Source: a virus. From it: a stretch of DNA of 64,000 bases. Positions 1 to 64,000 of the stretch are shown piece after piece (the first letter of the stretch is position 1; each line of letters starts with the position of its first letter). Made by a program: the position numbers and the translations under genes. The stretch lies in the IMG/VR virus record IMGVR_UViG_3300010149_000010. One strand, given 5' to 3'. Below the pieces are notes generated by a model. That model saw only the letters and a program-made list of their open reading frames with translations. It did not search any database and was not told where the DNA came from.

Positions 1-969
1 AGATAAGACCTCAACCCTTTCTTCAGCTGGAGCGCCAATCGAGTCAGGTAGAAGTAATCCGCCAGGAGCAATAGGGCTTGTAGAGCTGTGCTCCGGATAT
101 TCAAAGATTGAATCAGTGCCTGTGTTAAACTGTATGGTAAAAGATTGTTCTAATAATTCTTTACCGTGACAATCCACTTTAAATCTCTCACCTACTTCGT
201 ACTCAGCAAGCTCAAATTTTATTAGAACCCCTTTTGAAGTCACTCTCCACCTTTGAACGCACCTACTCAGCCTAGAGTTCCATAAACTGTGAGCTGGGTT
301 GTTAGGTTCTTCTTCTCCATCAAACCACCAAACGTACTTGGCTGAAGACCCGTTTCCAGGAGTTACAATCTTTATGTTTAGCTTAGCTTCATTCTCACCA
401 CTCAAGGGTTCAAAAGACCCTTTTGATCTTAACCTTTTTGATTCAGATTTTTGTAAACCATCAAAATAGTAAGCATCAAATACTGTTCTTTCTGATATGC
501 AATTGCTTTGACTGTATGCTGCTAATTCAGCAGGTACATTTTCTAAGTTGTCTAAGTTTTCTCCACAAATAAATAAATTATAACTTGTATTAATTTTAAG
601 CGGATTTTTCGGTGTAACCACTAAGACTGTAAATGAATCGACCTCAACTTTTGATATTAATTTTTGAGAATCTATTACTTTTAATTCTTCCAGGTTGTTT
701 ACTAAAAAGCTTTCAAACTCACACTCAACAAATCCTTTGAAACCTGGAGAATTCAAGAAGAACGGATTGGTACCATCAGAACGATTCAACCACAGCCCAT
801 TATCAGGACCAGAAGTTTTATCACTATCAGGACCGTAAAGTATCACGCTTTCTTTAGCGGCCTTAAGGTCTAAAGGTTTATTAAATACTAATACTATTTC
901 TTGACCAATAGGAAACTGATTCTCGTTATTTGTTGGGTAACTTTGGTCTGGATGGAATGTTATTCCCAT
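1..969 (-). CDS. Partial (runs off window edge) putative virion structural protein
   Basis: Not in ORF track. ATG at 969 after GGAG; the part I translated reads MGITFHPDQSYPTNNENQFPIGQEIVLVFNKPLDLK...; follows the capsid gene in the same direction. Confidence 0.6.
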   Translation of the reverse strand, partial: MGITFHPDQSYPTNNENQFPIGQEIVLVFNKPLDLKAAKESVILYGPDSDKTSGPDNGLWLNRSDGTNPFFLNSPGFKGFVECEFESFLVNNLEELKVIDSQKLISKVEVDSFTVLVVTPKNPLKINTSYNLFICGENLDNLENVPAELAAYSQSNCISERTVFDAYYFDGLQKSESKRLRSKGSFEPLSGENEAKLNIKIVTPGNGSSAKYVWWFDGEEEPNNPAHSLWNSRLSRCVQRWRVTSKGVLIKFELAEYEVGERFKVDCHGKELLEQSFTIQFNTGTDSIFEYPEHSSTSPIAPGGLLLPDSIGAPAEERVEVLS

Positions 970-1132
970 TGTCTTCTCCTTCAGTGGTTACTTCTGTTAC
1001 TACAGGTATTTCAATTTTAACAAATTTTCCTTCTGTCTCTATTTCAAAATTATACTCCTCCTTATCTTCAAAATTAAAGCTCTCTTTAATAAGGATTTCC
1101 AATTCAGTTAGCCCGTTTTTAAATAAACCCAT
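926..1132 (-). CDS. Small acidic hypothetical protein
   Basis: ORF 926..1228, likely start MGLFKNG; overlaps start of next gene. Confidence 0.5.
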   Translation of the reverse strand: MGLFKNGLTELEILIKESFNFEDKEEYNFEIETEGKFVKIEIPVVTEVTTEGEDNGNNIPSRPKLPNK

Positions 1133-1239
1133 TATTACAAACTCCATAAACAATAAAAGGGAATGAAAGCCTTTGAGCTCCCATCCCCTTTTATACAAAA
1201 GTAACCTTACCAAATCAATGGTAGTCAAAAAGCCTTTGA

Positions 1240-2586
1240 CTAGAGGTTAGACTTTACATCACTTTCTTCGATGTCAAGAAGATCTCCAACCTGAGCGTTA
1301 ACCGACCCATCATACTCATTGAGAGCACGCTTGACGTTCTTGAAGACGCCAACGCCTTGACCCTCATGCGCTACTGCAAAACCGTAACGCTCACGAATCT
1401 TTACCTTTACGGTCTCGGTGCCCTCATCGCGCCACTCAACAGTAGTAGCGTCTTCATCAACAAGGTGGAAACCAACATTTCCACTAGAGAGAAGGAAGAT
1501 GTCGCCAGTCTCAGTCTCAGGATCATAAGGACAGAGAGGAGACACAATGATCTGGAAGCCAAACGGGAAATATGACGGAAGCTTAGGGGCAGAAGTCATC
1601 TGCTGGCTGCGCTCAAGTACAGAGGTAACTGCACCGCCATTAGAGCCTTGACCGCTACTGCCAATGCCGCGAGGATTGACAACGCGAGTACCGTTGCTAG
1701 GTCCTCGTGCACCAAGAGCACCGTTACTATAGGGGTCGCGAGGACCTGGATCACCAGTGTAAGGGTTGAAGATAGAACCACCACCATGTGCAAGCATCAT
1801 AGTCTTCATTACGGGATCTTGAATAAAGGTGTAGTAAAAGAGTGGATGCATAAGTAGGGTATCAGGGGTGAAACCTTCCTCGCTCATGTGAGCCATAGCA
1901 CGCATGAGGTTCTCCATAGTCATTGAACCATTAGCGACAAGCTTCGGAGTGCCAGCGACCTCTTTAACGCCGCGACCAGTGCATACACCATAAAGTGAGC
2001 TAGCAGGCTGGAGGTTGTCAAAAAGTGAAGTACCAAGCTGCTTAAGGAAAGCTACGGCCTTCTGCTCCTTGTGGCGAACCATCGCATTACCCATGAGCTC
2101 AAGATTCTTCGCCATAATATCAAACGTACTATAACGAAGAGCTTCGTCAGTAAAAGAAGCAGCAATACCACTCTTGCCGATGAATGCAGTCGAAACAGCG
2201 CCACCCATTTGGAAGTTTACTTCTGGGTAGGTGCCTGACTCTTGTACATCCGCAGCATAAACTGCACCCATAGCACCAGCAAGAATCTGAGTATTCAGCC
2301 CCTTAGCTTGGATTCGAGTGAACAGTGGCGTAATGTTCATCCGAGGCTCTACAGGCTCTCGTATGAGAATCTCCATAGACTGCTGGAGCAAAGGAGAGAT
2401 CTCTGAAGAAGAGATTGCATCACGATTCTTAGGAGAAATTACGTTTACAAACTCATTCCAAGTAACCATCTCTTCACTATCAGGAAGATGACCACGGTTA
2501 TGAATCATATCAGCTACGTAACGAGCAGCAGCTTTCTTATTGTTTGGAAGCTCTAGGGTGTTTCCATCTGTTAGTTTAAATGCCAT
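1240..2586 (-). CDS. Major capsid protein (HK97-like fold)
   Basis: 448 aa; DVQESGTYPE, KSGIAASFTDEALR, PDTLLMHP and C-terminal KIRERYGFAV resemble HK97-type MCP patterns; downstream of portal and protease. Confidence 0.85.
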   Translation of the reverse strand: MAFKLTDGNTLELPNNKKAAARYVADMIHNRGHLPDSEEMVTWNEFVNVISPKNRDAISSSEISPLLQQSMEILIREPVEPRMNITPLFTRIQAKGLNTQILAGAMGAVYAADVQESGTYPEVNFQMGGAVSTAFIGKSGIAASFTDEALRYSTFDIMAKNLELMGNAMVRHKEQKAVAFLKQLGTSLFDNLQPASSLYGVCTGRGVKEVAGTPKLVANGSMTMENLMRAMAHMSEEGFTPDTLLMHPLFYYTFIQDPVMKTMMLAHGGGSIFNPYTGDPGPRDPYSNGALGARGPSNGTRVVNPRGIGSSGQGSNGGAVTSVLERSQQMTSAPKLPSYFPFGFQIIVSPLCPYDPETETGDIFLLSSGNVGFHLVDEDATTVEWRDEGTETVKVKIRERYGFAVAHEGQGVGVFKNVKRALNEYDGSVNAQVGDLLDIEESDVKSNL

Positions 2587-2611
2587 GATAAATATCCTTT
2601 ATATTAATTTA

Positions 2612-3937
2612 TTACTGAATCTTGACGTTAACAATTGCGATTTCGTCAGCAATAACTTCATCTGAAAGAGTAATCAAATCAGAGAAGCCCTTCGTAGCAG
2701 AACCAGGCATCTTAGCATCAGCGCCAAACTCCTCGCCCTTCCAACCAGTGCGAACGCGCTCAAGAAGACCACGAGGCTCCTTCTGGAGCTCAAGGAGTCG
2801 ACCAACAGTAAGCTCTTGCTCGCGTTGAAGCTTGCCAAGACCAGCCTCAATATCTCCCTCTGTGCCACCCGCTACAAGAGACAACCAGTTCAAACTTCGA
2901 GCAACAAAGTTAGAGTTCTCGTCAAATGTAACAAAATCACCAGGCTTGCAATCACCAACAAAGTGCATCATCTGCTCTTGAGCAGAAGCAGCACCTGCAT
3001 AATCAAATGCAGTAAGGGCAGTAAGGGCATCACCGTTAGCATCAATAGGAGCCTGTGCAGCGCCAGCAGCTTGGAAGAAAATTACTCGACCTGCGTCGCC
3101 ATCAAGATACCAGTCGCCAGCCTTCACTAAAAGGCCAATGTCGCTACGTTCACGGCCAGACCAGGCACCCTGAGCGGTCTCAGCAACAACTGGAGTTCTA
3201 GAAGTATGTGAAGCAAGCTTGCTGGTCCACTCGTAAGCCATACTTGCTGACATATCCAGATGCGAATAGCGATGAAGTGCACCAAGTTGCGCGCCTGACT
3301 TCAAAGTATTAGCTCCAAACACATCTTCAGCCGTTGCATCACAAACATGACCAACGCGCATTTGGATATCAGTAAAGAACTGAATGAGGTGTTGCTTCTG
3401 GTAGTTAGTGAAATGAAGGTTCGCTGGGTCATCACCAGCCCAAGCATAAACGTCATAAGCAGCCACACCAACAGGTGCGCTAATGAAAAGTGCGCCAACA
3501 GCTTGGCAAGACGCATCGTCGTCAGTGGGGACCTCGTCAGTTATAACCCAACCGTGACTAATAACAGCAACCATTGCGTCTTCGTTTTTGACAACTTTCG
3601 CAGCAGTAACGAAATCACCGGTTTCAATGTCAATCACTCTAGCCTTCACATCTTCAGCCGTGTACTCAATGAAAGTATCGCCTTTAGCGCCCTCAAGTCT
3701 GCGGAGCAGGCCTGCTGGAACGACTCGACCAGTTGAATCAAACGAAACAACCTTCCCAGAAGAAATAGTAAAGTAATCTTTAGAGGCTTCATTTTGCCAG
3801 ATTACAGGTAACCAAGAAGCAGGTTTCCATTCACCTGCAGGGACTGAAGCATTCATTTGAACGGTATTGTTAGGAGTGATGTTATCCATCATATCCGTTC
3901 TAACTTTAAATGCACTTTGGAATCGACTAATAGCCAT
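2612..3937 (-). CDS. Capsid-associated/head decoration-type structural protein
   Basis: 441 aa between protease and MCP; Ala/Gly-rich; call is from synteny. Confidence 0.55.
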   Translation of the reverse strand: MAISRFQSAFKVRTDMMDNITPNNTVQMNASVPAGEWKPASWLPVIWQNEASKDYFTISSGKVVSFDSTGRVVPAGLLRRLEGAKGDTFIEYTAEDVKARVIDIETGDFVTAAKVVKNEDAMVAVISHGWVITDEVPTDDDASCQAVGALFISAPVGVAAYDVYAWAGDDPANLHFTNYQKQHLIQFFTDIQMRVGHVCDATAEDVFGANTLKSGAQLGALHRYSHLDMSASMAYEWTSKLASHTSRTPVVAETAQGAWSGRERSDIGLLVKAGDWYLDGDAGRVIFFQAAGAAQAPIDANGDALTALTAFDYAGAASAQEQMMHFVGDCKPGDFVTFDENSNFVARSLNWLSLVAGGTEGDIEAGLGKLQREQELTVGRLLELQKEPRGLLERVRTGWKGEEFGADAKMPGSATKGFSDLITLSDEVIADEIAIVNVKIQ

Positions 3938-3968
3938 AATTCATCTCCTAAGTTTTGTGTTCTTTTAA

Positions 3969-6761
3969 TTAAAAGTTATTTGGGTTGAAACCACGAGGTA
4001 AGTAATTAGATTTAGAATAAAGATAGTTGTCTGCAGCATCTTTCCCATTGTCAGATAGAATAGTCTTGTAGTCCATTACGATCTTCTGCTCAAACGCACC
4101 TAATGCATCGTAGCTAGATCTGCTTGAATATTCCTCTTCGCTTGCATGGGCTGAAGGACTTGTTACTTTATCCATATTAGAGAGTACCTTTTCAGACATT
4201 GAAAAAACTTTTTCCGTTTCTTTTTCTAGTATTAATACTTTTTCATCTTCATTTTCAACTAAATCTTCATTTTTTTCAATAGTAACACTTAAATCACTGT
4301 CACTTCCAACTGAATTTAATTTATTATTTTCAATAAAAGCGACTACAGTTTTAAATTTATTTTCTAGATCGTAATACTGTTCTTTTAAATTGTCAATTTT
4401 TTTAAGTAGTTTCAATGTTTCTTCTGAAGCGTCGCAGTCCATTATCGATGCTTTCTCATCTACACTAAGAAGCACTCTCGCTTTGACATTTTCTGGAAAT
4501 TTAGATCTCTCAATTAAATCTCTTGCTGCAATAACGTGAGCACAGTCATGAATTGGAAATGATCTTTCTGGTCCACAAAAAGCAGAATCAGGCAAACTAT
4601 TCCTTGCTTCAGCAGTCAGCTGCAAACCCTCTTTCATTGTCAACGCGCTTAAGGCAAGATCAAGAATTTGCCAATCAATTTCAACTTTATCGTCTTGATC
4701 TAAAGTATCTTCTTCAAAGTAAGATTCGTCATGCTCTTCTTGTTCCTCTTCATTCGGTTCTGAAACTTCTTCTTCAAGGTCAAGTTCCAAGCCCACTTCT
4801 TCTTCACTTAATATCTTTTCACTCATGTTAAAGTCCTTTTTGGGTTTATCCATTTTTTCAGATGATTTTTTTGAATGTCCAGCAGGCAGCAAATCGTTGT
4901 CTTGCCTGTACTTTGGGTTTGAAGGGCTGCCACTCCTTACCAACTTTAAGAAAGCGTTAACTCTAGCAACACCCCACCCAGATCGCGACATGTTCGGTCT
5001 GTGAGTCGATGAGAAAGCACCAGCCCCTCTTCGATAAACTGCTTTTAGCATGCCTAGTGTAACTTTCTTACCTTTTTCTTTTCCATATTTTTCGTTATGG
5101 GCTTTTAGCTTTTCTTTTAAAGAATTTAAAACTGAGCCTACTTCAATCTTGGAACTCGCTTTAGACGCAGACCCTTCTTTGTTTTTCTTGGACCCTTTAA
5201 TTCTTTCACTAGGTTTTGCTGGAGTTTTGGCACCCTTACCCTTTGGCGAAGACTTATAAGCATCAAGATCGTAATCTCCAATCATAGTTACTTCACTTTC
5301 ATTATCGTTGGCTGCGCTTACCTTTATTGCCCAATCGATTCCTGAGGTCCCTCCCCAGCCCAACCACGCAACATAGCCTCTGTCTTTCCATGGTTCAGAC
5401 TTGAATTTTGGATCAACTGCTGCATTTTTTCTATGCCTGTTAAAAGCAGACATTCTTTTTACTGTAGACAAACCAATTTCGCTTTTGGTAGCAAGTTGTC
5501 TTGCTCTTGCCCAACCAACAGGCGTCATACCTTTTACTTCTGAGCCTTTCTCCTCTTTCCATTTTAGAACCTTTTGCGCATTCCCTCTTGCGCCAGAAGG
5601 TACTTTGAATGTTTTTTCATCCAGAAGCTCCTCCACGAGTTCTTCCAGTTGCACATACTCCTCTACAAAAGCTTCCTCATCTACGCTTCGCATGCTTCCA
5701 GAATACGTAACCTTGATGATCATTGTGTCTTTATCACCCTTTTGAGTGATGAAAGTTTCTCCACTTTTATGCAAATCATTCATTTGCTTTTCTGAAATGG
5801 CCATTTTGTGATCGTACTGCTTTTCTACTTTTTGACTTTTACTTTCTTCTTCTTCTTTTTCGGCTTCACCTTCGTAGGCATCGATTTGTTCGGTTGCTTG
5901 TAGCTCATTATGGTTCCTTAATGTATAAATAGAATCGCTCATTAAAATATCTTCTTTAAATGAATAGTTGTCTGCTAAGTTTTTATCATCTATATTGTCG
6001 GATAGTTCCATATTGACGATTTGAGATAGGTCGTCTGCAGGAGTATTTACTACTGAGCCTTCTAGGACTATGAAGTCGCCTGTTATAAATACGCAAGTCT
6101 CTCCGTCATATTTTTTGCCATGTCGATGCTCGCACATTCCATCCGTAACCCAATCTTGACTACAGATACTACAAACGTGCCTGTCTGTAGTGGACCCTGC
6201 GCTAAACGTCATGTAACGACCGTCTAAGAACTTTTTAATAGATTCTTCATCTAGTATATTAGCTTGAACTCTCATTCTTCCAAGACCGGGCCATTGCTTG
6301 TTGTCTATTAAGTTCAATTTTTTTAACGTGGTGTATATTTTGTCTGGCTCGTCGTCTACAAAAGCGTTATGTATATTCAACATTGCTTCGTTTGAATTTA
6401 AAAACGTAGAAGCATCTTCTGTTAAGCTCTGCCACTCCCCACCAACAAACCGACCTATTGGTTCACCTGATTGGTCGTGATTTTTTAATATTGGTTTGGG
6501 ATACGGATGGACTAACGAATCAATTCCTTTTTGCTGCCCTTTAGTAGAGTAAATCCTGTTGTTTATTCTACGTCCAGAGTGAGAAAGATCGTAAGTTATT
6601 ATAAGTCCTTTTTTATACTTGTCAGCGCTTTCTAGTAAATTATCAATAGCAATAATCTTCTCAGCTTTATTCAAAGACAGTATGTTTCTATCAGGATTTA
6701 TTTGTATAAAGTCGTTGTACTTGATAAATTTGTTCATTTTTAACCTCTCGGGATTAAACAT
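3969..6761 (-). CDS. Prohead protease/scaffold with inserted accessory domains
   Basis: N-terminal SHSGRRINNRIY..NHD..PIGR..FSAGS..CSIC..CEH..EGSVVNTPAD typical of large-phage prohead proteases; acidic/coiled-coil C-terminus; between portal and capsid genes. Confidence 0.75.
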   Translation of the reverse strand: MFNPERLKMNKFIKYNDFIQINPDRNILSLNKAEKIIAIDNLLESADKYKKGLIITYDLSHSGRRINNRIYSTKGQQKGIDSLVHPYPKPILKNHDQSGEPIGRFVGGEWQSLTEDASTFLNSNEAMLNIHNAFVDDEPDKIYTTLKKLNLIDNKQWPGLGRMRVQANILDEESIKKFLDGRYMTFSAGSTTDRHVCSICSQDWVTDGMCEHRHGKKYDGETCVFITGDFIVLEGSVVNTPADDLSQIVNMELSDNIDDKNLADNYSFKEDILMSDSIYTLRNHNELQATEQIDAYEGEAEKEEEESKSQKVEKQYDHKMAISEKQMNDLHKSGETFITQKGDKDTMIIKVTYSGSMRSVDEEAFVEEYVQLEELVEELLDEKTFKVPSGARGNAQKVLKWKEEKGSEVKGMTPVGWARARQLATKSEIGLSTVKRMSAFNRHRKNAAVDPKFKSEPWKDRGYVAWLGWGGTSGIDWAIKVSAANDNESEVTMIGDYDLDAYKSSPKGKGAKTPAKPSERIKGSKKNKEGSASKASSKIEVGSVLNSLKEKLKAHNEKYGKEKGKKVTLGMLKAVYRRGAGAFSSTHRPNMSRSGWGVARVNAFLKLVRSGSPSNPKYRQDNDLLPAGHSKKSSEKMDKPKKDFNMSEKILSEEEVGLELDLEEEVSEPNEEEQEEHDESYFEEDTLDQDDKVEIDWQILDLALSALTMKEGLQLTAEARNSLPDSAFCGPERSFPIHDCAHVIAARDLIERSKFPENVKARVLLSVDEKASIMDCDASEETLKLLKKIDNLKEQYYDLENKFKTVVAFIENNKLNSVGSDSDLSVTIEKNEDLVENEDEKVLILEKETEKVFSMSEKVLSNMDKVTSPSAHASEEEYSSRSSYDALGAFEQKIVMDYKTILSDNGKDAADNYLYSKSNYLPRGFNPNNF

Positions 6762-6778
6762 ATCTTAATATATTTATA

Positions 6779-8266
6779 TTAGTAGTTTTCAAGTATTTTC
6801 AATATATCAGATATATTATCTGTATTCTTTATCTTTTCGTATAAATTCTTATCACTTTCAGTAATCTTTGGACTAGTTTTCTGACCGTGTTGATTTTCTG
6901 GTTTAGAAATGTTGTTGCTGACATTTAATTGAGCATTACTTTTCTTTTTCGGATAAAGAATTTCATATAACTCTTCTTTATCTTTTTCTTGAATTGGCCT
7001 TTCACCTAGCTTGACTCTTGCTTCCGTTTCCGAAAGTAAATTGTTCAACCAAAGCTGAATTACTTGATTTTCTAACTTAATTTTTTCTTCTTTATCTACA
7101 GCGCCAAATTTTATATAAACCATTCTGTCAGGATTGACTATGGCATCTTGATATCCGCCCTCACATAGCAATTCGTTAATTATATACGTTTCAACAAAAG
7201 TCTTAACATTCCTTTGCAACGCTTCTACATCTTGAATTGCTATTTTTGAAAGTGCATTTGCAGTACTTCTATTGGCTGAATCTCCTTCACCCATATCCAT
7301 TGGAGTTACTCCTAGTCCTGCGTAAACTCTTTTTTTAAAATAATCTAAGTATTCTTTTATTCTTAGAGCTTTTCCTTCAGAACCAATAGCTGATATCTTA
7401 TGCCTATGGTCAGAAACAAAAATACCACCCGAAGGCATGTACTCTATTGTATTTCGGACAAGGTCTGATTCTTTTGTTCCGTCAGGACCGTACCTTTCTG
7501 GCATCGTATCACTTCCCACAGTATAGTGGTACAATGGATGAAGGTTCGAATCTATCATTTCTTCAATGTTTTCTTCTAGTCTTCTTAAAAGAGCAACATC
7601 TTCTAGAACTGGTAGTATTTCTGGCGTTCCCATAGTGAACCCAGGTTTTTTATTCGTATAAAAGTGTATGATATCGCTTGGCGAAAATTCTTTGCTTTCA
7701 GAATTACCTGGCTGCTTTTGTAAGATTTTTTTTAATTCTCCGTTTTTCTTTAATTTAAACCATAATGTTTCAAAAGGTAAAATGAAATAACCGGCCACAG
7801 GTTCTATTTCTTTTTCTCCTCGCTTAAGTACATTTCCAGAAGATGCATCTTTATTTCTAGTCTTTACCCAAGCACAATTACTATATCTGACTAAGTCATG
7901 CGCCAAGTCCGCCATTAACAAATTGAAAGGTACGCCTGAGACCGTTTCTATCTCTTTAATTCTATAATTAATATATTTAACAGTTTCTTTATCGTTACCT
8001 ACAAACTCCCACCCAGCTAAAATAAACCTTTGCACTTTTTTCTGTATCGCTTTAAATAAAAAAGCGTCAGTGTCTTGCGCTATCTGTATTTCTGTAAGAT
8101 CGTATTCAGGTTTAAACCAACGTCCCCTATGCCTATCTGCATATGACATTGCTCTGCCGTTAATTTTTTTAACTTTAACGCCGGAAAGTTTTGCACCTTG
8201 AATCGGTACATTTCGATCTTTGTTAGATATAGCGTTCAACATGTTTTCAAAATCGACTGCTTTCAT
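6779..8266 (-). CDS. Portal protein
   Basis: 495 aa; FSPSDIIHF..GTPEI, AGLGVTPMDMGEGDSANRSTA, LLSETEARVKLGERP portal-like motifs; synteny. Confidence 0.85.
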   Translation of the reverse strand: MKAVDFENMLNAISNKDRNVPIQGAKLSGVKVKKINGRAMSYADRHRGRWFKPEYDLTEIQIAQDTDAFLFKAIQKKVQRFILAGWEFVGNDKETVKYINYRIKEIETVSGVPFNLLMADLAHDLVRYSNCAWVKTRNKDASSGNVLKRGEKEIEPVAGYFILPFETLWFKLKKNGELKKILQKQPGNSESKEFSPSDIIHFYTNKKPGFTMGTPEILPVLEDVALLRRLEENIEEMIDSNLHPLYHYTVGSDTMPERYGPDGTKESDLVRNTIEYMPSGGIFVSDHRHKISAIGSEGKALRIKEYLDYFKKRVYAGLGVTPMDMGEGDSANRSTANALSKIAIQDVEALQRNVKTFVETYIINELLCEGGYQDAIVNPDRMVYIKFGAVDKEEKIKLENQVIQLWLNNLLSETEARVKLGERPIQEKDKEELYEILYPKKKSNAQLNVSNNISKPENQHGQKTSPKITESDKNLYEKIKNTDNISDILKILENY

Positions 8267-8281
8267 TTTGTTTCCTTATAA

Positions 8282-10534
8282 TCAAGTAGATGCAATTGAT
8301 TGAGCTATCAACAGATTACCTTTTGCTAATTCAGGGGAATCTAACTCATCGACTACTATGTTGGGTATTTTCTTTAAAACTTCTTCTAGATCTGTGTCAG
8401 GCCCAGATTCGCTAAGACTCGTTAATCCTTCTGATTCATACTTTATTCTTGCATACATAATATGCTCTTCCTCTATAGATATAAAGTCTTCTTCAGGATT
8501 ATTAAAATCCCAAAAAGGCAATCTGGGAATAAAATCTGCATCTTCACTGGTAGAAAACAATACCACATAATAGATAATGGCTTTGTCATTTCTTTCCTTA
8601 AAAGAGCACATCTCTTTAGTTTTCTCTATAAAAGAACTCCCAAAAGAGTCCATTGCTATAAAAATGATCTGGTTCACATTCTTTGTTTTAATGATACCTT
8701 CATATCTCTTTTTTATGTTTCCGCCATTAAATCTTGCAGGCAGCCCAGCCCCAAAAAATATATTGTCTTCTACCATTACGTCATAATTAGGCAAATAATC
8801 TTTAGGGTCTCTTTGACCGCTATGTTCTATTGGCAATTCTAGAGTCGAAAAGAAACTGCTACCTAAAGCAGCATAGTCTTGTTTTGAATTCATGTTCGCT
8901 ATAAAGCCAGCAATTGTACTTTCAATCTCAGATATACACGCTGTCATTAATGCTATTCTTGCATTGTCGTAGTTGATTTTTTGATTGCCAATTTCCATTG
9001 GAAGTGCTAAAGGCAAATTTAACATATTTGCTAGTATCGTCATACTGCTATCTAGTACATTGGTATCAGTGCTGGTAATTTTATTATATACTGGCTTTAC
9101 AACAACATCTACGAAATTTGCAGTAGGGTTAATTTGTTTGTATTTTTTCCAAAACCATATCCAGAATGCTAAAGCTCCTCCATAAGAAAAACTTAAATTA
9201 TTAAAAGAATCTACTACTCTAAAAAACCCGCTTTTTATTTTCTGTTCATATACACTTTTTCGCGCCGCTGCTTTTTCAGCTTCCGTATCCACAAGCGCCG
9301 CTGCTTTTTCAGCTTCTGTAACGAACTCATTTAATTCATAAATATGATCAGAAATAGAAAAAACAGTCATACCTTCAACCATGAGTTTAAAACACCAGTT
9401 AGCTTTTCCAATTTGCTGATACTCAGCCGAATTAGTTATAACTCCGACTTGACTTAAATGATAGCACTCATGCCTAATGGTATTTTTGTACCTTTCATAC
9501 TTTTCATTACCTTCATAAGTTGGGCTTTTATAATCAAACAAATCAAAAAACATTATTTTTTCACTAGGGCTAACATGAGCAATAATGCCACTTTTTCTGT
9601 CTTTTATATACTTAAATTTTACTTCTATTTTATTAGGAATACCTTTTAAGTGGTCGAAACCACTGTAACTCGTTGCACTTCTAGTAGCAATTTTAAACCC
9701 ATCTGCAATTGTTTTTTGAAACAACTTATTGCTCATGATGAAAGTTAATTCACTCAGCCTTTGCTCAATAGAAACTATTGCACTGTATTTTTCTTCAAGG
9801 TAGTCGTCATTGAAATTATATTCTAGTAAAATAGTATTATCTGCACCCAGCCCCACTTGAACTAATTGCTTAAAAGAACAAATCCCTAATTTAAACTTTT
9901 CTGCTTTGCTAGTGTACCCTAATTCTTTAAAAACTTTGATATTAAGAAGAGTACTATCTAGTTTTTGATCCTCGTAACCAGTTAAGAAATTATTTATTCT
10001 TCTTAATTTTGCAAACTTCAAAGATGCGTTAGCTATTTTTCTTAAATCTCTTACATAGCCTTCTTTTCTTGAGATATCTGTATTTAACATATCGTCGTAA
10101 AAATGTATTAACGGTTTAGCTATAGTACTTGTAGACTTTGGTGCTGTCTCTCTTACTCTCTCTTGCTGAACTGGCTCTTTAGGTTGCTCTGTCCTAGGAG
10201 GAATCATTGTTGAACCAATTGCAGAACCTACAATCTCAGGTGCTGGTTCCAGAATCGGTTGAGCAGCGCCAACAGGCTTTGCCTCCTCCGTTGGCTCCAG
10301 TCCCTTGCTTGAAGCATCAGTACTATAAGGTACCTCAACGTCGCTATATCTTGGTTTTGGTAAAAAACCAAGAGAAGTTAACTCTTCTATTGTTTTTCCT
10401 GCAGGGACTTCTTTGGTAATAACTCTTACACTCTTTATACTTTCTTTACCTTTGTAAAGTTTTTTCAAGTAAAGGTCATAAGCTTTGGAAACGAACTCAT
10501 TTGAGCGTTTTTGCGGATCAAGCGTGTAGCCCAT
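8282..10534 (-). CDS. Putative zinc metallopeptidase (HExxH)
   Basis: TIRHECYHLSQ followed by MVEGMT (gluzincin-like third ligand); Pro/Glu-rich N-terminal linker. Confidence 0.5.
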   Translation of the reverse strand: MGYTLDPQKRSNEFVSKAYDLYLKKLYKGKESIKSVRVITKEVPAGKTIEELTSLGFLPKPRYSDVEVPYSTDASSKGLEPTEEAKPVGAAQPILEPAPEIVGSAIGSTMIPPRTEQPKEPVQQERVRETAPKSTSTIAKPLIHFYDDMLNTDISRKEGYVRDLRKIANASLKFAKLRRINNFLTGYEDQKLDSTLLNIKVFKELGYTSKAEKFKLGICSFKQLVQVGLGADNTILLEYNFNDDYLEEKYSAIVSIEQRLSELTFIMSNKLFQKTIADGFKIATRSATSYSGFDHLKGIPNKIEVKFKYIKDRKSGIIAHVSPSEKIMFFDLFDYKSPTYEGNEKYERYKNTIRHECYHLSQVGVITNSAEYQQIGKANWCFKLMVEGMTVFSISDHIYELNEFVTEAEKAAALVDTEAEKAAARKSVYEQKIKSGFFRVVDSFNNLSFSYGGALAFWIWFWKKYKQINPTANFVDVVVKPVYNKITSTDTNVLDSSMTILANMLNLPLALPMEIGNQKINYDNARIALMTACISEIESTIAGFIANMNSKQDYAALGSSFFSTLELPIEHSGQRDPKDYLPNYDVMVEDNIFFGAGLPARFNGGNIKKRYEGIIKTKNVNQIIFIAMDSFGSSFIEKTKEMCSFKERNDKAIIYYVVLFSTSEDADFIPRLPFWDFNNPEEDFISIEEEHIMYARIKYESEGLTSLSESGPDTDLEEVLKKIPNIVVDELDSPELAKGNLLIAQSIAST

Positions 10535-12755
10535 TTAGAATCCCCTCGTATATAGCATCTAGATTGTCTTTTTTAACTTTTAACACTGAGCTCAATTCTG
10601 AACATTCATTCAAATTAATTATAGTCGTCGTATCTGTTACTTTATGCTTTATTTCAATGTATTCTTCAGGACTTAGACTTACTCCTCTGTAAGTCATTGG
10701 CAACGACTCTGTTTTTATTAAAATATTTTCATTGTTCGCTGCTATGATCTTTTCTATCGTTTCTTTATTTTGCTTTATATTTTTGCAACTCAACCCCTCT
10801 TCAAAGATCTTCATTATAAGTTTAATAAAACGCACTAAGTGGGCAATCATTTGAACTTCTCCAAGAAGCTTAAATTCAGACGCCACTGTATCTCCAATAA
10901 AAACTTGTAAAGCTTTTAATGTTTGAATAATTTTCCCCACCTGTTCATTCATCCAGAGTTTTGCTTTCATAAGATATGCAATTATTGTTTTTTCAACCCA
11001 TTGAAAGGGATCGCTAGATTCGATTTTTGCTACCCAGCCTTTAGGCCTGTAGTTAATTAAATCTTTTGGCTGCCTGTACTGGTTGCTTACATCAACTCCA
11101 TACTTGGCGAAAGCGTAATCTATCGCGTTCCAGTCGCTTTTCTTTATGCTTGAGTCTCTAGCTTCGATAGGGCCTATCAATGGTATCTTGCTGTTACTGT
11201 TTGGGTTAAAATCAAAATTTAATTTTTTATTTGGTTTTTTTGATTTACTAAAAAATGGTGTGGTTATTTCTTTTGTGTCTGCTACAAAATCAAAATTAAA
11301 AAAGTCTTTTTCGCTTTCTAGCTTTTCTTTTTTTTCTGCCGCTTCTATTTTTTTTTCATATGAACGTTTAAGCTCATCTCCTTGACCTTTGATTTCATTG
11401 CTTTTAGTTTTGTAACTATGGTTCAAGTAATGTTTCAAATCAGAGTTGTCTGGATCTTTCAAGTACTCCTCAAGCATTTTTTGAGTGTTACTCAAGGTAT
11501 ATGTTGGGGTGTTGTTTTGAATGGTTGTTTCTTTTAACCATTCAGCAAATTCTTCCAGCTCCTCTGGAACTTTCTTGCTACTGTATCCCTTCATATCACT
11601 TTCTTCTTCTTGGAGCTTGTCATTCATTTCTTCTATGAGATCATCGTACTCCTGTTTTAAGTCTACTGATGCGGGGTCAAACCAGCTGTTTGGTGTCACC
11701 TTTTGAACAGCATAACCCACTTGATTCACTGCACTTATTGTTTCCTTAGTTATTCTTTCCCCAGAAGCGACGATACTCTTAATTGCGCTCATGACGGTTC
11801 TCAAAGAGTTAATAATACAATCAATGAAAGGATTTACAATTTTAGGAACAGACTCTACCGCTTGTACTAAATAGTTTAATACGGCCTTGATCATACTTCC
11901 AAACATCGACGTCCAATCAAACCTAACCTTAGCTAAATCCATTGAATACTTTGCAAAAAGTGTTGGCAAGACTAGGTTTATGCCTATCAGGTTTGCTGGG
12001 CAGCTAAAGTTAGCTCCAAAGTTACCTAAGAAAGCACAAAGAGAGCCATACAACTGTGAAGGGTCCATTGCTTTCTTCATGAGCTTGAGGGTGCTCGCTA
12101 CTTGCTTTAACAGTTTATCTAAGTTAAACACAAATTCAAGTGAAGGTAGTGTCAGCTTGAAGTCGATGTCAATCATGCAGTTTAAGCATTCTTCTACGCT
12201 AAGCTTATAAGTTTTCCCACCTATATCTACGGTTGGCGCGTTTTTATCTATGTAATCTGTTACTTTAGCTCCGAAACTTTGATTATACTCGTTCGTGAAT
12301 TTCTTTCTATACTCATACCCTACATTTCCATCTTTCTCATTAAGCAGGTCCAAGTTCTTCTTTACAACAGCGTCTTGCGGATCCCACCACTCTTCAGTAG
12401 GCTCCCCTTTGCTGTCTGTAAAAGAGCATCTCGAATAAAAATGATCCACTTTTTCTTTCGCATTTAAGCTTGAAACTTTTGTTGTTACTGCTTCTCGTGG
12501 GTCGCTTCTCTGCTCATCTAAAACTACCGCGTTGACTATGTCTCCCATAGAGCTTTCTGCGGATAGTAATGAGAGTTCTATAGTTGATTGCATCCCAGTT
12601 AAGGGGTGCTGGTAAGCCGTCAATATAACTTCTTCTGAAGGGTCCCCCTTTCCAACCTCTTTAAACATGCCTTCTTCATACGCTTGTATCAATGCTATTG
12701 CATCGAAAAGCAATAAGTCGTCATCGTTTAAAATTTTACCTTCCATCAGAAACAT
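10518..12755 (-). CDS. Hypothetical protein, probably virion-associated
   Basis: 745-aa ORF overlapping neighbours in the late operon. Confidence 0.5.
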   Translation of the reverse strand: MFLMEGKILNDDDLLLFDAIALIQAYEEGMFKEVGKGDPSEEVILTAYQHPLTGMQSTIELSLLSAESSMGDIVNAVVLDEQRSDPREAVTTKVSSLNAKEKVDHFYSRCSFTDSKGEPTEEWWDPQDAVVKKNLDLLNEKDGNVGYEYRKKFTNEYNQSFGAKVTDYIDKNAPTVDIGGKTYKLSVEECLNCMIDIDFKLTLPSLEFVFNLDKLLKQVASTLKLMKKAMDPSQLYGSLCAFLGNFGANFSCPANLIGINLVLPTLFAKYSMDLAKVRFDWTSMFGSMIKAVLNYLVQAVESVPKIVNPFIDCIINSLRTVMSAIKSIVASGERITKETISAVNQVGYAVQKVTPNSWFDPASVDLKQEYDDLIEEMNDKLQEEESDMKGYSSKKVPEELEEFAEWLKETTIQNNTPTYTLSNTQKMLEEYLKDPDNSDLKHYLNHSYKTKSNEIKGQGDELKRSYEKKIEAAEKKEKLESEKDFFNFDFVADTKEITTPFFSKSKKPNKKLNFDFNPNSNSKIPLIGPIEARDSSIKKSDWNAIDYAFAKYGVDVSNQYRQPKDLINYRPKGWVAKIESSDPFQWVEKTIIAYLMKAKLWMNEQVGKIIQTLKALQVFIGDTVASEFKLLGEVQMIAHLVRFIKLIMKIFEEGLSCKNIKQNKETIEKIIAANNENILIKTESLPMTYRGVSLSPEEYIEIKHKVTDTTTIINLNECSELSSVLKVKKDNLDAIYEGILNGLHA

Positions 12756-13059
12756 CCTTGTATTTCGATCGTTTAGAGCGCGGTTTTTCTAAATTACTTT
12801 TGTATTCCATAGCTTTTAAAACCGCAGTTTCTCTTTCTGAAATTATGTCACCTTCAAGATCATCTAAGATTTCTGGATTCAATCTTTTAATCACAGTCAT
12901 CAAAAGATTCAGTCGAGAAACAAGATTGTCAAGATCTTCTATTGTAGCAAAATCTCTTGCTATTTTTTTAAACATCTTTTGATATTGCTCTTCAAGCTCA
13001 TTTTCCCCACTGTCGAAATCGTTATCATAGCCTTTTTGCATGTTTTTAAATACTCCCAT
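12736..13059 (-). CDS. Hypothetical protein
   Basis: 107-aa ORF overlapping neighbours. Confidence 0.55.
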   Translation of the reverse strand: MGVFKNMQKGYDNDFDSGENELEEQYQKMFKKIARDFATIEDLDNLVSRLNLLMTVIKRLNPEILDDLEGDIISERETAVLKAMEYKSNLEKPRSKRSKYKDVSDGR

Positions 13060-13531
13060 TTTCTGCTATCCCTTCTACTATTTCTAACGTTTCTGAAAGT
13101 TCGATAACGCGCTTCAATTCCACTAATGTCATGTAATCGTTATAGGTTATTTCGTTTTTAATCCCACCAAAAGTATTTGTTGCGCAGGTTTTTAACCTTG
13201 TATTTCTCGAAATGTCTAACGTGAAACTGTTACTTGACTCCCTGACAGATCTGTCTATTTCGCTTTTTCTATCTTTTATGTTCTTTATGAGCATTCGTGA
13301 TTTTTGTTTGAGCTGGGTTAACTTTTCTTTTAATACTCTCGATTCTTTTTCAGTAAAAGCTCTTTCAGGATTTTCTCTAAGGCTCTTCATCATTGTTTCT
13401 AAAGCTGGATCTGACATGTCTTCTTTAGAGAGTTTTTGCTCTTCGTTCAGCTTACTACTAAAACCTTTTAGCAGCTCTTCTTTTTCGAAAAGTATCTTGT
13501 TATCAAACACGTCATCAAAAAAATCAGACAT
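13046..13531 (-). CDS. Hypothetical coiled-coil protein
   Basis: 161-aa ORF coupled to neighbours. Confidence 0.55.
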   Translation of the reverse strand: MSDFFDDVFDNKILFEKEELLKGFSSKLNEEQKLSKEDMSDPALETMMKSLRENPERAFTEKESRVLKEKLTQLKQKSRMLIKNIKDRKSEIDRSVRESSNSFTLDISRNTRLKTCATNTFGGIKNEITYNDYMTLVELKRVIELSETLEIVEGIAENGSI

Positions 13532-13968
13532 TAAATTACCCCATCGACCAACTTTTTGAAGTATTTTAAACTTAAGTTTATGTCCGTCTTGTATTGCGGA
13601 TCTGTATGTCCAGGGCAGAAAACTCTAACCCATACAGGGAATAAAGATTCTGTATTGGCAACTTCGGAAGAGCCTATGTTGGCGGGTAATGTAATCTCAT
13701 TATTTACTATTACATCGCCCCACTCTTTTTCTGTTGGTTGCTCAGATCCAAATTTTAATTTAACAGACCACCCAGAAGCGCTAAATATACCACCCAACTC
13801 AAGATCTGCCATTTCTATTTTTAATCTTATGTTTTCGTAATAAAACTCAGGAAATTGATTTTTAAAGTAAAAAACAAATTCTTGTTGCCCACCTGTGAAA
13901 CCATTGTGCTCTGTTACAAAAGGGCCGGTTATAGGCTGTAACTCAGAATCCAATATAATTAAACTCAT
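13531..13968 (-). CDS. Hypothetical beta-rich structural protein
   Basis: 145-aa ORF with alternating hydrophobic strands; coupled to neighbours. Confidence 0.5.
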   Translation of the reverse strand: MSLIILDSELQPITGPFVTEHNGFTGGQQEFVFYFKNQFPEFYYENIRLKIEMADLELGGIFSASGWSVKLKFGSEQPTEKEWGDVIVNNEITLPANIGSSEVANTESLFPVWVRVFCPGHTDPQYKTDINLSLKYFKKLVDGVI

Positions 13969-15704
13969 ATTCTGTTTCCTCTGTGTGCATTGAAGCCACG
14001 ACGATAATCACGTCTATCTGCATTGCCAGTAAAAGCTACTCCTGATAACATACCACCACCAAGAACTAAAGCTCTATTGTTCATTGCAACATTCTTTTCT
14101 TTATTAGGGTTCAACATGTCTCTCATCTTCTTTTTGCCAAACCCTTTTAAACGTTCATCATCGTCACTCATCTTTTGAATCGCAGTTAAGTTTTGGCGTC
14201 TAGCTTGACCCCCTGTTAATGGGTCTGTCTCTATGGCGGTTCTTGTTTTTAAATCGCCAGCGTTGTTTGAACCAGTATATAGATCATCAACAGTTTGTCC
14301 TGCGTTCTTTTTATTTGGCAATCCCAAATCTGAAACTTTTAAATCCCCTCTTCCACTATTAGCTAATTCTTTTATTGTTGTTCCTTTTGCAGCAATTGTT
14401 CTTCTTGCACCTTCTTCTGCCATATCATCTCCAAGTATGTTTTTCATCATAGCACCTTCTATATCGCCCATAGAGCCAGCAACACCCTTAGCTATACCCT
14501 TTACACTTAATGCACCAAGACCGCCCACTGCTGCGCCTTCTGTGAAGTCACCGCCCATAGCAACGTTAGCACCACCAGCTAAACCTGCTACTGCAGCAAT
14601 ACCCATTACGCTTTCCATCCCAGTGCCTTCACCAGCCATACCTCTTAGAAGAGCATTGGGGCTAGCTGTAGCTCCTGCACGACTAAAACCACCGTACATG
14701 TTGCCAATCTCACTCTGGTTCTTAAGCATGGACTGCATGCCTTCTTCGCTGAGTTGCCCACCTTCATCACCAACTCTTTTTACTTCACCTCTAAAGGCTT
14801 CAAGTCCTTTAACCCCTTCCTCATCCAATCCGCCTTTTTTTAACACCCCTGCGAATTCATCACCACTTTTACCGAAAGCATCTTTTAGTACACTTGACTC
14901 AACGCCAAATGCTTCTGCCGTTGCTTCCGAAGAAAATACGTTCTTGTAACTTTGTTCAAAGTTTTGTCCAGCTTCTGCCGCAGCTCTCCCTGAGGTATCT
15001 CCTGCAAGGCCTCTTGTTACAGGGTTGTTGCTTACTGCATCCATTGTCGCTCCTGCTGCTTTTCTTACAGCGTCTGGCCCTTCAGTCACAAGTCGGCCAA
15101 CCAACCCTTGAACACCCGTATTTGGGTTTCCCAGCCTCTCAGCAACACTTTCGATAGAATCAATGCCACTTTTAGCAACATCACCAAGGCTATCAAGTCC
15201 GCTTTTAGCGGCTCCACCTACTCTTTCACCAACATGAGTAGCAAAACCTGCCACACTTTCAGCACCAGATTTTAAATCACTTTTAACTGCATCAAATATT
15301 ATGCCGCCACCTTCATTTAACGCCCCACCTATATCAGAAACACCCTGCTTTGCAGCCCTTGCAGCGTTTACTGTAGTATCTACTGCGCCTCCAACCCTAT
15401 CTCCAAGCAATAGTCTTGGTATTGTTGTCGGCTTTATATCTCTTCGATAGCTGGTAACAGCTTCGTCAGCTCGAATCTTTCTTGCAGCGTGTGTGTTTGA
15501 ACTACTTATAAACTCCCTTTGTTGCGCTGCATTCATCTGTTCGAAGCCAGCATCACCACCAACATCACTTCTTTTAGCGCTATTTGCAAAGTTTTGAACT
15601 TGCCTAGCAGTTTTTTTTCTACCACTTCCTAAAAAAGTTCTTACTGCAGCTAAATCTACAGCCTCCGTAGCCTCGCCTGCTAAAAGTCTTGGGATTATAC
15701 TCAT
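13965..15704 (-). CDS. Gly/Ala-rich putative internal virion (ejection) protein
   Basis: 579 aa, G/A-rich helical repeats with hydrophobic glycine-zipper-like segments. Confidence 0.45.
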   Translation of the reverse strand: MSIIPRLLAGEATEAVDLAAVRTFLGSGRKKTARQVQNFANSAKRSDVGGDAGFEQMNAAQQREFISSSNTHAARKIRADEAVTSYRRDIKPTTIPRLLLGDRVGGAVDTTVNAARAAKQGVSDIGGALNEGGGIIFDAVKSDLKSGAESVAGFATHVGERVGGAAKSGLDSLGDVAKSGIDSIESVAERLGNPNTGVQGLVGRLVTEGPDAVRKAAGATMDAVSNNPVTRGLAGDTSGRAAAEAGQNFEQSYKNVFSSEATAEAFGVESSVLKDAFGKSGDEFAGVLKKGGLDEEGVKGLEAFRGEVKRVGDEGGQLSEEGMQSMLKNQSEIGNMYGGFSRAGATASPNALLRGMAGEGTGMESVMGIAAVAGLAGGANVAMGGDFTEGAAVGGLGALSVKGIAKGVAGSMGDIEGAMMKNILGDDMAEEGARRTIAAKGTTIKELANSGRGDLKVSDLGLPNKKNAGQTVDDLYTGSNNAGDLKTRTAIETDPLTGGQARRQNLTAIQKMSDDDERLKGFGKKKMRDMLNPNKEKNVAMNNRALVLGGGMLSGVAFTGNADRRDYRRGFNAHRGNRI

Positions 15705-15707
15705 GTT

Positions 15708-17915
15708 TTATCTCCAGCTTCTTTTTTTACGACCAAAGCGGCCACGTTTCGGAGCGCGATGCAATTCGCTTATCGGTGTCATACCTTGCTCAGTACCTCT
15801 ATAAGAGTTAATACCTTCTAGTATGGAAATAGGTTTTTCTTCTTTTATACTACGAGAACGGCTACTTTTTCCATCTTCTGGCCACAAACCTTGCGATTTG
15901 TATTTTTCTTTTATCATTCTATCTTCTTCGTCTGAACCACCACCTCTCATAATATTTAAAACATTTAAATCGCCCGAAGAGCCTTGTTTCTTTTTCGCCT
16001 CGTATAAGTCTCTAACTTGTTCACTCGGAGATCTGTAAATATTTCTTATTGTTTCCGCTTTATGAAAGCTGGGAGCGCTTATTTGCATTTGGCTACCCGA
16101 GTAGATAGACTCTTCTAACACCAAGCCGCCAAGAGCAAGCATGAAAGCGTCAAGCCTGTGGTCTCCCACTTTTTCATTTTGCTTCCCGTATACAGGCTTA
16201 TTGTTTTGCTTGTTCCGTTTTTCAATAATAAAATTGAAGAACTGGTTTTTTAAAACTTCTTCTTCTACTGGAAATTTGAACAAACCATCTTGAAGTATTC
16301 TTACTGCGTTCTCCACAAGAAAATGCTTGCCGGATTTTTTTATATCAGCATTTGTTATAGGGTCTTTTAACTTTATGTTACTGCTGAAATTAAAAGCTAC
16401 CAACCTGTCAGCTATGAGTACTGTTTCTTGCTCTTTGGCAGTTTTGTTCTTTTTAGCTCGAAGTGTATATGATTGGTATTTTATGTCTTCAATTATTGTA
16501 TGCCCATATCCTTCATCTGCGTAAATGTGATCTGGTTTCCACTTGTAGTTTAGATCTACCAGCTCTCTAATCCATCTTTTAGCGCTAAACTCTGAGTGCG
16601 GCACATTAACAGCATCTAAAGCCAGCCAAATTTTACTGCCAGGAAAATACCCAATTACATAAAATTCCGTTCCTGCATTTTTATTCCAGTCGATACCAAT
16701 AGCTATTGTTCTTTCACTTGCATTTCTTAACCCTAGTTTTCTCTCTAGTACTTGGGGCGAGTAAGCCTCGTCATAGGTATAATCTATACGTGCGTTATAA
16801 ACCCAATCCTTTTTAAATACACCTTGTTGGTCTTCTATGAAAACAGCCATATATTCTGCCATAAAGGACTCTTGAGTAGAATCTCTTAGGATCTCTTCTT
16901 TAATCTGCTCCCAATGAGGAATAACTGAAGAGGGTAAAAAGTCTTCCCTAAAATCATCTCTAGACAAGCACCATTCATGAAACTTGCCCTTCTTGCCAAT
17001 CGGAGTGGAAGTAGCTATAAGAATCGTATCAGGCGTTGTAGCTAAAATTGGATTGATGACTTTGTCCAACACCTCTTCTGGAATCATGTCCATCTCATCC
17101 AAGTAAACAATAGAAGCGGACTGACCACGCATAGTGCCACCACCACTACCATCAGATCTCATGCCTATACCCGATACAAAACCTTGCACCACTGCACCAT
17201 TTTTGAATTCCATCTTATACGTTGGGGTTTTTATGTACAGGCTATCTCCAGTGCCAGAAGAAACTTCGTTCATTAACTCTAAATTTCTTTTTAAAAGTTT
17301 TTCCATCTCTTCAAACAAGTTTGTTAATTGTGCCTGATAAGGAGTAACAATCATTATCGCAGGCCCCATATAAACTATGTTACCTTGTGAGTCTCTACCT
17401 CTATCTAGTTTTAAATTGTACGCGTAATATAAAAGTTTCAACGCTATCGCAAATGATTTTCCTGAGCGACGACCCTCTCTTACTGCCATCCTTTTGGAAG
17501 TGCATCGAATCTGCTCTTTCTGATAAGATCTCAAAAACCATTTATCATCTTTGTCCGAAAAACCAAACATTAGCTCCACCCAAGCAGCAGGGTCTATTGA
17601 TGCTTTTAGTATTTTTCGCGCTTGATCTTCAGGGATTTCAGCCTCTTTAGAAATCTCTTTTATTCTTGACGCTGCACCATCAGGTAATTTTCTTGGTATA
17701 TAAGTGCATTTTATCCTGTTCGAGCCGTATTTATTTATTTGTCTTATCTGGCAGGTTACGCAGGTTTTGTGGACATCTGTTTTTAAAGAAAATTCTCTCT
17801 TGAAATAAGTCAGCAATTCTTCTGGAATTGTTGCGTCTGGATCTTGATGACTTACACCATACTCGTTTGTAACATAAAGCTCACTCTCTATTAGCTTTTT
17901 AAGTTTAGGATGCAT
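15708..17915 (-). CDS. terL: Terminase large subunit
   Basis: LRSYQ adenine-binding motif, Walker A REGRRSGKS, Walker B IVYLDEMD, coupling motif ATSTP, nuclease IGIDWN..YADEG..DHRLDA. Confidence 0.93.
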   Translation of the reverse strand: MHPKLKKLIESELYVTNEYGVSHQDPDATIPEELLTYFKREFSLKTDVHKTCVTCQIRQINKYGSNRIKCTYIPRKLPDGAASRIKEISKEAEIPEDQARKILKASIDPAAWVELMFGFSDKDDKWFLRSYQKEQIRCTSKRMAVREGRRSGKSFAIALKLLYYAYNLKLDRGRDSQGNIVYMGPAIMIVTPYQAQLTNLFEEMEKLLKRNLELMNEVSSGTGDSLYIKTPTYKMEFKNGAVVQGFVSGIGMRSDGSGGGTMRGQSASIVYLDEMDMIPEEVLDKVINPILATTPDTILIATSTPIGKKGKFHEWCLSRDDFREDFLPSSVIPHWEQIKEEILRDSTQESFMAEYMAVFIEDQQGVFKKDWVYNARIDYTYDEAYSPQVLERKLGLRNASERTIAIGIDWNKNAGTEFYVIGYFPGSKIWLALDAVNVPHSEFSAKRWIRELVDLNYKWKPDHIYADEGYGHTIIEDIKYQSYTLRAKKNKTAKEQETVLIADRLVAFNFSSNIKLKDPITNADIKKSGKHFLVENAVRILQDGLFKFPVEEEVLKNQFFNFIIEKRNKQNNKPVYGKQNEKVGDHRLDAFMLALGGLVLEESIYSGSQMQISAPSFHKAETIRNIYRSPSEQVRDLYEAKKKQGSSGDLNVLNIMRGGGSDEEDRMIKEKYKSQGLWPEDGKSSRSRSIKEEKPISILEGINSYRGTEQGMTPISELHRAPKRGRFGRKKRSWR

Positions 17916-17916
17916 A

Positions 17917-19017
17917 TTACCTCCTGTGGTGAGAGAACATGTCTCTATTCATGTGTACTATTGAAGCTTCCTGACCGAAAGCAGACCTAGCGTTTGTATG
18001 CGACTTATGCATTGATTGTATAGCTCTTTGTCTCATAGTGACAGCATTTTGTGTAAAGTGTGCAGAAACATCTGAAGCAAAATTCAAACCCCTTCCTTTT
18101 TCTTCATGCTTGAAGCCTGCTTCCAAAGCCGAATAGGTTGACTTAAATAGCATTGTCCCGGCCATTATACCTATCCCAGCAACGCCCGCTTTTAAAGGCG
18201 TGCCAAACATATAAGATCCAAGCTTTGCACCTCCAGCAGCGCCGAATATACTACCCACCATCCCTGTTACGCCTTCATTTATGTTTAGGTTATATGCCGT
18301 ATTGACGAATCCGGTAGCAGTTTCCGCTGCAGCTCTACCTGCAGCCATACCGGCCATAGCACCAACGTAACCTCCCATAATTGGCATCATCCTACCAACC
18401 ATTGGAGATCCCAGCACGCTTCTTTGTGTTGACGCGCTCTTTACGTCTTTCAGAGCGTTTTCCTTTGTGTTGAAAAACGTTTCCGCTTTTTTCGAATCTG
18501 TTATGTCGTAAAGTATGTTACTTTCTCTCATGCCATGGTAGTTTGCGAAAACATCTTGAATCATGTAATCTCTTAGCCCTACTGCACCTTCTGTTGAAGC
18601 TGCATGAACAGCTCCGAAAGCTGTCATGGCTATAGGTAAACCAATTGATTTTTTCGTTAACTTTTGCAAACCTCCAGCTTTTATAGTTCCATCATTAGCT
18701 CTCGTAAATACATCCCCAACATCATCCGTAAAGTTTACCATTGCTTCTTTATTAAAAAGCCCGCCTCCAGTGGTGAAACGTGCGTTGCTCTGCCCGCCCC
18801 TAACCGTGGTTGCAAAACCAGCCTCACCGCCTGTCTTTTTTGAAAAAACGGGTCCAAAATGATTTTCAGCTGCAAACGTTTCTGCACCAGCTGAATAAAA
18901 CATACCTTGCATAGCTTTAGGTCCAAGCAAGAAAGCGGCGGTTAGCGCTGGAGCAACATTGCCAAAAGTTGTTAAACTCGATTGTCTAAAAGTTTCTAAA
19001 TCTCCAGTATCAAACAT
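17917..19017 (-). CDS. Gly/Ala-rich putative membrane-inserting virion protein
   Basis: 366 aa; glycine-zipper segments GGYVGAMAGMAAG and GSIFGAAGGAKLG. Confidence 0.45.
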   Translation of the reverse strand: MFDTGDLETFRQSSLTTFGNVAPALTAAFLLGPKAMQGMFYSAGAETFAAENHFGPVFSKKTGGEAGFATTVRGGQSNARFTTGGGLFNKEAMVNFTDDVGDVFTRANDGTIKAGGLQKLTKKSIGLPIAMTAFGAVHAASTEGAVGLRDYMIQDVFANYHGMRESNILYDITDSKKAETFFNTKENALKDVKSASTQRSVLGSPMVGRMMPIMGGYVGAMAGMAAGRAAAETATGFVNTAYNLNINEGVTGMVGSIFGAAGGAKLGSYMFGTPLKAGVAGIGIMAGTMLFKSTYSALEAGFKHEEKGRGLNFASDVSAHFTQNAVTMRQRAIQSMHKSHTNARSAFGQEASIVHMNRDMFSHHRR

Positions 19018-19019
19018 GA

Positions 19020-22000
19020 TTACATCCTATGGTGTGAGATTGGCGAATTAAACATATTGTGATTTGCTGCTACCTGCAAACTTTCCATCGCCACTTGCCG
19101 TTTATATTTTTGAATCTTTTTCATTTCATTAGACTCTTGGTTTTGAATCTTGTTTGCTTCATGAACCTTTTTAGCAGAAAGAGTGTCTTTGACTAAATGG
19201 TAATTATTTTCCCTTAAAGATCTACTGTTGAGTTTAGCACCAGACCCTTTAGAACCTCTATTCTTCACCATTCCGCCTAAATCACTTTTCATTTCGTCCA
19301 TATGTGAAAGTATAGAATTAGTATTATAGCCAAAGCTTTGGAGATCTAAATCGTGCGGTAACGAATATTTCCTGTCTGGTTTAAAAACACTTACGCTATT
19401 TTTACTTTGACCTGCTTTAAGTTTTTCTGACACCCCTTTAATGTCGTCCATTATCTGATCAGTTACCCCACCTGAAGATTGAGCTTGATTCATTAAGGAT
19501 CTAATAGACATTAAGTTTGCATTTTTTGCAACTTTTCTAACATTTGCTAAAGTGTTAAAAGTTGTAGTTTCACCACTGGCTCTGACTATCTCTTTGTAAG
19601 CTTGGAAAAAACCTGTCTTCCACATTCCTCTTTTTGAATCTTGCGCATACTCTTGTGCGCTTTCAAAAGCTTGCTGGTTATATATCGGGGGTTTACCCTT
19701 AGATTTGTAGGGTAAGTATGCTGCCGCGCCTCTTCTTACTAACTCTAAGTTTAGATTTTTTCCATCGACGTAAATCATACCAACTTGGCGACCATATGTC
19801 GTGTCATCCGGACTCGTTACTAATCTTACATCTTTAGCTTTGTTGATCAAATCTCTTGCTATAGCTTTTGCTTTTTCCGCATACGGCTGTGCCTTTCTAT
19901 CTGCATGCGCAGTCTCAGGAGCATCAATACCAGCCAAACGTATTGACATTGACTCTTGCTTTCCAGTACCCATAAAATCAGACAAAGGTGAATTTACATT
20001 TCCTTTCCTTTGAATAGATATTGTGTCTGCATCCTGTACGTTTAAATTAAAACGTTTCTTATCAAATTTATACTCTATTAGATTCTTACCTCTCAAAGAC
20101 CCGCCATATGCATCTTCTGAAAGTCTTTCAGCTCCGCTGAAAATAATGTTTTTACTTTCTTTTGAAATACCCATTTGGCGTCTAAAAGCAGTAGAAATAA
20201 ATTTTTTAAAGAAAAATCCTATATCACCTTTTTCGCTAAAGTGCCTCTGTCCAAATTTCTGCTGAATATATCTGTGGCGCTCCCTTCTCATTTGGTGGTC
20301 TTCAAGCACTCCTTGAGTATAAGCAGGGCCTTGATATGGAGATCCAAAATCAGTCAAGGCTTTTCTCATTAACGAGCCAAGCCCCGATTCTTGCATACCT
20401 TCTATACGACCGTACTTTGCTTTTATGCTTTTGACATAAGACTCCTGGTTCCCTCCGTAAAATTGACTTTGCGCTTCAAGAAACTTGCTTAAATCAGGGG
20501 CTATTAACTGTCCTGACTTTTCGTCTTCGTAGCTCGTCTTCGTTGACAGTGCAGCTAACCCTCCAGCAATTGCTGCGTACTTGCCTAAGTGCATTTTTGC
20601 AATTTCTCTAATGCTCTTATTTAAGTATAATGAACTCTTTCTTTTTGCTGACCGACTCACGCTTTCCGCAGCGCTGCTAACTGGAGGGAGCTTCTTGGAG
20701 CCACTACCCCCTTCCAAAGCTTTCGGCACAACCTCTGAAAGATTGCTTTGAGGTTTTGGTTTACTCAAGCCATCAGATATTGTTTCTTTATTTATATGAC
20801 TTCCTAAAGCTTTTGTTGGAACTTCAATTTGCTTTTGCCTAGGCGCCTCTGACCCCATAAAACGCTGTATGTTCCTTAAAAAATCTTCGCTAAACTGCCC
20901 TCCAGACAAGCGCTCTTTAAACATCCGATGCACTTCAGGCGCAGCTTCTGATTGCTGCAAAGCAGCTTTTCTCATTCCAGGGCTATCAGCGATATCGCCT
21001 TCAGAATCTAAAAAGCGCCCGTAAGTTTTTTTTGCCTCTTCTAGTATTTCAGCTTTATCAACATTCTTATAGGTGTCTAAACCATTTAGATGGTCAAAAA
21101 TTTCATCAAAACTCGTTATTCGAACCTGCTTGCTTTGCGGACCTACAGTTATCTTTTCTTTAGATGTGATATCACCAATCTTTTTAGCTTGCTCCACTAC
21201 TCTAAAACCAGGTTTGGACTCTCTAATGGTTACTGCACCTCTATCTATTCTCTCCAGCATGCTTTTTCCTACACGCTGCCTAAAGCCTATCTCGTCCAAA
21301 CCTTTAGAAACTGTTCCGTCTACTAACCTTGCTTCTTGATTGTAATAGTTGCTTAAATGACCATAAGTCATGAATCTGAAATAAGCCCCTTTGCCAGCTT
21401 TAGCTTGAGCAAGGAGTTCTTGTCCCTCACGTCCTCCTATGTCGACTAGACGTTTTGCCTCCAGTTGATCTAAACTTTCTTTGAGTACTTTGTCCTCTGT
21501 TATGGCTACGTCACCTAAAGCCATATGTGATTCAGCTTCACGCATAGCTTTAACTGCATCGTCAATCGATGCAATCTCTCCAGAGTCTTCAGCTAATCTT
21601 AATTGCTCTGTAAATCCAAAAAGACGGCCCTGAACTTCCATTGATAATGAGGTCGGCCCTTTTTGATCTATTATGCCTTCGTTTATCAATTGCGATTGTT
21701 GAGCCTTTACCATATCTATAATATCTCTGACATCGCCCTCTTGAGTGTGTTCTAGTAAGGCTTTATACATTCCTGAAAAATCGCCACTCTTTAAAGCTAA
21801 GGATCTTTGCTTATTGTATTCAACTCCAGTCGTGTAAAAGGGATCTCCTGAAGTAGAAGATACTCCCTCAATAACACCATAGAATGGGTTTTGCGTCAGT
21901 AAATTTTTATTTTCTGCTAGATTTAAAGCAGATAGTTCACTTTGGTATCTTCCATACTGAAAGCCTTCAAAGAATTGCTTCCTGTCTAAGGGTACCAGAC

Positions 22001-23105
22001 CTTGAGACGCCCTATGATCTTTTAATGCTTCGAAAGATCTTTCTGCGCCAGCATCTATTTGTGCACCGAACTGCTTGGCTTCAAAAGATGCATTTGCAAT
22101 CCATGTTATTTTGCCTTTTATTGCATTCGCTAAATCCTTAGTCATCAAGTCTTCAATAGAGTCAGTGCTTTTGAAAACTAAACCACCCTTGAACTTTTCA
22201 GAAAGTTCACCCCTAGAACGACCTGTGGTTTCATGTATGAAATCTATCAGATCGTCGCTCGTAGCTTTGCCCGTTGATATCGCGTCAAACATCTTCCTTT
22301 TAGTTACAGTTTCTGGACTTAACGCTTTTCCTGCTTCATCTACCCCTATGCCGGCTTTAATTAATTTGTCTTCATCAGCTAATAAGAGCGCTTGAAACCT
22401 ATCCGTCTCTATTAAATAATCTTGAATCGAAGATTTTAAAGCGACGTCTGTCTCGACTAAAGGCTTTACTTCTTCAGCTAGCTGAAAAACGCTAATTTCA
22501 TTTTTGGCAAATTTATCTCTAATTTCAGCTAGCTCCGTGCTCAAGCTACCAGGCTCTTCTCCAATCTTCAACATGTCGACTAGAGTAGATATAAACTTAC
22601 CTTCTCTGTGACTTCTTACGTCTTGCTTTTTTCCTACTAATCTTCTTGGACCTCTTCTCGAAAGCGCTTCCTCCCCACCTGCTTTGTCTTGTGTTATCAA
22701 CTCAGGCTTAGGGCTAAACATATACCCCTTTTGCTCTGCAGGGTTGTATACAGCGACCTGGTGGATTATGTCACCACCTTTAAGACCTGTAGTTTCGATG
22801 TCCATTAAAATTGATTTTTTTAATATTTCATCTTTAGAAAGTTTTGTAGCAGGGCCTATTTTTTTTACATCATATTTTACTTCTCCAGAGCTCGTAACTC
22901 CAGTCGCTTCAGTAGCAGCAACAGAAATTATTTTGGCGTTTTTACCATAAGCAGCTTTCACTTTTTGAAGTATGTCGGCTTCTACTTGTTTCGGTTTTAA
23001 AGGAAACCCATATTCTTGTTTTACGCCGTCTACTTCTAACTCAACAAATATTATTTGGGTTGCATCTGTCGTATTAATATAGCTGTAATACTTATTCTTA
23101 ATCAT
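19020..23105 (-). CDS. Large protein with N-terminal DEDD exonuclease-like motif and C-terminal thermonuclease (SNase) domain
   Basis: ILMDIETTGL (ExoI-like) near N-terminus; DADTI..IRLAGIDAPET..QPY..DTTYGRQVGMIYVDGKNLNLELVRRGAA is the SNase signature. Confidence 0.75.
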   Translation of the reverse strand: MIKNKYYSYINTTDATQIIFVELEVDGVKQEYGFPLKPKQVEADILQKVKAAYGKNAKIISVAATEATGVTSSGEVKYDVKKIGPATKLSKDEILKKSILMDIETTGLKGGDIIHQVAVYNPAEQKGYMFSPKPELITQDKAGGEEALSRRGPRRLVGKKQDVRSHREGKFISTLVDMLKIGEEPGSLSTELAEIRDKFAKNEISVFQLAEEVKPLVETDVALKSSIQDYLIETDRFQALLLADEDKLIKAGIGVDEAGKALSPETVTKRKMFDAISTGKATSDDLIDFIHETTGRSRGELSEKFKGGLVFKSTDSIEDLMTKDLANAIKGKITWIANASFEAKQFGAQIDAGAERSFEALKDHRASQGLVPLDRKQFFEGFQYGRYQSELSALNLAENKNLLTQNPFYGVIEGVSSTSGDPFYTTGVEYNKQRSLALKSGDFSGMYKALLEHTQEGDVRDIIDMVKAQQSQLINEGIIDQKGPTSLSMEVQGRLFGFTEQLRLAEDSGEIASIDDAVKAMREAESHMALGDVAITEDKVLKESLDQLEAKRLVDIGGREGQELLAQAKAGKGAYFRFMTYGHLSNYYNQEARLVDGTVSKGLDEIGFRQRVGKSMLERIDRGAVTIRESKPGFRVVEQAKKIGDITSKEKITVGPQSKQVRITSFDEIFDHLNGLDTYKNVDKAEILEEAKKTYGRFLDSEGDIADSPGMRKAALQQSEAAPEVHRMFKERLSGGQFSEDFLRNIQRFMGSEAPRQKQIEVPTKALGSHINKETISDGLSKPKPQSNLSEVVPKALEGGSGSKKLPPVSSAAESVSRSAKRKSSLYLNKSIREIAKMHLGKYAAIAGGLAALSTKTSYEDEKSGQLIAPDLSKFLEAQSQFYGGNQESYVKSIKAKYGRIEGMQESGLGSLMRKALTDFGSPYQGPAYTQGVLEDHQMRRERHRYIQQKFGQRHFSEKGDIGFFFKKFISTAFRRQMGISKESKNIIFSGAERLSEDAYGGSLRGKNLIEYKFDKKRFNLNVQDADTISIQRKGNVNSPLSDFMGTGKQESMSIRLAGIDAPETAHADRKAQPYAEKAKAIARDLINKAKDVRLVTSPDDTTYGRQVGMIYVDGKNLNLELVRRGAAAYLPYKSKGKPPIYNQQAFESAQEYAQDSKRGMWKTGFFQAYKEIVRASGETTTFNTLANVRKVAKNANLMSIRSLMNQAQSSGGVTDQIMDDIKGVSEKLKAGQSKNSVSVFKPDRKYSLPHDLDLQSFGYNTNSILSHMDEMKSDLGGMVKNRGSKGSGAKLNSRSLRENNYHLVKDTLSAKKVHEANKIQNQESNEMKKIQKYKRQVAMESLQVAANHNMFNSPISHHRM

Positions 23106-23862
23106 CTAAAAGTATCTCTTCTGCGCCTTCTGGCGCTTCTATAGAATACAGAGCCTCTCTCAAACGAGATATCTCTTCTAGTACTCTCGAGTTATTATTA
23201 GACTCGCCCATCTTAATCATGAACTCTGCTTTGGTCTTTCTAGTTTGAACCAACTTGTCCAACCACTTCTCACGTCGCTTCTCCAATCTATCAATCATTT
23301 CTATGATTGGGTGTAGCTTAGTTGTTTCAGCTCTATCTCCATTCTCATTAAAACCAGTAATATCTGTCATCATAAAATCACGTCCATCACCTTTTTTATC
23401 GCCTTGAGATAAAACCATTAAGCTGCGGTTTTTATACAAGTCTATTAAAGCTAACTCATTCACTATAGACATTTCTACAGGATCATTAGGATCAACATCT
23501 AAGTGCTGCAAGTAGTCTATAATTTTTTGTTCTACAAAAAACTTTTCCATGACGCATTCGCGTCCAACAGGATAATTAGATATCGGCCCAAAGTCCAGAT
23601 TCCCTTCCACGTCCATATCCGGTATAGGGCAACGTTTAACGAACGGACATTTTTCAGGGCCTAGGCAGACTAAAGGCGCAGAAGCATGCACACCACTTTT
23701 TATTGCGCTAACAGACTGTTTGACGCGCGTTAATTTTTTACTGTCTAATCTTGCTAGATAACTGGAATACTCATCACTAGATTTTGTTATAGTTTCGAAA
23801 AATTTGCCTTGGCGCAATTCTTTTGAATCATCTTTTTCAATTTTTACAAGTGAGTCTTTCAT
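23098..23862 (-). CDS. Hypothetical protein, possible terminase small subunit
   Basis: 254 aa, first gene of late operon; Cys cluster (C..C..C..C) then helical region with KLHPIIEMIDRLEKRR. Confidence 0.35.
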   Translation of the reverse strand: MKDSLVKIEKDDSKELRQGKFFETITKSSDEYSSYLARLDSKKLTRVKQSVSAIKSGVHASAPLVCLGPEKCPFVKRCPIPDMDVEGNLDFGPISNYPVGRECVMEKFFVEQKIIDYLQHLDVDPNDPVEMSIVNELALIDLYKNRSLMVLSQGDKKGDGRDFMMTDITGFNENGDRAETTKLHPIIEMIDRLEKRREKWLDKLVQTRKTKAEFMIKMGESNNNSRVLEEISRLREALYSIEAPEGAEEILLDD

Positions 23863-24184
23863 GCAATCTTTTCCTTATATTTTATGTTTAATAATAGCAT
23901 ATTCCATTTTCTGGTTTAAAGGCAACGCCAGAATAGTATTTGATATGCATTTGACACCATTCAGGTGGTGGCTTTACACCAGCTTGATAACCAACTACCT
24001 CATGCTTTGGTCCTGGTGGCATTTAGTAGCAAGGTATAAAATATGGGGAGCTATGGCAATAACTTATTGTTTGCATGCTATCATTGAGTTAAGTTTGAAT
24101 TCTTACTTTTACAGCCCGCCCGCCATGAAACAGATTGCAGGTATCTTTTTACTGCTATCTGGCACTTATTTAATAATGAGGTGA
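23861..24184 (+). CDS. Small membrane protein (SMR/DMT-like, about 4 TM)
   Basis: Hydrophobic helices ending KQIAGIFLLLSGTYLI; start MQSFP. Confidence 0.5.
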   Translation: MQSFPYILCLIIAYSIFWFKGNARIVFDMHLTPFRWWLYTSLITNYLMLWSWWHLVARYKIWGAMAITYCLHAIIELSLNSYFYSPPAMKQIAGIFLLLSGTYLIMR

Positions 24185-24187
24185 TAC

Positions 24188-24556
24188 ATGAATTCTACAG
24201 TAACCCTACCCAAAACCAAAAATTATCAACATGTCAGACACTGGGACTTGGTTGACATTTGGAAAGACTCAGCTTCGCTTCAACCAATAGAAGTTAAGGT
24301 AGATACGCTTTGGAAGGAATATGAAGGGATTTATTGTTGGCTGGAAGTTGGTGACAAAGTTACTCATGCTCATTTTTTGCACCATCTAGACAGGATAATG
24401 AGCGCTGACCTAAGTTACCCTATAATACTCTCTGAAGAAAACTACATTATGGATGGCGTGCATAGGCTTATGAAATGTAAGTACCTAGGTATAACGTCTA
24501 TTCATTGTTTAAAATTTAAAAAAGACCCTGTGTCAAAAGGAAAAATTAATGCTTAA
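24188..24556 (+). CDS. ParB/Srx-like N-terminal domain protein
   Basis: ADLSYPIIL..YIMDGVHRLMK motif. Confidence 0.7.
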   Translation: MNSTVTLPKTKNYQHVRHWDLVDIWKDSASLQPIEVKVDTLWKEYEGIYCWLEVGDKVTHAHFLHHLDRIMSADLSYPIILSEENYIMDGVHRLMKCKYLGITSIHCLKFKKDPVSKGKINA

Positions 24557-24758
24557 AAGGCAGAAAATATCTAAACTACCAATACAAGAGATAAACCAAC
24601 ATATCTCAGCATACGAAAGGATGCTTGATTTTTATCAAGATTATTTAAATACTAAAGGTGATTACATTTACGTCAATGAGAGAGTCCAGTATTTAAATGG
24701 TAAATTAGCAGAATGTCTAATTGCGCGAGAAATCCATATAGAAGAAAACACCCAATAG
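24549..24758 (+). CDS. Hypothetical protein
   Basis: 69-aa ORF overlapping previous stop. Confidence 0.5.
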   Translation: MLKRQKISKLPIQEINQHISAYERMLDFYQDYLNTKGDYIYVNERVQYLNGKLAECLIAREIHIEENTQ

Positions 24759-25097
24759 GGCCAGCCTTAGTTTAAAATTAAAAAATTTAAATTTGAGCTT
24801 TTTAATATTAGCCGAAATAAAACAGGCACCTTTTCTATAAAAGCAAAAGATTGATTGATGAATCGGGGGAGAGTAGTTGGGTGATGTGTACGAATGATAT
24901 AAATTATATTTAGAAAAGGCCCTATGGTTGGATCGAAATATATAAATTATATTTGGGGGTATTTATATTAATGGTGTTTTTGCACTCTTAGAGTTGCGAG
25001 CCCACCCCCGTTTGAGCATGGGTTAAGCTTCCCCCCTACACATCAGTGATAAATCACACACCTACATCACTGATTTTTGCCCCAGAAGGACATTATT

Positions 25098-25568
25098 ATG
25101 GATACTTGGCAAATCATCGCCATCATCTTCACAACCCTTCACCTTGCTTTCTTTTCACAATACTTTATCTTGGGATGCTCTATCTTAGAGCATATTGAGA
25201 ATAAGAAAATTGAAGCAGGTAACCGAGCATACGCTGCTTGGAAGCTTGGGTTTATCGCCCCTCGCAACCTTGCTTATATAAATGCAATCGCCTCTCAGCC
25301 TTTCTACCTCTTTGAGGTGGCAAAGTGGGAGAACCTTCAGGTCTATCATCATGTTGATGGAACCTGGTATGACATTGATTCTGGTAACTTAAGGGGTTAC
25401 GTCAAGATCAATAGGGAAGGCCAGATTGGTTTCAGTAAAAATCGGCATCTCGTAGAGAGTAAGTGTCGTATCATGCTCAGAGTTAGTGAGGGTGGGCTTT
25501 GCTATATCTTGGATCCTTCACTCAGAAAGAGTGAGAGAAACAGGTGGCATGAGCGCTGGTCCATCTAA
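25098..25568 (+). CDS. Hypothetical protein with N-terminal TM helix
   Basis: GAAGGACATTATT-ATG leader; hydrophobic N-terminus. Confidence 0.6.
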   Translation: MDTWQIIAIIFTTLHLAFFSQYFILGCSILEHIENKKIEAGNRAYAAWKLGFIAPRNLAYINAIASQPFYLFEVAKWENLQVYHHVDGTWYDIDSGNLRGYVKINREGQIGFSKNRHLVESKCRIMLRVSEGGLCYILDPSLRKSERNRWHERWSI

Positions 25569-25580
25569 ATTTTATCCTAG

Positions 25581-25660
25581 AAAAGTGCTATGTTTTCGGA
25601 AGCCCCCTTCGGGGCTTTTTTTAATTTACCCTACTTCAATGGATGCTTAAGCACATCCAT
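25581..25660 (+). promoter_or_regulatory. Intergenic module copy 1: intrinsic terminator + TTAATTT-N10-AATGG + hairpin
   Basis: AAGCCCC/GGGGCTT hairpin with T tract, then motif, then GGATG/CATCC hairpin; repeated at 27036 and 27854. Confidence 0.65.
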
Positions 25661-25732
25661 CTCTCATGTTGAGGGTAAAGCGCACCAGTGCAATGCTTCT
25701 ACGCAATTCTTCGTTGTCGGAAGGACATCATC

Positions 25733-27022
25733 ATGCGTAACTTATCTATCCTTGCCTTTATTGGCTTCCTATTCTTATTCACTGGCTGCGGCGTTGTGCG
25801 CAATGTGGCCTCAACCCTCAACCACGAGATCTGCGAAAAGAGCTACAACAAGTTTGTATGCCCAACCGTATCTGAACCAGCACATACACCCCTCTGCTAT
25901 GGGGTAAGTGTACGCACCACTGCCGGAGTCGATAACTTTGCCCATACCGATCAGGGGCCATTTTGCAAGAAACTCCAAAATGAGGCTACGCGTAAAGCCT
26001 TCCAATCAAAGCCAGGGACAACCTGCGCCATCAAAGGCAAGGGTAAATTTCAGAAGGTTGTATGTGCCGGCTTCCATCACGCTGGCGGCATCTTACTCAT
26101 CCTCTTGACGCTTCTTTGGGGGCGTGGTTTACGCGATCTTATGGTCGCTAGTGTAGAGAATGAAGATACCCGTCGCCCCTTTGATGGAATGTGGGAGGGG
26201 TGCAGAGTGATGATTATCGCCTGCATTGGGGCTGTGGTTTTACTAGCGTTAACCACAAACGCTTATAGCCAGCCTTGTGTCAACAAGGCTTATACAATAA
26301 GTCAACCGTCTGACATCTTGGAGTGCGAGATGACCCTCTCCACTCCAGAGAGCAACATGAGGTATACTTTAACGGCCCTAGATTTGGCTCAAGATAAAGT
26401 CTGCAATATACACCATCCGAACATGGGCATTGTAGCTTGCTACGACCTCTATGACGAGGCCCGCGCCCTCTTTAAGGCGAGGGCAGCCTTGTTGATGCTG
26501 AAAGAAGCGACACGAATCGTTGATATCAATGAAAGCGTCACGACCCCCACGCCATGTGGGGCAAATAAGCACTTGTGTGCTTCAGTGGGATGGGATAAGG
26601 CAAGTGGAATCGGCCTATTCTTTTCCTTCATCATTTCTTTACTCCTCTCTCGTCGCAAGACGAGAGAGGAGTGGTTCGGTTTTGAAACACTCCTGTACAG
26701 GGAGACGAGGAACGCCGTTTGGGCAATCGAGGACGAGCTATACAAAGCTCGTTGGATCGAGCGTGTGATTGAGGCTGCAATCACTCTCGCAGCCTTCTCT
26801 TTTGGGGGGCTCGTATTAGGGATTACATCCACCTTCTTGGCCCAGAAGAGATACGGGTGGGCGAGCATCTTCTGTGTGTTCGTATCAGTTCTCCTCTGGG
26901 GCTCTGCCCTGGAATGGATCCTTTTTGTACTCAAAGCATTAACGTGCTTCCTCTCAAACACTGAGGAGGGGTTCCGTTTCGTTAGGTGGGCGCTCCATCA
27001 GCGATGGAAACGTCAACTGTAA
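25733..27022 (+). CDS. Multi-segment exported/membrane protein with lipoprotein-type signal
   Basis: MRNLSILAFIGFLFLFTGC lipobox-like start, Cys-rich domains, several TM segments; GAAGGACATCATC-ATG leader. Confidence 0.6.
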   Translation: MRNLSILAFIGFLFLFTGCGVVRNVASTLNHEICEKSYNKFVCPTVSEPAHTPLCYGVSVRTTAGVDNFAHTDQGPFCKKLQNEATRKAFQSKPGTTCAIKGKGKFQKVVCAGFHHAGGILLILLTLLWGRGLRDLMVASVENEDTRRPFDGMWEGCRVMIIACIGAVVLLALTTNAYSQPCVNKAYTISQPSDILECEMTLSTPESNMRYTLTALDLAQDKVCNIHHPNMGIVACYDLYDEARALFKARAALLMLKEATRIVDINESVTTPTPCGANKHLCASVGWDKASGIGLFFSFIISLLLSRRKTREEWFGFETLLYRETRNAVWAIEDELYKARWIERVIEAAITLAAFSFGGLVLGITSTFLAQKRYGWASIFCVFVSVLLWGSALEWILFVLKALTCFLSNTEEGFRFVRWALHQRWKRQL

Positions 27023-27035
27023 GTAAAACAATCAA

Positions 27036-27115
27036 AAAAGTATTTATGTTTTTTGGAGCTCCCTTTTGGGAGCTTTTTTTAATTTACTCCTTTTAATGGG
27101 GGTTTAACATCCTCC
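27036..27115 (+). promoter_or_regulatory. Intergenic module copy 2: terminator + TTAATTT-N9-AATGG + hairpin
   Basis: GAGCTCCC-TTTT-GGGAGCTT plus T tract; shares upstream AAAAGT..TATGTTTT with copy 1. Confidence 0.65.
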
Positions 27116-27175
27116 TTTGTAATTCTGCATAAAAAAAAGTGTAACCTAAATGTAGCCAAATACAGGAGTATTACT

Positions 27176-27814
27176 ATGGCTTATAAAATCTTTAACAACA
27201 CAGGGCGAGCCCTGTGCAGCGAAAGAGAGAATGGTTTTATTGTTCTCTTCTCAGAAAAAAGAGATTTCAAAGACTACCAATTCAACGACCTCGACGGAAA
27301 AGCGATAGTAGAGGCGATCTGGAGTCCAAGCGGTTTTGTTGACGCTCACTATTTCTTCTTCAGCAAAGTCTGGTTTTCTGCAGACAAGGTGAGATCATTC
27401 AACGATCTGTGCATCGTAAAGCGTGATCCAGCGTACCCAGAGCGCTTCATCGAAACACCTGTCAAGGAACTTAAAGAGAGCGTATTCCAGGCAATTCTTT
27501 CATGTTCATTTGACGGTGTTTCTGATGACGAGCTTCAAGACCTTGCTAATCTTCGATCCACATTTGAAGATGATCTTCGTCGCGCAAGAGACGAGGTAGA
27601 GAGATTCGCGCATTCGTGGAGATGCAGGGATGGGAGCGTTCTCCCAGCACACGATCAAAAGGTCATTATCCAGCTCCGTGAAGAAGAAAAGAAGAGGGTC
27701 GACCCATCACTGTTGCTCCATTCCTATCACCACCTTATGATGGAGTTCAGAAGAGAGCTCCATCGCAGAGGACTAATTCTGAGAATGGGGAACATCGTTC
27801 CTTTTCAATATTGA
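27176..27814 (+). CDS. Hypothetical early protein
   Basis: 212-aa ORF with AGGAG SD. Confidence 0.7.
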   Translation: MAYKIFNNTGRALCSERENGFIVLFSEKRDFKDYQFNDLDGKAIVEAIWSPSGFVDAHYFFFSKVWFSADKVRSFNDLCIVKRDPAYPERFIETPVKELKESVFQAILSCSFDGVSDDELQDLANLRSTFEDDLRRARDEVERFAHSWRCRDGSVLPAHDQKVIIQLREEEKKRVDPSLLLHSYHHLMMEFRRELHRRGLILRMGNIVPFQY

Positions 27815-27853
27815 TCGCTAAAAGAGCCAACTGAAGATTAAGAAACACCTAAA

Positions 27854-27930
27854 GCCCTGGAGTGCACCACCGCACTTCGGGGCAGTTTTTTAATTTGTTT
27901 CCTTTAATGGAGAGATTATAGCAACTCTCC
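27854..27930 (+). promoter_or_regulatory. Intergenic module copy 3: terminator + TTAATTT-N9-AATGG + hairpin
   Basis: GCCCTGGAGTGC/GCACTTCGGGGC stem plus T tract; GGAGAG/CTCTCC hairpin; upstream of polymerase gene. Confidence 0.6.
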
Positions 27931-28002
27931 AGCCTTCAGAATAGAAGGTGCCATTAGGCTTCGTGGTATACACACAACCCCCTACAGAAAGGGACTGAGA
28001 CA

Positions 28003-31000
28003 ATGCGTAAAGCAATTTTCTCACTTTTCCTTGGCCTGCTGTGGGCAGCTAGCTGTTATTCAGTCTATGTTGCTCCTCTAGCATTGCCTGCGTCCGCCGT
28101 GGATGCAGCGCCAATTGTTCATCCTTCAGCAGAGGTCGCAAAACCTCTTGCTACCAACCGCACTGACAACGCAACTGCTGAGATTGACCATCTTCGCAGT
28201 ACTACTATTAACAGTGGAAGCTCTACCCCTAGTCAAGGTACCTTCCCCATTAATAACCCTAACGCATTACGTCCTCGTCGTAGAGGTATTATGCGTCGCA
28301 GAAAGCTGAAGTCACGAAAGGGCAACCGCCTTGTTAGTGATGCCTTTATCAAATTTGTCTTTGGTTACCACCGTGTAACTTACATGAGTGGCAATTGGCT
28401 GTGTTACGAAGAGACGCCTTACACAGAGGCAGACTTCAAAGTGAGTAAACCAGCTAAAGCTCGTAAGAAAGCGAAGAAATCCTGGCGTCAGCTAAAGGGT
28501 GAGGCAACACGTCTTTACCAGAAGGCTGCAAAGCTTCGTAAGCGCAATCCAGAATATCCGCCTGCAATAGCCTGTGCGGTGTTTGCCAAAGCACAAAAAC
28601 TTCATCATAAAGCCAATGATATGAAGAAGGCATTAAAAGAGGCTCAACCGACAGCACGTCAACAGCGTTCATTCCGACGCTCAGTGTTGAGAGCGGAAGC
28701 CAAAACTTGCGAGCAGTTTATCAAAGCTGAGTTAGTGAGCAATGTGGACCAAGCTAAAGAGCTGATTCAAAAGGTCCTCAGTGGTGACACTAATGGAGCT
28801 GCATTGAGACTATTACAAAAATCTCAATTAGGGCGCATTTACGTAAAATATGGTATCCTCCAGGCGCCGATGAAAGAGGAAGAAGTCGAGAGACCTACGA
28901 ACCCAGTAGTCAGACACATCAAAGTAGCAGAAACCCCTGCAAGGGTATGGACCCCATTGATGCGTGCAGCGATTATAGTTATTGCACCACTCATGCTAGG
29001 TATGGATGCGGATGTAGGTACCGTCGCAGAAGTCACTTATGCTAGTGCTTCTGGTGGTATTTTAATGATGACCCTGAAGAACGTCTTGAATACTCCAGCC
29101 CGTAAGCGTGAAGCAGCGCAAGACGGGTACAATCGTTACGCAGAGCAGTCGATCAAAGCTGCAAAGGGTAGTGAATGGGATGTTTTCTCCCTCATGCGAT
29201 TCAGTCGCAGTGGTAAAGGTGCGCCGATCACCAACGGCAAAGCCCACGATACTGACAAGCAGAAGGGTCGTGCTGTCCGTATTATTCAAGATAGCATCGG
29301 CGGGGCGTACTGCCCAAAGGTAAAGTCATTCGCCAGGATGCTTGGAATTGAACTCGGCGTGGACAACTGTCTCCGTTATGAAGTTGACGACCAAATGGAT
29401 GAGGTACTAAAAGCTGACGTCGTCGAGATCTTAATGGCAGCCAGCTTTGTTATTCTTTGTGACGGCTTTGCTGTTCACAAGAGCATTGCTCGCCCCTTCA
29501 TTGAGTACGGGGAGACTATGTTCGGCAATGCTGTAGCTGTGCGCTCTTACTTCCGCAGTCTAATCACCACACCAGAGCTCTACACGGTCAACCAGGACTT
29601 ACCTATCTTCTTGGGTGACCTCGATGAGCTTATGGGATGGGCGGAGAACGATGGTGGCGCTGTGCATACCAATCGCCTGAGCGTGAGCATGCAGTTCCGA
29701 GGGATCGCGAAAGTGCTTGAGGCGAAGTACCGCATCTTGTCCAAGGGCATCACAACTTCTGCTAAGGTTATTGCTGACATCACTGATGACGTCGACAAGC
29801 CTGTCTTCGTCAACTATGAAGGCGATGAGGAAGGCCACATCAAGGGTGAGGTTCGCCTAAGCAAAAAGGTTGACGAGTGCATCCGTGTTGCAGTAGAGGA
29901 AGAATTCAACGCTCTGCATGCTGTTAACACGGCGACTAAAGAGCAGCTTTGCTTAGTTGCAGGAATTGGCCCTAAGACCGCTGAAAAGATCGTTGAAGCT
30001 CGTAATGCTGCAGGTGGGGCATTCGCTGACATGGATGCGTTCTACAACGTGTCAAGGCGCCTTGATCCCAGCAACCCGGACGCGCTTCGCGTCTTGCGTT
30101 GGTCTTTTGGCCACAAGGGCCGTGTTTACTCAGTGGGCCTATTCCTTGACAAGGGTTGTCTCAAGGGAGAAGACAAGAATGCTTGGGACTGGAACAAGCT
30201 CAACTTCTTCGGCGTCAACGGCCAAAATGTCGACTTCTGGTCTATCGCTATCGACCAGATTGGCGGCAAGATCAGCTTGGGCTGGCAGGTAGTCCAGTTA
30301 TTAGACGCTGACTTCATCGGCGGTTTGTTCAAGAACACTGATGGTAGTCTTGGAATCGCGGCCCAAAAGTTAGCGCGCCAGATCGACAATGCAATCGAGC
30401 AGGAACACCCTCTTTGTAAGCATCTCCTTGATGCAATTGAAGACAAGGGCGGTGACATTGAAAACTTGATGTCAGCCGTAAAAGCTATTTCCGTGCTTCA
30501 GGGCCTCGGGAAGACCGCCTCTAAGCGCATCAGCAATGGTCTCGGTGCGAAGGCAGGATCTTACTATGTTCAGATGATCGACATGGGTGGCGACTGGGTA
30601 ATTATCAAAACACCCAAGGCCAAGGATGGCAAGGGTTACAAGCGATGGGCTACTTGCTTCTTCGGTCGTACACCGAACCAGGGGCACGAGACCGTCCGCG
30701 CACCTATGGCGCTATCACCAACTTATGTCGGTGGATTCTTGAGGGATTATCTTGATAATGGCTTTGACGCTGTAGAGAAGCACGGCAAACAAGCCGTAAA
30801 ATTCGTTATGGGTCTCAATGATGCTTGTGGTCATGATACCGATGTAGTACGTCTTCGCTGCCGTGCGATCTTGACGATGCTCCCAGCTGTAATTGATGGA
30901 ATTGCTTTAGTCGACTCAACTCTACAACAAAAGGTATGCGGCGACAATGATGGCGACCGTAACATGATCAGCTTCGACAAGATGCTCGTTGCAATCGCCA

Positions 31001-34000
31001 AGCATATCACCCGTAAGCATCCTACTACATTCCCTGCGCGCGAGCAGTCAAAGAAGTTCGTTCTCAATACCTTTGATGATGTGGTCTTGGAGAAGGGCGG
31101 CTGGCTTCGTAGCTTTAACAAGTACATGAAAACAGGTGACTCTTCGGAGTTGCTTCTCATTTCCAAGTTCCTTTCTGCCCCCGGTGGGACTCCAGGGCAA
31201 GGGAACGTGGGTGGTGTGACGCAATGTGCTGCTGCACCAATGCTTTTCTGTGACTGGCACTGGGTCAAGAAGGATGGCAAAGATGTCTACGAGCCAGTCA
31301 ATCCAGCCGCTCGCAAGTTGGTCAATTATCTTTACTTGTGCCAGCAGATCGCCATTGACCGCCAAAAGTATTACTATTTGGCGCCTTCGCTGCTGCATTG
31401 GTTCTTTGCTGACCTTGAGGTTGGTGACGCAGTCATCAAAGAGTTGAAGGCAGGCGGCCATGCGGACACTAATTGGCTTCACAGTCACTACCCAATTCAG
31501 GGTGCTGCTGATATGTCGTTCGAAGAATACCAAGCCGCTTGGAAAAATGGTACATTGCCTGTGATCTCAGAGATCATCCCAGGCATGGGTAAAGGCGCTA
31601 TGGGCGGTCAATCTGTCGCTCCGATGATGTACTCCAACGGCCCGCTTTACGTGTGGACCGCGTGGCAGGTTAACGGTATTAACCTCGGCTTTGATTACTT
31701 CGATAAAGACAGGATGGTTGAGCTTTCTGGGTTCTTTGACGAAGAGATTGCTCAGACTGCTGACTGGCAGGGTATCATTGACCACCTCAATCTCAGTGTC
31801 TCAGCTGAACAGCTCGAGGAAAGCTGGGTGTGGCCTGGCTACATCACGGGTTGGGTCAACACCAACTTCCGTGAGTCTCAAGATCTCTCTCCAGAGACCT
31901 TCCAGTCTGCTCGCATCCATGCCAACAATGTGTGGCTCGAGAAAATGGAGCAGGCAGGTATCGATGCTGACCCAGCCGTAACTCTCGTTGAGAGTGGGTT
32001 GGCTGACGTTCTCAAGGAAAAAGCTGGCGATTATGCAGTGGAAATGCCTGCATGGGGCACACGCCTGCTAGCAACTACAATCTACCGCAGCTATGTTGCA
32101 GGTAGCTCTGAGGCTGCTGAGGCTATGAGCCAAAGCGCTCGTCTGCAAACCGACCATCACGCGTCAGGCTCCGACAAACTTTCATTCCTCCGACAAGCTC
32201 TTACGTCACGCGACATGGACGTTTCTGTTGGGGATATGAAGATTATGGAGTCCATAAAGGATCTTCGTTTCGTTTGGGCTAAAGCGTTGCAGAATGACAA
32301 AATGTCGGACGAGCGTCGACTGCAAGTCCTCTGCGCAATGATGCACTTCGGCATTACTGTCATCGCAGACTGCATCGAGGAGCTTGAGAACGATAAGACT
32401 TCTCAGATTGCTCAGAACTTCATCTGGGCACTTGAGGACCACGCAATTGCTGATATTGCCGCTCTAACTACCGCTGATAAGTGGAAAGAGTGGCGTGACG
32501 CTAATGATGCTACCTACAGCGGGCTAGAAGCAAAAAATCGCCGTGAGATGATGGATACCTGCCGAAAGCTCATGAATCGCGATGGATTTTACCACTGGAT
32601 TAGCCAACAGAACCTCAACTCCCTCAAGGCAGAGGATATCGCTACCTGGTTGGTGATGGATGGTGAGGAAGCTCACAGCAAGATCATAGACTTTATCGGT
32701 TCTGACTTCTTCGGTGCAATTGGTGAGGCTTGGTCTCGTCAAGAGCTCAAGGGCTCGCGCAACAGCGTTGAGGATGAACTGATGGATATCATCACCGATC
32801 TTATGGAACTTCCAGTTGACGACAACTTCATGGGTTGTGTAGAGGGATACTCTCGTGACTTAATCCAAGAAATCAGGGACGATGAGCTGAGGCTCCAGTC
32901 TGAAGAGGTTTCGGATGAAGCACAGATGGCATGGTACTCGCTTAATGCGAGTGAGTATGAGCGGCATGTTGCCGCGATCACTCGCCCAATCACATCGTTG
33001 ATCCGCTTGGTAAAACACCAGATGCGTGTGCTTGAGCACAACGTTGACAACGGTGCAAACCAGGAAGACGAGATTGATGTTTTCTGGCCAACCATCAAAG
33101 CCGCTCTCTTTGGCTCCCACAAAGAGCTCGATGATGAAACTGGTGAGTGGACTGACGTCACCCACGTCGAAAGTCGTATTGTTTACGAGCTACCCGTTCA
33201 GCACATCGCGACCATGAACCTTGCGGCTCTCGAGCAGGGCTATGACGTCGAGATTCTCGTTGATATGATTGACAATCCAAAGTCTTTTTACGAAGACGAG
33301 GACGGTAATGTAGAGCTGCCTTCGGAGCCAGAGGGTTACTATTACACTCGCAAGGGGTACATCCACCTCAGCGCAATCATGACAAAAATGGCGCTTGAGG
33401 TCGAGTCTCGTGACGATGTATTGCAGTGGCTGATCGCTCAGTTCAAAGGCGGTGTTGGTCACGTCACAACCAGCAAGCACTTAACCATGGCGTATGGTTC
33501 AGCTGAGGGTCGTGATCACTTCTGGTTCGTTCCAGAGGAGGAAGCTTACCCTCAGTACCACAACGACCCGCAGGTGCTCCAGGTCCAAAAGACCTTCGAG
33601 TCTTGTTACGCTGAGACCGTCACAGTCAGCTACCTCCATGACGATGCTGAAGAAACCCTTGAGGCGCTAGAGTGTTTCGAGAATCCTGAAGCATTTTCGC
33701 CAGGGGATGTTCAATACTATGAGGACTATATGAAGGAGATGTTTGAGGTGCAGATGTATCTCCCACCTCTCTTCGGCGGCCGCTCTAACTGGGACGAGCT
33801 ATATGATGGTAAGTATAGTAAGTTCTATGACGAGCAGCTAATTATGTCACCATACAAGTTGTTGCGCACTTACAGCTTCATGATGGAGGGCCAAGATGTT
33901 AGCCAGATGTCTCTTCCAGCTACGGTGCGTGACTTCCAGAATCTAGTCTATGGTTACACTGTTGGAGACAGCAAAGGCCAAAGCCAGGGTGTGCGCAGCA

Positions 34001-34527
34001 AAGAGGCCTATAAGCGCTCTGGTCGCCAGCCTAGAAACACAGCGCTTAAGGATAACATGACTAAGAAGTCATGTGAGGATTGGACTTGGGCTGGTGTGCA
34101 GAAACCAATTACCTCACAGCTCGAGGTCAAGTTCAATGGTTCTGAAGTTGTTGGTGCTGAGAACAACTTGTGCGACATCAGCATCCGTGGCTACCAAAAC
34201 CACACCTTTGATGAGTGTTGGCGCGGTGCGTACTCGTTGGTTCGTTTCACACCTAGCCTTCTCTGGAGCTTTGCCAACGTGATGGAACCTGGTGAATTCC
34301 AAGAGATTAACGCTAAGAGCATCGCTAAGGTTGGCGCTTCTTCTATCCGTCGTCACTGTATTGGTTTCCGCAAAGCCAACTTTACAGAGATGGTTGAGGG
34401 AGTAAAAGTTACGTCGTTAAAGATGGACCCAGCAATGGTTCCCTACCTTTTCGGCATCCTTGCGGATCAAGAGGAGATCGAGATCGGCATGGACGCTCTC
34501 AATAGTCCTGACCGTCCTAACGACTAA
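28003..34527 (+). CDS. Single-subunit two-barrel RNA polymerase (YonO/cellular RdRP-like) with inserted HhH domain
   Basis: Ordered motifs NDGGA, MQFR..SKG, LDKGCLK, SLGWQVVQLL, GRTP, catalytic GDNDGD (DNDGD at 30943-30957), GNVG, IAIDRQK; ComEA-like HhH VNTATKEQLCLVAGIGPKTAEKIVEAR. Confidence 0.85.
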   Translation: MRKAIFSLFLGLLWAASCYSVYVAPLALPASAVDAAPIVHPSAEVAKPLATNRTDNATAEIDHLRSTTINSGSSTPSQGTFPINNPNALRPRRRGIMRRRKLKSRKGNRLVSDAFIKFVFGYHRVTYMSGNWLCYEETPYTEADFKVSKPAKARKKAKKSWRQLKGEATRLYQKAAKLRKRNPEYPPAIACAVFAKAQKLHHKANDMKKALKEAQPTARQQRSFRRSVLRAEAKTCEQFIKAELVSNVDQAKELIQKVLSGDTNGAALRLLQKSQLGRIYVKYGILQAPMKEEEVERPTNPVVRHIKVAETPARVWTPLMRAAIIVIAPLMLGMDADVGTVAEVTYASASGGILMMTLKNVLNTPARKREAAQDGYNRYAEQSIKAAKGSEWDVFSLMRFSRSGKGAPITNGKAHDTDKQKGRAVRIIQDSIGGAYCPKVKSFARMLGIELGVDNCLRYEVDDQMDEVLKADVVEILMAASFVILCDGFAVHKSIARPFIEYGETMFGNAVAVRSYFRSLITTPELYTVNQDLPIFLGDLDELMGWAENDGGAVHTNRLSVSMQFRGIAKVLEAKYRILSKGITTSAKVIADITDDVDKPVFVNYEGDEEGHIKGEVRLSKKVDECIRVAVEEEFNALHAVNTATKEQLCLVAGIGPKTAEKIVEARNAAGGAFADMDAFYNVSRRLDPSNPDALRVLRWSFGHKGRVYSVGLFLDKGCLKGEDKNAWDWNKLNFFGVNGQNVDFWSIAIDQIGGKISLGWQVVQLLDADFIGGLFKNTDGSLGIAAQKLARQIDNAIEQEHPLCKHLLDAIEDKGGDIENLMSAVKAISVLQGLGKTASKRISNGLGAKAGSYYVQMIDMGGDWVIIKTPKAKDGKGYKRWATCFFGRTPNQGHETVRAPMALSPTYVGGFLRDYLDNGFDAVEKHGKQAVKFVMGLNDACGHDTDVVRLRCRAILTMLPAVIDGIALVDSTLQQKVCGDNDGDRNMISFDKMLVAIAKHITRKHPTTFPAREQSKKFVLNTFDDVVLEKGGWLRSFNKYMKTGDSSELLLISKFLSAPGGTPGQGNVGGVTQCAAAPMLFCDWHWVKKDGKDVYEPVNPAARKLVNYLYLCQQIAIDRQKYYYLAPSLLHWFFADLEVGDAVIKELKAGGHADTNWLHSHYPIQGAADMSFEEYQAAWKNGTLPVISEIIPGMGKGAMGGQSVAPMMYSNGPLYVWTAWQVNGINLGFDYFDKDRMVELSGFFDEEIAQTADWQGIIDHLNLSVSAEQLEESWVWPGYITGWVNTNFRESQDLSPETFQSARIHANNVWLEKMEQAGIDADPAVTLVESGLADVLKEKAGDYAVEMPAWGTRLLATTIYRSYVAGSSEAAEAMSQSARLQTDHHASGSDKLSFLRQALTSRDMDVSVGDMKIMESIKDLRFVWAKALQNDKMSDERRLQVLCAMMHFGITVIADCIEELENDKTSQIAQNFIWALEDHAIADIAALTTADKWKEWRDANDATYSGLEAKNRREMMDTCRKLMNRDGFYHWISQQNLNSLKAEDIATWLVMDGEEAHSKIIDFIGSDFFGAIGEAWSRQELKGSRNSVEDELMDIITDLMELPVDDNFMGCVEGYSRDLIQEIRDDELRLQSEEVSDEAQMAWYSLNASEYERHVAAITRPITSLIRLVKHQMRVLEHNVDNGANQEDEIDVFWPTIKAALFGSHKELDDETGEWTDVTHVESRIVYELPVQHIATMNLAALEQGYDVEILVDMIDNPKSFYEDEDGNVELPSEPEGYYYTRKGYIHLSAIMTKMALEVESRDDVLQWLIAQFKGGVGHVTTSKHLTMAYGSAEGRDHFWFVPEEEAYPQYHNDPQVLQVQKTFESCYAETVTVSYLHDDAEETLEALECFENPEAFSPGDVQYYEDYMKEMFEVQMYLPPLFGGRSNWDELYDGKYSKFYDEQLIMSPYKLLRTYSFMMEGQDVSQMSLPATVRDFQNLVYGYTVGDSKGQSQGVRSKEAYKRSGRQPRNTALKDNMTKKSCEDWTWAGVQKPITSQLEVKFNGSEVVGAENNLCDISIRGYQNHTFDECWRGAYSLVRFTPSLLWSFANVMEPGEFQEINAKSIAKVGASSIRRHCIGFRKANFTEMVEGVKVTSLKMDPAMVPYLFGILADQEEIEIGMDALNSPDRPND

Positions 34528-34695
34528 TTTTGATAGGGGTTGAAATCCCCCTTTAGCTGTATCAGGTCATATACCACTGATCTGTTAGTAAAATGCTTGG
34601 CACGAGTAAGGGGTTCACGTCCCGCTAAGCGTCTAATGCAGACTTACTCAAAAAACAACCCTACCCCCATTATCAATTGCAAGAAAGGAAAAATC

Positions 34696-35112
34696 ATGCA
34701 AGAGATGCAAGACAAAACTCTCGTCGAGATCGTAAAGGCCTATAAGGGGGCCTTTATATATGCTCCAGGCGGCACAGTCAACATTGGCTGTGTTATGTTC
34801 GATGGCCCCTCAAACGCGAAGAAGGCTGTTCCTAAAAAAGCAGGGTCAGCAGAAGCCGAGAAACCCAAGGCTGTTCGTCGTCGCAAGGCTACTACCAAAG
34901 TTGATGAGAAGGCTGAGCCACCTAAGGGTGATTCAGCTTCGCCTCCACCAGTTGACACTAATGACGGTGACGATAACGAAGGTGATGGTTCAGCGCCCGA
35001 CCCAGCAGCGGCCACGAGTTGGGGCTCTCGTGGTGCGGGGCCTGCTGACTCAGCGACACCCACCTCCCCATTTTCTCGCCCTCGTCGTCGGGAACCCAAC
35101 AACGGGGCTTGA
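34696..35112 (+). CDS. Hypothetical low-complexity protein
   Basis: AAAGGAAAA then MQEMQDK; Lys/Pro/Asp-rich tail. Confidence 0.55.
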   Translation: MQEMQDKTLVEIVKAYKGAFIYAPGGTVNIGCVMFDGPSNAKKAVPKKAGSAEAEKPKAVRRRKATTKVDEKAEPPKGDSASPPPVDTNDGDDNEGDGSAPDPAAATSWGSRGAGPADSATPTSPFSRPRRREPNNGA

Positions 35113-35220
35113 CCCCCGTCTTGGGTTTCTGCCCTCCCCTCTAACCGTTCCACCTTCACAATTCTATAGGCTTTATAACTAGCTATTATCCTGTAGTCTT
35201 ATCTTCAATAGCTCATTGCC

Positions 35221-35322
35221 CCGCCAGTTGACTCCTTCTACCTAGTTACTCCGCCAAGCAAGTTGACTCCGCGCGCGGAGCCAGGGGCTGCAAGCAGCCC
35301 TGCGAGCAAGCTCGCTGCCTGG
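35221..35322. repeat. Direct repeats plus branched palindromes
   Basis: AGTTGACTCC x2 and AGTTACTCC; CTCCGCGCGCGGAG palindrome; CCAGG..CCTGG enclosing two CAAG-loop hairpins. Confidence 0.75.
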
Positions 35323-35410
35323 TGATCAAACAAGGTGATTATTAATCTTTTTTTTAATTTGCTCATGCAATTATTAAGAAGATTCAAACTTTGTTAAAGA
35401 AGGAGCCGAC

Positions 35411-35884
35411 ATGGCTAATCAAGAACTAAAACTTCACGACGACGCTTCCGAGCTTAGTCTGCCTGAGGCACGCCTAGCGCGCCTTAAGGTTCTCCGTGAT
35501 AAAGTAGACGAAAAAGCCGCTTGGAGCGGGCGAGGCGATAAAAAGCCTGCCCGTTCCCTACTTGTAGTGGACGGTGCAGATGCGAGTCAAATCGCTTCGT
35601 ACCTGACCAGCAAGGGCCAATCATCTAGAGTGACCTTCGAGGTCACCGAGCATAAGTTACGCGGGATCTTTGACGATCATATCCGTGAGCTTGAGCGCGA
35701 GATCGCAGAGGCGGAGAAGGCAGCAATGCCCGATCCGATGCAGGCCGTTCGAGAGATGCAAGCAGCAATGCAAGCACAGCAAGCCCAATTCATGCAAATG
35801 ATGGTGGGCATGATGAGTGGTAACACTTCTCCCGAGGCTCCTGCTCCTGCCGAGACTGCTCCTGAGGCTCCTGCTGAGTCGTGA
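35411..35884 (+). CDS. Hypothetical protein with Met/Gln-rich coiled coil
   Basis: Strong AAGGAG SD, 157 aa. Confidence 0.75.
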   Translation: MANQELKLHDDASELSLPEARLARLKVLRDKVDEKAAWSGRGDKKPARSLLVVDGADASQIASYLTSKGQSSRVTFEVTEHKLRGIFDDHIRELEREIAEAEKAAMPDPMQAVREMQAAMQAQQAQFMQMMVGMMSGNTSPEAPAPAETAPEAPAES

Positions 35885-36272
35885 TTTTAAGTGAAAGCTG
35901 TTCTTCGGAGCAGTTAGTAGCAAACTCGTTAACCGAAAGGTGTGACGAGACGAGACGTAGTGTCTCAAGCCTAATTCCCCTTGGCGTAAAAATGGGGCGA
36001 AAAACTTTTCCTGTCGGAACGAAAGGATCTTCATCATGACCTACTGGGTTGATGAAAGAGGTGTTGTGCACTTCGAAAATCCACGAGCTCAATAAAAGCT
36101 TTATGGTCGCAGCTATGCGTAAATAGTGGGTAGCTATACCCTTGAAATAGCCGGAGCTATGATAGCTTCGTTAGTCAGAGAATGACAAACAATCTGATTT
36201 AGACTTTTATTATAAAAAAGTCGGCAGCCTTATTAACGGACGGACGTAATGTCGCCAGTTTCAATAATAAGC

Positions 36273-36375
36273 AGTGTCGTCGGAAGCCCTTAGGGGTGGA
36301 AGACCTGATGAGTCTAGTAGTTCATTCTGCTAGCATCGCTTTAATTAGTGATGTCCTTTAGGGGAACGAAACACT
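36273..36375 (+). ncRNA. Type III hammerhead ribozyme with four-way-junction stem II
   Basis: AGTGT/ACACT stem III, GTC cleavage triplet (after 36278), GTC/GAC stem I, CTGATGA 36305-36311, GT/AC stem II base, GAAA 36368-36371. Confidence 0.8.
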
Positions 36376-37033
36376 TTTCTCATCAAGACAGCTAACGCTG
36401 GGCCCAGTGATTTTCTAAACACTTAAAAAAAAGAACATTAGAATTTTCAACGGAAGCCAGATGCGCCTTCGTAAAGAAAAGCATAGTGCTCGCTTAGACC
36501 TTCGGGTCTTACCTGCGGAAATGAATGATAAGTTCATGTTCTAAAGGATACCAATGAGAAATGGTAAGCGGGTTACTGGCACAAGGTCGCAACTTGTGTC
36601 GCTGGAGATAAAACCAGTACCCTTAGACAAGGGGTGTGCGCGGTTTGTAGAAAAAACAAACCCATATGCGCCTCATGTCAGCAGGTCAAAATACAGTGGC
36701 TATTATCAGGCATGGTAAGTAAGTCAATAAAGAATTTCTCGGGGCTGTTCTCCCCACTTCAGTAATGTAGTACTTACTGTAATAATAGGGAACCAAGGGT
36801 CAGCCAAATAAGGCCCTGGCATGGAAGCTCCTTAGCGGGAGTGGGAAAATGCAAAACCAGCAAATCGATTAGCTAGCCTTAGCGGGCAAGTTACCGAAGA
36901 GCCGGGGATCTGTAATAGTGGTGTATTACAGACACAGTGCGAATTCCAAAAGGGGGAGCTGCCGTAGATATCTGCGGTAACGAACTTGATTAGGTGTTGC
37001 GTATTTGTGCCTTGTACGATTATATTGTGCAAG

Positions 37034-37133
37034 GGTTGTGAGGAATTGGAACGCCTCGCCTGATGAAGAGATCATTAAAAATCTGCGATCTCTCTTGGAC
37101 ATCCTTTGTACTTCGGTACATAAAGTCGAAACC
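37034..37133 (+). ncRNA. Variant type III hammerhead ribozyme (extra hairpin after CUGAUGA)
   Basis: GGT/ACC stem III, GTT triplet, GTGAGG/CCTCGC stem I, CTGATGA 37060-37066, GAC..TTCG..GTC stem II, GAAA 37128-37131. Confidence 0.5.
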
Positions 37134-37313
37134 AGCAGTCGTCTATCCAGCTATGTCAAATCCACTGCGACATATTAGAGGGATATAAAATATTAAGTGG
37201 TACCTTCAGCCTACAATGCGTTTCAGGCCGGTGTAAAAATAAGAAACGAAATACGGTTAGCGTTAGAAAGTGCGTCCGTTCTTCAGTAATTTACTGGAGT
37301 GACTTTCATTTAT

Positions 37314-37441
37314 GGCTTGCTTTGGTAGAGCCGTGGGATTCTAGGAGATGTGTGAACCTGCTTGCATGGCAGGTGGTCATTGATCCATCGGGAAGCTGCA
37401 ACTTCCTGCCACGGTTTATGGTTCGATTCCGTAACAAGCTT
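37314..37441 (+). ncRNA. tRNA-like RNA with expanded branched domain in place of the anticodon arm
   Basis: GGCTTG/CAAGCT acceptor, TGGTA D-loop-like segment, CCGTGG/CCACGG helix, T-arm TATGG-TTCGATT-CCGTA. Confidence 0.6.
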
Positions 37442-37814
37442 TAGTCTCTCAGCACAGAGACAATCACAAGCCCTGTAGAAAGGAATATACAGGCCAGGGT
37501 AGACTCCCAATAATGGTAGAGTCCCCTGAATTAAAAGCGCGATTAAAGCGCTCAAGACTACTTTTCCTAAGGGTACAACACTTATTATTTTGACAAAAGA
37601 CGAGACGAGACGAGACAGAAACGTCTGCTGGCCACAATAGTCAAATAAATATGCGTAATAAAACTAATAAATACTTAATATATATAGTGTTTTTAGAAAA
37701 AGACATAAATAGTGAGAGTGGACCTAGTATAATAATGTTAATCGGGAAGAAAAACATTAACTAGGTAAACAATAAGCCACCCTAAAACAATCTTGCTGTG
37801 AAGCAGATCACGCT

Positions 37815-37860
37815 GCCAGGGCTCGAAAGGTCATTGTAGGTTCAAGTCCTACCCGCTGGT
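37815..37860 (+). ncRNA. tRNA minihelix-like element (T-arm plus acceptor-like stem)
   Basis: GTAGG-TTCAAGT-CCTAC T-arm; GCCAG/CTGGT closing stem. Confidence 0.35.
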
Positions 37861-37866
37861 AAGCAA

Positions 37867-37933
37867 TCGCGTATAGTGTAAAGGTACACGCCATAGTGAT
37901 ATGGAAATGTAGGTTCAAGTCCTTCTACGTGGG
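37867..37933 (+). tRNA. Degenerate tRNA/pseudo-tRNA with shortened anticodon loop
   Basis: TCGCGTA/TACGTGG acceptor, GTGT/ACAC D-stem, CCATA-GTGA-TATGG arm, GTAGG-TTCAAGT-CCTTC T-arm (one mismatch). Confidence 0.5.
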
Positions 37934-37983
37934 TTAGATTCGTTCCAGTAAAAAATAGATTCAAAGCATATAGGAATAAATAT

Positions 37984-38244
37984 ATGCGCCGCGAAAACAG
38001 AAAGAGAATACTAATGATAACCAATAGGACTAAAGACGTGCAGAGAGCAGAGCGCCGCCAATGCTGGCAGGTATTCGGTTTGTTACAACCCCTACTGATG
38101 GTGTTGTGCATCCTCCTGGGAAACAATGATCCCAACTCACTGTGGTCATGTGCTGGCTTATTGCTGGCCGTGACCTTCGGGATTAGTTTCCCTTTTCTAC
38201 TCTACCAAGAATATTTTTATCAGTTAGGGTATGGGTGGGAATGA
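37984..38244 (+). CDS. Small 2TM membrane protein
   Basis: Two hydrophobic helices; overlaps next ORF. Confidence 0.5.
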   Translation: MRRENRKRILMITNRTKDVQRAERRQCWQVFGLLQPLLMVLCILLGNNDPNSLWSCAGLLLAVTFGISFPFLLYQEYFYQLGYGWE

Positions 38245-38528
38245 TGGAGCTCAAACAAATCGCAGAAAGCCTAGCCAGAGAGCTAGGGACGTCGCATCAG
38301 GTACTCTCGTCCTACGTGGTAAAGCAAACACCACAGAGAACGATGCCACTACTGCAACTCATTGAGTTGTACATAAAGGTGAAAGGTGAGCAGGCCTTCA
38401 TTAAGAATTATCTTGACCAAGACTCTCTTTATAAGGAGCATGGTGGTTTTTTACAGAGATCAGCTGATTCAGCTGGCAACACTTGGATTTCATTTGTCCA
38501 AAGCGTAATAGCTTTCGGTCAAATCTAA
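38235..38528 (+). CDS. Hypothetical protein
   Basis: 97-aa ORF. Confidence 0.5.
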   Translation: MGMMELKQIAESLARELGTSHQVLSSYVVKQTPQRTMPLLQLIELYIKVKGEQAFIKNYLDQDSLYKEHGGFLQRSADSAGNTWISFVQSVIAFGQI

Positions 38529-38559
38529 AACAGTCAATTCTTCGGTAGACTATAAAAGC

Positions 38560-38810
38560 CGACTTAAGCCACAACATGGTGTTGCTTACCCACTGTCTAA
38601 TATTGGTATACTTACGGAGATATCAGTAGAAGACGAGTCAAAGCTAGATACGACCGTAATCGTTATCTGGTGGAGATAGGTAAGTAAGAGGTTCTATTCC
38701 TCTATGTGGTAGCCCCTCATGAGAACTACTTCTTCGTAGTTGGGGTTCAGGCAATTTCAGTAGCCTATATGGTTGTGCGTAAAGCACCTATACTGATAGC
38801 AGAGGTTCTC
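38560..38810 (+). ncRNA. Unassigned structured RNA candidate
   Basis: Nested helices GCCACA/TGTGGT, TTGCTTACC/GGTAAGTAA, TATTGGTAT/ATATCAGTA, CTAGATA/TATCTGG, GCCCC/GGGGT, TCAGTA/TACTGA. Confidence 0.45.
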
Positions 38811-38978
38811 AAAAAAAAGAATAATGCGCGCGATATTAAGCAACTGATTTGCTATTGCGTTCAGAAACTCTTTTTTCTCCTTTAGTAACAATAACTTAAA
38901 AGTTTGACAAGGCGAAACTTTTAAAGTTGTTATATAAAAGATTGACTTAATACACACATTCTCTAGAAAGAGCAAAAA

Positions 38979-39695
38979 ATGATGAAATTAATATCATCGA
39001 TAATTCTCACCCTTCAATCTTCCTTATCCTTCTTATTCAGTGGTGGTGAAGTAGCGATGAACTTAGCAGACAGCAATAAGCTATCAGTTGAGGCTAAAAA
39101 GTTCGTCGACGGCGGAACTCGCAGTTTAGGAACTTGTGCATTAGCTAACCACTTAGCCAATGCTGGGTTCAGCATGTTAAACGGCTTCCTCGTAGGTTCT
39201 TACTGCGGATGGCAATGGGGACTGTTTACGACAGTCTTCTCTCTGCTTGGATTATGGTATCTTGGTGAGCTGTTACCAAAGATGACTGCAGCCAAAGCGC
39301 CAGAAAAGTTCTTAAACACTCATGCAAAAAAACTCCTCGCTGCAAAATCTCTACTATCTCCCATAGTGGACAGGATTGTGAAAGAAGAGCCAAGATGCGA
39401 AGTAAAAGAGAATGAGAAGGAATTAGTATCTGCCGCCCGTATGGCAGATGAAAAATGGAGCATCCTCTTACTACCTTTGTACGATGAACCAAAAGGAGGT
39501 AAAGCCCCATCTCTGATTCATAAAATTTCTTCATTGAGCTCCATAGAGGAGGTCATGTTGGCGGTGTGCTTGAAGAAAGAAGACAAAATAGTAGAATACC
39601 AAGTGATCGATGCCTACCACTTAAATGTAGTAGGATATTTCAACCCAATCACCATCATTCGTTGGATGATGGATCATAAAGAATTGAAAAAATGA
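38979..39695 (+). CDS. DUF21/CNNM-type transmembrane domain protein
   Basis: SFLFSGGEVA, LANHLAN and LGELLPKMTA..PEK match the DUF21 pattern (FS..E.A, N...N, GE..PK..A). Confidence 0.65.
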   Translation: MMKLISSIILTLQSSLSFLFSGGEVAMNLADSNKLSVEAKKFVDGGTRSLGTCALANHLANAGFSMLNGFLVGSYCGWQWGLFTTVFSLLGLWYLGELLPKMTAAKAPEKFLNTHAKKLLAAKSLLSPIVDRIVKEEPRCEVKENEKELVSAARMADEKWSILLLPLYDEPKGGKAPSLIHKISSLSSIEEVMLAVCLKKEDKIVEYQVIDAYHLNVVGYFNPITIIRWMMDHKELKK

Positions 39696-39827
39696 TAATT
39701 ATAATTCTATTAAGCATTACTCTAGTTCTAGGTTGGGCAGCCATAGAACTAGGAAAACTACAATGATCTTTCTAATTATTGTTGCAACTACAGTAGCAAC
39801 GTTAATGTTTACATCGCTTTTTTTATA

Positions 39828-41186
39828 ATGAGGTCGGGGGAGAACGCAATTATCGAATCATATGGGGCATACGTAAAAGGTATTAAATTATTCCCGCCAG
39901 CAAATATAAAAGTGATGCGAGAAGAACTAAAAGAACTCGTCGAAGACAAAACGTTAGAAGAATTCTTCGATGTTCTGCACACTGCGTGCAGGATATTTAA
40001 AATACCAAATTTCATAACATATTTTGTAGCCTATCCAACTGCAAGAAAGCACGCAAAACGTGTGATGCAGTACGGTTGCCCACGTTCACGCCGGGCTCAC
40101 AGTGAGGCAGGGAAAAGATGCGTATGCAATATGTCATAATAAATGAAGAATACGGTTACCGGATCTGGATGTCAAAAGTCACACCAGAAAAAACCAAAGA
40201 ACTATTAGCATGGTGGAAGTCATTAGAGACTGTGACGGGTATGTTTTACGACCCAAGCAGCAAGTTTCCAGTACCACTTACAGAACTGACAGAAAACAAC
40301 AGAGACGACTACCCTGACCTAATCAAGGAAAATGTCGCTATCTACGTTGAACTTCATGAAGACCATGACTCAAGATTCAAAGTCATGGGAGACCAGGTGT
40401 ATTACCACCGTGGTTATTTTAACATTAATTCACTACAAAAGTAAAAAAACATGTCAAATGTAGAATTTTTTACCAATTCACCTTTCTCAGACCGCAATGA
40501 TGACAGCAAAAAAGTCACAGAAACTTTATGTCGTCACTACAACGTCGAATTACCACCAGTTGGTGCTCGACACTTTCTGTCACACCTAGATGAATTGACA
40601 CCCCTTGCGATTGAGAAAGCCTTCTCCCTATTCGACCAAGCTGGTATCAGTGCAGGAGCCCACACGTTTCAAATCGACAATCCGTTTTTAGCGGTAACTC
40701 GATTGTGCGGAGTGAAGGTTGGTGACGAGTCTCTAGAGAATGAAGTCAGAACGCAACACTACAGAGGAGAAGATCGCCCTCTTCAACCAGTAGTAATCCG
40801 TGAGAAACCCTTTAGAGAAACAAATAAAGTAACACTTATCGTCTTTCCTAACAAGGAAGGTAATTTAACCCTTTACACAATGCACTCAGGACCTGCAATG
40901 AATCCAGATTTTTCTCATGAAGACTGGAAGACCAACGCTTTAGCGTTTAAGTCTGAGGAGGTGAACCATGTCGTGTAATAACTGCGTAGACCAGAATAGA
41001 GAAATCTCCGAGGACATCTATATGTTTTCAAGAGACACATCAGGAATTCATGAGATCGACGATGAGATCTTCTGCCCTGACTGCTCACCCTGGAGTCGTC
41101 AGGAAAGAAAGTCTCGATGGGACGACAATGATGACTGGGGTGGAGACCCCAACGATGTAGCAGGCAAAGCATTCGCAGGCTACTAA
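39828..41186 (+). other. Run of four small hypothetical CDSs (39828-40139, 40118-40444, 40451-40978, 40968-41186)
   Basis: Tightly packed co-directional ORFs; the first has a MazG-like EE..EEFFD pattern. Confidence 0.6.
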
Positions 41187-41263
41187 CTTTACAATCAGAC
41201 CATTACTTCATTGTAATGCAAACCCTCTAGTAGGGGATTCTTTCAAAAGAAGAATCTTAAAAG

Positions 41264-41400
41264 TGTCGAAATCAAATAACAGAACTTGTGTTATTCCTTT
41301 CTGGAGTTTTGTTATAGAGCTAATGATATGCTCTCGCCTCTGTTGTGTGCGGCGTGATAGGGTGTGTACCCCTGATGACTCCATGATGGAGTGATTGTAT
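41264..41400 (+). ncRNA. Possible type II (permuted) hammerhead-like RNA
   Basis: GTC-GAAA-TCA (GAAA 41268-41271) ... TGAT-A, GGGT-GTGT-ACCC stem I, CTGATGA 41372-41378; stem II pairing uncertain. Confidence 0.35.
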
Positions 41401-41605
41401 TTTTCTAATGACGTAACGTCAGGAGACAACATGAATAGTAAAACTATGCACTGGATCATTTACGACCTGTTGGTTCAAACAGGCCATATAAAATCAATAG
41501 GATATGGTCTTGGAGACCAGGACGGATGTTTAGTAGAGAGGAATCTAAATGTTTACAACTCTCACACTAACAAAACCCCAGCGAAAACCCCTAAAAGGAG
41601 CCGAA

Positions 41606-42966
41606 ATGTCTAACATCCCACAAGTACATCAACAAGTCTATGAACTGTTAACAGTTCAACAAAAAAACTTCTTCTACATCCACTCCCTGTGGCAGGGTGT
41701 TTCATGCATCCGCTTGAAAAGTGGAGTAATGAAAGAATTCGCAGCCAGCGGAAACGAATGTCAAATGCAAACGTTTCTAACTTATGCACAACACATCGTC
41801 GCGCTAGCACATGCTAAAAATATCTGGACCTGTGTAAGGTTCAGTAACAATGGGTACCAATCAGTACTCGTTTACCTTGGGACAAGAAATATAGACGAAT
41901 TCATGCGGTTGTCAAAGATTCGTCAAGCAGCTGCAGCTGAAAATGCTGAGGCAAAAGCAAACTGGCCGGATGGAATTCTGGATAAACACGGAGAACCGTA
42001 CGGGAGTCGAACATGATCAATCAAATTAAAGATGACTACAATAATTTACCATCGTGGGCTAGGATGCTCATTGGGATAGGAGTCTTATTCAGCATCATTA
42101 AGTGGTTTCCAATAGTTGAGCTGCTTGAGTTATTTTCTTATGTTGTCATCATACCCCTAGGGTTCCTAACGTTCCTAGGGCTAGTTTCAAAAGAAACTAC
42201 CAATGGGGTAGTAGAAGCCTGGAATACCGTATGTAACACAATAAGAGAAAGAGCAGCAGAAGTAGCTACTGCAGAAACACCTAATGTAGAAACAGAAACC
42301 ACAAACGAAGCAACGGGATCATAATATGGAAGAAGCACTCTTCTGTCGTCTCTGCATCGTGATCATATCAATGGCTGCATTCCTTTAAAAGGAGACTAAA
42401 AATGAAATCATTGTCACTTATATTTGTGTTTATTTTAACACTACCAACATTAGCTCAAGCCAAGCCAACATGCAAAGAACAGATTGCTTTTGTTAGAGCC
42501 ACTATCAAAGTTCTAGAAAAAACAATTCAAGAATGTAAAGAGCAATGGGATGGAACATGTAACATGGCCATTTCAAGTAACCATGAAGCCGTACTAGACG
42601 GTCTTGATTATGCATACCAAATCTGCCCAAAAGAATGGGTAGAAAAACTAAAAAAAGTAGAAAAGGCTTTTGACAATGGTAAGTAATGTACTAGAAGCAC
42701 TTCAAGAAATATCAGCTCGAGAAGAACAATTGCCAAAAGCAGTAGATGCTGTAAGCGAAATAATAAAAGACTGCGTAATACCCGACCTGGTAGCACTAGC
42801 TTCTAGAGTCGACACAGCAAAGTCCACCCACTCACGAGCACTAACAGCAATAAGTATATTACTGCCAAGAACAGCAGCCAACTTAAAATCGCTTGACAAA
42901 AAAATGACAAAACTACTAGATCCAGAAAAAACCCAAAAAAAATACAGAATGAAAAAAATCAAGTAA
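41606..42966 (+). other. Run of small hypothetical CDSs (41606-42016, 42013-42324 2TM, 42402-42686 signal peptide, 42670-42966)
   Basis: AGGAG SDs and overlapping stops/starts. Confidence 0.6.
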
Positions 42967-43034
42967 CGTAAACGTTTAAAAAGTTAATTCTTCTCTATTA
43001 AACCAATGCAGAAACAATCAATGTAAAACGCTTT

Positions 43035-43108
43035 GGGCCTATAGCTCAGTTGGTTAGAGCACCCGACTCATAATCGGTAGGTCCCAGGTTCAAGTCCTGG
43101 TGGGCCCA
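43035..43108 (+). tRNA. tRNA-CAT (Ile2-like; Met not excluded)
   Basis: Canonical cloverleaf, GACT-CAT-AATC anticodon arm resembling bacterial Ile2; no encoded CCA. Confidence 0.9.
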
Positions 43109-43118
43109 TAAAAATTTT

Positions 43119-43191
43119 GGACTTTTAGCTCAGTTGGTAGAGCATCGGACTTTTAATCCGCAGGTCCTGGGTTCGAACCCCAGAAGGTCCA
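43119..43191 (+). tRNA. tRNA-Lys(TTT)
   Basis: Canonical cloverleaf, CT-TTT-AA loop, GGTTCGAA T-loop; no CCA. Confidence 0.92.
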
Positions 43192-43215
43192 TTTAAAAAA
43201 GGAGAAAATAAAGAA

Positions 43216-45462
43216 ATGAAGATATCAGCAATATTATTAACCTTAACCAGCTTGGCATTGCTGACAAGTATTGCCAATAATCCCAATAGCAGCATCCATA
43301 TTATATCTCCCTCAGCAGTATACATTGAAGGAGAAGCCTGCGTAATAAATGCAGGTAAAGAGAGAGAACCAGAGGAGCTTGAAAACGATTGGCAAGGTTG
43401 TCTTGCAATTCACGAGCTTGTCCGGTGAGCTACGCAATAGAGTTCATTATCTATTTCGTATGGACGTTTTATGCTCTCACGTTCTGGATGAACCTGAATT
43501 TTAAAAATTTTTAACGATTATGCACTGCTAAAGGCTAAAAAATGACAAAAAAAATTTCAGAAGCAGAAGCAAAAAAAATAGCAAAAGTTGCAAAAAAACG
43601 CAACTATAAAGGCAACCTAGAAGCAATGGCATTGTATCAAATTCTTACCAACATTGGTGGAGAATTCGGCATGATCATGAGGCACGTCGTAGAAGAATAC
43701 AATGACATAGAACACGGAAGTGAAGAAGAATCATTCGCGTTCCTCAACTGGTTGCCAAATCACATGGTTGAATGGCTAGTAAATTCAGCTAAAAACGATT
43801 TAGTGAAAGCCTCATTTGTAACAAATATCAACTGTCAATGGCATAACCACTGGCATATAGTAGCAGACTCAGCAAAAAAAGTTGTGATCGAAACAAAGAT
43901 TCGCAGATGGTGCAAAACGCCTGAAGCTAAAAAATTCATAAAGCGCAACGAACATCGTAATGACTGCATAACAACATACCACTGGCTTTGAACACAAGGA
44001 CAAAAAAGTAATATGCAAGAACTATCGGGCGAACAAAGAATCAAACACATAGCTATAAACCACGTCATGAGAAACATAGACATGGAAATCATTACTTCCG
44101 AAAAAAAAACAAACTTAGCATTCCTGCTAATTGCAACAGTGATAAGAGCAGTAGGTGATACATGTCACGCGTACTTCTCTACAGAAGAAAATGTTCTAGC
44201 CCCACTACCACTATCTTTGAATTCATACACCATGGCAAAAGCAAAAGGATATAAACTTATACAAAGCTATGAAGTAGATGAAGAAGAAGTAGTACATCTA
44301 GCCCTTAACATCAACGAATGCAAAGCATTCATAAAAGAGATAGACCTCTTCATTGATCAAAATAAAGACTCACTCATAAAACAGCTGATACATAACAATA
44401 GAAACTGTGAATTCACAACCGTAACATATTTTTAAAAAAAGGGTGGCGCAATGACACACAACACAGCAGTACACAACAGCACACAAGAATTAATACTCAA
44501 CAACATGTTTGACTCAAGCATGTTGGTCATGAAACCTTCTTTTGACATGATAAAAAAAGGCAATAACGAAGAATACCAAAAGATGTTCGACGATTTTTTA
44601 GAAGTAGCAAAACAAGAGTGGCTTTTAATGATGCGAGAGTACCTCTCAACAGAAGAGATCGACTACCTGGTGCAATCATTCTTCTATAGTAGTAAGATTG
44701 ACGTGCAGAAGTTACTGCTCTTCAATACTGTCTTCACACAAAAAGTATCAGAACTAGCAGAGACCCACTTGAAGTAATGATAAAACTGATCTTCCTGTTG
44801 TTGTTATTCGTGATAGTGATGAGATTATACGGAGACATAATACTAAGATCATCACTAGACTTACTATCTCTAATTACAATCCTGACGTTAATTAAAATAA
44901 TTGGAGGCTAATATGCCAGCTACAGTTACCGCAGACAACAATGTTATCACCTACTTCTTCAGTAACTACGACGAGTTCGCAAAGCAAGCAGCAGAATTCG
45001 AACAGCGACACAAGTTATACAAATACGAATATCGCTATAGCCTATTTAATGACCCGCAAGATTTCAATGAGCTCATTCTTGTCGGCTATGATAAGAACAC
45101 AGAACAAGAAATCGAACGAATCTCAATCTACGAAAAAGGATACTAAAATGCAAATCATCAACCTAACCCCGCACACTATCAACATACACAGTAACGGCAG
45201 CGTCACAAACGTAACCCCTTCAGGCAACATTGCACGTGTAAGCACAAACTATCAACATTTTAACACAGTATCAGGTATTAATATCTACAATTGTGTCTAT
45301 GGAGATGTTGATGGTCTTCCTGACTCACAAGACAACGCCATTTACATCGTAAATGGCGTTGTTAAATCAGCAGTGCCAACGCGAAAAGACGTAATGTCTC
45401 CAGGAGAGCTTATCCGTGATGATAGCGGCAAGCCAATTGGATGTAATGGACTTCGCCAGTAA
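43216..45462 (+). other. Run of small hypothetical CDSs (43216-43428, 43542-43991, 44013-44435, 44451-44777, 44913-45146, 45148-45462)
   Basis: Co-directional ORFs; last begins MQIINLTPHTI, a motif of a common small phage protein. Confidence 0.6.
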
Positions 45463-45492
45463 TAATTAGCAATCCTAAACAACAAGTGACAA

Positions 45493-45530
45493 TCCCCCCG
45501 CAAGGGGGGAATTAGCCCCCGCAAGGGGGC
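45493..45530. repeat. Tandem C-rich/G-rich GCAA-loop hairpins
   Basis: TCCCCCC-GCAA-GGGGGGA and GCCCCC-GCAA-GGGGGC separated by 4 nt. Confidence 0.8.
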
Positions 45531-45736
45531 GTCTATAACCGTCTCCATAAAGTGTAAAACACTTTAAAAAACCTTAAAGATGTGACGAGACCTAGAATTG
45601 TACGAACTAATATTCAAAAGCAAAACAATTAAATGCAATTCAATACAAGAATGGCATAAAGCAGTAATACAATTAGAAAAAAAGGGACAAATGTTCGACA
45701 ACTTTGTAAAAAAAGGGTCAACATATAAATTCTATT

Positions 45737-46243
45737 ATGAAAAATAAATATCTCATACTAGTAAAAGAGTACTGGAACGACAAACTTGTAGAAGAATGGT
45801 ACGAAGAAAACAATGGCCATTCAGGAATGTTAACGTTTACGAGCTTTGTAGAAGCGAAAGAGTATGCAGATGAAAACTCATATAAAATAAAACTAAAAAA
45901 CGACACACACAGATATGAACTCACAGTAATAGAGCACAACCAACAAACTCAAAAGTATAAAATGATCAAAGATTACGAAGAAGTAGGAAAGCAAATAGGC
46001 GGTCTACTAAATGAAAAGCAACAATCTTACGGAGACGCTTTTGGAAAAATGGAACAAATATTTAAGATACTGTATCCAGAAAACATTCAAAAACACCAAT
46101 ACAAAGACGTCTTAACACTTGCAAGAATACTAGACAAGATTTTTAGAATAGCCAACCTCCCTGAGGACCAAAAAGATACTATGGGAGAAGAGCCCTACAA
46201 AGACATTGCAGGCTATGCAATATTAGCGCTATTGAAAGACTAA
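45737..46243 (+). CDS. DUF1599/nucleotide-modification-associated domain protein
   Basis: LLNEKQQSYGDAF..LDKIFRI..PYKDIAGYAIL. Confidence 0.6.
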   Translation: MKNKYLILVKEYWNDKLVEEWYEENNGHSGMLTFTSFVEAKEYADENSYKIKLKNDTHRYELTVIEHNQQTQKYKMIKDYEEVGKQIGGLLNEKQQSYGDAFGKMEQIFKILYPENIQKHQYKDVLTLARILDKIFRIANLPEDQKDTMGEEPYKDIAGYAILALLKD

Positions 46244-46244
46244 A

Positions 46245-46502
46245 ATGATTATATATTATGCAGGAATATACGGAATATGCTGGAGCTTGATGTATGCCCG
46301 GCCTTTGCAGCCTTTAAGATTTTTCCTCCAAAATGTACCATTTTTAAACGAACTACTAGAGTGCATAGTCTGCCTAAGCTTTTGGGTTGGACTCCCGTTT
46401 TTATATTACTATTTCAACCAAACGCCATGGCCAACCCAAATTCTAATACACTTTAGCACCATTACATTCACATGGTGTTTAGCTTACCTTTTAGAGGACT
46501 AA
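46245..46502 (+). CDS. Small membrane protein (DUF1360-like)
   Basis: ELLECIVCLSFWVG motif with TM helices. Confidence 0.5.
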   Translation: MIIYYAGIYGICWSLMYARPLQPLRFFLQNVPFLNELLECIVCLSFWVGLPFLYYYFNQTPWPTQILIHFSTITFTWCLAYLLED

Positions 46503-46933
46503 AAAAATTGACAAACACTTACACAAAAAAACAACAATCAGTACTAAATCTAGTTAACAAACTAAACAAAACAGTCTTTTCTCCAAATGAACTTTATACA
46601 GCACAAGGTAAAGACAAGCCGTTCTCAAGAAAAGCCATATCCGTGCACCTAAGTACCCTGAGAACAAACAACCCCTCACTCCTCACTAGAGTTAAAAAAG
46701 GCCAATACATGTTAACAGAAACCATTAACGCAGTTTCAACTAATCAATTTTCAATCACACCCAAAGAAGAGCTTCCTGGTTTTTTAGCTTACGAAGATAT
46801 TGACAAATTAATTGAATGGAAAAACGCTTCAATTACCGACACCAATGCAACTATCGACTTTCTAAAGTTAAAAATTGTAAAGCTAGAAAAACAAAAACAA
46901 TTGTTAAACAATATTCAAAACAAGTTCTGTTAG
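46472..46933 (+). CDS. Putative winged-helix + coiled-coil protein
   Basis: SRKAISVHLSTL..LTRVKKGQYML wHTH-like; start may be TTG at 46508. Confidence 0.45.
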   Translation: MVFSLPFRGLKKLTNTYTKKQQSVLNLVNKLNKTVFSPNELYTAQGKDKPFSRKAISVHLSTLRTNNPSLLTRVKKGQYMLTETINAVSTNQFSITPKEELPGFLAYEDIDKLIEWKNASITDTNATIDFLKLKIVKLEKQKQLLNNIQNKFC

Positions 46934-46943
46934 AGGTGTAAAC

Positions 46944-47363
46944 ATGTACATACAAAAACACTTACTTGACATAAAGTTGATCAAAAAGTATCTTTCCGAC
47001 AACGAAGACAGTACAAACTCAAACCTACACAATTCCTTTACAAGAAAAGAATTTGTAAGAAATACCAGTTCAACAAACTATTATTTTAAAGAAATGCTAA
47101 ACTCAGGTCTAATTATAGACACAGGAATGGTCTATGCAAACAAGAGGGGAAGCCCCGTCGTATACCGATTGAATGAAGTTTTTTTACAAGCTGGACAAAA
47201 AGAAACATACTCTCTAACAAAAGAAGACATCGAATTGCTTCTAAAAGTAAAGAGCAGTAACCTCAAAAACATAAGTGAAGAAATTAACATTATGAAAAAG
47301 CGCGTCGAATCTCTGCAATCAGAACACACTTCTTTAATTGCTTTAAAAAAGAAAACACTTTGA
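46944..47363 (+). CDS. Putative winged-helix + coiled-coil protein
   Basis: FKEMLNSGLI..KRGSPVVYRL wing motif; coiled-coil tail. Confidence 0.45.
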   Translation: MYIQKHLLDIKLIKKYLSDNEDSTNSNLHNSFTRKEFVRNTSSTNYYFKEMLNSGLIIDTGMVYANKRGSPVVYRLNEVFLQAGQKETYSLTKEDIELLLKVKSSNLKNISEEINIMKKRVESLQSEHTSLIALKKKTL

Positions 47364-47516
47364 AAAAGTATGAAAATATAAAAGCGTTTGAATTAGAACT
47401 ACTTCTAAACGCTGAAAAAATGAAAATTGAATTATTAAAAAGAATTGCCAACTCTTTAGAAACTATTGCTGCTAAAAAAGAAGTAGAAAAAGATAAAAAT
47501 GATTTTTTAAATTTTA

Positions 47517-48101
47517 ATGACTCTAATAATTAACGACATAAACTACGAATACCACAAAGATTTTTTACTTCCTCAAGACGAACTTTTTTTAAAGCAAAAG
47601 TTAACTTCAGTTCCCTGGAGGCAAGTAAAATACTTTAAAAAACATAGAGGTAAAATTGTAACTCCAAGATTATCTTGGGTTTCTGGGGGTCTTTCAACTA
47701 CAGTTAATAAACATCCAAATTGGATTTTGCCTCTACTACAATATGCAAAAGAAACATTTCACGAAGAGTTCAATTATATCCTTTATTTTAAATATGATTC
47801 CCCTAAACACTCAATATCACCACATTCAGACAACGAATTTTTTCTAGGACCAAATCCTAAAATAGCGGTGTTAACCATAGGGGATTCAATTAAATTCAAA
47901 CTTATAAACAAGATAACAAGACAGAAAATCTGTTTTAATTTCCAGTCAAACGATTTGATCTTGATGAAAGCAAACTGTCAGAAAGAACTACTTCATACGG
48001 TTCCTAAAGATAAAACTTTTGTTAATAAGACAAGGTATTCGCTTTCGTTTAGAAAAGTAATCCACCCTTACGGTGATTTAAATTACAATAAATACAATTA
48101 A
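47517..48101 (+). CDS. AlkB-family 2OG-Fe(II) dioxygenase
   Basis: PRLSW, FNY..Y, ISPHSD (HxD), HTVPK, RYSLSFR. Confidence 0.88.
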   Translation: MTLIINDINYEYHKDFLLPQDELFLKQKLTSVPWRQVKYFKKHRGKIVTPRLSWVSGGLSTTVNKHPNWILPLLQYAKETFHEEFNYILYFKYDSPKHSISPHSDNEFFLGPNPKIAVLTIGDSIKFKLINKITRQKICFNFQSNDLILMKANCQKELLHTVPKDKTFVNKTRYSLSFRKVIHPYGDLNYNKYN

Positions 48102-48155
48102 AAAAATGCATCTTTGCGCACAGCAACAGGCAAAACCTTACAAAAGGACAACACC

Positions 48156-49444
48156 ATGAAAGATATGTTAGGACAAGAAATAGTTCCCGGTGACATTTTT
48201 ACAATAGCAGGCGGTAACGCAAGGTTTGGAGGTCTAACAATAGAAGTTGGAATAGTCATTTCAAACACTCAAAAAATGTTAAAAACATACACTACAAAAT
48301 TTGACAAAATCAAACTTAAACCAACAAACAAGACCCCCAGAAAAGTGCTTAAAATTGAAACTCCTTCTGAAATATTTCTCAAAACTGACGCGGTTCAGTT
48401 ATTGCTAAAAACTTATCAAAAACATGTTGATTTCAATAAACCTTAAGTACAAATAAAATGCATCCAATACCAACAATACTGCTAACCATATATATACTTT
48501 TAACTTTAATAATTTTAATTGTAGCAGCTTGGTTTTTTCCTTATCAAGCTTTAATTATAACTGTTTTTTTAGCATTAATATCTATACTGGACGGATTATG
48601 AAAAACTTTTTAATAGCTTTTTCTGTTGTCGCACTTCTGCTTTTTTTTATTTCTAGCGCAGACAGCGATTATAGAAATGCAAAACGACTCTATTACGACT
48701 GCTCAAGTGCGACGCACAAGCTAGTCCCACTCACACCTTACGAGCATAAAACCCTTCTTGAATCGGGTTCAATCGATAACTTTACTTGCACAAGTAATAA
48801 GTATACTAGATTTTACGTTAATCTTTTAAGAAGGAAAATAAAATGAAAACTTTCAACTTCACGGATGAAGAAAGTCTTTTTGCTGCAAAAACTTATACAG
48901 TTGAAGCTTCAACTCCAGGCAACTGCAAAGTTAGCGTCAGGGGCGCTTTCTTAGGAAATTGGACTTTCAACTTAAAGCTAGATTACAATGTAGCATGTGA
49001 ACGATTAAATACTTACTGCCAAACTAACGACAAATACATACAGAACATATTTCCAGAACTCTCCCTTCAAGAAAGCAAAAAGTTCTTAACCAACCCTAGA
49101 ATGAATTTTTCAAAACCTAAATGAAGTACTTACTTTTATTTAATCTAACTGTTCCCCTGTGGTTTTTTTCAGCAAAATTGATTTTTTTAAATCATTCTTT
49201 TGCTCAAGAAAGTTATGCTAACGAGTTCAACTTGAACAAAAGAGACCTGAGATTAATTGAATATTACTTTTCTATTCAAGAAAACGCTAATAGCTTCGAT
49301 AAGCTCCCTAAAGTAACTTCTAGCTCTAGGGTCAACACATTTTTTAAAATCTTGAAGAATACAGACCACCCCAAATGGATTCCTGCTTACTTACTTTTGC
49401 TGGAAATAATACCTTCTTTGATTACAGAAGATATTGGATGTTAA
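48156..49444 (+). other. Run of small hypothetical CDSs (48156-48446, 48598-48846, 48843-49124, 49121-49444)
   Basis: Co-directional, ATGA-type overlaps. Confidence 0.55.
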
Positions 49445-49545
49445 TAAAAAATGCCTAGCCAAGAATGTTTAAGCTCTAATTTTTTTTACATTTACCTTTC
49501 TATTCAAATTTACATGTTATATAAAGTTTTTAGTTCTATTTGATC

Positions 49546-49618
49546 GCACTAATAGCTCAGTTGGAAGAGCAGGGGCCTTCTAAGCCCAAGGTCGCAGGTT
49601 CGAGCCCTGCTTGGTGCA
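49546..49618 (+). tRNA. tRNA-Arg(TCT)
   Basis: Canonical cloverleaf, CT-TCT-AA loop, GGTTCGAG T-loop; no CCA. Confidence 0.92.
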
Positions 49619-49841
49619 TTAAACACTAACAAATTAAAATCTTCTTAATTTTTTTACACCTACTTGAATTATACTCGTGCATTTTGGTATTTAATTTTTT
49701 TAAAAAGGAGGTTCAAATGATTAACGAAGCCACAGTTATTCTTGCATACAACGTTGCACTTTTAATTATGTGCTTAATCTTTTTATAGCACTAGAAAAAA
49801 AATATTCGAAGCAGATATAATTAAACTACAGGAGTTTAATT

Positions 49842-50711
49842 ATGGAAATAATAAAGCAAGATGAGATGGTTAAAGCTAACATAGCCATTGTTCTAACTGA
49901 TATTATAGGCTCAACTAAGTTCGTTGAACGCAATGGAAACTTGAATGCAGCCAAGTGGTTCAAAGTTCACGACAAACATTGCATATCTTTAATATATAGA
50001 TTCAACGGAATACTTTGTGATGCTTCAGATGGGTTCTTAATGTATTTTAATACAGTTCAAGATGCTTTAGCGTTTTCGTTTGCTTACAAAAAATCCCTCT
50101 TAAAACACAAATTCCCTTTCGCTACAAGAATAGGGATACATTATGATAGTATGTTAATATTAAAAACTCCTCAAAGTTTAATCGACATCAATCATAAGAG
50201 AATATCATTAGAAGGCATTGGTAAGAACGTCGCAGCAAGAACAATGAGCATATGCGGCTCTCAACAAATATTGCTTACGACTAACGCTTACAACCAATAC
50301 GCAAGAAGACTTTACTCTCATTCACATATACCTAAAGGAGCTTTAATAGCTTCTGCAGGCTTGTATGAATTTAAAGGTGTCAAGAACCCAGAACAAATTT
50401 GGGTAGCTGCTTTAAACGCTTTAGATCTTACACCACCTTTAAGTGGAGAAAAAGTTAAAAGACTAGCAGGGCCTAAAAAAATAAACATTAAACTTAGAAA
50501 TAGAAAATTAAAACAAAAAATAGAATTTTATTTTTGGAAAATTTCTTTTTTATACATCTTTTTTTTAATATGTTCTTTTTGGAACCTTATTTCCTCACCT
50601 ACTCAAAAGAAGATGTGGAATCTAGATTATTGGTTTTTAAAACCTTTCGATTATCTAAACTTTTTCTTTTCAATCATGTATGACTACCTAAGGTATCTTT
50701 ATGTTAGTTAA
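49842..50711 (+). CDS. Class III nucleotide cyclase with C-terminal TM segment
   Basis: VLTDIIGST, DASDGFL, RIGIH, KNVAAR, QILLT, YEFKG. Confidence 0.88.
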   Translation: MEIIKQDEMVKANIAIVLTDIIGSTKFVERNGNLNAAKWFKVHDKHCISLIYRFNGILCDASDGFLMYFNTVQDALAFSFAYKKSLLKHKFPFATRIGIHYDSMLILKTPQSLIDINHKRISLEGIGKNVAARTMSICGSQQILLTTNAYNQYARRLYSHSHIPKGALIASAGLYEFKGVKNPEQIWVAALNALDLTPPLSGEKVKRLAGPKKINIKLRNRKLKQKIEFYFWKISFLYIFFLICSFWNLISSPTQKKMWNLDYWFLKPFDYLNFFFSIMYDYLRYLYVS

Positions 50712-51174
50712 CGAAATTAAAAAAAACGCTCAAAACGATAAAGCTAAACGTGGCTGGTGGTTTTCTGTTTTCTTCATGATACTTGTAGTAGCACTAATAA
50801 TGTTTCTTTCTTTTGTAGAAATACAAGAAAAGAATAGAGATGTTCTGGTGGGTTTGATAGGCATGATAACTGGCGCTATAAGCTCAATGCTAGCCATAGC
50901 TAGTGGCAGAGACCCTAGCGAAGTCGAGCAGTTAAAAGATGATCTGTCTAATGCAAATGCAGACAGGCAAGCACTCATAGGTAGGCTTCGAGACAGCCAG
51001 ATACAAATGCAGCTTTTAAGAGAGCAAATATTCGAACTTCAAAATGCAGTAATAAACAAACTCTCGTTGTTTGTAAATGAACAACCTATAAAAACAAAAA
51101 GTGAAAACGATGTAACCCTTGACAAGCATGTCGTAGAATGGTTACCCGTTGATCGTAAAAATAATTTAAAATAA
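50701..51174 (+). CDS. 2TM + coiled-coil protein
   Basis: Two hydrophobic helices then heptad region; overlaps cyclase stop. Confidence 0.65.
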   Translation: MLVNEIKKNAQNDKAKRGWWFSVFFMILVVALIMFLSFVEIQEKNRDVLVGLIGMITGAISSMLAIASGRDPSEVEQLKDDLSNANADRQALIGRLRDSQIQMQLLREQIFELQNAVINKLSLFVNEQPIKTKSENDVTLDKHVVEWLPVDRKNNLK

Positions 51175-51183
51175 GGAATTATC

Positions 51184-53006
51184 ATGCTCAACAAGCAATT
51201 CAAAAGACTCATTCTCGTTTCTCTAGCAGCTTTCTTCTCTTTCTCATGCCAAAAGCAAGAAAAATCAAAACAAAGCTCTTTCAAACAAGAGCTCCAAGAC
51301 TCTAGTGTCCCTATCCAATTCCTAGATTTCGACACAATTGATATAGAGCCAAGTCACAATTTAGTTTTAGATATGGATTAAAAATGAAAAAATGTTTAGT
51401 AGATTATTATATTGACTCTGAAACCGGTAAAGCAATGTGGTCTTGCAATGAAGGGCTATCTAAATCAGTACACCCAATAACTTCTGAGAGGTGCTGGAGG
51501 TACAATTGTCCTGGAATTAAAAAGCAAGATTTTCTTGCAGCTAAACAATGCAATTATTTGAATTGTGTCAATTTAATTAGAAATAGTAAAAAAGCAAAAT
51601 ATTGCAGTTTAAAATGCAAAAGCAAAGAATCTAGTAGAAGATACCGTTTAAAATCAAAGACTACTTTATGAAAAAAGAAACCATAATAAGTAAAGACAGG
51701 TACAAAAAAAGAATATCAACTTGTTTAGACTGCGAATTCTATTCTGAATCGTTGAATAGATGTAAAAAATGCGGGTGTTTCCTTTTGATAAAAGCTGCAT
51801 TAAGAGATACTAAATGCCCAATTAATAAATGGGCTGAAACTGAATTATCTGCAAAGTGAAGTATGTTTAAATCAATAAAAAAATGGTTCAAAAAACGAAA
51901 ACTAATAAATCGAATCGAAAAAATGTCTCCTAAAGAGATACAACATGTGAAAGATCTTTTGCATTGGTTTACCGAAGAAGAACCTTCTGTTTATTTCAGG
52001 TTAAATGAAGAAGAAATAAGATTTTTAAAAGAAGTTTATTTGATTCCTTGGCAAGAATCAAATTACGACAACAGTTTTTTGAACTGGAATCTTAATACAA
52101 AACACATAGAATTGAACTACCTTCTTAAATGCTTTCATGGTCAGCATGGCTTCATTAAAAGCCAAGAGGCTTTTGATTATATATCCGCTATACAACCCGA
52201 CTTATTAGAGTTCCACCAAAACCTAACCGAAGAAGATATTTTATGTGGCCCATTGAAGTAATTAAAAAAATAAACTCAATCAACGAAACTACAGATCTTC
52301 ATAAACGCGTTAAGGAAGAATTAAAGAACTTTGATTATAAAAAACATTCTTTTAAAATACTTACAAATAGTATAATCTACAAAAGTAGAACATACCATTA
52401 TTTGGTCCCAAATAATGCTTCAGGCAAGCAGATTTTAGACCAAATGCTTTATGACTCATCAAGAGTTGTTTTTATTGATGAGTTAAACGTTTATATCTTT
52501 TAGGTGATTCAATGTCAGATAAATTACCATTTAAATCTAAAAAGTTTCTAGCATACTTAATTGCAGATTTAGGCTGGAAAATATTAATTTTTTATTTTAT
52601 TTTTACTCACGCCAAATCAATTAAAACTTATGAATTTGGTATTATTCTGACTTTAGTCATAGTTTCAGGGTTCATACAGGTAGGTTACATACTTGGACAA
52701 GCCGCCTTAGATAAATACACTTACATTTCAACCACCATAATAAATGATCAAAAAAATCAAATCAAAAAGGATTAAATTTTGTCTTCTTACCACCTAGATA
52801 AAGAGCGCTTCGCTAAACTAACACATTTTATTAATTCTTTGAACAAACTGCTAAGAGAGCACAAGATGTCTATAGAATTTAGTGACGGAGCTTTATTTTC
52901 AAATCTTTCAGGCTACCTAGGCCAGCTTGAAGATAACGCGGATCACTTAATTTTAAGTGATGGAGACAAAGATATAGTAACCTCGAACAAGGAGATAGAT
53001 GTTTAA
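51184..53006 (+). other. Run of small CDSs (lipoprotein-like 51184-51381; Cys-rich 51384-51671 and 51668-51859; 51863-52261; 52243-52503; 2TM 52512-52775; 52779-53006)
   Basis: Packed co-directional ORFs; CxxC clusters; FSC lipobox-like. Confidence 0.55.
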
Positions 53007-53478
53007 CGCCTTCTACATGTGCATGACGTTCAGTATGCTTTCAACTACTTCGCATTTTAGACTGCCACAAAATTCAGTTCAGATAGCTTGTGAGAATGCA
53101 CAATCAATAATAATCGTATCTAAAGAAGAAAAAATAAGCCCTTTCATTCTGTCAGCCTTAATTTTTCATGAAAGTAGATTTTCTCCACACGCAAAATCTA
53201 CTGCTGGAGCTTGTGGCCTCACACAAGTTTTGCCTAAATACGTACCCGCTACATGCAAACAGCTTCAATCTGACACAGGGTTATCGTTGCAAACCGGCGC
53301 TACAATACTATCAATGTGGCTTCAAAAAAAGAAGACCTACAAAGTGGCTCTTCAATGCTATAATTCTGGATATAGATGTCGAAGTAAAACTTACTCAAAA
53401 AACATAATTAGAACTGCTAAAGTTTTAAAACAAACTTATAATAGAACAAGGAAGACCATAGAAAATGCCATCAATTAA
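52999..53478 (+). CDS. Lytic transglycosylase (SLT domain)
   Basis: ALIFHESRF..AKSTAGACGLTQV..GATIL..ALQCYNSG. Confidence 0.88.
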   Translation: MFNAFYMCMTFSMLSTTSHFRLPQNSVQIACENAQSIIIVSKEEKISPFILSALIFHESRFSPHAKSTAGACGLTQVLPKYVPATCKQLQSDTGLSLQTGATILSMWLQKKKTYKVALQCYNSGYRCRSKTYSKNIIRTAKVLKQTYNRTRKTIENAIN

Positions 53479-54187
53479 AGGTACCCTAACTGTAACCAAT
53501 AAAGATTGGAAATATGTTTATAACAGCGTTTTAAATTTTTTAAACGAAGAAGTTGAAAATGCTTACAACAAAGCTAATGCTTTTTACACTAAAATTAAAG
53601 AAGATGGTGTTTCTCAAGAGAATGCCATACAGAACTTTGATACCTTGATTGAAACTTTATCTCCATCTACTTATCAAAAATCTTTAATTAGCTCAGCTTT
53701 ATTTAGTGGAACCAACAGTTACATATACTCGCCTAAGAAAAATAATTTTAAGCGATACACAAACAGAACTGTTTTCGTTGACATAGGAAGCATCAAACTC
53801 GACATTGATAAAAAGAATTGCACTATCAACTTGGAGACTCAATCTTTTCAAGATTTTGATTCTTACATCCTCGTTAATACTTTTCTGAGTGAGTTTATAA
53901 ACATGGTAAATACCATTCCTTGGCCTACAAGGAATGGTCCCAGCAAAGCTGTGCGAGGTTGCAAGCTCTTTACAGTTGAGTCTGACGAAAGCACTATTAC
54001 TGTTTTTTACAAATCAGGACCTAGACCTCCAGAGCTCAACAATTCTTACACTATTAACGACATCACTACCGGAGAGCCAAACCATCTATCCTCTACAATC
54101 ATGAAGTCTATGCAATACGTGTCTTCTTCTCAAGAAGAAACAGCCCAACCAATTCCTGAAGCTATTGATAGCTTCGATGATTTTTGA
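53465..54187 (+). CDS. Hypothetical protein
   Basis: 240-aa ORF with acidic tip. Confidence 0.6.
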   Translation: MPSIKGTLTVTNKDWKYVYNSVLNFLNEEVENAYNKANAFYTKIKEDGVSQENAIQNFDTLIETLSPSTYQKSLISSALFSGTNSYIYSPKKNNFKRYTNRTVFVDIGSIKLDIDKKNCTINLETQSFQDFDSYILVNTFLSEFINMVNTIPWPTRNGPSKAVRGCKLFTVESDESTITVFYKSGPRPPELNNSYTINDITTGEPNHLSSTIMKSMQYVSSSQEETAQPIPEAIDSFDDF

Positions 54188-54199
54188 AAAAGAAAACTA

Positions 54200-54526
54200 A
54201 TGACCACTAAATCAACTTCTTACACTATTGATAAAGAACTTGTAGAAACTCTTGTTAATGACAATTACAATAATTCTTCATCCCCAACGAGATACGGCAA
54301 AACTCGACTCATTTCGACTCAACTTTTATCAAAAGTTTTTAACGCCTATCTTGACATTGCAGAAAAATCTTGTAATTTTACAGAATTAGACAACCTATCA
54401 GATGAAGAAGAGCGCACCTTCAACAAAGCGATAGCAAAAAACTTTCTTTTTATATTAAGTCTTATTCATGCAAATGACTCTTCCGTTGAAGATGTTCTAA
54501 AGTCAGTAGACAACTTTAATGACTGA
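54200..54526 (+). CDS. Hypothetical protein
   Basis: 108-aa ORF. Confidence 0.55.
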   Translation: MTTKSTSYTIDKELVETLVNDNYNNSSSPTRYGKTRLISTQLLSKVFNAYLDIAEKSCNFTELDNLSDEEERTFNKAIAKNFLFILSLIHANDSSVEDVLKSVDNFND

Positions 54527-55256
54527 AAGAAAAAGAATATTTTTATACGAAGAAGCTTCTAAAACTCCGGGATATGTAGAGCTCCTAGATTATCTAGGCG
54601 ATGATGGCTTAACCTGTGTAAACGCAGCCAGAGTCTCTTTTAATAAGAAAAGTAGCCATTTTAAAGAAAAAGATAAAAAACTTTTAAATTACTTAATTAA
54701 AGAAAAACACACTTCTGTTCTTGAGCATAATGTTTTGACTTTTTCGTTTAAGGTGCCAATCTTCGTTGCAAGACAGCACATGAGGCATCGCACTTGGAGC
54801 TTTAATGAGATATCAAGACGCTATACAGATGTCGACATTGATTTCTACACTCCTTCTAAGTTCAGAATCCAATCAGAATCTAATCGTCAAGCCTCTTTAG
54901 AAAAAGAAGATTTTGATCCTATAATTTCCGAAATTGAAGGCTTAAATGAAACATGGCCGACAACAGCATCTCAAGCGTTGTTAGATCAAACCAAAAGTAG
55001 TTTAAAAGCATTTAACCTCATGACGAGTGCAGGTGTTGCTCGAGAACAAGCTAGAATGATTTTGCCTCAAAATCTTTACACACAATACTGGGGTACAGTT
55101 AATCTTAATAATTTTTTAAAATTCCTGTCTTCAAGAGATCATGAAGCTGCTCAATATGAAATTCAGCTAATGGCTAAAGCGTGCAAAGAATTGGCTCGGC
55201 AAGTATGGCCAAACTTAATAGAAACTTATGAAACCCAACTGGAAACTAATGCATAA
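54519..55256 (+). CDS. thyX: Flavin-dependent thymidylate synthase
   Basis: NAARVS, HTSVLEH, RQHMRHRTWSFNEISRRY (RHRx7S), AREQARMILP, AQYEI. Confidence 0.96.
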   Translation: MTERKRIFLYEEASKTPGYVELLDYLGDDGLTCVNAARVSFNKKSSHFKEKDKKLLNYLIKEKHTSVLEHNVLTFSFKVPIFVARQHMRHRTWSFNEISRRYTDVDIDFYTPSKFRIQSESNRQASLEKEDFDPIISEIEGLNETWPTTASQALLDQTKSSLKAFNLMTSAGVAREQARMILPQNLYTQYWGTVNLNNFLKFLSSRDHEAAQYEIQLMAKACKELARQVWPNLIETYETQLETNA

Positions 55257-55593
55257 AAATATAAACAAGTGGTTAGGTGAGGGTCAAATTAAAGGTGATT
55301 TTACCCTTCGCCAAACTCAAAACAATTATAAAGTCACTAATTTTTTATTGAAGATCAATACAGCTTACAAAGTTGAAGATCAATATTCTGGGTTGGCTAC
55401 ATATAAAGAAGAAGTGGTTTATGTTCCTGTTGTAGCATGGAACAAACTCGCTCAATCTATCGTAGAAAAATACAACTCAAACGACATTGTAAGGGTTGTT
55501 GGAAGGCTTAAAAATTCCAACAAATTTGATTCTTCAAAAGACCCTAGCTGGGAAATAGTTTTAGAAGACATATCTTTAATCAAATCTTCTTAA
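55249..55593 (+). CDS. ssb: Single-stranded DNA-binding protein (OB fold)
   Basis: INKWLGEG..LRQT..VVAWNKLA..VRVVGRL..EIV. Confidence 0.75.
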   Translation: MHKNINKWLGEGQIKGDFTLRQTQNNYKVTNFLLKINTAYKVEDQYSGLATYKEEVVYVPVVAWNKLAQSIVEKYNSNDIVRVVGRLKNSNKFDSSKDPSWEIVLEDISLIKSS

Positions 55594-56484
55594 ACTTTTT
55601 GCTTCTTCTAAAATGCTTTCCATGTCCAATGAGGCGCAATCAATTTTGTTTCTAGTTAAGTTGTAATGATTTACAAAAGAAGGGCCACTGCACTTTTTTG
55701 CTTCTTCGCAAACTCCTTTTTCTAGATTTACGTCCAAACTCATTCCAGTAGCATTAGAAACTGCTTCCCACAAAGCGGCTAAAGCTTTTAACTGCACCGG
55801 ATAGAAGTCTAAGTGCTCTCCCAGATCTACTTCATGCACTTCAGACCTAACGACAGGTCTCTCTCCAAAACCGTTCTTTACATACCAAGATTGGTATTTT
55901 TTGTAAAACGCATTGGATATTTCAACACCTATCCCATTTACGTTCCAAAATTTAGATCCTGCCTGCCAAGCAGGATTTTGAACATCTAGCATCTGATAAA
56001 TTGTTCCATCATTATCAATCAGAAAATGCATAGACAAGCCTCTCTTATTGATAATTCTCGCGCAAGCTTCACTAGATAAAGTTGCGTCCCAGTGATTAAC
56101 AAACTGAACAGGCTTCCTTAAGGGCTTGTCAGACCAATCGTAATATGTTCCTGCTTTTGATTTTAACCCTCCGCGTTCATTCCAAAGAATTATTTTATCC
56201 CAATGTATAGGATATTTTGCCCCATTGTATACAATGCTTTTTTCACCTTTCCTTCTATTCCTTCTTGAAGGCTTAAAATCCCCTTCCGCTAAAGAATGAG
56301 TTTCTAACCTTCTGTAAGTTACAGGGCCCACAATACCATCTTTTTCCAAGGAGTACTCGTCTTGAAAAGATATAATTAATTCAATTAGTTCTTCATCAAA
56401 ATCATCATGCCCAAACCAGTTTGGTGTCCAGCCATATTTTTTAGAAGAATTTATATTTTTCTTTATTATTTTATTCATATTCAT
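55576..56484 (-). CDS. Endolysin: PG-binding domain + N-acetylmuramoyl-L-alanine amidase
   Basis: FQDEYSLEKDGIVGPVT (PG_binding_1-like); NHWD..SMHFLIDNDGTIYQ..AWQAG..GIGVEI..NH..DC (Amidase_2-like). Confidence 0.88.
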   Translation of the reverse strand: MNMNKIIKKNINSSKKYGWTPNWFGHDDFDEELIELIISFQDEYSLEKDGIVGPVTYRRLETHSLAEGDFKPSRRNRRKGEKSIVYNGAKYPIHWDKIILWNERGGLKSKAGTYYDWSDKPLRKPVQFVNHWDATLSSEACARIINKRGLSMHFLIDNDGTIYQMLDVQNPAWQAGSKFWNVNGIGVEISNAFYKKYQSWYVKNGFGERPVVRSEVHEVDLGEHLDFYPVQLKALAALWEAVSNATGMSLDVNLEKGVCEEAKKCSGPSFVNHYNLTRNKIDCASLDMESILEEAKSLRRFD

Positions 56485-56614
56485 ATTGTAACCAAAATTA
56501 ATTTGCTTTTATGCACAAAAAGGATTGTAATGCTTATTACAACTAACAAGCTAATAGAAACTGCTAAAATTATCTTCAACACAATCGCAATGTTGATGTT
56601 AATATGGGTCTAAA

Positions 56615-57223
56615 ATGATTTCAATATATTTTCCTTCAATAGTTACAACTATTTTATCAAGTTTAGGGTTTATTTTTTTAAGTTTAATACTACATAAACT
56701 TTTAATATTCATTGAATGGAAAATATTCAAAAATTCTAAGCCGCAATCGCCTTTAGAATACAAAGCTTTTCTTCTTGAAAAAGAAAACGAAAACTTAAAA
56801 ACACAAATTACAAACCTGGAGCAAGAAAACTCTAAATTTGTAAACTTATTAATCAAACACATGTGAGATATAAAAATGCCAAAGTACAACATTACTTTCA
56901 ATGTAAAACTAGATGAACAATTAACTATCGCAATCAATGCAAGCAATGAAACCGATGCTTTAACTGCAGCTGATGTCATTGCTTGCGAAATTGCATCAGA
57001 TCCAGAATTCCTTGCAGATCAGCTGCAATTGCATTGCACAGATATCGAGCCGCAAGTTGCCTCTTACGTTTCGCTAACTTCCGCTCGAACCCCACATCCA
57101 AGTGCTCAGTCTAACGACGCCAGCTACACTTCTTTAGCATCTCTTCACACGCAAGCTCCTCAACCTTGCTCACCTTGTCGCAATCCGTCTACACATAACT
57201 CAGGTTACACTCGCCTAATTTAA
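56615..57223 (+). other. Two small hypothetical CDSs (56615-56866 TM + coil; 56876-57223)
   Basis: ORF track, packing. Confidence 0.5.
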
Positions 57224-57276
57224 TCCCTTTTCCACCTGTATAAAAATAAAATGTATATAAATCAGTAAATACACAA

Positions 57277-58059
57277 GTGTACTTTTATGAAAGATACACT
57301 TTGCTTAAAAAATTTCACTACGAAGATGGCCAACTTAAGTACCATCAAAAAATAAGAAAAAAAATATTTGAAGATTTAAATTTCCTGCCCACTAGCTTTT
57401 GGGACCTCAACCCAATAATTAGCGGCAGTTACGCAATCAATCTTCTCTTTAAACCACAATCCTTTTATGATGACGTAGACTTCTACTTTGAATTTCAAGA
57501 CCAATATGATGAAGCAAAAGCTATTCTTAATGGTTTTTCAGAAGAAGCTTCTTCTTTGAATTGTCAAACTTTTACAATTGGAAATAAAAAAATACAGCTT
57601 GTTAGTAAGTTTTTTAACTCTCCGCAAAACATAATATTTGCACATGATTTTAAGAATTCTTCAATAGCAATCACGAAAGACTGGATATATATAGACTCAG
57701 TAATATTTAAATTATACTATGAGTCTTTACTTTCAATTCGTTCTACTCAAATTGACCCTACAATGACAGAAGAAGCTACAGTCAAAAAAATTGCTTTGCT
57801 TTTTAACAGAATTCTAAAATACACAAGCCGCTACGATTTAACTTTGGATGATGAATCAATTCAAATTTTAAAATCTTTGCGAACCTATCTTACTAATACT
57901 CCAATTGAAACTACCAAAAGTATTTTGATAAATACAACCATTTACTACGACGGTAACCATTCTCCTTATCAAAATAATCTTAGAACTATTCTTGAAATAA
58001 AAGAACATTTAGACGCATTTTTGTTCCCCTATGATCAGCTGCCTACTCTTTGTTTTTAA
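57277..58059 (+). CDS. Nucleotidyltransferase, CCA/poly(A) polymerase head-like
   Basis: ISGSY..DDVDFYF, IQLV, HDFKNSSIAI, RILKY motifs. Confidence 0.7.
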   Translation: MYFYERYTLLKKFHYEDGQLKYHQKIRKKIFEDLNFLPTSFWDLNPIISGSYAINLLFKPQSFYDDVDFYFEFQDQYDEAKAILNGFSEEASSLNCQTFTIGNKKIQLVSKFFNSPQNIIFAHDFKNSSIAITKDWIYIDSVIFKLYYESLLSIRSTQIDPTMTEEATVKKIALLFNRILKYTSRYDLTLDDESIQILKSLRTYLTNTPIETTKSILINTTIYYDGNHSPYQNNLRTILEIKEHLDAFLFPYDQLPTLCF

Positions 58060-58286
58060 GATATCATTCCTGCAAGGACTATATGAGAATTATCTGTTTA
58101 AATACTCAAGATTGTGGCCACACAAGAAAACTTTCTCATCAAGAAATAAAAGAAATAAACGTAAATGCTCCTTTTTCTAACTGCGAACTTTGCGGTTATT
58201 ATGCACTTACTACTACCAATAATGTAACAGAAGATTTAAATTTAAGTAAAATTGCAACTATTTTGCAAAGCTTTAAAGAAAGATAA
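58050..58286 (+). CDS. Small zinc-ribbon protein
   Basis: C-x4-C..CELCG. Confidence 0.5.
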   Translation: MFLRYHSCKDYMRIICLNTQDCGHTRKLSHQEIKEINVNAPFSNCELCGYYALTTTNNVTEDLNLSKIATILQSFKER

Positions 58287-58287
58287 A

Positions 58288-61134
58288 ATGAGATTTTATA
58301 ATTTTTTCACAAATATAAAAAACAGTCCTTGCAACGAAGATAAAAAAGAAATAGCTAGGATTAAACAAATGCTAATTCATGGAGAAGACCAGACATTTTA
58401 TTCTCCTGCTACAGAATTCAATAGAATCAGCCAGGATACTGTTAATTCTATTGAATTCATGAAACAATTAAACCCCACTGTTTTCCAAACCATTGAGAGT
58501 CAAACTTTACCCTTCTTAAGCTTTTTAAATCGAAAGCAAAGTGCTGCACACTATATAAGAAGCAACAATCCGCAAACAGCTTTTCTTAGAGAGCTGCAGG
58601 CTGCTGGAAATGTAAGGGATTTAGACGCTAAGATTTCTGTAATCTATAGTTTATTTACGCACATTACACACCGCTCTTGTTTTATTTCAGATTTTTTCAA
58701 AAGTAATTCTAGAGCTCCTAATAAAAACTTTTTATATTTGTTAAAAGTTTTTGAAAACACCCATAACCTTTCAAATCAATATCATCTCAATTTAGAAGCT
58801 CATCAACACTTTTTAGAAAATGGTCATGTTTGCTGGGTCGACTCTTTGGAGCACTGCCAGTCTCTAAACGATACGGCTTCTTCAACCCCGATAAAAGAAA
58901 TAGCTAAAATTTACATTGCTTTTTTTGAGCATTTATTAAAAAAAAAAAATAATATTGAAGATAACAATCATCATTCGCTAGGCAGCCTGATCTGGAACAC
59001 TCTTTATCAAACTGACAATAATCCCAATTTCCTTCATCTAACTTTTGAAAAGCCTACTGAGGTTTTATTGAATCTTACAGAAAAGCAAATCAAAGACAAA
59101 ATAGCTATGTTTTCGTCAATTGAAATTTTCAATTACCTCCAGATGAACTCACTCGAAAGTACAGATAACGAAAAGGTATACAGCCATTTTTCTAATCAAT
59201 TTTTTACTAAATTTAAAGAAAACAGCGAAGATCCCAATCTTTCAAATGAAAACAATTTGATTAAAATCGATTCCAATCCTATTGACTTGCGATTCACCTC
59301 ATCTAACCTTAATGAAACCACTTGGACCTATTCCAACTTGTTTGCTCGCAATAATCAAGACACAATACAGTGCTTCCCCCCTAAAGGTGATGGAAGAAGT
59401 AATTCTCAATACATACCTCTAGCAGGCACTACTGGTTTGTTAATTGATGACACATCAGGCAAATATGCAAGTCTTGATGTCGCTTCTTCTCTTCAAGCTA
59501 ATCCAAATAAACGTGTTTTTGGTTTAATGCTTAATGCTTTTACCAAAGCCACACTGAAGCCTTCTTTTGAATTCATCACTCTAACTAAAAAACAGGCTTT
59601 AATCAGAAAAGGGTTTTTCATTCCAGTTCTATTAAAATTCCTATCTTGTAATGAAGAAGGGGCAATTGAAACAGCTTACAACTTTTCTTTAATGAATTAT
59701 AGCGACAATCTTAGTTCTATTATTAAAAGAAAGAGAAGCAGAGACCAAATTATAGCCTTCTACAACGCTTACGGCGAAGATGGTTTAAGGTTAATAAACT
59801 ACCAAAAGTTCTTACTTGACCAAAAAAAAAAGATAAAAAAACTAGCCGAATATTCTTTCGCTAACGCTCCTACTTTTAGCAATTATAGTTCTGTTGAAAT
59901 CAACCAACTACTCTCATGCTTGAATTCAATCAAGAACAGTCACTCAAAAAAAGCTAGCCAATCTTTAGTAACTTTTAGCGATAAGCTAACCGCTAAATTA
60001 AATCTCGAACCTTCAATAACTAAAAAGTACAACAAAGTAAGCTCCAATTACAAAAAACTTGTATCGCAAAACACTGAAGAAAGAGGTCTTGTCTCTGATT
60101 TTGCTCGCAACATAGAGCAAGGAAATATGAATATTGAAGGGCTAACCAGAACCATTCAAGAGAATCAAAACAGAATGAAGGAAATGAAAAAACAACTCTC
60201 TGAAAGCACATTACATTTGAAAACTAGCTTTAATAAAAGAGTTGACCTTATTGAAACAATATGCGCAAACAAATCATTATACTTGAAAGTTTTAAAAGAT
60301 TACAATAAAGCTACTGAAATAGCTTTAAGCCAACAAGACTACTCTCAAAACGATTTTTTTAAAAACATTTATGAAACTGAATCTGTAAAAATACTTTCAA
60401 TAGCTAGTTCTAAACAAATCATCGATTGCACAAATTCTGAGAATTACCTTGACGACTTAGCTACAAAAATTGCAGGCAAGAAGGAAAACTTTTTAATTAA
60501 AGAAGTAATTTTCCTTATAGACGCGCCTGTAAAGATAAATGTTGATGGCGGGCGCAAAGGACAAATTGTAGGTGGCCCTTATCTCGTTGCTGTCAAAAAA
60601 GACGAACTTAAAATCAAGCTCGCCTACCCAAGCTCTATTCACGGCTATTCTGACGAATCTAAAAAAATTTACATCCACCCTCATTCAGGTTCATGTCAAG
60701 CTTTAAGTCTTATCAATTATTTTCAACAATTAGAAAGTCATGAACCTGACCATTACTGGTCAAGAGCTTGTCTTGGCGAAGCCTCTTCTTTGATCTATCG
60801 CGCTTTTGAAAAAGAAAATGACCTTAAATTAATCTTAATTTCAGCGTTAACTTGGGTTAAAAACGCAAACAGCGCTGACACTTGGGGTAAAAATTATAAG
60901 TATTTCCCTAAATACTCTCAGATCCAAGAGGAGTTGTCAACTCCTCTCTTAAATCAACAAGAAATCACTGAAGAAGACGTAGGCGATTTCATTGAAGAGA
61001 TGATCGTTTCTGAAGAAGAAAACCTCCAAGAAGAGCCCAACCAACAACAACCACTTCAACAAGAACAAGAAAATGTAACAGAAGCTCATACTGAACCTGT
61101 CTCGCAGGTTTACGTACCGTATACACAAAGGTAA
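58288..61134 (+). CDS. Large protein with coiled coil and C-terminal prokaryotic E2-like domain
   Basis: GPYLVAV..IHPH (60676-60684)..ACLGE (Cys 60769)..NSADTWG pattern; adjacent to JAB, E1 and Ubl genes. Confidence 0.65.
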   Translation: MRFYNFFTNIKNSPCNEDKKEIARIKQMLIHGEDQTFYSPATEFNRISQDTVNSIEFMKQLNPTVFQTIESQTLPFLSFLNRKQSAAHYIRSNNPQTAFLRELQAAGNVRDLDAKISVIYSLFTHITHRSCFISDFFKSNSRAPNKNFLYLLKVFENTHNLSNQYHLNLEAHQHFLENGHVCWVDSLEHCQSLNDTASSTPIKEIAKIYIAFFEHLLKKKNNIEDNNHHSLGSLIWNTLYQTDNNPNFLHLTFEKPTEVLLNLTEKQIKDKIAMFSSIEIFNYLQMNSLESTDNEKVYSHFSNQFFTKFKENSEDPNLSNENNLIKIDSNPIDLRFTSSNLNETTWTYSNLFARNNQDTIQCFPPKGDGRSNSQYIPLAGTTGLLIDDTSGKYASLDVASSLQANPNKRVFGLMLNAFTKATLKPSFEFITLTKKQALIRKGFFIPVLLKFLSCNEEGAIETAYNFSLMNYSDNLSSIIKRKRSRDQIIAFYNAYGEDGLRLINYQKFLLDQKKKIKKLAEYSFANAPTFSNYSSVEINQLLSCLNSIKNSHSKKASQSLVTFSDKLTAKLNLEPSITKKYNKVSSNYKKLVSQNTEERGLVSDFARNIEQGNMNIEGLTRTIQENQNRMKEMKKQLSESTLHLKTSFNKRVDLIETICANKSLYLKVLKDYNKATEIALSQQDYSQNDFFKNIYETESVKILSIASSKQIIDCTNSENYLDDLATKIAGKKENFLIKEVIFLIDAPVKINVDGGRKGQIVGGPYLVAVKKDELKIKLAYPSSIHGYSDESKKIYIHPHSGSCQALSLINYFQQLESHEPDHYWSRACLGEASSLIYRAFEKENDLKLILISALTWVKNANSADTWGKNYKYFPKYSQIQEELSTPLLNQQEITEEDVGDFIEEMIVSEEENLQEEPNQQQPLQQEQENVTEAHTEPVSQVYVPYTQR

Positions 61135-61137
61135 AAA

Positions 61138-62247
61138 ATGAAATCAGTAACTTCCCACAATATATTAAATAACATCCCTATTATTTCTATAACCCACAAA
61201 GGGCTAGAAGCTATTAAAGAGATTGTTAGAATCGCTCCCCAAGAAGCGCAATGGTTTCATACTGTTGAACCAGTTATTTATAAACAATCTCCTAATGAAA
61301 TCCACCTACACCTTTCGGAAAAGATATACATACCTACTCAAAATACTTCTGCTGCTCAAGTCGACACTACTTCGTCAATGATGATGGATTTTTATCGTGA
61401 GCTTAAGAAAGATTATGAAGACCAGGAAACTGTTAACAGTAAATTATCTGCAATGACTTGTTGGTGTCATAGTCACCACAATATGTCACCTAATCCAAGT
61501 AATCAGGATGATTTACAGTTTAACTCCTTCATTACTTTAGCAGAAGACCAGGGTACAAAAGCTTGGCAGGTCATGCTTATTTTTAATAAGAAAGATCAAT
61601 TTTACAGTCGAGTTTACGATCCTACCACAGACACAGTACACGAAGGTGTTCCAATCCGCGTAGTTCGCGACTATGACTTTTCTTATATTCATCAAGCTGC
61701 AAGAACCAAGTTTATCAAACCCAAGCCAAAGATGAAAAAAAAGAATGCTTCAGGATGGAATCTTGGAAGATTTACATCGTCAAAAAGTTTCGAAAGCTCT
61801 TTTTTTGCAAATTCCAAAGATGATAAAGTCCTTTCAAATGATCTTAACGAAGAAATTGTAATCGGAGTTTTAAATGATATTTTCGATAACTACAATGTTT
61901 ACATGCCGCCTACTCAACAATTTACCAAAACCATAAGCCTTCATTCTAGTAACTTACAAAAGCTCCAAGAAGCTCTTTACGCAACTTTTGATGAGAGAGA
62001 AATAGCATTCTTTACCTTTTTCATTACAGGTAAGCAGAAACAAATTCCTAGCTTTTTTTCAGATTCCGCTTTTACCAAAAAGTTCCCTACAATAGATAAA
62101 TGCCTCACCTTTTTTAAAGAGACTTTAAAGAATAATACTTTTTCTATTCAAGACATGTACGAAGCCTTAACATCTACTTTAGAAATAGTAGACCTAGAAA
62201 CCAGAAAACAATGCAAGGACTATATTGACAATGACGGAATCATTTAA
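61138..62247 (+). CDS. JAB/JAMM (MPN+) metallopeptidase
   Basis: EAQW ... WCHSHHNMSPNPSNQDD = E..HxH-x7-S-x2-D. Confidence 0.88.
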   Translation: MKSVTSHNILNNIPIISITHKGLEAIKEIVRIAPQEAQWFHTVEPVIYKQSPNEIHLHLSEKIYIPTQNTSAAQVDTTSSMMMDFYRELKKDYEDQETVNSKLSAMTCWCHSHHNMSPNPSNQDDLQFNSFITLAEDQGTKAWQVMLIFNKKDQFYSRVYDPTTDTVHEGVPIRVVRDYDFSYIHQAARTKFIKPKPKMKKKNASGWNLGRFTSSKSFESSFFANSKDDKVLSNDLNEEIVIGVLNDIFDNYNVYMPPTQQFTKTISLHSSNLQKLQEALYATFDEREIAFFTFFITGKQKQIPSFFSDSAFTKKFPTIDKCLTFFKETLKNNTFSIQDMYEALTSTLEIVDLETRKQCKDYIDNDGII

Positions 62248-62965
62248 CGCAACTAATGTATCTTTTTTACGACATGGTGCTTTTTTTGGACCAGAAGACT
62301 CTCAAGATAAAGTTTTAAATATCATTGGAGTTGGTGCTACTGGCAGTTGGGTTGGACTTTTAGCTGCTAAAATGGGTTGGCAACATTTTCGTGTTTGGGA
62401 CGCTGATATAGTCGAATCTCACAACTTGCCTAATCAAATTTACGATTTAGAACAAGTTGGCTTACCTAAAGTAACCGCTTTTAAACAAAAACTACTTCAG
62501 TTCAATCCAGAGGTAGTAGTCGAAACAAATAATAAGTTCTTTCTTTCTGAACAAGACAAAGACAACCTTGAAGATTATGTTTTTGTTGCAGTCGATTCTC
62601 TTTCAGCAAGAAAAGATATTATCGAAGGGGTCCGCTCTCACCTTCTCCTTGACTACGTCATTGAAACAAGGATGGGTTTCGAACATGCAGAAATCAATAT
62701 TATCGATCCAGCCTACTCTGCACAGATTGACTCTTATTTAAGCACCTTAAAAACAGATGAAGAAGTGACTGAAAGCGCTTGTGATGCACGTATTATTACG
62801 ACTTTAACTTGCATCGTTTCCTCTTCTGTTGTACACACTTTGTGTGGTTTAGCTGCTCAAGACAGGCATGGAGAAACTTACACTCCTCAACCTAAACAAA
62901 TATTCTCTTTACCCTCCAACATCAACACTACTTTATCTACATTTACAATAGGGTCAAAAACATGA
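62231..62965 (+). CDS. ThiF/E1-family ubiquitin-like activating enzyme
   Basis: IIGVGATGS, DADIVESHNLPNQ, GLPKV, AVDSLSAR, ETRMG, candidate catalytic Cys in ESAC; no CxxC zinc pairs. Confidence 0.92.
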   Translation: MTESFNATNVSFLRHGAFFGPEDSQDKVLNIIGVGATGSWVGLLAAKMGWQHFRVWDADIVESHNLPNQIYDLEQVGLPKVTAFKQKLLQFNPEVVVETNNKFFLSEQDKDNLEDYVFVAVDSLSARKDIIEGVRSHLLLDYVIETRMGFEHAEINIIDPAYSAQIDSYLSTLKTDEEVTESACDARIITTLTCIVSSSVVHTLCGLAAQDRHGETYTPQPKQIFSLPSNINTTLSTFTIGSKT

Positions 62966-63147
62966 CAAAACAAAAAATTAATGAAATTATTACAAATCTA
63001 ACTGATGCTCTAACCGATGCTGAGAAATTTGACTCTGGCAATGATGCTGCTGGACGTCGGATTAGAAATGCAGCCCAAACAGCAAAAGCCGATCTGCAAG
63101 AACTTCGAAAGCTAGTTCAAGAAGAAAGAAATTCTCGAAAAGCTTAA
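62962..63147 (+). CDS. Hc1 (histone H1-like) N-terminal domain-like protein
   Basis: DAEKFDSGNDAAGRRIR..LQELRK matches the Hc1 GN.AA..R.R signature. Confidence 0.75.
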   Translation: MTKQKINEIITNLTDALTDAEKFDSGNDAAGRRIRNAAQTAKADLQELRKLVQEERNSRKA

Positions 63148-63197
63148 AATAAACAATCCGTTTTCAACATTAACAAAACATCATCATTCAAAAAACC

Positions 63198-63218
63198 GGG
63201 GGCTTTGCCCCCTTTTTT
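63198..63218 (+). terminator. Intrinsic terminator
   Basis: GGGGGC-TTT-GCCCCC followed by TTTTTT. Confidence 0.7.
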
Positions 63219-63237
63219 ATTTAAAAAGAGAAAAAAA

Positions 63238-63684
63238 ATGACTAACATCACACTTATTGTAATTCCTGGATCTGGCGCTCGCCAAACTTCTTTAAACTCT
63301 AGCGCTACTGTTTCAGATCTTGCCTGCCAAGAGAACCTACACGGCCGCGATATTATCATTGACGGTGTGGGTGTCCCTGCAGATCAATGGGCAACCACAC
63401 CAGTTCCTAACGGAGCAGAAGTCTTTGCTACCGGTAGCGTCAAGGGTAATAATTCATCTTTTACTTTGATCGTTATTCCTGGATCTGGCGCTCGCCAAAT
63501 TTCAATGGCTGGCTCAACTTCAACCCTTACAGTTGCAGCTCTGGTTTGCCAAGAAAACTTACATGGCCGCGATATTATTGTTGATGGCCGTGGTGTACCC
63601 CCTGCTGAGTGGGAAACTACAACCATTTCTTCCGGAAATGAAGTCTTCGCCACTGGTAGCGTTAAGGGCAATAATGGTATCTGA
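63238..63684 (+). CDS. Tandem ubiquitin-like (beta-grasp) precursor, two repeats each ending VKG-N
   Basis: Two ~70-aa repeats TLIVIPGSGARQ..CQENLHGRDII.DG..EVFATGSVKGN; final NNGI cap. Confidence 0.8.
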   Translation: MTNITLIVIPGSGARQTSLNSSATVSDLACQENLHGRDIIIDGVGVPADQWATTPVPNGAEVFATGSVKGNNSSFTLIVIPGSGARQISMAGSTSTLTVAALVCQENLHGRDIIVDGRGVPPAEWETTTISSGNEVFATGSVKGNNGI

Positions 63685-63958
63685 TTTAAAATATTCTATC
63701 TCTTCTGGTGACGGCGCTAAACAAGCGTTTTTAAATCTCCTCGAACAAGAAGCAGCTTGGCAAGACAATTATCAAATTCAAGGCTTTTTTGCCCCTTATA
63801 AAAGGTATAAAATTGTTTCTCTTGATGAGTTTCCTTCTAAAGAAGAGGCGGTTTCTTTTATTAATTCAAATAGACCATTTAAGTTGCGTCCAAAAACACT
63901 AGGTTGCGTTTTTATAAAAAATGACACCAACACTAAATATCTGTTTTTTATTCAATAG
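63674..63958 (+). CDS. Hypothetical protein
   Basis: MVSDLKYS start overlapping the Ubl stop. Confidence 0.5.
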   Translation: MVSDLKYSISSGDGAKQAFLNLLEQEAAWQDNYQIQGFFAPYKRYKIVSLDEFPSKEEAVSFINSNRPFKLRPKTLGCVFIKNDTNTKYLFFIQ

Positions 63959-64000
63959 TATAAGGAAACCTATGGGCTCTTCTACTTTTTATTTATCTAC

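What the first reader, a model, noticed from the sequence alone, without database searches (positions are those of the whole stretch)
63238..63684. Polyubiquitin-like precursor with masked C-terminal glycines
Seen: head-to-tail duplication of a ~70-aa unit, both copies ending FATGSVKG followed by NN (Gly codons at 63445-63447 and 63667-63669), with a final NNGI cap. Known: eukaryotic polyubiquitin and bacterial Bil Ubls need protease trimming to expose the C-terminal Gly. Inference: the JAB peptidase cuts at VKG/N to release two distinct Ubls with a KG rather than GG terminus. A terminator at 63198-63218 lies between E1/Hc1 and this gene, suggesting separate control of Ubl expression.
Basis: partly seen in the sequence, partly recalled or inferred. 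Interest (0 to 1): 0.8.

Follow-up and report, generated by a model that had tools for sequence, protein, structure and literature searches.

The report
Phage poly-ubiquitin-like precursor gene
An uncultured marine phage carries a gene with two head-to-tail ubiquitin-like units next to its own activating enzyme and trimming protease. This copies the eukaryotic polyubiquitin gene layout, except that the conserved tail ends Gly-Asn, not Gly, so the true cut site is open.

Summary
Window 63238-63684 encodes a 148-aa protein of two 71-74-aa units that are 66% identical. Each unit ends FATGSVKGN, and a terminator-like hairpin sits upstream.

A confident model (pLDDT 80.7) shows two beta-grasp domains. 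They are closest to MoaD and ThiS (Z 9.9 and 9.5), and as a pair to ISG15 and linear di-ubiquitin.

More than 200 relatives exist, almost all on uncultured phage contigs. They carry 1-4 units, some fused to a ~95-aa cargo domain. In 11 of 12 loci read, the genes follow a large Cys/His protein, an intact JAMM peptidase, a minimal ThiF-type E1 and Hc1.

The polyubiquitin-style reading is well supported but untested. The "masked glycine" detail is not settled:
- Asn follows Gly in all 232 units counted.
- 23 of 120 close relatives stop exactly at KGN.
- Most distant single-unit relatives stop exactly at KGA or KGN.
- No ORF stops at the Gly.

So the residue after Gly is either an obligatory P1' cap or the real mature terminus.

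I found no paper describing a phage poly-Ubl. This scan has noted the same gene type on other phage DNA. I rate it a new variant of a known kind.

The parts
63238..63684 (+). di-Ubl gene (148 aa plus stop), protein P0001
   Evidence: The identical protein occurs on 12 public contigs. The AF2 model has pLDDT 80.7 and shows two beta-grasp domains.
63238..63450 (+). Ubl unit 1 (residues 1-71), ending FATGSVKGN (63424-63450). Gly70 codon at 63445-63447.
   Evidence: Structural matches of residues 1-71: MoaD Z 9.9 and ThiS Z 9.5.
63451..63672 (+). Ubl unit 2 (residues 72-145), ending FATGSVKGN (63646-63672). Gly144 codon at 63667-63669.
63673..63681 (+). Variable 3-residue tail NGI after the conserved KGN of unit 2
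   Evidence: Tails after KGN vary in length and sequence among relatives.
63198..63219 (+). Terminator-like hairpin (6 G-C pairs, loop TTT) plus T-run, between Hc1 and the Ubl gene
   Evidence: Analogous hairpins of different sequence occur in L009, L012 and L013.
62962..63147 (+). Hc1-type histone-like protein (61 aa), a conserved member of the cassette
   Evidence: Pfam PF07432, E 3e-13, 49.8 bits against a cutoff of 23.5. Present in 10 of 11 viral loci.
62231..62965 (+). Minimal ThiF-type E1 (244 aa): GVGATG at residue 33, Asp122, invariant Cys184 in the ESAC motif
   Evidence: Pfam ThiF, 75.3 bits. Alignment of 10 loci. Residue numbering.
61138..62247 (+). JAMM/JAB metallopeptidase (369 aa): Glu36, His111, His113, Ser121 and Asp124 invariant, plus a C-terminal domain of unknown function
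58288..61134 (+). Large protein (948 aa) with an invariant C-terminal GGPY...HPH(797)...CLGEA(828)...ANSAD.WG(860) module. It is a candidate E2-like or thiol enzyme, but the fold is not verified.
   Evidence: No family or PDB sequence match.
63674..63958 (+). d94, a small cargo-family protein (94 aa). Its ATG overlaps the end of the Ubl gene. It is a paralogue of the domain fused behind Ubl units in relatives.
63972..64000 (+). Start of d101 (101 aa, runs off the window): cargo-family protein with invariant GTI, Cys79 and a C-terminal FFGWAA

Best explanation
The gene encodes a poly-Ubl precursor of a phage-borne ubiquitin-like system.

Shown:
- It has two ThiS/MoaD-like beta-grasp units.
- Each unit carries an identical flexible tail, GSVKGN.
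- Relatives carry 1-4 such units. The units are sometimes followed in frame by a ~95-aa cargo domain, or joined to it through an apparent -1 frameshift site.
- The gene always travels with a catalytically intact JAMM peptidase and a minimal ThiF-type E1 that has an invariant crossover-loop Cys.

Inferred:
- The JAMM peptidase cuts the precursor at the K-G-N junctions, releasing single units and, in relatives, the cargo.
- The E1 adenylates the freed C-terminus and takes it onto Cys184.
- The unit is then passed on, probably to protein targets. The large protein's conserved Cys/His module is a candidate next carrier.
- A multi-copy precursor makes sense for a modifier that is consumed stoichiometrically.

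I put these at roughly even odds. Targets and biological role are unknown.
For: Fold:
- AF2 pLDDT is 80.7, with a beta-beta-alpha-beta-beta-beta pattern twice over.
- Foldseek top hits are ISG15 and linear di-ubiquitin (E 1e-5, prob 1.0).
- Per domain: MoaD 6jbz_B Z 9.9 (rmsd 1.3 A over 68 residues), ThiS 1zud_2 Z 9.5, TtuB 8.4, SAMP1 8.3, ubiquitin 7.8.
- Weak HMM hits to Lambda_tail_I, ThiS and SAMP2. The 3-unit homologue P0007 passes the SAMP2 cutoff (33.5 bits against 27).

Precursor logic:
- The tail motif is invariant in every unit, internal or terminal: 232/232 with KGN.
- Unit number runs from 1 to 4.
- 29 proteins have 3-4 units fused in frame to a cargo domain that is a separate gene in this phage.
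- One protein has one unit plus cargo (P0179), and a divergent 4-unit protein again ends each unit in KGN (P0234).
- In L005 and L012 a start-less cargo lies in the -1 frame behind an A_AAT_TTT heptamer.

Enzymes:
- The order big protein, JAB, E1, Hc1, Ubl(s), PhoH is conserved in 10 of 11 IMG/VR loci, in L020 and in the distant L016.
- The JAMM motif E...HxHx7Sx2D is invariant.
- The E1 nucleotide loop, Asp and Cys184 are invariant.
Against: No biochemical data exist, so cleavage, adenylation and conjugation are all inferred.

No E2 or E3 is recognisable by any HMM library or by PDB sequence profile. The E2-like reading of the large protein rests on motifs only.

The distant single-unit relatives keep the JAB although their ORFs have only one residue after Gly. 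The JAB's main job could therefore be deconjugation and not precursor cutting.

Bacterial Bil and Bub Ubls with 2-3 beta-grasp domains act uncut (PMC11601603, PMC11601596).

The structurally nearest proteins are sulfur carriers, not conjugated modifiers.

One locus (L015) has a unit with no E1 or JAB within 8 kb.
Confidence: 0.6

Rival explanations
1. The mature modifier ends Gly-Asn (Gly-Ala in distant relatives). The Asn is not a cap but the terminal residue that the E1 activates. The JAB cuts after Asn, so no glycine is 'masked'. This keeps the polyubiquitin logic but changes the chemistry the first reader proposed.
For: - Asn follows KG in 232/232 units, whereas what follows Asn is variable in length and sequence.
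- 23 of 120 close relatives stop exactly at KGN.
- Of the distant relatives under 90 aa, 49 stop at KGA, 34 at KGN, 1 at KGG and none at the Gly. In every well-studied Ubl family, the place where conservation ends and where many ORFs stop is the mature terminus (established knowledge).
- Stand-alone cargo proteins start M-G-[AS]-x-x-F, and the fused forms read KGN-G-[AS]-E-S-F. A cut after Asn therefore gives the same N-terminal Gly that Met removal gives.
- The ThiS alignment runs from model residues 3-71 to ThiS 2-66, its last Gly.
- A ThiF-superfamily enzyme, MccB, is known to adenylate a C-terminal Asn (PMC4010828).
Against: - Characterised JAMM peptidases that mature Ubls cut after Gly. 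Examples are BubCD after G229 (PMC11601596), and QbsD and HvJAMM1 (own knowledge).
- Known E1-activated Ubls end in Gly.
- Single-Gly ends such as Ufm1 (VG) and Atg8 (FG), and one-residue caps such as yeast Atg8 Arg and UBI4 Asn, have precedent (own knowledge).
- Tail positions in an AF2 model are not reliable.
- The Met of stand-alone cargo aligns with the Asn, so the register argument is soft.
Confidence: 0.45
2. The protein is not cut between the units. It acts as a single two-domain modifier like ISG15, FAT10 or the multi-domain Bil/Bub Ubls, and only its last tail is used.
For: - The best whole-chain structural matches are ISG15 and di-ubiquitin.
- Bacterial Ubls with 1-3 beta-grasp domains function as one unit (PMC11601603 abstract; PMC11601596).
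- Units 1 and 2 differ (66% identity) and keep positional identity among close relatives: in 58 of 60 cases unit 1 is closer to another protein's unit 1 than to its own unit 2.
Against: - In ISG15 and FAT10 the first domain has lost the terminal motif (own knowledge). Here the internal motif is as invariant as the terminal one.
- Unit number varies from 1 to 4 between close relatives, and single-unit genes sit beside multi-unit ones in the same cassette.
- The cargo domain that is fused in relatives is a free protein here.
Confidence: 0.2
3. The units are sulfur carriers of the ThiS/MoaD/TtuB type. The E1 adenylates the tail, a thiocarboxylate is formed, and the sulfur goes into a phage-specific thio-modification of nucleic acid or a cofactor. 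The JAB only matures the carrier.
For: - The nearest structures are MoaD, ThiS and TtuB (Z 8.4-9.9).
- The best NCBIfam and Pfam hits of the E1 and the Ubl are ThiF and ThiS.
- JAMM trimming of a capped sulfur carrier is known from QbsE/QbsD (own knowledge) and was proposed in Iyer 2006 (PMC1779556).
- Invariant Cys residues occur in the E1, in d101 and in the large protein.
- The cassette lies among nucleotide-metabolism genes.
Against: - No cysteine desulfurase, rhodanese, ThiG/ThiH, MoaE or TtuA-type gene lies within 10 kb.
- All scores are far below the equivalog cutoffs.
- Sulfur carriers recycle, so a 2-4-copy precursor and three to five units per genome are hard to rationalise.
- The tail is KGN/KGA, not GG.
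Confidence: 0.15
4. Microcin-C-like chemistry: the E1 nucleotidylates the C-terminal Asn through a succinimide. This would give a protein-nucleotide adduct and not a conjugate.
For: - The terminal Asn is invariant in this subfamily.
- MccB, a ThiF-superfamily enzyme, acts on terminal Asn (PMC4010828).
- The best PDB sequence hit of the E1 is PaaA (E 6e-8), and MccB is also hit.
Against: - About half of the distant family ends in Ala, which cannot form a succinimide.
- The E1 has no room for the N-terminal peptide-clamp domain of MccB: it is 244 aa, and the nucleotide loop sits at residue 33.
- The PDB hits to UBA5, ThiF, TcdA and MoeB are of similar weak strength.
- The substrate is a folded beta-grasp domain, not a short peptide.
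Confidence: 0.04

Closest known systems
Eukaryotic polyubiquitin genes (yeast UBI4, human UBB/UBC) and ubiquitin-ribosomal protein fusion genes
   Same: - Head-to-tail Ubl units, each complete with its tail motif.
- Variable copy number between relatives.
- Extra residue(s) after the last unit.
- In relatives, Ubl units fused in front of an unrelated small protein that elsewhere is made on its own.
- A dedicated peptidase encoded alongside.
   Different: - No sequence relationship to ubiquitin (9-20% identity in structural alignments). The fold is closer to ThiS/MoaD.
- Units within one protein differ (66% identity), whereas polyubiquitin units are identical.
- 3-5 variable linker residues sit between units.
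- The tail is K-G-N with an invariant Asn, not R-G-G.
- The expected peptidase is a JAMM enzyme, not a USP/UCH.
- The gene is encoded by a phage.
Bacterial Bil (BilABCD) and Bub ubiquitination-like operons
   Same: An Ubl, an E1-type adenylating enzyme and a JAB/JAMM peptidase are encoded together. Ubls with 1-3 beta-grasp domains exist there. The JAB domain of BubCD cuts a pre-protein after a conserved Gly (PMC11601596).
   Different: - Bil and Bub are bacterial operons. Bil is shown, and Bub suggested, to act in anti-phage immunity. This cassette is in the phage itself.
[quoted passage not shown] Here the E1 is a single 244-aa ThiF domain.
- No BilB/BubB-type E2 and no DUF6527 protein are detectable.
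- In Bil/Bub multi-domain Ubls, as I read these papers, only the last domain carries the reactive tail. Here every unit does.
E2-independent Ubl systems: archaeal SAMP/UbaA/HvJAMM1 and Thermus TtuB/TtuC; capped sulfur carrier QbsE with JAMM QbsD
   Same: These also combine a minimal single-domain E1, a ThiS/MoaD-like beta-grasp modifier and a JAMM peptidase. HvJAMM1 cuts linear SAMP1-MoaE fusions, and QbsD trims residues after the Gly-Gly (own knowledge; PMC4443979 abstract for SAMP1/HvJAMM1).
   Different: - Those modifiers are single units ending Gly-Gly.
- All NCBIfam equivalog scores here are far below cutoff.
- No sulfur-transfer partners are nearby.
- The tandem-unit and cargo-fusion architecture is absent there.
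Tandem Ub-like domain proteins of prokaryotic E1/E2/JAB operons (mlr6139 type; Iyer, Burroughs and Aravind 2006, PMC1779556)
   Same: [quoted passage not shown]
   Different: - Those are cellular operons with recognisable E2-like proteins.
- I could not compare sequences, and no relative of this family turned up in 185,579 species genomes apart from one phage-sized contig.
- The KGN/KGA tail and the cargo fusions are not described there.
Phage lambda tail assembly protein I (Lambda_tail_I, PF06805) with the gpK JAB/NlpC peptidase
   Same: A phage-encoded beta-grasp Ubl with a conserved Gly, associated with a JAB peptidase. It gives the best Pfam hit of this protein (23.2 bits, E 1e-4).
   Different: - The score is just under the gathering cutoff of 23.8.
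- The lambda pair sits in the tail module, has no E1, and TAPI is a single unit with a C-terminal domain.
- Here the cassette lies between ThyX/SSB/amidase and PhoH/Whirly/SpoVG/RNR genes and includes an E1.

Membership tests
Ubiquitin-like beta-grasp superfamily (ThiS/MoaD/ubiquitin type modifiers) | Beta-grasp fold | tested here: met
   AF2 pLDDT 80.7. MoaD Z 9.9 with rmsd 1.3 A over 68 residues, ThiS Z 9.5, ubiquitin Z 7.8. Foldseek to ISG15 and di-ubiquitin, prob 1.0.
Ubiquitin-like beta-grasp superfamily (ThiS/MoaD/ubiquitin type modifiers) | Flexible C-terminal tail after the last strand, ending in a conserved Gly that is the activated residue | tested here: inconclusive
   A conserved tail GSVKGN with invariant Gly is present. 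But an invariant Asn (Ala in distant relatives) follows it, and no ORF ends at Gly.
Ubiquitin-like beta-grasp superfamily (ThiS/MoaD/ubiquitin type modifiers) | Functional pairing with an E1/ThiF-type adenylating enzyme | tested here: met
   Met by gene context only. The E1 lies 1-2 genes upstream in 10 of 11 IMG/VR loci, in L016, in L020 and in the P0188 contig. The biochemistry is not testable here.
Pfam ThiS (PF02597) / SAMP2 (PF21965) / Lambda_tail_I (PF06805) | Score at or above the curated gathering cutoff | tested here: not met
   Scores against cutoffs: ThiS 16.2/22.5, SAMP2 15.1/27, Lambda_tail_I 23.2/23.8. NCBIfam: thiS 20.8/37.45. A 3-unit homologue does pass SAMP2 (33.5/27).
Polyubiquitin-type precursor (architecture, not sequence family) | Head-to-tail units, each retaining the full C-terminal motif | tested here: met
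   232/232 units in 120 proteins end [ST][VL]KGN. Both units of the window protein do.
Polyubiquitin-type precursor (architecture, not sequence family) | Copy number varies among relatives; fusion to unrelated cargo occurs | tested here: met
   1, 2, 3 and 4 units occur. 29 proteins have 3-4 units plus a 95-aa cargo, and 1 unit plus cargo occurs in P0179.
Polyubiquitin-type precursor (architecture, not sequence family) | Proteolytic release of single units | not testable with these tools
   An intact JAMM peptidase is encoded in the cassette. No cleavage data exist.
Polyubiquitin-type precursor (architecture, not sequence family) | Homology to ubiquitin itself | tested here: not met
   9-20% identity in structural alignments. 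No sequence hit to ubiquitin in the PDB profile search.
Bil system (BilA-D) | [quoted passage not shown] | tested here: not met
   The E1 is a single 244-aa ThiF domain. The E1 and JAB hits in PADLOC are only to models labelled E1-E2 and JAB, and the Ubl and the large protein hit no related model. The locus is a 159-kb phage contig.
SAMP/UbaA or TtuB/TtuC type E2-independent systems | Gly-Gly terminus; equivalog-level similarity of the E1 and the Ubl | tested here: not met
   The tail is KGN. UbaA model 33.4 bits against a cutoff of 450, SAMP2 14.5 against 70.
MccB/MccA peptide-nucleotide systems | Substrate ends in Asn | tested here: met
   Met if the cut is after Asn, or where the ORF stops at KGN (23 of 120). 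About half of the wider family ends in Ala.
MccB/MccA peptide-nucleotide systems | N-terminal peptide-clamp domain on the adenylating enzyme; short unstructured peptide substrate | tested here: not met
   The E1 nucleotide loop starts at residue 33 of 244. The substrate is a folded beta-grasp domain.
E2/UBC fold (for the large protein's C-terminal module) | UBC fold with an HPN-type loop and a catalytic Cys | tested here: inconclusive
   Invariant HPH, CLGE and ANSxD.WG motifs occur in 10 loci. There are no Pfam, PADLOC, NCBIfam or PDB-profile matches.

The most novel reading that the evidence does not exclude
A lineage of large marine phages carries a complete, self-contained ubiquitin-like modification system. 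Its modifier genes have independently arrived at both eukaryotic precursor layouts: polyubiquitin, and ubiquitin-cargo fusion, the latter in some relatives made through a -1 frameshift. Its modifier is activated at a non-glycine terminus (Gly-Asn or Gly-Ala). That would be a new flavour of Ubl chemistry, used by a virus to tag host or viral proteins during infection.
Probability: 0.25. Interest if true: 0.9.

Novelty: new variant of a known kind. Interest (0 to 1): 0.72.

Why it matters
Ubl conjugation in bacteria has so far been studied as a host defence against phages (Bil, type II CBASS) or as sulfur transfer. A conserved E1-JAMM-Ubl cassette on the phage side, with polyubiquitin-style and Ubl-cargo precursor genes, would show three things:
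- Viruses of bacteria use this modification for their own ends.
- The polyubiquitin gene layout is a convergent solution for supplying a consumed tag.
- An E1 may handle a Gly-Asn or Gly-Ala terminus.

The components are small, soluble-looking proteins. The cleavage site, the activated residue and the acceptor can therefore all be settled with a few co-expression and intact-mass experiments.

Tried and rejected
- **Isolated phages.** blastn (distant mode) of the cassette and tblastn of the Ubl against 50,697 phage records found no match. No cultured relative can be named.
- **Own genome.** No whole genome is held for the window.
- **PHROGs.** Nothing for the Ubl, the JAB, Hc1 or the large protein. 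The E1 hits only families of unknown function.
- **PDB sequence profiles.** The Ubl alignment and the large protein's C-terminal module gave only chance-level rows.
- **Fold of the cargo domain d101.** The model is confident (pLDDT 88.8). Foldseek found nothing below E 0.35, and the full VIA search gave a best Z of 4.3. No known fold can be assigned. An E2-like or MoaE-like reading is neither supported nor excluded.
- **Complex prediction of the di-Ubl with the JAB N-terminal domain.** No verdict: score 0.01 against a mark of 0.32, and controls were not run. This is not evidence either way.
- **Asn-cyclisation self-cleavage (intein-like) and MccB-like succinimide chemistry as the family-wide mechanism.** I set these aside because about half of the distant relatives have Ala at that position.
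- **A +1 frameshift fusing the window's di-Ubl to d94.** I dropped this because d94 has its own ATG at 63674, overlapping the Ubl stop.
- **Literature.** Four full-text searches found no description of a phage-encoded poly-Ubl (one search was for MccB). The library lacks most subscription journals, so this is weak evidence of novelty.
Full report
**What is there**

The finding's coordinates are exact. An ORF runs from the ATG at 63238 to the stop at 63682-63684 and encodes 148 residues. Residues 1-71 and 72-145 are two copies of one unit. They are 66% identical as protein (tblastn E 2e-28) and alignable as DNA. Each copy ends FATGSVKGN. Upstream, at 63198-63212, a six-pair all-G-C hairpin with a TTT loop is followed by a T-run. 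This is a textbook intrinsic-terminator shape.

**Where it comes from**

The window is part of a ~159-kb contig from a marine virome (JGI 3300006752, Ga0098048_1000011). The identical protein is on 12 public contigs. The window also holds a major head protein, a portal and a large terminase. No isolated phage in the 50,697-record collection has anything similar, by DNA or by protein. Among 185,579 species genomes, the unit profile found one locus only. That locus is on a 158-kb contig binned into a 'Bacteriovoracaceae' MAG, and it carries the same cassette. The family is, as far as these collections show, a phage family.

**Fold**

I folded an alignment of 64 two-unit relatives. The model has pLDDT 80.7 and shows the beta-beta-alpha-beta-beta-beta pattern twice.
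- Foldseek's best whole-chain matches are ISG15 and linear di-ubiquitin (E about 1e-5, probability 1.0). TM-scores are low because the two domains are oriented differently.
- Realigned domain by domain, unit 1 matches mycobacterial MoaD at Z 9.9 (rmsd 1.3 A over 68 residues) and ThiS from the ThiS-ThiF complex at Z 9.5. TtuB scores 8.4, SAMP1 8.3 and ubiquitin 7.8.
- HMM hits to Lambda_tail_I, ThiS and SAMP2 are all under their curated cutoffs for this protein. A three-unit relative passes the SAMP2 cutoff.

The units are therefore beta-grasp modifiers of the ThiS/MoaD type. They do not belong to any curated family.

**The family**

The word-indexed search found 184 relatives of similar length and 29 longer ones.
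- Among the 120 listed similar-length proteins, 17 show one unit end, 94 two and 9 three. A few of these are truncated calls. The longer ones have three or four units.
- Over 101 aligned units, 15 positions are invariant, including V68, K69, G70 and N71.
- Every one of 232 unit ends reads [ST][VL]KGN. What follows the Asn varies freely: nothing at all in 23 proteins; one to four assorted residues; a Gly/Arg-rich basic tail (...RPANGPSQTGRPSGGGRGNNPPRGK); a conserved ...DSSVPANFTM tail; or a ~95-aa domain.

That ~95-aa domain is the same family as two small genes that follow the di-Ubl in this phage. These are d94 at 63674-63958, and d101 starting at 63972 and running off the window. All 29 longer proteins are three or four units fused in frame to the domain. 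One further protein is a single unit fused to it, and a divergent four-unit protein again ends each unit in KGN.

In L005 and L012 a d94-like cargo has no start codon. It lies in the -1 frame behind an A_AAT_TTT heptamer inside the ...ANFTM tail. In the window itself, d94 has its own ATG, which overlaps the end of the Ubl gene. This is therefore a family in which Ubl units are made singly, in tandem, and in front of a cargo that can also be made free. That is the polyubiquitin and ubiquitin-fusion logic.

**Neighbours**

In 10 of 11 IMG/VR loci the order is the same:
1. a ~260-aa protein with a weak Gad2 hit;
2. a 730-1120-aa protein;
3. the JAB protein;
4. the E1;
5. Hc1;
6. Ubl units interleaved with d94/d101;
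7. PhoH.

The JAB protein is only weakly matched by Pfam and PADLOC JAB models (E about 0.01). But its Glu36 and its HSHxNMxxxPSxQD motif (HxHx7Sx2D: H111, H113, S121, D124) are invariant in 11 sequences. It should be an active JAMM metallopeptidase.

The E1 is a single 244-aa ThiF domain (75 bits). It has an invariant GxGATG loop, Asp122 and Cys184 in the place of the ThiF/MoeB crossover-loop cysteine, and no CxxC zinc site. Its PDB sequence neighbours are all about equally distant: PaaA, an unnamed ThiF-type protein, TcdA, UBA5, ThiF, MoeB, MccB and Cap2.

The large protein has an invariant C-terminal module, GGPY...HPH...CLGEA...ANSAD.WG. Other first-reader notes call this E2-like. I confirmed the motifs and their conservation. 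The E2 reading stays a lead.

The cargo domain d101 folds confidently (pLDDT 88.8) as a small alpha+beta domain. It has an invariant Gly-Thr-Ile, Cys79 and a C-terminal FFGWAA, and it matches no solved fold.

But the Asn is as conserved as the Gly.

A profile of single units searched against 1.84 billion representatives found 127 proteins, most of them ~70-aa single-unit relatives.
- Of those under 90 aa, 49 end ...KGA, 34 end ...KGN and one ends ...KGG.
- About 17 have short, unrelated tails after the Ala or Asn.
- None ends at the Gly.

One such distant relative (L016...KGA) sits in the same big-JAB-E1-Ubl-PhoH-Whirly-SpoVG arrangement, and its JAB motif is intact.

Two readings fit.

(a) Gly is the mature end. 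One small residue (Ala or Asn) is an obligatory P1' and cap in every member, removed by the JAB. This agrees with what is known of JAMM enzymes that mature Ubls: BubCD cuts after Gly229 (PMC11601596), and QbsD and HvJAMM1 do likewise (own knowledge). It also agrees with one-residue caps such as yeast Atg8 and UBI4, and it explains why the JAB is kept even in single-unit systems.

(b) The mature end is Gly-Ala or Gly-Asn. This is the simpler reading of the conservation pattern, because in other Ubl families conservation and most ORFs end at the mature terminus. It also has the following support:
- It gives the fused cargo the same N-terminal Gly that Met removal gives the free cargo. Free forms start MG[AS]xxF, and fused forms read KGN-G[AS]ESF.
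- It puts the unit boundary in register with the first unit.
- A ThiF-superfamily enzyme that adenylates a terminal Asn is known: MccB (PMC4010828).

I cannot separate the two readings with sequence data and rate them about even. Because Ala alternates with Asn, Asn-specific chemistry (succinimide formation, intein-like self-cleavage, MccB-type phosphoramidate) is unlikely to be the family's common mechanism.

**Mechanism I consider most likely (confidence 0.6 for the whole chain)**

1. The gene product is a precursor.
2. The JAMM peptidase cuts at each K-G-N junction, releasing two different units. The separate 87-aa gene gives a third after its tail is removed.
3. The E1 adenylates the freed carboxylate and takes it onto Cys184.
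4. The unit is passed on, probably to protein amino groups. The large protein's Cys828 module, and perhaps the Cys-bearing d94/d101 proteins, are candidate carriers or acceptors.

The architecture, the conservation and the gene linkage are shown. Every catalytic step is inferred. The main argument for a consumed tag over a recycled sulfur carrier is the multi-copy precursor itself, together with the absence of any sulfur-transfer gene within 10 kb.

The rivals are as follows:
- An uncut ISG15-like two-domain modifier (0.2). The invariance of the internal tail and the variable unit number argue against it.
- A sulfur carrier (0.15). The nearest structures favour it, but copy number and context do not.
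- MccB-like nucleotidylation (0.04).

**The terminator**

The hairpin is real. Hairpins of different sequence but the same shape follow Hc1 in L009, L012 and L013. In six other loci Hc1 and the first Ubl gene are 11-39 nt apart with no hairpin. In the window only about 25 nt lie between the T-run and the ATG, and the sigma-70 scan gives nothing above background. The host's promoter type is unknown. The hairpin more likely ends or attenuates an upstream transcript, with read-through into the Ubl genes, than marks a separately promoted gene. Transcript data would settle it.

**Comparison with what is known**

[quoted passage not shown] This cassette fails the defining features of each family I considered:
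- Bil: E1 architecture, E2, defence-island location.
- SAMP and TtuB systems: Gly-Gly end, equivalog scores.
- MccB systems: peptide clamp, peptide substrate.
- Lambda TAPI: tail module, no E1.

What is new here:
- the location on the phage side;
- a tail motif kept on every unit;
- the Gly-Asn/Gly-Ala ending;
- the cargo fusions, including an apparent frameshift version in relatives.

Four full-text searches found no description of it (one search was for MccB). The library misses most subscription journals. This scan has already noted the same gene type on other phage DNA (e1-5633046, e1-5359156). I rate it a new variant of a known kind, with interest 0.72.

Noticed in passing
L005:8642-8690 and L012:8201-8275: A start-less d94-like cargo ORF lies in the -1 frame behind an A_AAT_TTT slippery heptamer, inside the conserved ...(A/L)NFTM* tail of the last Ubl unit. 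About a dozen of the 120 listed relatives carry this DSSVPANF tail. The window's own d94 instead has an ATG (63674).
   Followed up: partly
window 57277-58059: A 260-aa protein with a weak Pfam Gad2 (PF26128) record and a weak phrog_4400 hit. It is conserved directly upstream of the Ubl cassette in 9 of 10 related loci, so it may belong to the module.
   Followed up: no
L016:1447-3783: In a distant KGA-type cassette, the large Cys/His protein (HPH...CPGE...NDSWG) ends in a WGR domain (PF05406). This is a nucleic-acid-binding module known from poly(ADP-ribose) polymerases.
   Followed up: no
L015:7947-8213: A single Ubl unit ending KGN-stop, with no E1, JAB or large protein within 8 kb on a 47-kb viral contig. 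The next gene looks like a deoxynucleoside kinase. It is an orphan unit or a split cassette.
   Followed up: partly
proteins P0083, P0086, P0091, P0094, P0095, P0098, P0099, P0107-P0120: Many one- and two-unit relatives carry a conserved Gly/Arg-rich basic tail after KGN (...RPANGPSQTGRPSGGGRGNNPPRGK). It resembles RGG-type nucleic-acid-binding tails. This genome's 87-aa Ubl has a shorter version (GSSLRNAPSETSPGSK).
   Followed up: no
protein P0234: A divergent 284-aa protein with four beta-grasp-like units, each ending ITLVKKIKGN. It is an independent or very old poly-Ubl branch that keeps the K-G-N end.
   Followed up: no
window 63238-63684: The Ubl gene is markedly richer in G+C (47%) than the window (39%) and the rest of the cassette (36%). 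Long open frames on the opposite strand (63384-63671, 63144-63359) are probably a by-product of this.
   Followed up: no
window 62962-63147: An Hc1-type histone-like protein (Pfam Hc1, known from chlamydiae) sits between the E1 and the Ubl genes in nearly all related phages. Its role in the cassette is unexplained. It could be a target or a DNA-compaction factor.
   Followed up: no
protein P0162: A d101-family protein (154 aa, with an inserted helical segment) is annotated on a contig of a Candidatus Altiarchaeales MAG. Either the bin contains a phage contig or the family has a wider host range.
   Followed up: no
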